Shown here piece by piece: positions 1-45,382 of a stretch of DNA of 45,382 bases. The stretch's first letter is position 1. Each line of letters starts with the position of its first letter. The notes beneath the pieces are model-generated. The model did no database searches. It saw only the letters and a program-made list of their open reading frames with translations, and was not told the DNA's origin. Made by a program: the position numbers and the translations under genes. The DNA is from Pseudolabrys sp. (GTDB lineage Bacteria; Pseudomonadota; Alphaproteobacteria; Rhizobiales; Xanthobacteraceae): assembly GCA_036391175.1 (NCBI GenBank), contig DASWAK010000563.1, positions 1-45,382 on the forward strand. The letters run 5' to 3'.

Positions 1-409
1 CCACGACGATTACGTTGCCGCAGCGAAACTTGCGCGCGAACTCAAGGTTCCGATCCAGATCGGCGAGAACTTCTCGCTTCCGGCCGCGATGACGGTCGCG
101 CTCGAACACCATGCATCCGACTATGTGATGCCCGACCTTGAACGCATCGGCGGAGTCACCGGCTGGCGGCTGGCGGCTGAGATTGCCGCTGCAAACCGTA
201 TTCAAATGTCGTCACATCTTTTTCCGGAAGTGAGCGCACATCTGCTCGCTGCTACGCCGACCTGCCATTTCCTTGAATATGTCGACTGGGCGAACGTGCT
301 TGTCGAGGAGCCGCTCGCGATCGTTGATGGGAAAGCTGTGACGCCTTCACGTCCCGGTAATGGCATGAGCTGGGACAAGAAGGCAGTCGAACGTTATCGC
401 ATGCGCTGA
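1..409 (+). CDS. Mandelate racemase/muconate lactonizing enzyme family (enolase superfamily), 5'-truncated by the window edge
   Basis: Frame is open from base 2 (HDDYVAAAKLARELKVPIQIGENFS...). It has the GEN metal-ligand motif and MPDxxRIGGVTGW and SSHLFPEVSAHLLAATPT segments like the mandelate racemase C-terminal barrel. Confidence 0.85.
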   Translation, partial: HDDYVAAAKLARELKVPIQIGENFSLPAAMTVALEHHASDYVMPDLERIGGVTGWRLAAEIAAANRIQMSSHLFPEVSAHLLAATPTCHFLEYVDWANVLVEEPLAIVDGKAVTPSRPGNGMSWDKKAVERYRMR

Positions 410-410
410 A

Positions 411-1391
411 CTAGCGCAGCGGTAGCCCGAGCAGCTTGATCGCGTTGGCGCGGCCGACTTTCGCGCGGTCACCCTCGCTGATTTCAGCCTTGTCGAACCA
501 TTGCGCGCCTTCCCCGACGTCCTCGAACGGCCAATCGACCGAGAACATCACACGGTCGGCGCCCATTACAGTCATGGCATTGACGAGCGCGGGCGTGTCG
601 AAATTTCCCGATGTGGTGAGGTGGAAGTGCTTACGGAAGTAGTGCGCGACTCCGTGCTTTGCCGGATATTTATGCGGCGCCTTCATCCAGCCGTTGCGAT
701 TGTCGATGCGCCAAAGATAAACCGGAATGCCTTCGCCGATATGGCCGAGCACCATCTTCAATCGCGGGCACTCGTCGAACAAACCGCTGCCGATCAGGCG
801 CAGCGCATGCACCGCTGTTTCTGCAGCGAAGGCCCAGTTCGGCCCGAGCATCCAGTTGTGGCCCTCGTAGAATTTTGTCCAGCTTGGAAGCGGATTGCGC
901 GGATGAAGATAGAATGGAACATCGAGTGTTTCGACCGCGCGCCAGAATGGCCGGTATTGCGGCAGATCGTAGTAAGTAACGTTGTCCGGCGTGCCGATCT
1001 GGGAAAACCCATTCACCAATGCACCGACCATTCCGAGCTCTTTGACGCAGCGTGTGAGCTCGATGGCTGACGCTTCCGGGTCCTGCATCGGTAGCGCGGC
1101 GAAGGCAGCAAAACGGCCGGGCCGCTTGCGCACTTCGCTGGCCAGCAAGTCGTTCGCCCGTTTTGCTACCGCGATCGCAGTCTTTACGTCGTGGATTGCC
1201 TGGATTGCCGGGGCATTCAGCGACAGGATCATCATTTCGATCCCGTACTTGTCCATTTCGCCTAGCCGCGTGTCCTGGATGTCGAGCAGGCGATGGCTCA
1301 GATCCTTCCAGACGTGTCCGCCAAAGACCTGCGAATCGCCGAGCGTCGCTTCGATGGCGAAATGTTCCTCGAGCGCGATCTTGCCTTGCAT
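411..1391 (-). CDS. Amidohydrolase-2 family nonoxidative aromatic acid decarboxylase, gamma-resorcylate (2,6-dihydroxybenzoate) decarboxylase-like
   Basis: N-terminus MQGKIALEEHF (E-x-H metal ligands), YYDLPQYRPFW, FYLHPRNPLP, WAFAAETAVHALRL, GHIGEG and SVDWPFE closely follow the Rhizobium enzyme. ATG at 1391 follows a G-rich SD. Confidence 0.85.
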   Translation of the reverse strand: MQGKIALEEHFAIEATLGDSQVFGGHVWKDLSHRLLDIQDTRLGEMDKYGIEMMILSLNAPAIQAIHDVKTAIAVAKRANDLLASEVRKRPGRFAAFAALPMQDPEASAIELTRCVKELGMVGALVNGFSQIGTPDNVTYYDLPQYRPFWRAVETLDVPFYLHPRNPLPSWTKFYEGHNWMLGPNWAFAAETAVHALRLIGSGLFDECPRLKMVLGHIGEGIPVYLWRIDNRNGWMKAPHKYPAKHGVAHYFRKHFHLTTSGNFDTPALVNAMTVMGADRVMFSVDWPFEDVGEGAQWFDKAEISEGDRAKVGRANAIKLLGLPLR

Positions 1392-1468
1392 GCGCGTCCC
1401 CCCGTTTGCCGCCATCATGCAATGTCGTGCCGTGCCTTGTCAGCACTGGTTTGCGCGCAGCACGAGCG

Positions 1469-1494
1469 AAAAAAAACCGCCCGGTTGGGCGGTT
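1469..1494 (-). terminator. Intrinsic terminator downstream of tRNA-Ala
   Basis: Minus strand reads AACCGCCC-AACC-GGGCGG followed by a run of T. Confidence 0.75.
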
Positions 1495-1521
1495 GGGCGG
1501 CTTGCCGGAAGCGGCGAAAGC

Positions 1522-1597
1522 TGGTGGAGCCAGGCGGGATCGAACCGCCGACCTCGTGAATGCCATTCACGCGCTCTCCCATCTGAGCTATGGCCCC
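1522..1597 (-). tRNA. tRNA-Ala (anticodon GGC)
   Basis: Reverse complement is GGGGCCATAGCTCAGATGGGAGAGCGCGTGAATGGCATTCACGAGGTCGGCGGTTCGATCCCGCCTGGCTCCACCA: 76 nt, G3:U70 pair, GGTTCGA T-loop, encoded CCA. Confidence 0.97.
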
Positions 1598-1642
1598 GAT
1601 TCGTAAAAATCGATCGCCGCTCTCGGTAAGCGGCGAACGTAT

Positions 1643-2068
1643 TCAGGTTTCTTCTTCCTTCTCAATCGACTCGCCGATGATATCAGTCACGTCGGCGTCA
1701 CCCTCTTCCTGTTCTTCGATGAAGGCGGCATCGTCGAGGCTCTCGTCGCCTATTTCGACTTCTTCCTCTTCGCCTGCCGCGGCAGTGGCGTCGGCCGCGG
1801 CCGGCTTCTTGCCCTGCTGCTCGGCCTCGGCGTCCTCGAGCGAAACGAATTCGGCGTCCGCGGTCTCCGGTACGATGGTTTCAGTTGGCACCACCGGCGC
1901 TGGCCGTGTCGCTGCTGCCGGTTCAGGCCGCGCGCGCGGAGGCGCCGGCGCTGCGATCGGTACAACTTTGCCTGTATACGGTGAAATTACCGGCGTCTTG
2001 TTGAGATCGTAAAACTTACGACCAGTATCGGGACAGACGCGCTTGGTGCCGAGATCGGGTTTCGCCAC
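1643..2068 (-). CDS. TIGR02300 family (FYDLN-acid) protein
   Basis: MAKPDLGTKRVCPDTGRKFYDLNK signature with a highly acidic C-terminus; lies between aroA and tRNA-Ala; GTG start. Confidence 0.92.
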   Translation of the reverse strand: MAKPDLGTKRVCPDTGRKFYDLNKTPVISPYTGKVVPIAAPAPPRARPEPAAATRPAPVVPTETIVPETADAEFVSLEDAEAEQQGKKPAAADATAAAGEEEEVEIGDESLDDAAFIEEQEEGDADVTDIIGESIEKEEET

Positions 2069-2231
2069 AGTCGAGGTTCCTCGCAGGGTCCTTTAAATCG
2101 GTGCTTCACTTGGCTAGTTGCAAGGCCCCTGTCAATAGCGCACGCGCGCTTGGCGATGATGACAAAAGCGGCGGGATGACGGCGCGCGCGGCTGCGTGGT
2201 AGGACGGCGCAGATTTTAAGGATACCGCCCG

Positions 2232-3566
2232 GTGAGCCCTGCAGAATTAATGCCGCTAACTGCCCGCCATGGCGGCCCCGTGCAGGGCCGTGTCCGCGTA
2301 CCAGGCGATAAATCGATCTCCCACCGGGCCCTGATCCTGGGAGCCCTTACGGTCGGCGAAACCACCATCTCGGGGCTGCTGGAAGGTGAGGATGTCTTGC
2401 ATACCGCCGACGCCATGCGTGCGCTGGGCGCGCGTGTGGAGCGTGCCAGTGATAATAGCTGGCGCGTTCATGGTGTCGGCGTCGGGGGGTTCGCACAGCC
2501 AGCCCGAGCGCTCGATTTTGGCAACTCAGGCACCGGCTGTCGGCTGGTGATCGGCGCGGTCGCGGGTGCGCCGGTGACGGCCACGTTTGATGGCGATGAC
2601 TCCTTGCGCAGCCGGCCCATGCGCCGTGTGCTCGACCCCCTGGAAAAGATGGGCGCGCGCATCGTTCAAGTCACCGACGGCGGACGATTGCCGCTAACGG
2701 TGCATGGCGCAGCTGACCTAATTCCAATCGTTTACGAACCGCCGGTGCCGTCAGCGCAACTCAAATCGGCGGTGCTGCTCGCTGGGCTCGCTGCGCCGGG
2801 TGAAACAACTGTGATCGAAGCAGAGGCGACGCGCGATCACACCGAACGATTGCTGAAGCATTTCGGCGCGAACGTCAGCAGCAAGCCGCACGGGGATCAT
2901 GGGCGTCGAATTGTCCTGCAAGGTCAGCCCGAGCTTGAGCCGGCGAATGTGCTGGTGCCGGCGGATCCTTCGTCGGCGACATTTCCTCTGGTCGCGGCGC
3001 TGATCGTGCCGGGGTCCGAACTGATCGTTGAGGCGGTGATGACCAATCCATTGCGTACCGGCTTGCTGACCACTTTGCGCGAGATGGGTGCCAGCATCGA
3101 AGCGCTGGAAAAGCGCGACGATAGCGGAGAGGAAGTTGCTGATCTACGCGTGCGCACGTCTGCGCTTAAGGGTGTGGATGTACCGCCCGAGCGCGCGCCG
3201 TCGATGATCGACGAGTATCCCATTCTGGCAATCGCTGCGTCCTTCGCGGAAGGGATTACGAGGATGCGCGGCTTGAAAGAGTTGCGCGTGAAGGAATCCG
3301 ACCGGCTGGTGGCAACCGCCGACATGTTGCGCGCCAACGGTGTCGCAGTCGAAATTGAAGGCGACGATCTGATCGTTCAAGGCAAGGGCCGCCCGGGTGG
3401 TGGCGGCGAGGTGAAGACGCACATGGATCACCGTATCGCTATGGCCGCCTTGATGATGGGACTTGCCAGCGAAAATGCGGTGCGCATTGACGATAGCGCG
3501 GTCATCGCGACCAGCTTTCCGGGCTTCGTCGATTTGATGCGTTCGATTGGCGCAGACCTGACATGA
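2232..3566 (+). CDS. aroA: 3-phosphoshikimate 1-carboxyvinyltransferase (class II-like EPSP synthase)
   Basis: [41 protein letters not shown] and DHRIAM motifs. Start (GTG 2232) is uncertain. Confidence 0.96.
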
Positions 3567-4201
3567 TCATCGCTATCGATGGACCGGCAGCGTCGGGCAA
3601 GGGGACGCTCGGCAAGCGGCTAGCCGCTCACTATGGCTTACGCCACCTCGACACTGGCCTGATCTATCGCGCCGTTGCCAAGGCGCTCATTGATGAAGGG
3701 CGAGGTCCGAACGATGTCGGCGCTGCAGCTGCCGCCGCCAAGGCGCTCGATCCCTCGCGTTTCGACGAAGTCGTTCTCAAGGCCTATAGCATTAGTGAAA
3801 CTGCTTCGATCGTTTCTGCAATTCCTGAGGTCCGCGCGGCATTGGTCGCGTTCCAGCGCGAGTTCGCCGCCAAGCCACCGGGGGCGGTGCTCGATGGCCG
3901 CGATATTGGCACCGTCATTTGCCCAAATGCCGACGTTAAGGTTTACGTCACTGCGACGCCCGAGGTCCGCGCCCGTCGCCGCGCCGCCGAATACAAGGCG
4001 CAGGGTCGGAATATCGATGAGGCTGAGGTGTTGGCCGATATCCGCAAACGAGACGAACGTGACCAAAACCGCGCCGCCGCACCCCTAAAACAAGCGCAGG
4101 ATGCACACTTGCTCGATACCACACATTTGGATATAGACGCGGCCATCCGGGCCGCCATCGACATCGTCGAGGCCACCCGAGCGGGCCGAGGACGCGGTTG
4201 A
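3563..4201 (+). CDS. cmk: Cytidylate kinase
   Basis: [14 protein letters not shown]-loop, [16 protein letters not shown]; ATGA overlap with the aroA stop. Confidence 0.96.
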
Positions 4202-4290
4202 CCGCGCCTCGTGTTGGAGGACAAAGCCCCGCTCGAGCCTTTGCGTAAAGCGCGCCTGATCGAACCATCGTTCCGAAAGCACGGTATTTA

Positions 4291-4399
4291 GCGCCGGCCA
4301 TCCGGGATTTCCGGGGGTCGCCGTTGGTCTGCGGGACCTTCGGCCCGCGCAATTGGAACGCCATTCAAACCCGCCGGCGCACCGCAAACAGGAGACTCC
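4291..4399 (+). promoter_or_regulatory. Putative structured 5' leader of rpsA
   Basis: GCGCCGGC (4291-4298) is complementary to GCCGGCGC (4373-4380) and encloses hairpins such as GCGGGACC-TTC-GGCCCGC; the SD CAGGAG follows. Confidence 0.45.
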
Positions 4400-6127
4400 A
4401 TGGCCACCGCTACTGCACCCTCGCGTGAAGACTTCGCCAAGTTGCTCGATGAAACCTTTGGCGGCGGAAACCTTCAAGAAGGTTCCGTCATCAAGGGCAA
4501 AGTTGTCGGCATCGAAAAGGAATTCGCCGTCATCGACGTCGGTCTGAAAACGGAAGGACGCGTGGCCCTACGTGAATTCACCGGGCCCGGACGGCAGGCC
4601 GCTCTCAAGGTTGGAGACGAGGTCGAAGTCTATCTCGAGCGCGTCGAGAACGCGCTCGGCGAGGCGGTGCTGTCGCGCGACAAGGCGCGGCGCGAGGAGA
4701 GCTGGGGGAAGCTGGAAAAGGCATTTAACAGTAGCGAAAAGGTCCAGGGCGTCATCTTCAACCAGGTCAAAGGCGGCTTCACCGTCGATCTCGACGGCGC
4801 CGTGGCGTTCCTACCACGATCGCAAGTCGATATCCGCCCGATCCGCGATGTCACCCCTCTGATGAATGCGCCGCAGCAGTTCCAGATCCTGAAAATGGAT
4901 CGCCGTCGCGGCAACATCGTGGTTTCGCGCCGTACTGTGCTTGAAGAGACGCGCGCCGAACAGCGCCAGGAACTGGTGCAGAACCTCGAAGAAGGTCAGG
5001 TCATCGACGGCGTCGTGAAGAACATTACCGATTACGGCGCATTCGTGGATCTCGGCGGCATCGACGGATTGCTGCATGTTACCGATATTGCCTGGCGGCG
5101 CGTCAATCATCCCACCGAGGTGCTCAATATCGGCCAGCAGGTGAAGGTCAAGATTATCAAGATCAACCACGAGACGCATCGTATCTCGCTCGGCATGAAG
5201 CAATTGCTCGATGATCCCTGGCAGGGCATCGAGGGCAAGTATCCGGTGGGAGCCCGTTTCAAGGGGCGCGTCACCAACATCACCGACTACGGCGCCTTTG
5301 TGGAACTTGAGCCCGGCATCGAGGGGCTGATCCACGTGTCAGAAATGTCGTGGACCAAGAAAAACGTTCATCCAGGCAAGATCGTGTCGACCTCGCAGGA
5401 AGTAGAAGTGCAAGTCCTCGAGGTTGATCCGGTGAAGCGCCGCATCTCCCTCGGCCTCAAACAGACCATACGTAACCCATGGGAAGTGTTTGTGGAGAAA
5501 CATCCGCCAGGGTCCACCGTCGAAGGCGAGGTCAAGAACAAGACCGAGTTCGGCCTGTTCCTTGGCCTCGACGGCGATGTGGATGGCATGGTCCATCTGT
5601 CCGATCTCGACTGGAAGCGCCCGGGCGAGCAGGTCATCGAGGAATACAAGAAGGGCGACATGGTCAAGGCGCAGGTTCTTGATGTCGATGTCGAGAAGGA
5701 GCGCATTTCGCTCGGCGTCAAACAGCTCGCGGGCGATCCGATGGAGTCCGCCGGTGACCTCAAGAAAGGTTCGGTGGTGACCTGCGAAGTGACGGAAGTG
5801 AAGGAGTCCGGTATCGATGTGAAGATCGTCGGTACCGAGCTCAGCGCTTTCATTAAGCGTGCCGATCTTGCGCGCGAGCGTGGCGAGCAGCGTCCTGAGC
5901 GTTTTTCGGTCGGCCAGAAAGTAGACGCCCGCGTCACCCAGTTCGATCGCAAGACTCACAAAGTTGGCGTTTCTATTAAGGCGCTGGAAGTCGCTGAGGA
6001 GAAAGAGGCGATTGCCCAATATGGCACCGCCGATTCAGGTGCCTCGCTCGGGGATATCTTGGGCGCTGCGCTCAAGCAGCGGGCTGGCGACAAGCCCGAA
6101 GCGGAAACGGAAAAGGCCGAGGAGTAA
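4400..6127 (+). CDS. rpsA: 30S ribosomal protein S1
   Basis: Repeated S1 domains (NITDYGAFVDLGG, GLIHVSEMSW), 575 aa, SD CAGGAG, downstream of cmk. Confidence 0.98.
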   Translation: MATATAPSREDFAKLLDETFGGGNLQEGSVIKGKVVGIEKEFAVIDVGLKTEGRVALREFTGPGRQAALKVGDEVEVYLERVENALGEAVLSRDKARREESWGKLEKAFNSSEKVQGVIFNQVKGGFTVDLDGAVAFLPRSQVDIRPIRDVTPLMNAPQQFQILKMDRRRGNIVVSRRTVLEETRAEQRQELVQNLEEGQVIDGVVKNITDYGAFVDLGGIDGLLHVTDIAWRRVNHPTEVLNIGQQVKVKIIKINHETHRISLGMKQLLDDPWQGIEGKYPVGARFKGRVTNITDYGAFVELEPGIEGLIHVSEMSWTKKNVHPGKIVSTSQEVEVQVLEVDPVKRRISLGLKQTIRNPWEVFVEKHPPGSTVEGEVKNKTEFGLFLGLDGDVDGMVHLSDLDWKRPGEQVIEEYKKGDMVKAQVLDVDVEKERISLGVKQLAGDPMESAGDLKKGSVVTCEVTEVKESGIDVKIVGTELSAFIKRADLARERGEQRPERFSVGQKVDARVTQFDRKTHKVGVSIKALEVAEEKEAIAQYGTADSGASLGDILGAALKQRAGDKPEAETEKAEE

Positions 6128-6158
6128 GCGGCTGGCTGCTTTCGCCATGGAATGCGTT

Positions 6159-6181
6159 GCCCCCGGGGTCTCGCCCGGGGC
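6159..6181 (+). terminator. GC hairpin after rpsA (possible terminator or stabiliser)
   Basis: CCCCGGG-GTCTCG-CCCGGGG inverted repeat with no clear U-tract. Confidence 0.3.
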
Positions 6182-6215
6182 TGGCCACCTATGATTTAAT
6201 TGAAGGAGCGAAGCC

Positions 6216-7190
6216 ATGTCGCTCGATGCCGATGCCATCGTCGACCGTCGCCGTATGCGGCGCAAGCTTACGTTTTGGCGCGTCAGCGCCCTGGTGATCG
6301 CCGTGCTTGCGATCGTTGGCACAACACTGGTGCTTGTGCCCGGGAGCCGCTTTATGCCGCCGGGCGCCTATATCGCCCGCATTAAGGTTCAAGGCTTGAT
6401 CCGCGGCAATCAGGATCGCACAGAGGCGCTCGCCCGGCTCGGGCGCTCGCGCGCGCGTGCTGTGATCGTACACATCGATAGTCCTGGTGGCACCACCGCC
6501 GGCTCAGAGCAGCTTTACGATGCCTTGCGCGAATTGCAGGGCAAGAAGCCGATGGTCGTGGTGGTCGATGGACTTGCCGCATCCGGCGCCTATATCGCCG
6601 CACTTTCAGCCGAGCACATCGTGGCGCAGGAAACCTCATTGGTTGGTTCAATCGGGGTACTGTTTCAGTATCCGAACTTCACAGATGTACTGAAGACCAT
6701 TGGCATCAAGGTGGAAGAGGTGAAATCTTCGCCGCTGAAGGCCGCACCTAACGGTTTCGAACCGACCAGCCCGCAAGCGCGTGCGGCGATCGAGGCGATC
6801 GTGCTCGACTCATATGCCTGGTTCAAAGGCCTGGTGAAAGATCGTCGCAATATGGATGATGGTCTGCTTGCGCAGGTGTCGGACGGCCGCGTTTTCACTG
6901 GCCGTCAGGCGGTTGGCCTCAAACTGGTTGATGGGCTCGGCAACGAGAAGGCTGCGCTGGCTTGGCTGGAGAAGGAAAAGAAGGTGCCGGCCAACACGCC
7001 GGTGCGCGATTATTCGCTGCAACCGCGGTTCAGCGAGCTTTCTTTCCTGCACGTAGCCGCCTGGACCTTTGAGGCGGTGGGATTGAACGTCATTGCGCAC
7101 CGCATCGAGGAATGGGGTGCAGTGCAGGCAGTGGAGCGACTCAATCTTGACGGTCTCTTGGCGCTTTGGCACCCTCCATCATCCAATTGA
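6216..7190 (+). CDS. sppA: Signal peptide peptidase SppA (S49 family)
   Basis: N-terminal TM segment, IDSPGG, AASGAYIAA, VGSIGV, KSSPLKA, DGRVFTGRQA. Confidence 0.93.
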   Translation: MSLDADAIVDRRRMRRKLTFWRVSALVIAVLAIVGTTLVLVPGSRFMPPGAYIARIKVQGLIRGNQDRTEALARLGRSRARAVIVHIDSPGGTTAGSEQLYDALRELQGKKPMVVVVDGLAASGAYIAALSAEHIVAQETSLVGSIGVLFQYPNFTDVLKTIGIKVEEVKSSPLKAAPNGFEPTSPQARAAIEAIVLDSYAWFKGLVKDRRNMDDGLLAQVSDGRVFTGRQAVGLKLVDGLGNEKAALAWLEKEKKVPANTPVRDYSLQPRFSELSFLHVAAWTFEAVGLNVIAHRIEEWGAVQAVERLNLDGLLALWHPPSSN

Positions 7191-7208
7191 CTGGGTAGGG
7201 CGGCGTCG

Positions 7209-7499
7209 ATGATCAAGTCAGAACTCGTCCAGCGCATTGCGGCCCAGAATCCCCACCTCTATCAGCGCGACGTTGAGAACATCGTTAACGCGATCCTCGG
7301 CGAGATCACCAGCGCGATGGCGAAGGGTGACCGCGTCGAACTGCGCGGATTTGGTGCCTTTTCAGTCAAGCACAGGCCAGCCCGCACCGGCCGGAATCCA
7401 CGCACCGGGGCGCATGTTGCTGTCGACCAGAAGTCGGTACCATTCTTCAAGACCGGAAAGGAAATGCGCGAACGGCTCAACAAGCCCGGCGCAGTCTAG
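7209..7499 (+). CDS. ihfB: Integration host factor beta subunit
   Basis: MIKSELV..., [33 protein letters not shown]; rpsA-sppA-ihfB order. Confidence 0.96.
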
Positions 7500-7533
7500 G
7501 GCTTCTGGTTTCTGCAACTGTCGGAATGCTAAG

Positions 7534-7566
7534 GTCATGGCCGGTTTCGTCCCGGCCATCACTTTT
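7534..7566. repeat. REP-like palindrome, GTCATGGCCGG family (may double as the ihfB terminator)
   Basis: GTCATGGCCGG-TTTCGTC-CCGGCCATCAC followed by a T-run; related copies at 11758 and 40054-40143. Confidence 0.75.
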
Positions 7567-7586
7567 TTGGACAGAGGACGCCAACG

Positions 7587-7955
7587 GTGCTCCGTAGAAT
7601 CGTCTCGACGCTTATCGTCGTTCCGCTGGCGGTGATCCTGATTGCCTTCGCGGTGGCAAATCGGCAGTCGGTGACGGTCTCATTCGATCCGTTCTCCTCG
7701 ACAAGTCCGGCATATGCGGCGACCTTGCCGCTGTTCGCTCTCATCTTTGCCCTCCTCATTCTTGGCGTGCTGATCGGAGGCGCTGCCGCTTGGATCGGCC
7801 AGACCAAGTGGAGACGGACCGCCCGCAAGCTCGATAGCGAGGTCCGTGTTCTGCACCAGGAGCTGGATGCCATCCGTCGGCGCTTTGCTGCCGAGCCGCC
7901 GGCGGCGGCGCGGGAGCCCGCTCCATACACGGTCATTCCGCCGCCAATTCCTTAA
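7587..7955 (+). CDS. LapA/DUF1049 family membrane protein
   Basis: FAVANRQSVTVSFDPF motif, two hydrophobic helices and a coiled C-terminus; follows ihfB. Confidence 0.85.
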   Translation: MLRRIVSTLIVVPLAVILIAFAVANRQSVTVSFDPFSSTSPAYAATLPLFALIFALLILGVLIGGAAAWIGQTKWRRTARKLDSEVRVLHQELDAIRRRFAAEPPAAAREPAPYTVIPPPIP

Positions 7956-8014
7956 TTCAGCCCGGCGGTTCGGCTTTGCGGCCAAATGGAGAAGGCGCTA
8001 GAACGCGCCTCACA

Positions 8015-8719
8015 ATGCCCCTGTTGATCAAAATTTGCGGCCTCAAAACCACGCAAGCGCTTGATGCGGCGCTTGATTTCGGGGCCGATCTGGTCGGTTT
8101 CGTGTTTTTCCCGCCGAGCCCACGCCATCTCGGGTTGGAGGCCGCCCGCACGCTCGGGCAGCGGGTGCAGGGCCGCGCCGACAAGGTTGCGCTCACGGTC
8201 GATGCCAATGACGACACGTTGCTCGGCATCGTTGCAGCACTCAAACCGGACATATTGCAACTTCACGGCAGCGAAACCCCGGAGCGGGTCGTTGCGGTGC
8301 GTGCGCGGTTTGGCTTGCCGGTCATGAAGGCTCTGCCGATCGCGGAGCGGGAAGACCTATCCCCAATCCGTCAGTATGCGCAGGTCGCGGACCGATTGAT
8401 CTTTGACGCGCGCGCACCCAAGGGTGCGACCCGGCCGGGTGGCTTGGGCAAGGCGTTCGACTGGACGCTTCTCAAGGACATCAATGCCGGCATCCCCTTC
8501 ATGCTTTCTGGTGGGCTCGATGCCGACAATGTAGCGGAAGCGCTGCGTATTACCCGAGCTTCGGGCGTGGACGTATCCTCCGGCGTTGAACGCGCACCAG
8601 GAGAAAAGGACCTGGATAAAATCCGCGCTTTCATCCGCGCTGCGCGGTTGGTCGAGGCTGAGCTGTTTTCGCCTCATCTCCAGCTTGGCGAGGCGTCGAT
8701 CGTGCGCTCGGTCAAGTAA
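8015..8719 (+). CDS. trpF: Phosphoribosylanthranilate isomerase
   Basis: [36 protein letters not shown]; likely ATG at 8015. Confidence 0.96.
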
Positions 8720-8730
8720 GGGCTACCCGG

Positions 8731-9951
8731 ATGACCTTACAGCAGCCCAATTCATTCCGCACTGGTCCGGACGAGCGCGGCCATTTCGGTATTTATGGCG
8801 GCCGCTTTGTCGCCGAGACGCTGATGCCACTCATCCTTGAGCTCGAGAAGGCTTATGCCAAAGCCAAGGCCGATCCCGCATTCCGGAAAGAAATGGATGG
8901 CCATCTCGCGACTTATGTTGGAAGGCCGTCGCCGCTTTATTTCGCGGAACGGCTTACGCAACATTGTGGCGGCGCCAAAATCTATTTCAAGCGCGAAGAG
9001 CTCAACCACACTGGTGCACACAAGGTGAACAATGTGCTCGGCCAGATCATGCTGGCCCTGCGCATGGGCAAGACACGTATTATTGCTGAGACCGGCGCGG
9101 GGATGCACGGCGTTGCCACTGCCACGCTGTGCGCCAAGTTTGGCTTGCCGTGTATCGTGTACATGGGCGCGGTCGACGTCGAACGGCAAAAGGCGAATGT
9201 GTTGCGCATGAAAATTCTCGGTGCGGAAGTGCGCGCGGTTGAGTCTGGCGCGCGCACGCTCAAAGACGCTATGAACGAGGCTCTGCGCGACTGGGTCACC
9301 AATGTCAGCGATACGTTCTACTGCATCGGCACTGTCGCCGGGCCGCATCCTTACCCGGCAATGGTGCGCGATTTCCAGTCGATCATCGGGCGCGAAACGC
9401 GTGAACAGATGCAGGCCGCCGAAGGTCGGCTTCCCGATTCGCTGATCGCCTGCATCGGTGGTGGCTCCAATGCCATGGGCCTATTCCATCCATTCCTCGA
9501 TGAGCGCTCGATCGAGATCTACGGCGTGGAAGCAGCCGGTCATGGACTAAAGAGCGGCAAACACGCTGCCTCGATTGCTGGCGGCCGGCCGGGCGTGTTG
9601 CACGGCAACCGGACTTATTTGTTGATGGATGACGACGGTCAGATCGAAGAAGCGCACTCGATTTCTGCGGGTCTCGATTATCCCGGCATTGGCCCAGAGC
9701 ACGCCTGGCTCAAGGACCTGGGCCGCGTGAAATTTCTTTCGGCCACTGATGGCGAAGCTGTCGCGGCGTTTCAATTGTGCAGCAAGCTGGAAGGCATCAT
9801 CCCGGCCCTGGAAGCGGCACATGCGCTGGCCAAGGTATCGGAAATCGCGGCGAAGAAGCCGAAGGGTCACCTCATGGTGGTCAATCTTTCCGGCCGCGGC
9901 GACAAGGACCTGGCGTCGGTCGAAGCCTTTCTTGGAAGCAAGATTCGATGA
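8731..9951 (+). CDS. trpB: Tryptophan synthase beta chain
   Basis: [11 protein letters not shown] (PLP lysine), [36 protein letters not shown]. Confidence 0.98.
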
Positions 9952-10787
9952 ACACCCGCATCGATCGCCGCTTCGCCGCTCTGAAGAAGGAGGGCCGCGC
10001 CGCGCTGGTGACTTTCACCATGGCGGGAGATCCTGACTACGAGACGTCACTCGCCATTGCCAAGGCATTGCCGAAGGCTGGAGCTGACGTCATCGAACTC
10101 GGCATGCCATTTACCGACCCGATGGCCGATGGCCCTGTGATTCAGGCAGCCGGCTTGCGCGCACTTAAATCCGGCCAACGGACGACCAAGACGCTGGCGT
10201 TGGTGCGCGAACTCCGCAAAGAAGATGACGAAACGCCCATCGTGCTGATGGGCTACTACAATCCGATATACGTTTATGGCAGCGACCGCTTCCTTGCCGA
10301 TGCCAAAGCGGCAGGAGTCGATGGCCTCATCGTTGTGGACCTGCCGCCCGAGGAGGATGAAGAGCTTTGCCTGCCGGCTTTGAAAGCGGGGCTTAACTTC
10401 ATCCGGCTGGCAACGCCTACAACCGACGATAAGCGTCTGCCCACAGTGCTCACCAACACCTCGGGGTTTGTCTATTACGTGTCTGTAACGGGCATAACGG
10501 GCATGGCCGCGCCGGATACCACCAAGGCGACTGCGGCAGTTGCACGTATCAAGCGCCACACCAGGCTTCCCGTTGCGGTCGGTTTCGGCGTGAGGACTGC
10601 CGAACAGGCCCGCGCCATCGCGGAAGGTGCCGATGGCGTGGTGGTCGGATCGGCACTTGTCGACGCTTTGCGCCAAAGCCTCGATGAGAATGGCAAAGCC
10701 GGCCCTGGATCGGTAAAGGCGGTGACCAATCTGGTGTCCGTGCTGGCACAAGGTGTGCGTTCCGCCCATCGTGCGGCAGCGGAATGA
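9948..10787 (+). CDS. trpA: Tryptophan synthase alpha chain
   Basis: [36 protein letters not shown]; ATGA overlap with trpB at 9948. Confidence 0.97.
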
Positions 10788-10844
10788 ACATTAGGCCGAG
10801 CCAGCGGTTATAATTTCGCCGAATCGGTTCTATATAGGCGAACC

Positions 10845-11741
10845 ATGAATTGGATCTCCAACGTCGTACGGCCGAAGATTCGCAGTTTCCTGCGCCGCGA
10901 GACTCCGGAAAATCTCTGGATCAAATGTCCAGAGACCGGGCAACTCGTCTTTTACAAAGACGTCGAGGCCAATCAGTTCGTCATCCCAAGCTCCAATTAT
11001 CACATGCGCATCAGCGCGCCGATGCGGCTGAAGGCCATGTTTGACGGCGGCGAGTTTGAAGATGTCGCCTTGCCTGAAGTGCCGATCGATCCGCTCAAGT
11101 TTCGCGATGAGCGCCGTTATGCCGACCGGCTAAAAGATGCGCGCACCAAGACCGGATTGCAGGATGCAGTAAAGCTCGGCATCGGACGGCTTGAAGGCCA
11201 GATGGTTACGATCGCCGTTCAGGATTTCGACTTCATGGGCGGCTCACTCGGCATGGCGGCTGGAGAGGCAGTGATTACCGGTCTGGAAACGGCTGTGCGC
11301 CGGCAGACGCCGTTCATCATGTTTGCGGCCTCCGGCGGCGCACGCATGCAGGAAGGCATTCTTTCGCTCATGCAGCTCCCGCGTACGACAGTCGGGGTGC
11401 AGATGCTGCGCGAAGCGCGCAAGCCCTACATCGTTGTGCTAACCAACCCCACCACCGGCGGCGTCACTGCGTCTTATGCGATGCTTGGAGACGTGCAGAT
11501 CGCTGAGCCAGGGGCGTTGATAGGGTTCGCCGGCCCGCGTGTGATCGAGCAAACCATCCGTGAAAAATTACCAGAGGGCTTTCAGCGTGCAGAATATCTC
11601 GCGGAGCACGGTATGGTTGATATGGTCGTGCACCGGCACAAATTGCGCGCGACGCTTGCCGAGTTGTGCCGCCTGCTGACCAGGGCACCGGCACCGGCGC
11701 TGGGCGGCCAACAGCAATTACCCGTTCCGGCACACGCTTAG
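10845..11741 (+). CDS. accD: Acetyl-CoA carboxylase carboxyltransferase beta subunit
   Basis: [39 protein letters not shown]; trpA-accD-folC order. Confidence 0.97.
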
Positions 11742-11757
11742 CTGATGCCTTGCCTTT

Positions 11758-11824
11758 GTCATGGCCGGGCTCGACCCGGCCATCTCGCTTGGCGGGGCAA
11801 GACTGTGCCACATATATCGATGAC
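11758..11824. repeat. REP-like palindrome (GTCATGGCCGG family) with an apparently collapsed second arm
   Basis: GTCATGGCCGGGCTCGACCCGGCCATC at 11758-11784, then a spacer, then a lone ATGAC end tag at about 11820-11824. Confidence 0.7.
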
Positions 11825-11847
11825 AATTGCGAACTCGCGAAAGCTGC

Positions 11848-13167
11848 ATGAATCACATCGACTCCCTCGTCTCACGTTTGACTGCGCTGCATCCCAAGCG
11901 CATCGACCTGTCACTCGATCGTGTGCAGCGCCTGCTCGCAGCGCTAAGCCATCCTGAGCGAAAATTGCCACCAGTGATTCATGTCGCCGGGACGAACGGC
12001 AAAGGCTCTACCATCGCCTTCCTGCGCGCGATCCTGGAGGCCGCGGGCAAACGCGTGCATGCCTACACATCACCGCATCTGGTGCGTTTCAACGAACGAT
12101 TCCGGATTGGCAAATCGGGCGAAGGCAAGCTGGTTTCCGACGAAGAGCTGATAGCAGCCATGGAGGAATGCGAGCTGGCCAATGCGGGCGCACCGATTAC
12201 TGTGTTCGAAATTACAACGGCCGCGGGGCTCATCCTGTTTGCACGACATCCGGCAGATGTGCTGCTGATGGAAGTTGGTCTCGGCGGACGGCTGGATGCA
12301 ACAAACGTCGTCGATAGTCCGTTGGAAACAATCATCACCCGCGTCTCGGTGGATCACACCGACTTCCTGGGTGATAGCCTGGAGAAAATTGCGACTGAGA
12401 AAGCTGGAATCTTAAAGCGCGGCGTGCCGGCAGTTATTGCCTCACAACACCGTGAGGTGTTGGCGGTGATCGAGCGACAAGCGGCGAAGCTGAGCGTGCC
12501 GTTGAAGATCGCCGGTGAAGATTGGACCGCTACTGAGGAGCGCGGGAGGCTCGTCTATCAAGATGAGACGGGATTGCTCGATTTGCCGCCGCCAAAGCTC
12601 TACGGCCGGCACCAATTCGAGAATGCCGGTCTGGCGATTGTCGCGCTGCGCATGATTAATCAATTCGGCATTGCGCCGGCCGCATACGATGGCGGCATGG
12701 TCAAGGCTGACTGGCCGGCGCGGCTACATCGGCTCGCACATGGTCCACTCGTCGATCGTGCTCCCGCCGGCAGTGAACTGTGGCTCGACGGAGGGCATAA
12801 CCCGGATGGCGGCCGCGCAATTGCGGCGGCGCTCGCCGACCTGGAGGAGCGTGTCTCGCGGCCATTGGTGCTGATCGTTGGGATGCTCACGAGCAAAGAC
12901 TGCGAAGGTTTCTTGGGCAACTTTGCCGGGCTCGCCCGTCGCATGATTGCGGTACCGGTGCTGGGCGCCGAGAAAGGGCTAAGCGCGGAAACGGTGGCAG
13001 ACACTGCGCGCGCCATCGGCATATCCGCGACGAGTCGTGACAATCTTGCTGAAGCGCTTGCAGCTGCATGCAAGCTCGATCTCGATCCTCCGCCGCGTAT
13101 CCTGATCACCGGCTCGCTTTACCTTGCTGGCGAAGTGCTGCGCGAGAATGGCACGGTGCCGACCTGA
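11848..13167 (+). CDS. folC: Bifunctional folylpolyglutamate synthase/dihydrofolate synthase
   Basis: HVAGTNGKGST, YTSPHL, EVGLGGRLDATN, EKAGILK, LDGGHN, ITGSLYLAGE; ATG at 11848. Confidence 0.96.
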   Translation: MNHIDSLVSRLTALHPKRIDLSLDRVQRLLAALSHPERKLPPVIHVAGTNGKGSTIAFLRAILEAAGKRVHAYTSPHLVRFNERFRIGKSGEGKLVSDEELIAAMEECELANAGAPITVFEITTAAGLILFARHPADVLLMEVGLGGRLDATNVVDSPLETIITRVSVDHTDFLGDSLEKIATEKAGILKRGVPAVIASQHREVLAVIERQAAKLSVPLKIAGEDWTATEERGRLVYQDETGLLDLPPPKLYGRHQFENAGLAIVALRMINQFGIAPAAYDGGMVKADWPARLHRLAHGPLVDRAPAGSELWLDGGHNPDGGRAIAAALADLEERVSRPLVLIVGMLTSKDCEGFLGNFAGLARRMIAVPVLGAEKGLSAETVADTARAIGISATSRDNLAEALAAACKLDLDPPPRILITGSLYLAGEVLRENGTVPT

Positions 13168-13171
13168 ATAG

Positions 13172-13198
13172 AAACGGCCGGCGCGAGGCCGGCCGTTT
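13172..13198. terminator. Hairpin between convergent folC and trxA (likely bidirectional terminator)
   Basis: AAACGGCCGGC-GCGAG-GCCGGCCGTTT, an 11-bp perfect stem. Confidence 0.7.
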
Positions 13199-13219
13199 GT
13201 CCAGACATTGTGTTCGCGA

Positions 13220-13540
13220 TCAGACTGCACCGCTGATCCACTGGTGCAGCTTCTGCTTGGGCGCCGCGCCAACCTGGCGCGAGGCGATCTCGCCGTTCTT
13301 GAACAGCATCAAGGTTGGGATCGACATGATGCCATATTTGGCGGCGGTATTTGGGTTCTCGTCGACGTTGAGCTTGACGATCTTGACCTTGTCGCCGAGC
13401 TGGCCGGCGATTTCCTCCAGCGCCGGCGCGATCATGCGGCAGGGGCCGCACCATTCCGCCCAGAAATCCACGACCACCGGTTCGGCAGATTTCAATACAT
13501 CCGATTCAAAGCTGGCGTCCGACACTTTGCCGACGGTCAT
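13220..13540 (-). CDS. trxA: Thioredoxin
   Basis: [10 protein letters not shown] active site, IPTL, 106 aa, downstream of addA. Confidence 0.97.
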
Positions 13541-13597
13541 AGCAACTACCTCTTGTGATGAGCGGGGAGAATCAACCGCGAAAATTGCGAGGGCAGG

Positions 13598-13627
13598 AAC
13601 CTATGAATGTGGTCCGGCAGCGTCAAG
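13598..13627 (-). promoter_or_regulatory. Possible RpoH-like promoter for trxA
   Basis: Minus strand CTTGAC (overlapping the addA stop) then, after about 16 nt, CATAGGT; only a loose match to alphaproteobacterial sigma32 promoters. Confidence 0.25.
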
Positions 13628-16600
13628 GCGCTCTCGCGGCGACGTGATCGGCCAAGGCCCGGTCCAGCACGTCGGCCGAAAGCTCCATGAGATCAGGTAC
13701 TTCGGTCCAGATCAGCGCGGCGCGGATAGGTCGGTCCGGATAGAGTTTGGCAAGCACAGCACGGTAACGGGCTAGCTGCAATATGTAGCCCTCCCGCACT
13801 TCCTCGATTCTTCGTGGCGCGGGCCGATTCGTTTTGAAATCACCGATCAAGACGGCGCTAGGCGTTACGGCCAACCGGTCAACCTGGCCGGACACCCGCA
13901 CCAGTTCGCCGCCAGACATGACCTTGCCGATGATCGGCACTTCGGCCCGGCTGTTGGGCCCGAAAAGTTCGCGGAAGCGCTGATGATCGAGCACGCGGAT
14001 GACTTCGTTAGAGATGGCCTTGCGAACTTCGACCGTCAGCTCGCTGCCTCGGTGCGCGAGATAGTCTTGTGCCGTCTTAGCGCGGCGCTCGGCGGGAATA
14101 TCTGGCAGTGACTGCATCAGCCGGTGGGTGAGCGAGCCGCGCAGCAATGCCGCCTTGATGCCGGCGACAGCGAGTGGGCGCGTCTCTTCCTCGATCGCGC
14201 TCGACGGCGTGATGCTGCGCACCGCCGACTTATCCGTCGGCGCATCGCGTGTGAGCCAAGGCGGCAACGAAATTCCTGCCGCTGGTGCGGCTTCACGTTT
14301 CGCGGGCCCGGTCTCCGACGTTTCTCCTTTGCGGTAGCGCAGCACTTCGTCACTGCCAATATCGGCCGGCTCTCTCACGCAATCGCTGCGCAGCGCGTCA
14401 TGAACAAGCTGGTACCAGCAGCCGTCGGGAATCTTGTTCGGGCCTTTCGATCCGCATACCACTAGCCGCTTGGCTGCACGTGTCATCGCCACGTACAGCA
14501 GCCGCCGGTATTCGTTGATCGCGGCGCGGTCGGCCACGACCCGCGACTCCTCCATGGTGTTTGTGTCGTCCTGCTTGCGCTTGGCCCATACGATCGCGCC
14601 ATTGGACAGCGCCAGCAGCTTGGGTGGATGCGCGCCCTTCGGCTCGGTCGTGGTGTCGGCGAGGATCACGGTGTTGGCCTCGAGGCCCTTGGCGCCGTGC
14701 ACCGTCATAACTCGCACCTCGTCGCGCGCAATCTCCATATCGCGCCGCACCTCGCTTTGCGCCGCACGTAGCCAGGCGAGGAAACCTTGCAGTGACGCTG
14801 TCTCGCGTGCCTCATAGTCGAGCGCGAGGTTGAGGAATTCGTCAAGCGCGTCGTTGGCTTCTGGTCCTAGCCGGGCAAGAAACTTCTTGCGGCCGCGGCG
14901 CGGGTTGAGGACATCGGCAAAAAACGCGAAGGGCGAAAGCCGGCGCGCGATTCCGGCAAGTTTGTCGAGTTCTGCATCGATCGCGCCGAACAGCACATCA
15001 GTTGCGTGAGCGCGCAAACTTGCTCGCAAGGAACCTTTGCGGTTCCAGGCGAGATCAAACAATTGCTCCTCGGTGAGACCGAACAACGGGCTCTTGAGTA
15101 CGCTGGCGAGGGCAAGATCGTCATCGGGGAGTAGGAGACAGTCGGCAAGCGCCATCAAGTCCATCACCGCGATGTGCTCGGTCAATACCAGCCGGTCGGC
15201 GCCTGCGACCGGCACGTCCTCGCTCTTCAAGGCGCGGATAATGGCCTCGAACAGCGGCCCGCGCTGGCGCACCAGCACCAGCACCTCGCTCGCGGCCAGC
15301 CCGTTCGCGCACCACAGCTTCACATGCTTGGCGATTTTCTGCGCCAGCAACACGCGCGGACTTTTTTCGCTCTCCGTGTCGAAGGGGGCATCCCAGCCCT
15401 CGATTTCCTTTTTCTCGGCCGGTTCGATTAGCGACCACAGTTCGACCAGACCGGGCGCAGCGTCGGGCAGCGATTCGTGTTTCGGAATTCCGATCACGTC
15501 GGCAGTGATGCTTTCGTAGATTTCGCGCGCGCTGAATACCTGATCGACCGAGCCGAGCACTGCGGCGCCGGAACGGAACGAGTGATGAAAGCGCAGGAAT
15601 TTCCAGCCCAAATCGGGCCTATCGAATTGCTGCGCGAACAGCCGCCGCATCACGTCGAAGGCCTCGGGCGCCGCCCCCTGGAACGAAAAGATCGACTGCT
15701 TCTCGTCGCCGACCGCGAACAACGTGCGGCGGGTGTTGGGCCGGCTGCCACCGGGCATGAACTCGGCGGCGATAGTTTTAATGATCTCCCACTGCTTTGG
15801 ACTCGTGTCCTGCGCCTCGTCGATCAAAATATGGTCGATGCCGAGATCGAGCTTGTAGAGCACCCAGGCGGCCGAGACGTTCTTGAACAGCGCCAGCGTG
15901 CGATCGATCAGGTCGTCGTAATCGAGCAACGCGCGCCGCTCTTTTTCGCGGAGATAGCGGTCGATCACTTCCTTGGCGATGATGATGAGCGCGCGCGTGC
16001 GTTCGCGCGCACTGAGCGCGCGTTCGCGGTCGAGCAAAGCGCAGATGCGGGCTTGCTCGTCTTGTAGACGAGCAAGCCATTCGGGGTGCCGGTCGGCAAG
16101 CGCCTTGGTCACCAGGCTTTTGCGCGGGGAAAGCTCGGCAGTGCAGAAGATGCGCAGGTAGTGATCGATACGCGCGCGCCCGGAAGCCTCGCGAATGGCG
16201 GCCAGCGAATCGACAATGCCTTTGTCCGATTTCGCACCCTGCGCCAGGATCTCGATCAACGACGGCCATTCGCTTTGCGGAATGAGCGACGCCGAGAAAA
16301 ATTCTTGTTCGACTTTATCGAGGCTGTCATCGTCGGCAATCCCGAAGCTCTTGGACAATTGCGCGATCGCGTTATCGACGCCGCCCGCACGCTCGATCCA
16401 GCCCTCGATCGCATCGCGCGCCTTAATGGCGTCGCCGATCACCTCCTTGAAGGCAATATCGGCGGCGACCACGATGGCGGTGGCAAGCGCCTTGCCGAGC
16501 GGCCCGTCTGGGTCGGCGGCCGCTTGCAGCAGGACTTCGAGCGTCAACCGGTCGAGCAGCTGCGTGGTCGATGGCTCGTCTAGTACCGAAAACCGCGCGG

Positions 16601-17033
16601 CGACACCGGCCTCGAACGGGAACTGGTGCAGCAGCCGCGTGCAGAAGGCGTGGATGGTCTGCACTTTCAGCCCGCCCGGCGTCTCCAGCGCTGAGGCGAA
16701 CAGCCGCCGCCCCCGCGCGCGTTCTCCGGCGCTCGGCGTCTTGCCTGTGCTCAGTCTGATCTGCTCATCGAGGGCGGCGTCGTCGAGCGCGGTCCACGAG
16801 GCCAGCCGTTTGAATACCTCGTTCGCCATGTTGGCGGCGGCGGTCTTGGTGAAGGTAATGCAAAGGATCTTTGCGGGGTCGACGCCACGCAGCAGCAGGT
16901 TGATCACGCGCTGCGCTAGCACATAAGTCTTGCCGGAGCCGGCATTGGCTGAGACGAAGGCAGAAATTTCCGGATTGGCGGCCTCGATCTGAACGCCGCG
17001 CACGTGATCCGGAATGGTGCGCGCGGCGCTCAT
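13623..17033 (-). CDS. addA: Double-strand break repair helicase/nuclease AddA
   Basis: ANAGSGKT Walker A, DEAQDT, VGDEKQSIFSFQGA, MTVHGAKGLE, LLYVAMTRA and a C-terminal PD-(D/E)xK nuclease (GQVDRL...DFKT). Start MSAART at 17033 overlaps the addB stop. Confidence 0.96.
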   Translation of the reverse strand: MSAARTIPDHVRGVQIEAANPEISAFVSANAGSGKTYVLAQRVINLLLRGVDPAKILCITFTKTAAANMANEVFKRLASWTALDDAALDEQIRLSTGKTPSAGERARGRRLFASALETPGGLKVQTIHAFCTRLLHQFPFEAGVAARFSVLDEPSTTQLLDRLTLEVLLQAAADPDGPLGKALATAIVVAADIAFKEVIGDAIKARDAIEGWIERAGGVDNAIAQLSKSFGIADDDSLDKVEQEFFSASLIPQSEWPSLIEILAQGAKSDKGIVDSLAAIREASGRARIDHYLRIFCTAELSPRKSLVTKALADRHPEWLARLQDEQARICALLDRERALSARERTRALIIIAKEVIDRYLREKERRALLDYDDLIDRTLALFKNVSAAWVLYKLDLGIDHILIDEAQDTSPKQWEIIKTIAAEFMPGGSRPNTRRTLFAVGDEKQSIFSFQGAAPEAFDVMRRLFAQQFDRPDLGWKFLRFHHSFRSGAAVLGSVDQVFSAREIYESITADVIGIPKHESLPDAAPGLVELWSLIEPAEKKEIEGWDAPFDTESEKSPRVLLAQKIAKHVKLWCANGLAASEVLVLVRQRGPLFEAIIRALKSEDVPVAGADRLVLTEHIAVMDLMALADCLLLPDDDLALASVLKSPLFGLTEEQLFDLAWNRKGSLRASLRAHATDVLFGAIDAELDKLAGIARRLSPFAFFADVLNPRRGRKKFLARLGPEANDALDEFLNLALDYEARETASLQGFLAWLRAAQSEVRRDMEIARDEVRVMTVHGAKGLEANTVILADTTTEPKGAHPPKLLALSNGAIVWAKRKQDDTNTMEESRVVADRAAINEYRRLLYVAMTRAAKRLVVCGSKGPNKIPDGCWYQLVHDALRSDCVREPADIGSDEVLRYRKGETSETGPAKREAAPAAGISLPPWLTRDAPTDKSAVRSITPSSAIEEETRPLAVAGIKAALLRGSLTHRLMQSLPDIPAERRAKTAQDYLAHRGSELTVEVRKAISNEVIRVLDHQRFRELFGPNSRAEVPIIGKVMSGGELVRVSGQVDRLAVTPSAVLIGDFKTNRPAPRRIEEVREGYILQLARYRAVLAKLYPDRPIRAALIWTEVPDLMELSADVLDRALADHVAARAP

Positions 17034-20000
17034 GGAATCGGCAGGTCCTCTTCCGCGCCGCCGGCGAGCGACCATTCCTTGACGCGGGCAAGGTGGTCGT
17101 AGTCGCCGTAGTGCGTCTTCCACATCGGGTGGACGAGCGAGAGATAGGGCTTGGTCTCATCGTCGAAGGTCGCCGCCAGTTCCTTGAGCTTGGCGAGCGC
17201 ACGGTCAGCATGGGCATCCGGCGGATTACCGTCTTTGAATTCGATGTCGTGCGGCTTGCCGGGCTCAGCGCCGCCCTTGAGCATCACGTAAGCAATCTGC
17301 GACACCGAACCGCCGGTGATCGGCTTGAAGCCGCCACCGCGCAGTATGGCGCCCTCAAGCGTCAATTGTGGCGCGAGCCCCGTACGCACCTGCTTCTCCG
17401 TGCGCGCCTGGCCGGTTTTGTAATCAATGATGGCGTACGTGCCGTCCTTGCGCAGCTCGATGCGGTCGGCGATGCCGGAGAGCGTAAACTCGCGCGTGCC
17501 GACCGTGAAAGTCAACTCGCCGCGGATTTCGGCATGTAGCGTGGTGAGGCCCGCACGGCGATCCACGTCCCACGCGGCGAACCAGCGCGCGATGCGCTCG
17601 AAGCGTGGCCACCAGAAGGCGCGTGCTTCCGGATAGTCGTTGAGCGGTGCGAAATGTTTCTCGCCGAGCTTGAGCAGTTCCTTCAACGGGTCGGCGGGCG
17701 GGTTGTTGGCGAACAGTTTGGTATAGTCGCCGATGGCGCCGTGGATGACGGTCCCGCGGTCGCGCGCGCCGGGCGGCGTATCGACCGCGTCGAACGGCTG
17801 CAAGCGCAAAACGTAGCGGGCATAGATTGTATAAGGATCGCGCAGCCAGTCCTCAATTGCGGTGACCGACAGCTTGCTCGGGCGCGCGGCGCGCGGCGGT
17901 TTGGGCGCTGGGCGCTCGGCGTGCTTCACCTCGGTCGGCGCATCGAGTGCGCGGGCGAGCGCGAGATAGCGTTCACCGCGCGTGGTGATGCCTTTCCAGC
18001 GTTCGCCAGCGAGTGCGGCGATGCGTTGCACGAAGCGCGAGGCGACGGTCGGTGCGCCGGCCACCTTGGCCGCGCGCGAGAGGATGACTTCACTTGCGCC
18101 CAATGCCTGCGCGAAGTCGTGCGCGGAGAGGCCGATGCGACGTTCGGGCGGGTCGAGGCCAAGATTGCGGCGCATCGGGCGGCTCAGCCACGGATCGCTG
18201 CGTGTCTCCGGGGGCCACGTGCCCTCGTTCAGCCCGCCCAGCACGACACGGTCAATCGTCTGCAGGCGCGCCTCCAGCGGGCCGTAGATATGCACGCGCC
18301 GCTCGCGACTTTCCGGCCGGCGTACCACGCGATCGCCGATGGCAGCCTCGAACAGCTCGGCATAATCCCCGCGCGCGATCGCGAGATTTGCGGCAGCCGG
18401 GCTGTCGATGAGTTGCTCGAGCGCATCGGCAAGCGCCGTGCCGTCGTGATTAGTAAAGGCGACGGCCTCACCGTTTTTATTTTCACCGGCGCTGAGCGCG
18501 GCGATCGCATCGCGGTGGCATCTCGCCAGTGCAGCGAGGCGGTGTTCGCTGGTTTTCAACGTTTCGAGCGGCGCCAGTGCGGCACGAAGCTTATTGATCA
18601 GCGCGGCCGCGGCATCGAGGTCGTTATTGCGGATAGATTTGCGCGGGTCACTTGCGTGCAAGTCATCTCGCGTCGCGCGGAAGGTTTCGAGCGCGTGCGC
18701 CAAGCCCTTCGTTCCGGCGCGCGGGCGCGGGCCGCGCAGCAGCGTGCGTTCAAGCACCGCGACCGCATGGTCGTGCGCGTCCTGCCGCTTCCCGAGCCGC
18801 AGCAGAGGATGTTTGAGCAGCGCCAGCAGCGGCACCGGCTCGAGGCCGCCAAGGGCCACTTCGGCGGTCAGCCGCGCGAAAAGACCGGCACCTGTGTCGG
18901 CCAGCGCGTCACCGCCCGAGTCGTCGACCTTCACATCCCAGCGTGCGAGCGAGGCTACAACGCGGCGGGCGAGCGCACGATCAGGCGTCACCAGCGCGAC
19001 GGTCTTGTTCTTATCCAGCGCCTCGCGCATCGCCACAGCGATGGCGAGTGCTTCTTCTTCGGCATTGGCCGCTTCGATCAGCGAGAGCTCTTGGAGCGCG
19101 CGCACTATGTCCGCATCGAAGTCCTTGTCGGCAAGGCGCGCACGCCAGCATTCGGTGGTGGCCGCCGGGCGCAAGGCTTCCGACACTAGCGCCTCGCGGC
19201 CACCGGGCTTTGCAAGATGTTGAACTTCGGCGCGCGTGATGCCGATGCGGTCGAGCAGCGCATGCATGGCGAACTGGGCGTGGCCGTCGGCGGGCAAGCC
19301 ATCATGTGTGTCATCGCCGTCGTTGCCCGCGATCAACGCCCAGGAGGGATCGTCAAGCGTCATATCGAGGCCGGGAAGAATCACGGCGCCGTGCGGCAGC
19401 TTAGCGATTCTCGCCAGCAGCTTGGCGGTCGCCGGCATCGAACCGGTGGAGCCTGCAGCGATTACCGGCGCGTCCGAGCCTGCAAGCCGATTGGCTTCTG
19501 CCTCGATCAACTTGTCGCGGCGGGCGGCGGATTCGATTGCGTTCTTCTCGATGAGAATCTTGCGCCAGGCGGGATGCACGAATTTCAGGAATTTCAGGGA
19601 CTGCTGCCAGTATTCATCGAGATTATCAGGCACCAGTTTGTCAAGATTGTCCCACGGCACCTGGCGCGTGATCATGTCGTCCATTAGCCTCGCCAACGTG
19701 TCGGCAAGCGCGATGGCCGCTTCCGGCGTGTTGGCAATGAGCGGCGCGCCCCTCTCCGGTGTGATCACCGCCGCCCATTTCGAGATCAACTCGGCCAGCG
19801 TCAGCCGCCGCTCCAGCGCGCCGAAGGTGGACGGCAGACGGAGCGCCGCATCGGCAAGCGCGCCGGTTGCGGCTTCAGAGAAGGCAATTTCGTCTTCGTC
19901 GAGATCGCCGAGCGCGATGATGCGCGGCAGGATGGCGGCCTCGCCGTCGAGCTTGTCGAGGAAAACGTCGCGCGCAAGCCGGCAAGCGCGCCGCGTCGGC

Positions 20001-20149
20001 AGATAGAGGGTGGCCCGCGCCAATTCGAGCGGATCATTCGAGGCCGGAAACCCGGGCACGAGTTTTCCCGTGCGCAGCGCATCGATCAGCACCGGCAAGA
20101 ACGGCACCGAGGCGGGAATGTTGAAAACGCGAGGTTTCTCGGCAGGCAT
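17030..20149 (-). CDS. addB: Double-strand break repair protein AddB
   Basis: LYLPTRRA, AAGSTGS, ALVTPDRALARRV, GLNEGTWP and nuclease GIADRIE...IIDYKTG. Start is 20149 or 20161. Confidence 0.95.
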   Translation of the reverse strand: MPAEKPRVFNIPASVPFLPVLIDALRTGKLVPGFPASNDPLELARATLYLPTRRACRLARDVFLDKLDGEAAILPRIIALGDLDEDEIAFSEAATGALADAALRLPSTFGALERRLTLAELISKWAAVITPERGAPLIANTPEAAIALADTLARLMDDMITRQVPWDNLDKLVPDNLDEYWQQSLKFLKFVHPAWRKILIEKNAIESAARRDKLIEAEANRLAGSDAPVIAAGSTGSMPATAKLLARIAKLPHGAVILPGLDMTLDDPSWALIAGNDGDDTHDGLPADGHAQFAMHALLDRIGITRAEVQHLAKPGGREALVSEALRPAATTECWRARLADKDFDADIVRALQELSLIEAANAEEEALAIAVAMREALDKNKTVALVTPDRALARRVVASLARWDVKVDDSGGDALADTGAGLFARLTAEVALGGLEPVPLLALLKHPLLRLGKRQDAHDHAVAVLERTLLRGPRPRAGTKGLAHALETFRATRDDLHASDPRKSIRNNDLDAAAALINKLRAALAPLETLKTSEHRLAALARCHRDAIAALSAGENKNGEAVAFTNHDGTALADALEQLIDSPAAANLAIARGDYAELFEAAIGDRVVRRPESRERRVHIYGPLEARLQTIDRVVLGGLNEGTWPPETRSDPWLSRPMRRNLGLDPPERRIGLSAHDFAQALGASEVILSRAAKVAGAPTVASRFVQRIAALAGERWKGITTRGERYLALARALDAPTEVKHAERPAPKPPRAARPSKLSVTAIEDWLRDPYTIYARYVLRLQPFDAVDTPPGARDRGTVIHGAIGDYTKLFANNPPADPLKELLKLGEKHFAPLNDYPEARAFWWPRFERIARWFAAWDVDRRAGLTTLHAEIRGELTFTVGTREFTLSGIADRIELRKDGTYAIIDYKTGQARTEKQVRTGLAPQLTLEGAILRGGGFKPITGGSVSQIAYVMLKGGAEPGKPHDIEFKDGNPPDAHADRALAKLKELAATFDDETKPYLSLVHPMWKTHYGDYDHLARVKEWSLAGGAEEDLPIP

Positions 20150-20183
20150 TGAGCGAATCATACACGCTTACGCGTGCTGCTCA

Positions 20184-20927
20184 TCAACTTGAACTTGTGC
20201 TGGCGCGGATCGCGGCTTCGGCCTCGGCGATGACGTCGGGGCTACCGACATGCATCCAGAGGCCTTCCAGCCGCAACCCGTGCAGGCGTCCGGCAGCTGC
20301 GGCGCGGTCGAAAAGTGCGGTAAGCGGGAACTCGCCTTGCGGAGCACCCTTGAACAGGGCGGACGATAGAATTGCAGCACCGGCATAGACGAATGGTGCG
20401 GCCTCCTGCCCGGCGCGCTTGCGCAATCGGCCATCGGCCACCATGGCGAAGTCACCACGCCCAGCATAACCAATACTGCCGGCCGTGGGCGCAAGTAGCA
20501 AAAGCGCGTCCATTGCGACAGGGTCGAAGGCGTCGGCAAGCCGCGCCAGATTGGGCTTCACGTCGTCGATCCAGAAGGTGTCGGAGTTGCTAAGGAAGAA
20601 GGGTGCATCGCCCAGTTCGGGTAGGGCTTTTTTAATACCACCGCCGGTGCCGAGCAAAAGCCGGTGTTCGTCCGAAATGACGATTTGCGGGTGTTTTCGA
20701 TGCACCAGGTGTTGCTGCATCTGATCGGCGAGGTGATGCACATTGACGACTGCGCGTTCGACGCCAACCTCCGCGAGCCGATCGAGCACGTGGTCTATGA
20801 GGGCCTTGCCGGCAACCTTTACCAGCGGCTTTGGCATGCTGTCAGTAAGTGGACGCATACGTGTCCCGAGGCCGGCGGCCAGCACCATGGCACGACGTAG
20901 AACGACTTTTGTTGGCGGTGCGGCCAT
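20184..20927 (-). CDS. murU: Nucleotidyltransferase, MurU-like (MurNAc-alpha-1-phosphate uridylyltransferase)
   Basis: AMVLAAGLGTRMRPLT...PKPL, VNVHH, LGTGGG; directly downstream of an AmgK-like kinase domain. Confidence 0.8.
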   Translation of the reverse strand: MAAPPTKVVLRRAMVLAAGLGTRMRPLTDSMPKPLVKVAGKALIDHVLDRLAEVGVERAVVNVHHLADQMQQHLVHRKHPQIVISDEHRLLLGTGGGIKKALPELGDAPFFLSNSDTFWIDDVKPNLARLADAFDPVAMDALLLLAPTAGSIGYAGRGDFAMVADGRLRKRAGQEAAPFVYAGAAILSSALFKGAPQGEFPLTALFDRAAAAGRLHGLRLEGLWMHVGSPDVIAEAEAAIRASTSSS

Positions 20928-20930
20928 ACA

Positions 20931-22466
20931 TCAGACTTTCAGCGGCGGCACATTGGCACGATACCAGGCTGCGAGCGGCGTCAGCGCTGGGTGCGCCAGT
21001 GAGCGTTGCAGATAGGCCCATACGCGTGGGAGATGACGTAAGTATTGCGGCTTGTGGTCGCGCCGTTCCAGCCGGGCAAAAATGCCGAGGATCTTTGACG
21101 CGCGTTGCGCGGTCAGCGTCGCATAAGCACGCGCGAAAGCGGGAGCGTCGAAGGCGGCATCGACAGATCGGCGAGCGCGCGTGTATCGCGACAGCAATCC
21201 GATCTCCATCATTTCTGGCACGTCCACGCGCGCGTCCTGTAACAGCGAGGCGACATCGTATGCAGCCGGGCCCATCACCGCATCTTGAAAGTCAAGCAGG
21301 CCGACGCGAGCGGTGCCCTCGCGTTCCGGCAGCCAAAGAAGATTTGGCGAATGAAAATCGCGCAACACCCACGTCTGTGTACCGTTCATTATCGGTAGAA
21401 GCGCTTCGCGCCACAACGCGCGGTAAGACTCGCGCTTTGCATTCGTGATTCTGCTTTCGAGCTTCGGTAGATACCAATCGAGCAACAACTCTACTTCGAT
21501 CAGAAACGCTTCAATATCGTAAAGCGGTATCCGGTAGTCGACGCCTGGCTGGACCGGCACCACACCTGGCAGCTGCTCACGATGCAATTCGGCGAGCATA
21601 TCGGTTGCCATCTCGTAACGCGCTTGAATCGGTACTGGCGGATCGCCTTCGACAACCAGTTCGTCGCCGAGGTCCTCGATCACTAACAGGCCGGCCTCGC
21701 GGTCGGCAGCAAAGATTGCGGGTGCCGAGAAGCCTTGCCCGCGCAGCGCCTGCGCCATTGCGATGAACGGAGTCACCGTTTCGGCTAAATGCGCGATTGT
21801 GCTGTAGGACTTACCATTACGCACAGGAGGTCCATCCTCGCGTTTCGGCGAGTTCATCAGCATATAAGTCGCGCCGGCACGCGTTAGCCGCTCGTAACTC
21901 CGCGTCGAGGCGTCACCCTGGATGCGCCTTCGTTCAGCTCGACCAAAGTCGGAACGATCAAGGAACCGCCGGATCGTGATGATGCGCTCGGCCCGTCGTG
22001 CGAAGCTGCCGTAGCCGGTGATTTGGACGTTGCGCGCATTCGGCCTGTGCGTTGGCTCCAAGGTCAAAGCAATCTCGAGTCGGTCGGCTGGCAAAAAACC
22101 GGCGGCGCGATCCGGCCATTCCACCAGAGTGACTGCGCCCTCGGGAGCGTCATCTAGACCGAGCTCGGCCAGCTCAGCCGATCCCGACAAGCGATAAAGG
22201 TCGACATGAACAACAGCGAAACGCGGCAGCGTGTACGTCTGTGTCAGCGTGAATGTGGGGCTCGGCACTTCAATGGTATCGTCACCGGCCAGATAGCGGA
22301 TAAGAGCGCGGGCAAATGTAGTCTTGCCGGCACCAAGATCGCCGGACAGCGTAATCACATCGCCAGGTTCGATCACGGCGGCGATGTCCGTCATCAGTCG
22401 GTAGGTGGCGGCTTCGTCGGCTAGTGACGTCGTGAAACTATAGCTGCCGGAACTGGAGAAAAACAT
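20931..22466 (-). CDS. tsaE: TsaE (t6A biogenesis ATPase) fused to an AmgK-like anomeric sugar kinase (APH fold)
   Basis: N-terminal LSGDLGAGKTTFAR, VPSPTFTL, HVDLYRL, LVEWP; C-terminal GDASTRSYERL, IEDLGD, LRDFHSPNL, LLDFQDA, all in one 511-aa ORF. Confidence 0.9.
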   Translation of the reverse strand: MFFSSSGSYSFTTSLADEAATYRLMTDIAAVIEPGDVITLSGDLGAGKTTFARALIRYLAGDDTIEVPSPTFTLTQTYTLPRFAVVHVDLYRLSGSAELAELGLDDAPEGAVTLVEWPDRAAGFLPADRLEIALTLEPTHRPNARNVQITGYGSFARRAERIITIRRFLDRSDFGRAERRRIQGDASTRSYERLTRAGATYMLMNSPKREDGPPVRNGKSYSTIAHLAETVTPFIAMAQALRGQGFSAPAIFAADREAGLLVIEDLGDELVVEGDPPVPIQARYEMATDMLAELHREQLPGVVPVQPGVDYRIPLYDIEAFLIEVELLLDWYLPKLESRITNAKRESYRALWREALLPIMNGTQTWVLRDFHSPNLLWLPEREGTARVGLLDFQDAVMGPAAYDVASLLQDARVDVPEMMEIGLLSRYTRARRSVDAAFDAPAFARAYATLTAQRASKILGIFARLERRDHKPQYLRHLPRVWAYLQRSLAHPALTPLAAWYRANVPPLKV

Positions 22467-22570
22467 CGAATCATCCGTTGCAGGATTGCCACCTTATAAA
22501 CGGACGGTGCCGTCCCACGCCAGAATCGCATTAATAAGAGTGCGGCGGCGCGCGGCAATGCTTCCCGCTT

Positions 22571-25093
22571 CTATGCTGCAGTCTGTTTCTCAATGTGCTC
22601 CACTGGAAAAACACAGGTCACGGTGGTCCCTTGTCCGGGAGCGGAATCGATGGCCACTGTTCCGCCGTGCAATTCGACGAAGGAGCGCACAAGCGACAGT
22701 CCAAGACCAGGACCACGATGTTGCGAACCCTTTGAATCGGTCTCGAACCAGTCGAACACCTTATCTTTTGCCTCTGGCGGGATGCCCGGCCCATGATCGG
22801 TCACGCTGAAAATCACAGCGTCCGGCCGCCGTTCGGCCAAAAGCGTGATGGTTCCGCCAGCGGGTGAAAAACCGACTGCGTTGGACAATAAGTTGAACAA
22901 AATCTGGCGCAAACGTCGCTCGTCGGCGGTGAAGCTGCCGATATTGGACAGAGTTTGGATGTCGAGCGTAAGATGATTATTGACCAGCCGATCCTGCACG
23001 CCTTCCGCGGCTGCTTCCATGCTTGCACGGATGTCGACATCGCCGAGATTTAGAGTCATAGCCCCAGCATCGATGGTGGCGAGGTCGAGAATATTGTTGA
23101 TGAGCGCCAGCAGCGCATTTGTTGAGGCGGTGATATAGCCAAGATACTCGCTTTGTTTTTGAGTCAGCGGTCCAAAAGTCGGGTCGCCAAGTAAATTCGC
23201 AAAGCCGATGATGTTGGTCAGCGGCGAACGTAACTCGTAGGACACGTGATGCACGAAATCGATCTTGATCGAGTCAGCGGTTTCGAGCGCCTCGTTGCGC
23301 TCGCGTAATGCGCGCTCGACGTTGACGGTGTCGGTGCTGTCTTGGAACGTGACCAAAGTGGCGCCGTCGGGTAGCGGCATAGTGGCAAGATCGAGCACCG
23401 CGCCGTCGCGCCGCTCGATGCGTGCACTGATCGGTTCTCGATTGTCGATTGCGGTCACCGACGCGCGAAGATTCCGCCAGATGGTATTATCGTCGTGTAA
23501 CGCCTGGCACCATGCAGTCACCGATTCGACATGCGGATGCTCATCGAGCGCTTCGTGCGATAGCTTCCACATGCGCTGAAACGCCGGATTATGTAATCGA
23601 ACGCGGCCATCGCTCCCGAACACCGCCACAGCCTCGGCCAAATGGTCGATTGTCTCGCTTTGTACCTTGATAAGCGCATCGTAGCGACGGTACATATCCA
23701 ACCGCTCGGTAACGTCATCATAGAGATACGTGACCCCACCTTCCGGGTTGGGCGTGGTGACTACCCGGAGCGCACGTCCGTCCGGCAAATGCCACATGTG
23801 CTCCTTCGGCTCGATGGCGCGGTACGCTTCATACAACTGCTGTTTCCATTGCCGGAAATCCTGTTCCTCAGGTAGTTTGCGTTTGCTGCGTAACGTATCG
23901 AGCACCACTGCGTCGGTTGGCGTCTGGTCGAGAAAGCCGACGTCAAGTTCGAACAGCGAATGGAACGCGGCATTGTAGAAGGTAAGTTTACGGTCGACAT
24001 TGAAGACAGCAACGCCCGTCGCCAACTGATCGAGTACGCGGCGGTGCGCCTCGGCCATGCGCGCGAGTTCATCGCGCATGACTTCGACCTCTGTACGGTC
24101 GATCGCAATGCCCGAGGTTCCAGCTCCGCTCGGCGCATCAACGACCTCAAAGATGCGGCGGCGCCCGCCCGCTGCAATTGCTGGCAGTTTGCCAATGTAT
24201 GTCTCGCCGGCGATGCGAGCGCGGGAGAGTTCCGTACGCGCGGCTTGGTCGAGCAATTCCAGCCGGCGCGCTACAGCATCGGCCGGAGTCTCGGCCTCCA
24301 CCGCGCGCGCATAAGCCGAATTTACGAAGACCAGCTGGCCGGCGTTATCGCGGGCCCATACGGGGGCAGGTAGCGCATCAAGCAGCGCCTTCATAGTTTC
24401 GATGTTGCTCAGCAACTGATCGTGGCGAGCGGCGAGATCCAGCAGCTCTTGCTCAATGCCACTGACATCGCGCAGGCGAAGCACTGCGCGGCCGCCGATA
24501 GCACGCCCCTCTGCCTCTATTGGACGTCCGGCGCGGGTCGTAAGCGTCATTACAAAGCCGCGACCATCGCGGCGTAGAATATCCACTGCCTGTTCCATGC
24601 GGCGTGCAGCCGCGGCTTCCAGCCAAATACCGAATGCGAGTACCCGTTCGGGCACGCCGCCGGGCGCGACCATCGCGATGTCGCCAAAAATTTCCGGCTG
24701 CTCGGCTGCCGCCGCCCAGGTCACCAATATCTGCGGCTCCGACAGTAACAGCGCTTTGAGCCGATCAGTCTCGGCCTGCAACGCGCCAATCTCTTCACGT
24801 GTATCTATCTCGATGCGGTCTCTGGCCCTGCGCGCGCGAAGTATAACTACGCTCGCGAACAGGGCCAAACCGAGCAAGGCGAGGATTAGCGTGAGTAAGG
24901 TGATTTCCTTCCCACGAAGCGCTGCAATAGCGCGATCAAGAGCATCAACTGCGGTCGCGCCGAAGCGCACGTCGGCGTGAGCCGTCGAGCAGGGCAATAT
25001 CGAAAGTTTTACGGTCACGAAGGCGACGAGGAATCCGCCCCGCCACGGACGAAAACGCAGCCTCTCGCTCGCCGTCCGGATTGTCTCCGGCAT
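22571..25093 (-). CDS. divL: PAS-domain histidine-kinase-like protein DivL (pseudokinase)
   Basis: TM segment and several PAS-like repeats; H-box reads HVSYELRSPL with Tyr at the phospho-His position; HATPase motifs NLLSNA, DHGPGI, GLGL. Confidence 0.85.
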   Translation of the reverse strand: MPETIRTASERLRFRPWRGGFLVAFVTVKLSILPCSTAHADVRFGATAVDALDRAIAALRGKEITLLTLILALLGLALFASVVILRARRARDRIEIDTREEIGALQAETDRLKALLLSEPQILVTWAAAAEQPEIFGDIAMVAPGGVPERVLAFGIWLEAAAARRMEQAVDILRRDGRGFVMTLTTRAGRPIEAEGRAIGGRAVLRLRDVSGIEQELLDLAARHDQLLSNIETMKALLDALPAPVWARDNAGQLVFVNSAYARAVEAETPADAVARRLELLDQAARTELSRARIAGETYIGKLPAIAAGGRRRIFEVVDAPSGAGTSGIAIDRTEVEVMRDELARMAEAHRRVLDQLATGVAVFNVDRKLTFYNAAFHSLFELDVGFLDQTPTDAVVLDTLRSKRKLPEEQDFRQWKQQLYEAYRAIEPKEHMWHLPDGRALRVVTTPNPEGGVTYLYDDVTERLDMYRRYDALIKVQSETIDHLAEAVAVFGSDGRVRLHNPAFQRMWKLSHEALDEHPHVESVTAWCQALHDDNTIWRNLRASVTAIDNREPISARIERRDGAVLDLATMPLPDGATLVTFQDSTDTVNVERALRERNEALETADSIKIDFVHHVSYELRSPLTNIIGFANLLGDPTFGPLTQKQSEYLGYITASTNALLALINNILDLATIDAGAMTLNLGDVDIRASMEAAAEGVQDRLVNNHLTLDIQTLSNIGSFTADERRLRQILFNLLSNAVGFSPAGGTITLLAERRPDAVIFSVTDHGPGIPPEAKDKVFDWFETDSKGSQHRGPGLGLSLVRSFVELHGGTVAIDSAPGQGTTVTCVFPVEHIEKQTAA

Positions 25094-25139
25094 TCAGGCA
25101 GGCCCCAGGGATGCGGGCGGCGTCCGCCACGCCGTTCCG

Positions 25140-25185
25140 CGAATCGATCGACTTTACCCCCAAGGGGAATCGTGCCGAAAGAGTC
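25140..25185 (-). promoter_or_regulatory. Cluster of three GANTC (CcrM methylation) sites upstream of divL
   Basis: GAATC 25141-25145, GAATC 25167-25171, GAGTC 25181-25185. Confidence 0.45.
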
Positions 25186-25217
25186 CAGACCGTGAACGGC
25201 CCCTACTCGCGTTGGCG

Positions 25218-25481
25218 TTATTTCAGTGTTTCGGCGCGCTTGACCATATCATCGATGTTTATACGGCCGAGCGCAGCTCATCGATGTCCTCGGCGGTCCT
25301 GGCTGCGCGCAAAATATCGTCGGCCGTAATACGGTTGCGTTCGCGCGCGCGCGTAGCCGCCGTGCGATCCACGGATACCTTTGAGAATGCCATCCCGCAC
25401 GAGCACCTGCAGGACCGGTTCGAGATGGCGTGGTGGCAGCCGATGGCGGGCGGCTATTGCCTAGGCCGATACCGGCCGAGC
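25218..25481 (-). pseudogene. Decayed Rrf2-family transcriptional regulator
   Basis: Manual translation gives ARPVSA*AIAARHRLPPRHLEPVLQVLVRDGILKGIRGSHGGY, a frameshift, ARERNRITADDILRAARTAEDIDE, a second shift, then ALGRINIDDMVKRAETLK*. There is no start codon, a TAG at 25461-25463, and a shift at the (CG)6 run 25342-25353. Confidence 0.85.
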
Positions 25482-25486
25482 GCACC

Positions 25487-25942
25487 TCAACTTCCGGTTG
25501 AACCAAAACCGTCGCCTCCGCGCGTGGTTTCATCAAGAGATGCGGCCTCGAATATGTGTCCGCGTACAACTGGAGTGATCACCAATTGAGCAACGCGCAT
25601 ACCCCGGGTGATCGTCACCGGTTCGCTTCCAAGGTTTACAAGCAGCACCTGGATCTCGCCCCGGTAGTCAGCATCGATGGTCCCTGGAGAATTGAGGACA
25701 GTTAGCCCGTGTCGGGCGGCGAGGCCGGAACGAGGCCGCACTTGAGCCTCTGTTTCCGCCGGTAGCGCGATCGCGATGCCGGTCGGAACGAGCGCGCGGC
25801 CACTGGGCGCGATCATGAGCGGAGCGGCCTCGGGTACAGCGGCGAGCAGATCGAGGCCCGCGGCGTGGGTGCTCTGATACGAAGGCAGCGGCAAATCTTT
25901 GCCGTGGGCAAGCCGCATCACTCGGACTTCAATATGGCTCAC
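25487..25942 (-). CDS. dut: dUTP diphosphatase
   Basis: [41 protein letters not shown]; GTGA overlap with coaBC. Confidence 0.97.
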
Positions 25943-27363
25943 CGATTGTCTCCCCTGAGGGCATCGGCAATGCGCGCGATGAGCATGCCGGCCACCTCGT
26001 CTTTACTCTGGGGCGGCCACGTTTCAAAACCAGACGCGCGCACGAGCGTAATGGTGTTGCGATCGCCACCCATCACGCCTGACTGCGGCGAAACATCGTT
26101 CGCCAGGATCCAGTCGCAGCGCTTGCTGACGAGTTTCATTTTGGCATTGGCGGTGACATTCTCGGTTTCGGCGGCGAACCCGATTACAAGTTTTGGCCGC
26201 TGGGTTTTTCGCTTGGCGATAGTGGCAAGAATGTCGGGATTCTCCACGAGCGAAAGCTCCGGCGTCGTCTTGCCTGTTTGCTTCTTGAGTTTCTGTTCTC
26301 CGGCATTGGCAACGCGCCAGTCGGCGACGGCCGCAGCGAAGATTGCAACATCCACTGGGAGCGCATGCTCGACTGCCTGGAGCATTTCGCGTGCAGTCTC
26401 GACTTTGATCACTTTGACACCGGACGGGTCAGGCACGGTTACCGGGCCACTCACAAGCATGACCTCAGCCCCTGCTGCGGCAGCCGCCGCCGCAATGGCG
26501 TGGCCCTGCTTGCCGGACGAGCGGTTGGCGATGTAACGCACCGGATCGATTGGCTCTCGCGTCGGACCGGAGGTGATAAGTATGCGCTTGCCTCGCAGCG
26601 GTTGCACTGCTTCCGATGCAAGGAGCCTCTCCGCTGCGGCGGCGATTTCCAGGGGCTCTGCCATCCGGCCGAAACCGCGCTCACTCGCCTCCGCCATCTC
26701 TCCTTCGTTGGGGCCGATGAGGACAACGCCATCGGCAATGAGCTGCGCCAAATTACGCTGCGTTGCCTTGTTGGCCCACATACGTGGATTCATTGCCGGC
26801 GCCAAAAGAATTTTCGCGGTTGTTGCCAACAGCACTGCGGTCGCGAGGTCATCGGCATGGCCGCCTGCGAGTTTCGCCATCAGGTCAGCCGTTGCCGGTG
26901 CGACCAGGATCAGGTCGGTCTCGCGTGCAAGCCGAATATGTCCAACATCGAATTCGCCAGCCAGATCGAACAGGTCGGTGAACACACGCTCGCCGACAAG
27001 CGCACTCGCCGATAGGGGGGTAACAAATTGCTCGGCGGCTTTCGTCAAGATGCAACGTACCCCGATGCCGCGCTCCTTCAATCGGCGAATGAGATCGAGG
27101 GATTTGTAGGCGGCGATGCCGCCCCCGATGATCAAGAGGACCCGTTTTGTGTCAGCCGCCACAGCAGGGCGAGAATTTCGCACGGACGCTCTTACCGGCA
27201 ACGTGGGTGGTTCGCGGTCAAGTGCTTCGCGTCCAGCGTCCTCGGCAGCCTCGCGCAGGATGGTGCGAACCTCGTCTTCAACGGAGCGACCGTTTCGCGC
27301 CGCGCGCAGGCGCAGCAGCTTTTTGAGCCGATCGTCGAGCTGGCGGACAGTCAGTGAGGCCAT
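25939..27363 (-). CDS. coaBC: Bifunctional phosphopantothenoylcysteine decarboxylase/phosphopantothenate-cysteine ligase with an N-terminal ribbon-helix-helix domain
   Basis: [60 protein letters not shown]; extra N-terminal [36 protein letters not shown]. Confidence 0.95.
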
Positions 27364-27395
27364 AAAATCCTCTTTAATTAAAGCATCTTAGGGCC

Positions 27396-27425
27396 GCATT
27401 GATTGCAATGCAATCAATGCGATCA
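27396..27425. promoter_or_regulatory. Perfect inverted repeat upstream of coaBC, candidate RHH operator
   Basis: GCATTGATTGCA-A-TGCAATCAATGC (12-bp arms), containing octamers TGATTGCA, TGCAATCA and TGCGATCA at 9-bp spacing. Confidence 0.65.
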
Positions 27426-27458
27426 AAGCCTGAAATTTATTTTCCAGGACGAGCTCCC

Positions 27459-27518
27459 TTGACCGCGCGGGCGCGGCCATGTATTTAACCATCTAGTTAT
27501 TTAAATAATGGGTTAAAT
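27459..27518 (+). promoter_or_regulatory. Promoter/operator of the ArsR-SRPBCC genes
   Basis: TTGACC-N17-TATTTA, overlapped by the AT-rich inverted repeat ATTTAACC(27483-27490)...GGTTAAAT(27511-27518). Confidence 0.5.
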
Positions 27519-27521
27519 TCG

Positions 27522-27872
27522 ATGACGACCGACCGTCTCAGCACAACCTTCGCAGCTCTCGCTGATCCGACGCGGCGCGCGATTCTTGCGCGGCTCGCTC
27601 TCGGTGAAACCTCCGTATTGAAGCTCGCCGAGCCGTTCGACATGAGTCTGCCGGCGGTTTCCAAGCATCTGAAAGTGCTCGAGCGCGCTGGTCTGATCAC
27701 CCGCAGCCGCGATGCCCAGATGCGGCCATGCCGGATCGAGGCTACCGCGCTCAAGGAAGCGGACGACTGGCTCGAGGAGTATCGCCGGCTCTGGGAAGAG
27801 CGTCTCGACCGGCTCGACGATTATCTGCGTGTTCTGCGAGCGAAGGAGAAAAAACGTGGCCGCAAAAAATAG
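27522..27872 (+). CDS. ArsR/SmtB family transcriptional regulator (SRPBCC-associated type)
   Basis: FAALADPTRRAIL, SLPAVSKHLKVLERAGLI, WEERLDRL. Confidence 0.92.
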   Translation: MTTDRLSTTFAALADPTRRAILARLALGETSVLKLAEPFDMSLPAVSKHLKVLERAGLITRSRDAQMRPCRIEATALKEADDWLEEYRRLWEERLDRLDDYLRVLRAKEKKRGRKK

Positions 27873-28353
27873 CATCGACCTTGAAACAGACCCGTGCTCA
27901 ATCATCGGCACGCGTGTATTCGACGCGCCGCGGGACCTGGTCTTTTCGGCGTGGACCGATCCCAGGCATCTGGCGCAATGGTGGGGTCCGAATGGGTTCA
28001 CCACCACCACACATTTATTCGAGTTTCGGGCGGGCGGTGTGTGGCGTTTTGTCATGCACGGACCAGACGGCCGCGACTATCAGAACCGCATAACCTTCGA
28101 CGAAATCATACCGCCGGAACGCATCGTCTATCGTCACAGCGGCGGTGATGATGTTGAGCCGGTGCAGTTCACACAGACTGTAACCTTCGAGAATCTTGGC
28201 AACAATCAGACCCGCATGACCTGGCGCGGCAAGTTCCCTTCGGCCGAAGAACGGGCCCGCGTCATCAGGGAATACGGCGCGGACAAGGGGCTGGTGCAGA
28301 CCATGGCACGGCTCGCGGATTACGCGGCATCACTTGCTGCGGAGCGTGCATAG
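27856..28353 (+). CDS. SRPBCC (Aha1/START-like) domain protein
   Basis: RVFDAPRDLVFSAWTDP, WWGPNGF, GGVWRFVMHGPDG; GTG at 27856 after AAGGAG. Confidence 0.9.
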   Translation: MAAKNSIDLETDPCSIIGTRVFDAPRDLVFSAWTDPRHLAQWWGPNGFTTTTHLFEFRAGGVWRFVMHGPDGRDYQNRITFDEIIPPERIVYRHSGGDDVEPVQFTQTVTFENLGNNQTRMTWRGKFPSAEERARVIREYGADKGLVQTMARLADYAASLAAERA

Positions 28354-28370
28354 ATGCCTGGGCCCGGATA

Positions 28371-28817
28371 TCAGGACAGCACCCGCAACGCCGCGCGCAG
28401 TTCGTCCGGGCCGCCACGCGGGATCAGCCCGTCGACTTCGGCGTGGGCCCGCGTCCACAACGGAAACGCCTTGCTGAGCAACGCGCGGCCTGCCGCTGTG
28501 ATTGTCAGACGGCGCCCACGTTTATCCTTCTTGTCGATCGAAACCTTCACCAGTCCGCGGCGTTCAAGTGGTTTGAGGGCCGCAGTGAGTGTGGTGCGGT
28601 CCATTGCAAGGAGTGCGGCAACGCTACTGATGTTCGGCGGTTCCGGCCGGTTCAGCGACATCAGCAGGGAGAACTGCCCATGCGTGAGATCGAGCGGACG
28701 GAAGACCTCGTCGAAGCGCCGTGCCAGCGCGCGCGCCGCCCGCTGCACATGCAGGCACAGGCAGGAGTCGCGCACCTGATGCGTCGCAGAGAGCGGTAAC
28801 TCGTGACGGGTTGACAT
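28371..28817 (-). CDS. MarR family transcriptional regulator
   Basis: CLCLHVQRAAR, LTHGQFSLL, MDRTTLTAALKPLERRGLV, DKRGRRLTITAAG. Confidence 0.92.
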   Translation of the reverse strand: MSTRHELPLSATHQVRDSCLCLHVQRAARALARRFDEVFRPLDLTHGQFSLLMSLNRPEPPNISSVAALLAMDRTTLTAALKPLERRGLVKVSIDKKDKRGRRLTITAAGRALLSKAFPLWTRAHAEVDGLIPRGGPDELRAALRVLS

Positions 28818-28822
28818 GTGAC

Positions 28823-28852
28823 ATAATATGTTGATATCAACGTATTTGTCAA
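28823..28852 (-). promoter_or_regulatory. marR promoter with a central palindromic operator
   Basis: Minus strand TTGACA(28852-28847)-N18-TATTAT(28828-28823), with the palindrome GTTGATATCAAC (28830-28841) in the spacer. Confidence 0.55.
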
Positions 28853-28878
28853 CAATGGGAACTCAAGGAGGACGAGTT

Positions 28879-29286
28879 ATGCAGGTGCAATCCTATTTGT
28901 TCTTCGATGGCCGGTGCGAAGAGGCGATCGCGTTCTACAAGAAGGCGCTCGGCGCCGAGGTCGACATGCTGATGCGCTGGAAAGACAGCCCGGACAAATC
29001 CATGTGCTCGCTTGGCAACGAGAACAAGGTCATGCATGCCTCGCTCAAGATCGGTGAAACCAGGGTTATGGTTTCGGATGGCCGCAATACCGGAAATCCG
29101 GAGTTCAAGGGCTTTGCGCTTTCGGTCAACGCGAAGGATGAAGCCGATGCGGATCGCCTTTTCAATTCGTTGTCCACGGATGGAAAAGTGATGATGCCGC
29201 TCGGCAAGACGTTCTTCTCGCCCCGTTTCGGCATGGCGACCGACAAGTTTGGCGTGAACTGGATGGTCATCGTCGAACCGAAGTGA
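28879..29286 (+). CDS. VOC family protein (PhnB/glyoxalase-like)
   Basis: YLFFDGRCEEAIAFY, KVMHASL, TFFSPRFGMATDKFGVNWMV; SD AAGGAGG before ATG 28879. Confidence 0.9.
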   Translation: MQVQSYLFFDGRCEEAIAFYKKALGAEVDMLMRWKDSPDKSMCSLGNENKVMHASLKIGETRVMVSDGRNTGNPEFKGFALSVNAKDEADADRLFNSLSTDGKVMMPLGKTFFSPRFGMATDKFGVNWMVIVEPK

Positions 29287-29310
29287 TCACGGCACACGCG
29301 AGGGCAGAGT

Positions 29311-29717
29311 ATGCAAACGACGGTCCAGGGGAATTCGACATCGAATGCGGCGCTCTGGGGTGGCGGCATCATGAGTGGTTTGGTGATCGCATTTATGCTG
29401 CTCGATGGCGGCATGAAACTGGTGCCGTTGGATGTCGTCATCTCGACGTCGAAGCAGATGGGTATCTCCGGCGACCTCGCGCGTCCGTTAGGAGTTATCG
29501 GCCTTTGCACCTTGCTCTACGCGATACCGCGGACGTCTGTGATCGGCGCAATTCTGCTGACCGGCTATCTGGGGAGTGCGATGCAAGCCATTTCAGACTC
29601 GGCGACCCGATTTTCACGCAAACCTCGTTTGGGTTCTATCTCGGCTTGCTGGTCTGGGGTGGACTATATCTGAGAGTTAGCCGGCTACGCGGCTTGATTT
29701 CCTTGCGCGAGCCCTGA
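29311..29717 (+). pseudogene. DoxX family membrane protein, frameshifted
   Basis: N-half ...LYAIPRTSVIGAILLTGYLGSA is in one frame and C-half ASHFRLGDP...YLGLLVWGGLYLR...LRGLI in another, consistent with a 1-nt deletion near 29582. Confidence 0.8.
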
Positions 29718-29762
29718 TCGCTTTCCGAATCCGAAATTCATCTCAAGCTAGCAGGTGTATCC

Positions 29763-30272
29763 ATGGCGACCATCACCGAAAGTTCAGAGTTCGTCATCTC
29801 GCGCGTGCTCGATGCGCCGCGCGATCTGGTGTGGAAGTGCTTCACCGCGCCGGAGCGTATGAAGCAGTGGTGGGGGCCAAAGGAATTCACGGTCATCGCT
29901 TCGAAAATGGATCTGCACGTGGGTGGGACCTACCACTATGGCATGAAGGCGCCCGACGGAACGCCAATGTGGGGAAAGTTCGTATTCCGCGAAATTGTCC
30001 CGCCCGAACGCCTCAATTTCATCAGCTCGTTTTCCGACGAGAAAGGCGGCACGACACGTCATCCCGGCCATATGTCATGGCCGCTCGAGATGCACTCGAT
30101 CTTCACCTTCGAGGAAATGCCCGGCGGCAAGACCAAATTCACCGTCCGCTGGACCACGCACAACGCAGCCGACGGAGAACAGAAAACCTTCGAAGCCGGG
30201 CGTGACAGCATGCGCATGGGCTGGACCGGCACAATGGAGCAGCTCGAAGCCTATCTCGCAAAAGCGCAGTAA
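29763..30272 (+). CDS. SRPBCC domain protein
   Basis: SRVLDAPRDLVWKCFT, WWGPK, GGTYHYGM, GWTGTMEQLEAYL. Confidence 0.9.
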   Translation: MATITESSEFVISRVLDAPRDLVWKCFTAPERMKQWWGPKEFTVIASKMDLHVGGTYHYGMKAPDGTPMWGKFVFREIVPPERLNFISSFSDEKGGTTRHPGHMSWPLEMHSIFTFEEMPGGKTKFTVRWTTHNAADGEQKTFEAGRDSMRMGWTGTMEQLEAYLAKAQ

Positions 30273-30292
30273 CCGCGCGTAAGGAGGACATC

Positions 30293-30799
30293 ATGGCAAT
30301 CATTGCCAAGCACAAGATCACGCCGTGCCTGTGGTTCGACACGCAAGCCGAAGAAGCGGCAAGATTCTATTGCTCGATCTTCGAGGATTCCAAAATCGGC
30401 AAGATTAGCCGCTACACCAAGGCCGGGCAGGATGTTCACCACAAGCCGCCGGGCTCGGTAATGGTCGTGGAATTCGAAATCGAGGGACAGACATTCACGG
30501 CCTTGAATGGCGGCCCGAATTTCAAATTCAACGAGGCGGTCTCATTCCAGGTGCGCTGCGAGACACAAACCGAAGTCGATTACTTCTGGGGCAAGCTCAC
30601 GCAAGGCGGGCAGGAGGGGCCCTGCGGCTGGCTGAAAGACAAATACGGTCTTTCCTGGCAAGTCGTACCGGCCGCGATACCGAAAATGATGACGGACCCG
30701 GACCCGGCCAAATCCGAGCGCGTGATGAACGCCTTCCTGAAAATGAAAAAACTCGACATTGCAGCGATCGAGCGCGCCTACGCGGGGCAGCCACAATGA
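30293..30799 (+). CDS. VOC family protein (PhnB-like; 3-demethylubiquinone-9 3-methyltransferase domain family)
   Basis: KITPCLWFDTQAEEAARFY, FTALNGGP, CGWLKDKYGLSWQVVP, MKKLDIA. Confidence 0.9.
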   Translation: MAIIAKHKITPCLWFDTQAEEAARFYCSIFEDSKIGKISRYTKAGQDVHHKPPGSVMVVEFEIEGQTFTALNGGPNFKFNEAVSFQVRCETQTEVDYFWGKLTQGGQEGPCGWLKDKYGLSWQVVPAAIPKMMTDPDPAKSERVMNAFLKMKKLDIAAIERAYAGQPQ

Positions 30800-30820
30800 C
30801 CGCCGCCGCGCTGCAAAACA

Positions 30821-32392
30821 TCAGACCAGCACCCACGTGATCCAGGCCAACAGCGCTGCAATCACCCAGAGAGCGAGTGCGGTCCAGCGGTTGCGACGCG
30901 CTTCCGCCGCCCCGATGGCGGCGACCGTTTCAGGCGCAAGCACCAGGCCATCGCGCGTAATGTCGTCGAACTGGTCGAGCAGCGTACCCGCACGTGTCAG
31001 CAACCCCGGTACCTGACCGAGAAATCGACCGATTTCGCCGGCGCCTTCAACTGCGTCTTCCAGGCGCCCGACCGGACCGAGATTGCGCGCGATCCATTCG
31101 CGCACCACAGGGTCGGAGGTGCTCCACATGTCGAGCCTGGGATCGAGCGAGCGAGCGACGCCTTCCACCACAACCATCGTCTTTTGGAGGAGCAGCAGCT
31201 CCGGGCGCGTCCGCATATCGAAGAGACCAGTCACCTCAAACAGGAGCATCAAGAGCTTTGCCATCGAGATGTCTTCGGCGGTCCGGTTGTGAATCGGCTC
31301 GCCGATGGCTCGTATCGCCTGCGCGAAGCTTTCTACCGAATGGTGCCGGGGCACATAACCGGCGTCGAAATGCACCTGTGCGGTGCGATGATAGTCGCGC
31401 GTGATGAAGCCGAACAGAATTTCGGCGAGGAACCGCCGTTCCTTTGGACCAAGGCGTCCCATGATGCCGAAGTCCACGGCGACCAGCCGGCCGTCGTCGT
31501 CGACGAACAGGTTGCCGGGGTGCATGTCGGCGTGAAAGAAGCCGTCGCGTAAGGCATGGCGCAGGAAGCTCTGGATCACCTTGCGTCCGAGCTCCGGCAG
31601 ATCGAAGCCCTTCACTTCCAGCGCTGCATGGTCGTTGAGCGGCGTGCCTTCGATCCACTCCAGCGTCAGTACCTCGCGCGCGGTGCGATCCCAGTTCACG
31701 GTCGGCACGCGGAAGTCGGCGTCCTCGCGGGTATTCTCTGCCATCTCGGACAGCGCGGCCGCTTCCAGCCGGAAATCCATTTCTATTGCGACCGAGCGGG
31801 CCAGCGTTGCCACTGCTTCAACCGGCCGCAGCCGCTGTGCCTCAAGCGAGAAACTTTCCGCCTTGCGTGCCGCAAAGAAGAAAGCGTCGAGATCGGACTT
31901 GAAGCGGCGCTCGATGCCGGGGCGAAGGATCTTCACCGCCACCGGCTTGCGTTTGCCGTCTGCCTCGATCTCGGCGCGATGCACCTGTGCGATCGAAGCA
32001 GCGGCCACCGCAGGCCCGAAGCTGGCGTAGACCTGGTTGAGCGGTTTGTCGAAGGCAGCGACGACCGTGGCTTCCGCCTCGTCCTGTGGGAACGGCGCCA
32101 TCTTATCCTGCAGGCTTTCCAGATCGCGCGCGATCGCCGTGCCAACCACGTCGGGGCGGGTGGCGAGGAATTGCCCGAGCTTGACGTAAGTCGGGCCGAG
32201 CCTGGTTAGCGCGGCGGCAAGCCGGCTTGAGCTGTCCTTGGCGGTCGGGCGCTCGATCAATCGCGCCAGCGCGATGGCGGTCCTGGCCGGCAAAGGCAAA
32301 GGCCGCGTATCGACCAGCGCGAACACGCCTTCGCGCGCGAACACAAAGCCGGCGCGGGCGAGGCGGATGAGATGAGAGGTGGCAGCAATCAC
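30821..32392 (-). CDS. ubiB: Ubiquinone biosynthesis protein kinase-like UbiB
   Basis: [44 protein letters not shown]; overlaps ubiE. Confidence 0.95.
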
Positions 32393-33150
32393 AATCGCCA
32401 GCCCGAATGCAATGCCACCACGCCACCGGTCATTGGTTTGAACGACACGCGGCGAAAACCGGCGGCCTCCATCATCGTTGCGAAGGCCTTCGGTTTGGGA
32501 AACTTCCGGATCGACTCGACCAGATACTGGTAAGCCTCGCGGTCGCCGGTCACGGCCTCTCCAATGCGCGGAATCACCTGGAAGGAATAAAGCTCATAAA
32601 GCGCATCGAGGCCCGGCATATCGACTGAGGAAAATTCGAGACACAGGAATCGGCCACCGATTTTTAGGACACGGTAGGCGTCCGCGAGCGCCGCTTCGAC
32701 GCGCGGCACATTTCGAATTCCGAAGGCAATGGCGACGCAATCGAAGCTGCGATCGGGATATGCGAGCGTCTCCGCATTGCCTTGGTCGAAGGTGACGACA
32801 CCATCAAGTCCGCGCTCGGCCGCTCGCGCTCGACCGACTTCAAGCATATCGGCATTGATGTCGCACACCGTGACGCGTGTGCCGGGACCGCCGCTCTGCG
32901 CGACACGGAAAGCGACGTCGCCGGTACCGCCGGCCAGATCGAGAACCGCAAATTCGCGCTTGTTTTTCGGCGGGTTCACGGCCGTCACCAAGGCATCCTT
33001 CCACGCGCGGTGCAGCCCGCCGGACATCAGGTCATTCATCAGGTCGTAACGGCGCGCCACCGAATGGAAAACGTCATCCACCCGCCCTTGCTTGTCGTCG
33101 AGCGGCACGGTCTCGTAACCGAAATGGGTCTGGTCGCTGCTGCGGGGCAT
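32389..33150 (-). CDS. ubiE: Ubiquinone/menaquinone C-methyltransferase UbiE
   Basis: [43 protein letters not shown]; ATG 33150 has the best SD spacing. Confidence 0.96.
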
Positions 33151-33229
33151 AGCCAATAGTCCTTTTCGGGCAGGACCATAGCGCGGGTGGCCCGGGGGCG
33201 CTATGTGTCAGCGCGGGAGCGGTTAATCA

Positions 33230-34096
33230 ATGCCAGAATTGCCTGAAGTCGAAACGGTGCGCCGCGGACTGGCGCCCGCCATGGAAGGCGAGCGGTTTGC
33301 AAAAGTCGAAGTACGGCGCGGCGATCTCCGTTGGCCGCTGCCCAAGAACTTTGCCGAGCGGCTACGCGGCAAGACTGTAGAGGGGCTCGGGCGCAGGGCG
33401 AAGTACTTACTGGCGGATCTTTCGTCCGGCGACGTGCTAATGATGCATCTCGGAATGTCGGGTTCATTTCGCGTCGGTAAGGACAGCGCGCCCAGCAAAT
33501 ATTATCACGAACGATCCAAAAGCACCGCGCACGATCATGTGGTCTTTCACATGTCGAATGGCGCGACAGTGACTTTCAACGACCCGCGCCGCTTCGGTTC
33601 GATGAAGCTCGTGCCACGTGTCAAACTGGAACAAGAGCCCCTGTTACGCGCGCTCGGACCGGAACCATTGGGAAATGAATTCGATGCAGCGATGCTCGCG
33701 AAAGTCTGCGCGGGCAAGAAGACCTCGCTCAAGGCTGCATTGAGCGATCAGCGAGTCGTTGCGGGGCTTGGCAACATCTATGTCTGCGAGGCGCTTTTTC
33801 GTGCGCGGCTGTCGCCTAAACGACGTGCTTCGACCATTGCCGATCGCTACGGCAAACCGAACGAACGCGCCGAAAAACTGGTCGATGCCATCAAGGCGGT
33901 GCTGATGGATGCGATTGAAGCCGGAGGCTCATCGCTGCGCGACCATCGCCGCGCCGACGGCTCACTCGGCGATTTCCAGCACAATTTCCGGGTCTATGAT
34001 CGTGAGGGCGAGCCCTGCCCCTATTGCAGAGGCAAGATCAAACGTATCGTACAGGTTGGCCGTTCAACCTTCTATTGCCCCTCATGTCAGAAGTAG
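33230..34096 (+). CDS. mutM: Formamidopyrimidine-DNA glycosylase
   Basis: [27 protein letters not shown]-terminal CPYC...CPSCQ zinc finger. Confidence 0.97.
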
Positions 34097-34133
34097 GCCA
34101 CGCTGTGTCACCTGAAATGCCGGGATCGATGAT

Positions 34134-35096
34134 ATGCACAAGCTCGGCCTGAGTGCAGTGACGCTCGTCGCCATGATAGCCGCCGCTACGGCCGCGGATT
34201 ATCCGGATCATCCGATCCGGTTCATCGTTCCGCAAGCAGCGGGAAGCGCTACCGACACAGTCGCCCGCATTCTCGCCGCCGAATTGTCGAAGGACTTGGG
34301 CCAGCAGGTTATCGTCGACGACCGCCCGGGCGGCGCCCTGACCATCGGCCTTGACCTGGTCGCAAAGTCACCGCCTGACGGCTACACCATCGGCATGGGT
34401 CCGATTGGCGCGCTAGCAATCACCCGTCACATGGTGTCGAGGCTACCTTACAATATTGAAAAGGATTTTCAGCCGATCGCACTGATCGCGCGCGGGCATT
34501 TGTTGCTCGCGGTTTCGCCCAAACTGCCAATTCATTCGGTGAAGGAGCTAGTAGACTACGCCAAGAAAAATCCTGGCAAGCTCACCAATGCTTCATCCAG
34601 CAACGGGTCGCCCGGTCATGTCGGCGGCGAATTGTTCAAGTACATGACGGGAACCGAGATCGTGCACGTGCCATATCGCGGCGGCGCGCCCGCGATCACC
34701 GATCTGATCGCCGGCCATGTCGATCTCATGTTCGAAAGCCTGCAGTCGATCGCGCCCTTCGCGCGCGACGGCAAAGTGCGCGCGTTGGGCGTCAGCGGCG
34801 CCGCACGCTCTCCGGCGTTTCCGGAGCTTCCGACAATTGCCGAAGCCGGCGTACCCGGATATCTGGCGCCAACCTGGACCGGTGTGATTGCACCGGCCGG
34901 CGTTCGGCGGCCGATCGTGGACAAGCTCAACGCTGCGATCAACAAGGCGCTCACGTCAGATTCATTTAAGGAGAAATTTGCCAAGATCGGCGACGAACCG
35001 GCCGGTGGAACACCGGAAGATTTCGCTGCGACAATCAAGGCTGATTCAGCCAAATGGAGTGATGTGGTGCAGCGCTCAGGAGCAAAACTCGATTGA
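34134..35096 (+). CDS. Tripartite tricarboxylate transporter substrate-binding protein (Bug/TctC family)
   Basis: Signal peptide, YPDHPIRFIVP..AGSATD, PDGYT, HVPYRGGAPA, LPTIAEAG. Confidence 0.92.
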   Translation: MHKLGLSAVTLVAMIAAATAADYPDHPIRFIVPQAAGSATDTVARILAAELSKDLGQQVIVDDRPGGALTIGLDLVAKSPPDGYTIGMGPIGALAITRHMVSRLPYNIEKDFQPIALIARGHLLLAVSPKLPIHSVKELVDYAKKNPGKLTNASSSNGSPGHVGGELFKYMTGTEIVHVPYRGGAPAITDLIAGHVDLMFESLQSIAPFARDGKVRALGVSGAARSPAFPELPTIAEAGVPGYLAPTWTGVIAPAGVRRPIVDKLNAAINKALTSDSFKEKFAKIGDEPAGGTPEDFAATIKADSAKWSDVVQRSGAKLD

Positions 35097-35111
35097 GCCA
35101 AGGACTGAGTC

Positions 35112-35885
35112 ATGACCTATCAGAACATCGTCGTCGAAACGCGAGGCCGGGTTGGCATTATCCGCCTTAACCGGCCGCAGGCACTCAATGCCCTCAACAA
35201 GGCGCTGATTTCCGAGCTCACACAGGCGATTGAGATTTTTGACGCCGATGAAAAGATCGGCTGCCTGCTCATCACAGGCAACGATAAGGCTTTCGCTGCG
35301 GGCGCCGACATCAAGGAAATGGCGGACAAACCGTTCATCGAAGCCTATCTCGGCGATTTCGTTTCAAACTGGAACGCTGCGGCCCACGCGCGCAAGCCGA
35401 TCGTCGCAGCGGTCGCGGGCTTTGCGCTAGGCGGAGGCTGTGAACTGGCGATGCAATGCGACATCGTTATTGCCGCCGACACCGCCAAGTTTGGTCAACC
35501 TGAGATCAAGCTCGGCGTCATTCCCGGCATTGGCGGCACGCAGCGGCTCGCACAGGCAATCGGCAAGGCCAAGGCCATGGATTTGATCCTGACCGGACGG
35601 ATGATGGACGCCGCAGAAGCCGAGAAATCCGGGCTGGTGGCGCGCGTGGTGTCGGCCGCTAGCTTGATGGATGAGGCGACAAAAGTCGCAGAAACGATCG
35701 CCGATATGTCGCTGCCATCGGTGCTGGCGGGCAAGGAAGCGATCAACCGCGCATTCGAGAGTGGCTTGTCGGAAGGCATAACCTTCGAACGGCGCATTTT
35801 CCATTCGCTGTTTGCGACGGAAGATCAGAAGGAAGGCATGAAGGCCTTTATCGAGAAACGCCCGCCGAAATGGAAGAACAGGTAA
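35112..35885 (+). CDS. Enoyl-CoA hydratase (crotonase family)
   Basis: [29 protein letters not shown] with both catalytic Glu residues. Confidence 0.93.
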
Positions 35886-35939
35886 AGCGAACAAATGAGG
35901 CGCGTTACGTCTCGGGTTTGCAGCGCCCGGGACAAAAAA

Positions 35940-37382
35940 TTACTTCCGTACGCAGATAATTCTCACCACCGACGCTTTGGCATCGCCACCTTGCGGTTCG
36001 AGCGCAATATTATGCGCAACCAGAAAGTCGCGAATGGTCCCTGCAGTGATGAGGCGCACGGGCGGCGCGGCCGGCTCCGTACTGGCAAGTACAAAATTAC
36101 GCATCTCCGTCATGCCGAGAAATTCCCCTTGCACGCCGAGCGCGGCGGCGCCGGAAAAGCCCGCCATCGGTACTGGCTGGCGCAATTCGATCGCATTGTC
36201 ATCAGCCAGCCGCGCCTTGATTTCGGTGAGTTTCTTGGCGCCGTTCTGCTCTTTCGGATCCGGAATGCCGATGAGTGTCACGTCGCCTTTCTTCGGCGCA
36301 TCGGGAGCGAGCGCGAGCGGAGACAGCTTGCGCGGCCCGTAGACACGCAACAGGGCTAGGCCATTGTCCTTGTCCTCGGCAACGCGGTCGGCATCGCCAA
36401 GACCGGCGGCGACAATAACCTGGCATCCGGCCGCGAGTTTTCGGTCGGTGATGATGTGGCCACGTGCGCTCACGACAAGTCCGTTGCCATATTCCACTGA
36501 ATTCGCCATGGCCGCGAACGGTGAACTGCGCTCGGGATACGGAGAGAAAGCGCTTGCCATCGCCGCCGTCACCGGGGCGACAATTGTTTCCATCATTTGA
36601 TCAAACAGCAGTGTGAAGCCGCGGATTTCACCGTTACGCGCGTATCCCCGCACGGAGAATTTCTTCAGGCCCTGCATACCGCTGATATAGAAATTGTCGT
36701 CGCGCAATACGCTGGATTCGACCTTTCGATTGGACGGCTCTTTCTTTTCCTGCTCGAAAAGCGCTGCAAGCTTGAGCTCGGGATCCTTGATGCGGAATGT
36801 TTCGACCTGCGCCTCACCGTGCGCGGCCGACCAGCGCGTTCCGTGCGCAGCATTGCGCACTTGTGGTACCAGTTTGGCAGGCAAGCCAAGGCGCACGCCC
36901 GTCGCGGGATCGGTTACAATGGTCCAGCCGAATTCGTCCTCGTGGGTTTTGGCAGCCGCTAGCAGATTGGTGCGCTCGGCGGGGGAGAGGACGCCTGTTA
37001 CTTTGGACTTCGCGCGTTTTTGGAAATTTTTGATTGCGGAGAGAAAAGGGTCCTCGCCGCCAATGGCACCGGTATAGTCACCCGACCACAGCAGCGCTGC
37101 CTGGATTTTCAGGCGCTCGCTATCAGAGGCACCTGCAGATTCATCCGTGGCCGGCCCGGCTGCAGCCACCTCGGCGCTTAAGGCGCCGGTTTTTGCGGCG
37201 ACCGTTGCAGGCGCGGCGATCTTAGGCTCGGGCGGGGCGGGCTTGGCGGCCTTCGCTTTCGATGCAACACGAGGCGCGGCGGGTTGCGCGGGTGCTGGAA
37301 TGACCCCAGGCGATTCCTGCGCCAGCGCCGGAACGGCGCCGAGCAGAAGCGCTAGCATCACCGTGGACCCACCCAAACGCAT
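35940..37382 (-). CDS. Secreted protein with a peptidoglycan-binding-like domain and a degenerate trypsin-like domain
   Basis: Signal peptide, Pro/Ala linker, IQAALLWSGDYTG...AIKNFQ...TGVL (PG_binding_1-like), and C-terminal GNGLVVS..GHIIT, LALLRV, GFSGAA. Confidence 0.7.
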   Translation of the reverse strand: MRLGGSTVMLALLLGAVPALAQESPGVIPAPAQPAAPRVASKAKAAKPAPPEPKIAAPATVAAKTGALSAEVAAAGPATDESAGASDSERLKIQAALLWSGDYTGAIGGEDPFLSAIKNFQKRAKSKVTGVLSPAERTNLLAAAKTHEDEFGWTIVTDPATGVRLGLPAKLVPQVRNAAHGTRWSAAHGEAQVETFRIKDPELKLAALFEQEKKEPSNRKVESSVLRDDNFYISGMQGLKKFSVRGYARNGEIRGFTLLFDQMMETIVAPVTAAMASAFSPYPERSSPFAAMANSVEYGNGLVVSARGHIITDRKLAAGCQVIVAAGLGDADRVAEDKDNGLALLRVYGPRKLSPLALAPDAPKKGDVTLIGIPDPKEQNGAKKLTEIKARLADDNAIELRQPVPMAGFSGAAALGVQGEFLGMTEMRNFVLASTEPAAPPVRLITAGTIRDFLVAHNIALEPQGGDAKASVVRIICVRK

Positions 37383-37510
37383 CGTGTCAACGCCCCGATA
37401 TTATTTTGCGGCCACCATAGCCGATGGAAGCAGAGGTGCAAGACCGGCTGGGGACGCTAATGTATGTGCGCGAGGGACTGTCGGACATAGGATCGCGTAA
37501 CATTTTGCTC

Positions 37511-37563
37511 GCGCACGATGTTTTTCCGAAAGGCCGTTCCCACCTTTTCGGATCATGCGCTAG
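37511..37563. repeat. Degenerate rhizobial intergenic palindromic element
   Basis: Minus strand CTAGCGCATGATCCGAAAAGGTGGGAACGGCCTTTCGGAAAAACATCGTGCGC is an imperfect inverted repeat resembling GCATGATCCGGAAAAGTGG...TTTTCCGAAAAGATCATGC repeats as I recall them from rhizobial genomes. Confidence 0.55.
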
Positions 37564-37573
37564 GTTAACCACG

Positions 37574-38374
37574 ATGCTCGATGCCAAAGAACTCGAACGT
37601 TACGCCCGCCACATCGTGTTGCGCGAAGTGGGTGGTCCAGGCCAGGCCAAACTCAAGGCCGCACGCGTGCTGGTCGTCGGTGCGGGCGGCCTCGGTGCGC
37701 CCGTGCTGCTCTATCTCGCTGCCGCGGGCGTTGGCACGCTTGGTGTCGTCGACGACGACGATGTGTCGCTATCGAATTTGCAACGTCAGGTGATCTTCGC
37801 AACCGATGATATTGGCAGATCAAAGGTTGAATGCGCCGGGGATGCGGTGAAGGGACTCAATCCTCATGTGAGAGTCGAAACGCATGGTGTGCGGCTGACC
37901 GCAGCCAACGCCCTCGATTTGATTGCGCGCTATGACATCGTTGCCGACGGTTCCGATAATTTCGCAACGCGCTACCTTGTCTCCGATGCTTGTTACTTTG
38001 CCCGAAAGCCTCTTGTTACTGCCGCGGTCGGCACCTTCGATGGCTCACTCACTTCAGTTCGTGCGCACGAAACACGGGCTGACGGAACGCGCAATCCGAC
38101 CTACCGCTGCCTGTTTCCCGAACCGCCGCCGGCCGGAACCGTGCCCGCCTGTGCAGAGGCTGGAATCCTTGGGGCACTACCGGGAGTGCTCGGCTCGCTG
38201 ATGGCGCTGGAGGTGATCCGCGAGATTGTTGGTTTCGGCGAAGGCCTAGTCGGCCGCCTTCTTATGATCGACGGCCGCTCAATGCGGTTCGAGACGCTGA
38301 GCTATGCGTGGGATCCGAACAATGCGCTGAGCGGCAACAAGCCGACGATCAGGGATTTGTCGGGCAGCTACTGA
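37574..38374 (+). CDS. moeB: Molybdopterin-synthase adenylyltransferase MoeB (ThiF/MoeB family)
   Basis: RYARHIVL, VVGAGGLG, SNLQRQ, DGSDNF, CAEAGILG; ATG at 37574. Confidence 0.85.
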   Translation: MLDAKELERYARHIVLREVGGPGQAKLKAARVLVVGAGGLGAPVLLYLAAAGVGTLGVVDDDDVSLSNLQRQVIFATDDIGRSKVECAGDAVKGLNPHVRVETHGVRLTAANALDLIARYDIVADGSDNFATRYLVSDACYFARKPLVTAAVGTFDGSLTSVRAHETRADGTRNPTYRCLFPEPPPAGTVPACAEAGILGALPGVLGSLMALEVIREIVGFGEGLVGRLLMIDGRSMRFETLSYAWDPNNALSGNKPTIRDLSGSY

Positions 38375-38377
38375 GGC

Positions 38378-39379
38378 TCACAACATTGACGGCAGGACCC
38401 GATCCGGGGGCCGGTGGCCGTCCATGAAGGTCTTGATGTTGATGATGACTTTCTCGCCCATATCGATGCGGCCTTCGAGCGTCGCCGAGCCCGTATGCGG
38501 TAGCAGCACAACCTTGCCCGCGCGGGCAAGCTTGACCAGCTTTGGGTTGACCGCCGGCTCATGTTCGAACACGTCGAGGCCGGCGCCGGCAATTTCGCCG
38601 GACTCGATCAGACGGGCAAGCGCATTCTCGTCAATCACCTCGCCGCGCGATGTGTTGACGATGTACGCTTCCGGCCGCAGCATCTTAAGCCGCCGCGCCG
38701 AGAGCAAATGATATGTTGCCGGCGTGTGCGGACAATTGACCGACACAATGTCCATGCGGGCGAGCATCTGGTCGAGGCTTTCCCAATAGGTGGCGTCGAG
38801 CTCCTCCTCGATTTTGGGCGCGACCCGCCGCCGATTGTGATAGTGGATCTGAAGGCCGAAAGCGCGCGCCCGGCGCGCGACGGCCTGTCCAATCCGCCCC
38901 ATGCCGATGATGCCGAGCCGCTTGCCCCAGATGCGGTGGCCAAGCATCCAGGTCGGCGACCAGCCGGTCCAATCCTTGTCTGTCGTCAGGACGAGGGCGC
39001 CTTCGACCAGTCGGCGCGGCACCGCCAGGATCAGTGCCATGGTCATGTCAGCGGTATCCTCGGTCAGGACGCCAGGTGTATTGGTAACGGTAATGCCGCG
39101 CTGAACGGCGGTCGCGACATCTATATTGTCGACACCATTGCCGAAATTCGCGATGAGCTTGAGCTGTTCGCCCGACTTGCTGAGTACCGAGGCATCGATT
39201 CGATCGGTTACGGTCGGCACCAGTACGTCGGCGGTTTTAACCGCTTCCGCAAGCTGACTTTGAGTCATCGGTTTGTCGTCAGGATTGAGCCGGGTGTCAA
39301 AAAGTTCCCGCATTCGCAGCTCGATGGGATCGGGCAGCTTACGCGTCACAATGACCAGCGGCTTCTTGCTCTTTGCCAT
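38378..39379 (-). CDS. D-isomer-specific 2-hydroxyacid dehydrogenase (glyoxylate reductase/D-glycerate dehydrogenase-like)
   Basis: NTPGVLTEDTAD, GIIGMGRIG, VNTSRG, GLDVFEHEP, LPHTGSAT. Confidence 0.92.
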   Translation of the reverse strand: MAKSKKPLVIVTRKLPDPIELRMRELFDTRLNPDDKPMTQSQLAEAVKTADVLVPTVTDRIDASVLSKSGEQLKLIANFGNGVDNIDVATAVQRGITVTNTPGVLTEDTADMTMALILAVPRRLVEGALVLTTDKDWTGWSPTWMLGHRIWGKRLGIIGMGRIGQAVARRARAFGLQIHYHNRRRVAPKIEEELDATYWESLDQMLARMDIVSVNCPHTPATYHLLSARRLKMLRPEAYIVNTSRGEVIDENALARLIESGEIAGAGLDVFEHEPAVNPKLVKLARAGKVVLLPHTGSATLEGRIDMGEKVIINIKTFMDGHRPPDRVLPSML

Positions 39380-39493
39380 GCTCTCAATCGCGGCATTTGG
39401 CGGCGGTACCGCCAGTAAGCGCCGATTTAGCTCTCATTAACCGTGCTCCCCCAAACTGCGCTTTGGGCAAAATCCGTTCTTTTTTCCTATCAG

Positions 39494-40036
39494 ATGGCCG
39501 TGACAACACAAAGCTTCCGGACCGCGCTTGGCGGACTCGCGCTGGCAGCCAGCATTGTGGCAGTGCAGCCAGCTACCGCCTCGCCCGCTGGCGATGCTAC
39601 CGGCTCCGTTAGCGGCCTTCCGATCCCGCGTTTCGTGAGCCTCAAGTCGGACCGGGTCAATGCACGGTCCGGACCGAATAAGGATCAGGAGGTACGCTGG
39701 GTCTATACCCACGCGGGCATGCCGGTTGAGGTCACCGCGGAGTTCGAGAATTGGCGCCGTATCCGCGACTGGGAAGGCGCTGAAGGCTGGGTTTATCACT
39801 CGCTCTTGTCGGGCAAACGGATGGCTATGGTGGTACCGAAAACAAAGGACGAACTGGTTCCACTCTACGAAAGCGCGGACATCGAATCGGCAGTATCGGC
39901 CCGCCTGCAATCCGGCGTGCTCGGCGCGATCAAATCCTGCAATGGCACCTGGTGTCAGTTCAGCGGCAAAGGTTTCGAGGGCTATATCCGGCAGGAACGA
40001 CTGTGGGGCGCCTACCCGAATGAGAAGGTGGAGTAA
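39494..40036 (+). CDS. Secreted tandem bacterial SH3 (SH3_4-type) protein
   Basis: Signal peptide, SGLPIPRFVSLK, NARSGP, WRRIRDWEGAEGWV, CNGTWC...GYIRQERLWG. Confidence 0.85.
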   Translation: MAVTTQSFRTALGGLALAASIVAVQPATASPAGDATGSVSGLPIPRFVSLKSDRVNARSGPNKDQEVRWVYTHAGMPVEVTAEFENWRRIRDWEGAEGWVYHSLLSGKRMAMVVPKTKDELVPLYESADIESAVSARLQSGVLGAIKSCNGTWCQFSGKGFEGYIRQERLWGAYPNEKVE

Positions 40037-40053
40037 CGACCGTGCCCCAGCCT

Positions 40054-40143
40054 GTCATCGCCGGGCTCGTCTCGGCGTTGTTGATTATGGGCGCGCGTTG
40101 CTCCAATAAGCATAATGGCCGGGACAAGCCCGGCCATTATGAC
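40054..40143. repeat. Inverted REP-like doublet (GTCATGGCCGG family) between convergent genes
   Basis: GTCATCGCCGGGCTCGTCTCGGCG, a spacer, then ATGGCCGGGACAAGCCCGGCCATTATGAC. Confidence 0.75.
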
Positions 40144-40169
40144 AAAATCAAATTTTGGATTACCCGCGG

Positions 40170-40658
40170 TTAGCTCTTTCGCCGTAGCCGGACAACAACA
40201 TCAACGCGCGCAATCTCGAAGCCTTCCGGAGGCGTCGGGGTCTTTCCGATCACCACTTCGGCGCCCGGGATATCAAGCACCTCGTCCTCGCCCTCGACGA
40301 AGAAGTGATGATGTGCCGTGACGTTCGTGTCGAAATAAGCCTTTGAGCCATCGACTGCGACCTGTCGCAAGAGGCCGACTTCGGTGAATTGATGCAGGGT
40401 ATTGTAGATGGTTGCCAGCGATACCGGCACTCTTGCGCGTGTTGCTTCTTCGTAAAGCATTTCGGCGGTGAGGTGACGATCGCCTTTGCCGAACAGGATC
40501 CAACCCAACGCCATGCGTTGACGGGTCGGACGCAAACCGACCTGGCGCAACATCGCTTTCACGTCATGCCAAGGGCAACCGGTAAGTGTCGCCGGGTCCG
40601 GAGAACGCCGGGCATCGACCTTCATCTTCGGTGAACTTGTAGGGCGCGTTGGCATCAT
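40170..40658 (-). CDS. irr: Iron response regulator Irr (Fur family)
   Basis: GCPWHD heme-regulatory motif, GLRPTRQR, SLATIYNTL, HHHF; divergent from fabA. Start uncertain (40658, 40655 or 40625). Confidence 0.92.
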   Translation of the reverse strand: MMPTRPTSSPKMKVDARRSPDPATLTGCPWHDVKAMLRQVGLRPTRQRMALGWILFGKGDRHLTAEMLYEEATRARVPVSLATIYNTLHQFTEVGLLRQVAVDGSKAYFDTNVTAHHHFFVEGEDEVLDIPGAEVVIGKTPTPPEGFEIARVDVVVRLRRKS

Positions 40659-40887
40659 TCTGATTACGCCTAAATGGCCAGCCCCTCGCAAAAACCAGCG
40701 AAAAACCGTTTCGTTTGCAACATATACGAAATCGACCTTTCAGATGCAACCGCGTCGCAACTAACGGAAAGGCCCTATTGTCGGGGGTTTTATGCGTGCT
40801 CTCGCCATCTTTGCCCGCTAGCTTGGGTATGTTACCAACTCGGGCATGGGAATTCAGCCAAGCCCCCTGCGTGGGGAAGCGACGCCT

Positions 40888-41421
40888 ATGGACACCCGGC
40901 GTCATAGCTTCGAGTACGAAGATTTGCTCGCCTGCGGTCGCGGCGAATTGTTCGGCGCCGGCAACGCGCAACTGCCGCTACCGCCAATGCTGATGTTCGA
41001 TCGCATCTCCGAAATCAGCGAGGCAGGCGGCGAGCATGGCAAAGGGTTGATCCGGGCCGAGCTCGACGTGAAGCCGGACCTCTGGTTTTTCCTCTGCCAT
41101 TTCAAAGGTGATCCGGTGATGCCAGGATGCCTCGGCCTTGACGCACTCTGGCAGCTCGTTGGTTTCTTCCTCGGTTGGCTGGGCGCGCCAGGTAAGGGCA
41201 GGGCACTTGGTTTGGGTGAGGTGAAGTTTTCCGGTCAGGTGTTGCCGACCGTGAAAAAAGTCATCTATGGCATCGATATCAAACGGGTCATGCGCTCGAA
41301 ACTGGTGCTGGGTATTGCAGATGGTTGGCTCTCGGCGGACGGCAACGTGATCTATCGCGCCAACGATCTCAAGGTTGGCCTGTTCAAACAGGACGAGGCG
41401 TTGCAGCCGAGCGGCGCTTGA
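40888..41421 (+). CDS. fabA: 3-hydroxyacyl-ACP dehydratase/isomerase FabA
   Basis: [33 protein letters not shown]; ATG 40888. Confidence 0.96.
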
Positions 41422-41514
41422 GCCCGACGGAGGGCCTTGCTGAATTACCTCAGCCGGTCAAGCTGTGGCCCAATCAGCGATAAACCGCGGCGGAAATTTA
41501 AGGGTAATACGATT

Positions 41515-42732
41515 ATGCGACGTGTCGTGGTCACCGGAATGGGCATCGTCTCATCCATCGGTAACAATACACAGGAAGTGCTGGCGAGCTTGCGCGAGGC
41601 GAAATCCGGCATCAGCCGCGCTGAAGAATACGCCAAGCTCGGGTTCCGCTGCCAAGTGGAAGGTGCGCCGAAACTTAACCCGGCTGATTCAGTTGACCGC
41701 CGCGCCATGCGTTTCCTCGGCGGCGGGGCTGCCTGGAACCACGTCGCTATGGAACAAGCAATCCGCGATGCCGGCCTCGAGGAGAAGGACATTTCCAACC
41801 CGCGCACGGGTATCATCATGGGCTCTGGCGGACCATCGGCGCGCGCTATCGTCGATGCCGCCGACACCACCCGTGAAAAGGGACCCAAACGCGTAGGACC
41901 ATTCGCGGTGCCGAAGGCGATGTCGTCGACTGCCTCGGCGACACTTGCGACCTGGTTCAAGATCAAGGGCGTGAACTATTCGATCTCCTCGGCCTGCGCC
42001 ACGTCCAACCACTGCATCGGCAACGCCACCGAGATCATCCAATGGGGTAAGCAGGACATGATCTTCGCCGGCGGTTGCGAAGAGCTGGATTGGACGCTCT
42101 CTGTGCTGTTTGATGCCATGGGCGCAATGTCATCGAAGTATAATGACACGCCGGAGAAAGCCTCGCGCGCCTATGACAGAGATCGCGACGGCTTCGTCAT
42201 CGCCGGCGGTGCCGGCGTGCTGGTTCTGGAAGAGTTTGAACATGCGAACGCGCGCGGCGCCAAGATCTATGCCGAGGTCGCCGGTTATGGAGCGACATCG
42301 GACGGCTATGACATGGTGGCCCCGTCAGGCGAGGGCGCGGTGCGTTGCATGAACATGGCGCTGGGAAATGTCAAAGCGCCAGTCGACTACATCAACCCGC
42401 ACGCGACCTCGACGCCAATCGGTGATATCAAGGAAATCGAGGCGATCCGCGAAGTTTTCGGCCCGAAATGCCCGCCGATTTCAGCCACCAAATCGCTCAC
42501 CGGCCATTCGCTTGGTGCCGCCGGGGCGCAGGAGGCGATCTATTCGCTGCTGATGATGCAGAGCGGCTTCATCTGTGAGAGCGCAAATATCGCGAACCTC
42601 GATCCCGCGTTCGTTGATATGCCGATCGTGCGCGAGCGTCAGGACAACGTGAAGCTTGGCTGCGTGTTGTCGAACTCCTTCGGCTTCGGCGGCACCAATG
42701 CGTCGGTTGTGTTCAAGCGGCTCGATGCATGA
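41515..42732 (+). CDS. fabB: Beta-ketoacyl-ACP synthase I
   Basis: [43 protein letters not shown]; follows fabA. Confidence 0.95.
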
Positions 42733-42900
42733 CCGCTCTATTTGAGGCTCCTCGGGCGGCATTGCCGTCTGCCCCATCATCGGATTGTCTCCGCGCCATA
42801 GACGGGCTTTCGGAACGCCGAGCGATTCGATTGGGAGCATCGCATCAACAAGCCCGTTTCCCTATCTTTTCTTCACCCCCTTCCGCGCAGGCCAACTGCC

Positions 42901-43755
42901 ATGGCTGGTGAGCAAATCGCTGCGCGCGGCAATCTGATGCAAGGCAAGCGTGGCCTGATCATGGGGGTTGCCAACGACCATTCCATCGCCTGGGGTATTG
43001 CGCAGATGCTGGCGTCACATGGTGCGCAACTTGCCTTTACCTATCAAGGCGACGCGCTCGCCAAGCGCGTGAAGCCACTCGCCGAGCAGACCGGCTCAAC
43101 TTTCGTGATGCCATGCGACGTCGAAGATATAGTTTCGGTTGACGCGGTATTCGACCGGATCAAGAAGCAATGGGGCACGATAGATTTCCTCGTGCACGCG
43201 GTCGCCTTCTCCGACAAGAACGAGTTGAAGGGCCGCTACGCCGATTCCACGCGCGAAAATTTCATCCGCACCATGGTGATCTCCTGCTACGCCTTCACCG
43301 AAGCTGCCAAACGCGCGGCGGCGTTGATGCCGAACGGCGGCGCCATGGTGACACTAACCTATAACGGCGGCCTGCGGGCGATGCCAAACTACAATGTGAT
43401 GGGTGTAGCCAAGGCGGCGCTGGAAGCCTCGGTGCGCTATCTCGCGGTTGATTTCGGGACACAGAAGATCCGCGTTAATGCGATCTCGGCCGGCCCAATC
43501 CGCACGCTCGCCGGCGCCGGTATTACTGATGCGCGCTACATGTTTGCGTTTCAGCAGAAATATTCTCCGCTCGGCCGCGGCGTGACCTTGGACGAACTGG
43601 GCGGTGCAGGCCTTTATCTCCTGTCTGATCTCTCGAGCGGCGTCACCGGCGAGGTTCACTTCGTCGATTCCGGCTACAACGTCATCGCCATGCCACATCC
43701 GCAGGCGCTGAGGACCGCTGGCGGCGCGGTGGAAGGCAACGAAAGCGGCCAATAG
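42901..43755 (+). CDS. fabI: Enoyl-ACP reductase FabI
   Basis: GVANDHSIAWGIA, YNVMGVAKAALE, NAISAGPIRTLA. Confidence 0.95.
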   Translation: MAGEQIAARGNLMQGKRGLIMGVANDHSIAWGIAQMLASHGAQLAFTYQGDALAKRVKPLAEQTGSTFVMPCDVEDIVSVDAVFDRIKKQWGTIDFLVHAVAFSDKNELKGRYADSTRENFIRTMVISCYAFTEAAKRAAALMPNGGAMVTLTYNGGLRAMPNYNVMGVAKAALEASVRYLAVDFGTQKIRVNAISAGPIRTLAGAGITDARYMFAFQQKYSPLGRGVTLDELGGAGLYLLSDLSSGVTGEVHFVDSGYNVIAMPHPQALRTAGGAVEGNESGQ

Positions 43756-43786
43756 AATCGGCGTGCCAGGGTCAACAAAGGTCAAC

Positions 43787-43823
43787 AAAAAACGGCCGGG
43801 GAATCCCCGGCCGTTTCATTTTT
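43787..43823. terminator. Bidirectional terminator between fabI and katG
   Basis: AAACGGCCGGGG-AAT-CCCCGGCCGTTT flanked by an A-run and a T-rich run. Confidence 0.8.
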
Positions 43824-43866
43824 GTCGCGGCTGCGCTCTAGAAGCTCTCGAAAGCCTTCCGCAGGG

Positions 43867-45382
<1,516 letters not shown>

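Follow-up and report, generated by a model that had tools for sequence, protein, structure and literature searches.

A conserved array of three octamers upstream of an RHH-CoaBC fusion gene in Pseudolabrys, the predicted operator of its own FitA-like domain

The window, by which we mean the whole 45,382-nucleotide stretch of Pseudolabrys sp. DNA analyzed here, carries on its reverse strand a coaBC gene whose product begins with a ribbon-helix-helix (RHH) domain. The features that we discuss, in window coordinates, are the following.

25487 to 25942, reverse strand: dut (dUTPase), overlapping the coaBC stop by 4 nt
25939 to 27363, reverse strand: RHH-CoaBC fusion gene, 474 aa (CoaC flavoprotein, then CoaB)
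27151 to 27243, reverse strand: variable Ala/Pro-rich linker, about residues 41-71, of low model confidence
27244 to 27360, reverse strand: FitA-like RHH domain at the CoaBC N-terminus, residues 2-40
27368 to 27374, reverse strand: likely ribosome-binding site AAGAGGA, from the sequence
27385 to 27390, reverse strand: predicted -10 box TAAGAT, 17 nt from the -35 box, from the TAnnnT offset in fused loci
27395 to 27407 and 27409 to 27421, no strand: perfect 13-1-13 inverted repeat, comprising two octamers and flanks
27400 to 27425, reverse strand: three-octamer array, predicted operator for three RHH dimers, from sequence, conservation and co-occurrence
27408 to 27413, reverse strand: predicted RpoD -35 box TTGCAT, inside the middle octamer, placed by its fixed spacing to the -10 box
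27483 to 27518, no strand: separate imperfect palindrome, 76% complementary, outside the RHH operator, which tracks arsR
27522 to 27872, forward strand: divergent ArsR-family regulator gene, the first of the cluster between coaBC and ubiB

The enzyme part is a standard assignment: the protein scores 401 bits against the TIGR00521 CoaBC equivalog (cut-off 219.7), has the PF02441 and PF04127 domains in the order CoaC, CoaB, and has as its top Foldseek match the CoaBC of M. smegmatis (PDB 6TGV). The downstream dut gene is likely co-transcribed with coaBC and hence under the same control. The head matches the FitA-like RHH family PF22513 over residues 2-40 (E-value 1.6e-15, 57.2 bits vs. a cut-off of 27); this antitoxin family is its only Pfam match, and the RHH-CoaBC gene is the single PF22513 match in this genome. 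Among 3098 matches to the RHH with lengths of 260-830 aa, all 120 that were listed are CoaBC proteins or CoaC fragments. The head is maintained. Seven of its residues (R7 in the ribbon, R20, S27, E29, E31, R33, L36) are invariant in 81/81 fused proteins, and pN/pS, computed over 253 genus pairs that are not independent of each other, is 0.22 for the RHH, 0.22 for CoaC, 0.27 for CoaB, and 0.82 for the linker. The RHH is thus under purifying selection as strong as that on CoaC, and the adjacent linker, which is Ala/Pro-rich and 20-53 residues long in the fused proteins of the family, is not. An AlphaFold monomer model gives the RHH helices a pLDDT of 88-94, models residues 2-7 as helix so that the monomer does not form the ribbon, and assigns low confidence to the linker.

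The flap of CoaC (about residues 217-233, window about 26665-26715) reads GEMAE..GRM, without the Cys of the MACG motif. That Cys is absent in all 138 scored family loci, fused or not, as well as in three other families; it is kept in four outgroup loci, and the M. smegmatis protein (6TGV) lacks it in the alignment. A missing flap Cys as a trait of the fusion was rejected, given that unfused relatives lack it too, and we do not take it as loss of CoaBC function or membership.

An earlier note on this DNA had described a perfect 12-1-12 inverted repeat 33-57 nt upstream of the coaBC ATG. The repeat and its position are real, and the arms turn out to be one base longer: it is a 13-1-13 repeat sitting 32-58 nt 5′ of the ATG (at 27363). 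Arms of 13 bp arise in 0/3000 dinucleotide shuffles of the 158-nt intergenic region, where the maximum is 12. Perfect arms of that length are by themselves not unique, and there are 7 places with arms of at least 13 and loops of up to 2. The note had also resolved the region into three octamers at 9-bp spacing, and there we read the same thing: on the forward strand, TGATTGCA at 27400-27407, TGCAATCA at 27409-27416 and TGCGATCA at 27418-27425. On the coaBC strand the array is TGATCGCA-t-TGATTGCA-t-TGCAATCA, with an octamer period of 9 bp. Each octamer is one base away from what we take to be the Neisseria FitA half-site, and the arrangement differs.

Defining a half-site as TGATWGCA or its reverse complement with at most 1 mismatch each, the coaBC array is the sole array of at least 3 half-sites in the 3.76-Mb genome (94.7% complete), and three Markov-simulated genomes contain none. 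The scan for further arrays, proposed in the earlier note, returned no other triple array in 3.76 Mb. A wider regulon was considered and rejected, as there is no second triple array, two-site arrays occur at chance level, and genomes of the genus have one array place each, with one exception. Half-sites are not avoided genome-wide either, once the 5-mer composition is modelled (49th percentile).

Within the genus, the coaBC match starts from residue 1 in all 24 genomes, and the triple array is present in 23/23 loci, the one in the window included, allowing up to 4 mismatches. A larger genus draw, allowing up to 3 mismatches, has an array match in 80/81 genomes, with 0 matches for a reversed control; each matching genome has one array place, the exception being G334 with two identical copies, and in 15 further genomes with a known coaBC position the array is just 5′ of coaBC. 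In three genus loci (L016, L018, L023) no more than 10-25 nt separate the end of the array from the start codon, so that a coaBC mRNA from such a promoter would be leaderless or nearly so.

The region upstream of coaBC is shared with a second regulator gene, and the array could in principle be the operator of the divergent ArsR protein: it lies, after all, within the same 158 nt. But the two come apart across the genus. The arsR gene is absent from this position in 9 of the 23 genus loci, and the triple array is kept in all 9 (in one of them, L012, with only 135 nt upstream), so that the array, present in 23/23 loci, does not depend on arsR. As the earlier note had it, arsR has a different palindrome of its own, the one at 27483-27518, found in 14/14 genus loci with arsR and 0/9 without. 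We give an ArsR site at the array next to no chance. In the window (27522-30799), a cluster made up of the arsR gene and of SRPBCC (AHSA1), marR and VOC-family genes lies between coaBC and ubiB; ubiB is directly upstream in 56/82 fused family loci.

Outside the genus, the same family offers natural contrasts, in that some coaBC genes have the RHH and some do not. The family search covered 160 genomes, 5 of them without a match, with 53 weaker matches beyond those listed. We took 140 of the 145 listed loci outside the genus (G105, G121, G154, G157, and G193 were left out): 82 are fused (one of them cut by a contig end), 6 have a separate fitA gene before coaBC, and 52 have no RHH. At least two half-sites are found within 130 nt upstream in 76 of the 82 fused genes vs. 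1 of the 52 RHH-less coaBC genes (the one being L280). Among the 6 fused genes short of two sites within 130 nt, three have arrays 150-290 nt upstream; L203, L205, and L226 have one site only by the cut-off used. Where fitA is separate, the sites are before fitA (4/6) and never directly before coaBC (0/6). Half-site spacing varies by lineage, being mostly 9 bp, and also 13, 14, 22, and 23. In three loci (L183, L200, L209) an additional 130-250 nt separates the array from the start of coaBC; in L183 and L209 this extra stretch resembles a hairpin or repeat.

The idea that the motif should track the fusion is thus borne out by the counts, and the motif is neither absent from other RHH-coaBC genes nor equally common before unfused ones. 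The Fisher p of 5e-29 for fused vs. RHH-less genes overstates the case because kin are not independent. Counting independent pairs on supported branches of the CoaBC tree leaves 3 pairs (same direction 2.7, opposite 0.0, median p 0.25), and a second count 1-2 pairs. This phylogenetically independent contrast goes in the predicted direction, and it is underpowered and cannot reach significance.

Beyond the family, an exact GTDB-wide scan for the triple pattern finds at least 119 loci, and among the matches listed, 117/119 lie just before the start of a FitA-like RHH. In-frame fusions account for 88 of these 117 and stand-alone antitoxin-type genes for 11, and the other 18 are cut by the locus end or frameshifted; named records among the matches listed are mostly Pseudolabrys, Xanthobacteraceae, or uncultured Alphaproteobacteria, and some of the stand-alone genes come from records titled Candidatus Binatus, Acidobacteriaceae, and Hyphomonas. 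We also took a motif-blind sample, 29 loci from an order draw chosen by Pfam, of which 23 are stand-alone fitA-type genes away from coaBC. At least two half-sites are present in 13 of these 23 (shuffle mean 0.13, maximum 3) and fewer than two in the other 10. The exact inverted core appears in 4/151 order-draw genomes, once each and always before an RHH-coaBC; two of the four carriers belong to a second family, with a different RHH sequence. Because fused, stand-alone, and order-draw contexts share the motif, it follows the FitA-like RHH and not CoaBC, and these comparisons support its being a candidate general operator type of the FitA-like family.

There are hints at this level of what the protein might read. 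Ile occupies ribbon position 5 in two related stand-alone antitoxins (L321, L322) whose upstream regions have exact TGATAGCA/TGCTATCA sites, which we assume to be the FitA-type half-sites, and proteins with Thr5 have mostly TGATTGCA sites. A residue-base code is possible, on very few cases.

A motif shared with stand-alone genes also raises the question of who binds it. The array could be bound in trans by another factor, a stand-alone FitAB for instance, or the fused RHH could activate and not repress. Half-sites are indeed common to stand-alone fitA-type genes, the genome is 94.7% complete and might hide such a gene, and there are arrays without a neighboring RHH in L044 and L104. Against this, we found no second PF22513 gene in the genome, and the array covers the predicted -35 box and the spacer, a position that fits repression. 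We consider either variant very unlikely. The L044 and L104 loci are both gammaproteobacterial, one from a record titled Rouxiella badensis; the triple array, at 801-826, is flanked by an AraC-family gene on one side and a gene for a FAD-dependent oxidoreductase (dadA-like) on the other, and no RHH was found within 800 nt.

What does the array overlap? The sequence predicts that it lies over the RpoD promoter of coaBC, with a start site near 27378. The prediction comes from comparison: in 47 of the 88 fused pattern matches a TAnnnT follows the TTGCAn of the middle octamer at exactly 17 nt, and 54 of the 88 have it at a spacer of 16-18 nt, vs. 4.6 in shuffles. A consensus promoter scan finds nothing at the array, and the predicted boxes score 7/12. 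The RpoD consensus of B. japonicum is given as TTG-N(16-18)-TATA in the available text of PMC4842269, and the TAnnnT spacing agrees with it. For the orthologue in that species, bll0759, the same study maps a start site 19 nt upstream of the ATG, with a peak of 42 in free-living cells and 9 in nodules (PMC4842269, supplement file 5), and its annotation places RpoD boxes, together with a TransTerm hairpin, in the gap of 56 nt that follows ubiB (supplement file 8). Projected with a 1-nt shift on a close homologue (L196), and so not read from the sequence of that strain itself, the -35, -10, and start of bll0759 all lie on four half-sites or at their edges, and the annotated terminator coincides with an inverted octamer pair.

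That annotation leads to a different reading, in which the palindrome is an RNA hairpin (a terminator or a processing site) or mere promoter sequence. TransTerm does call a terminator at the equivalent B. japonicum site (813852-813869), hairpin folding of the strand is possible, and TTGCA matches a -35 box. A hairpin accounts poorly for the rest, however. No T-run follows the palindrome on either strand; the third octamer and the direct-repeat pairs add nothing to a stem; relatives keep their half-sites at 9, 13, 14, 22, or 23 bp, also in direct orientation; the element is upstream of the predicted start site; and RHH-less coaBC genes do without it. We regard this reading as highly improbable. 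Part of the half-site conservation does have other causes, which counts against the operator reading: TTGCA also serves as a -35 box, and in 16/56 scorable fused loci a half-site begins with the ubiB stop codon.

Our preferred reading is that the octamers are the operator of the fused RHH, and that RHH bound there would block the RpoD promoter, so that CoaBC would repress its own gene, and likely the coaBC-dut unit, in the manner of PutA. We put the probability of this at roughly 0.85. The earlier note had proposed the palindrome as the operator of the fused domain; tracking of the fusion and independence from arsR support the proposal, in which binding and repression are predictions. Mechanistically, each octamer would bind one RHH dimer, and the bound dimers would block the predicted RpoD promoter under the array. 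The enzyme oligomer would hold several RHH dimers on tethers of 20-53 residues and take over the bridging role that the PIN toxin has in FitAB. The outcome would be negative feedback on the enzyme level at a single target locus.

Alternatively, the RHH may bind the array in a loop without any useful role, both being relics of a toxin-antitoxin module that are kept because they contain the promoter and the start codon. The array does predate the fusion, with the same geometry before intact fitA-PIN pairs; 52/140 family loci have no RHH at all, so CoaBC can manage without; and on the tree fused genes are mixed among unfused ones. A useless loop would not, however, be expected to have an RHH held by selection equal to that on CoaC next to a relaxed linker, nor seven invariant residues in 81/81 proteins, nor an array kept in 80/81 genus genomes with the octamers outside the -35 box included. 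We find idle relics quite unlikely and keep autorepression as our working model.

Whatever its present role, the element appears to come from a toxin-antitoxin module. A separate fitA gene with an intact PIN gene or a PIN stub stands directly before coaBC in the 6 family loci already counted, in L078 and L087, and also in two other families (L026, L307, L311). In L026, L078, and L087, ubiB is upstream of fitA-coaBC. Toxin stubs are found in L243 and L087, and L274 has apparent fragments of an antitoxin tail and a toxin end behind two decayed half-sites. In the fused gene here no PIN toxin gene follows the RHH, which runs in frame into CoaC; a PIN gene accompanies the RHH only in unfused relatives. 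A GG-V/I/F-E/D/K motif, presumably marking the toxin-binding part of the antitoxin, is present in 0/76 linkers vs. 10/11 stand-alone antitoxin genes. Because loci with the order ubiB-operator-fitA-PIN-coaBC exist, some with decayed toxins, we infer that a fitAB-type cassette with its operator settled between ubiB and coaBC, and that the RHH became joined to CoaBC when toxin and antitoxin tail were lost. The operator was likely inherited with the cassette.

How many times this happened can be addressed in part with the tree. On a 48-row CoaBC tree, a single clade of all fused genes is rejected (AU p 6e-5), and one clade for the fusions of this family is neither shown nor rejected (AU p 0.32). 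The tests therefore leave room for two or more fusions, or for a single old one that was lost and re-inserted many times. The L311 locus (1230-2200) reads half-site pair, 69-aa RHH gene, second fitA, PIN-like gene, then coaBC; it may be a cassette re-inserted into a fusion, and with its two tandem RHH genes it could exemplify the route by loss and re-insertion. From a class draw, 20 of 23 CoaBC loci with open frames of at least 450 aa were taken, of which 18 were parsed. One of them, L339, has a CoaBC with an N-terminal extension (245-631) matching HTH_17 weakly (E-value 0.004, below the Pfam cut-off), and, by eye, TTTGTGA-like repeats upstream of its coaBC. The sequence is consistent with convergent recruitment of a head, and lends no support to the main claim of autorepression.

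A bolder extension, which we hold only tentatively and think more doubtful than probable, is that CoaBC is a metabolite-sensing transcription factor made from a domesticated antitoxin. In it the oligomer would replace the toxin as co-repressor, CoA thioesters, CTP, or the FMN state would alter the grip on the operator, and fusions would have arisen repeatedly (in two families of the order with FitA-type heads, and in a further alphaproteobacterial family with an unrelated head of helix-turn-helix-like type). If this is true, CoA synthesis would be under direct feedback at the level of transcription.

Annotation already has a name for the fusion, 'SbtC-like', and assigns to the domain neither a function nor an operator or origin. 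We found no literature on a coaBC operator or its regulation by an RHH within a coverage that leaves out most subscription journals, and the main text of a toxin-antitoxin survey (PMC2701414) has no pantothenate terms in the parts available. The present reading proposes that a core step of CoA synthesis has a transcriptional regulator with a defined operator, and it would give a function to a domain that annotation has carried unexplained. The lineage includes Bradyrhizobium, with a start site already mapped, which makes the idea directly testable. The loci also appear to preserve the stages from a selfish toxin-antitoxin module to a housekeeping regulator at one chromosomal junction: intact cassette, decayed toxin, fusion, and loss.

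Three known systems invite comparison. With FitAB, the VapBC-type pair of Neisseria gonorrhoeae (PDB 2H1O, 2BSQ), RHH-CoaBC shares the RHH family PF22513, although a direct match of the fused RHH to FitA is weak (E-value 0.03). Its array has three octamers at a 9-bp period, and the Neisseria FitA operator has, we assume, two widely spaced half-sites. In the text available on FitAB, FitA binds operator DNA through its RHH and FitB bridges FitA dimers (PMC3920265, PMC3378870). RHH-CoaBC differs in that it has no toxin gene and no antitoxin tail, its RHH is fused to a metabolic enzyme, and its ribbon has Thr in the middle position, in place of the Val of FitA (a Val whose role is described in the accessible part of PMC3325190). 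Since toxin and tail are absent, RHH-CoaBC is not a FitAB system. Mycobacterial CoaBC (PDB 6TGV) has the same enzyme fold; according to the available text of PMC7794376 it forms a dodecamer, which CoA and CoA thioesters inhibit. It has no DNA-binding head, and the control described there acts on enzyme activity. In its proposed way of working, RHH-CoaBC resembles the trifunctional PutA protein of E. coli and Salmonella, in which a bifunctional flavoenzyme carries an N-terminal RHH and acts as repressor of its own regulon, as the consulted part of PMC5293562 describes. RHH-CoaBC likewise has an N-terminal RHH on a flavoenzyme and conserved predicted sites over its own predicted promoter. An enzyme with a fused RHH repressor is a known design and so no new category. 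It differs from PutA in the enzyme, in appearing to have one target site per genome, and in a head that belongs to an antitoxin family, with toxin-antitoxin intermediates at the same locus.
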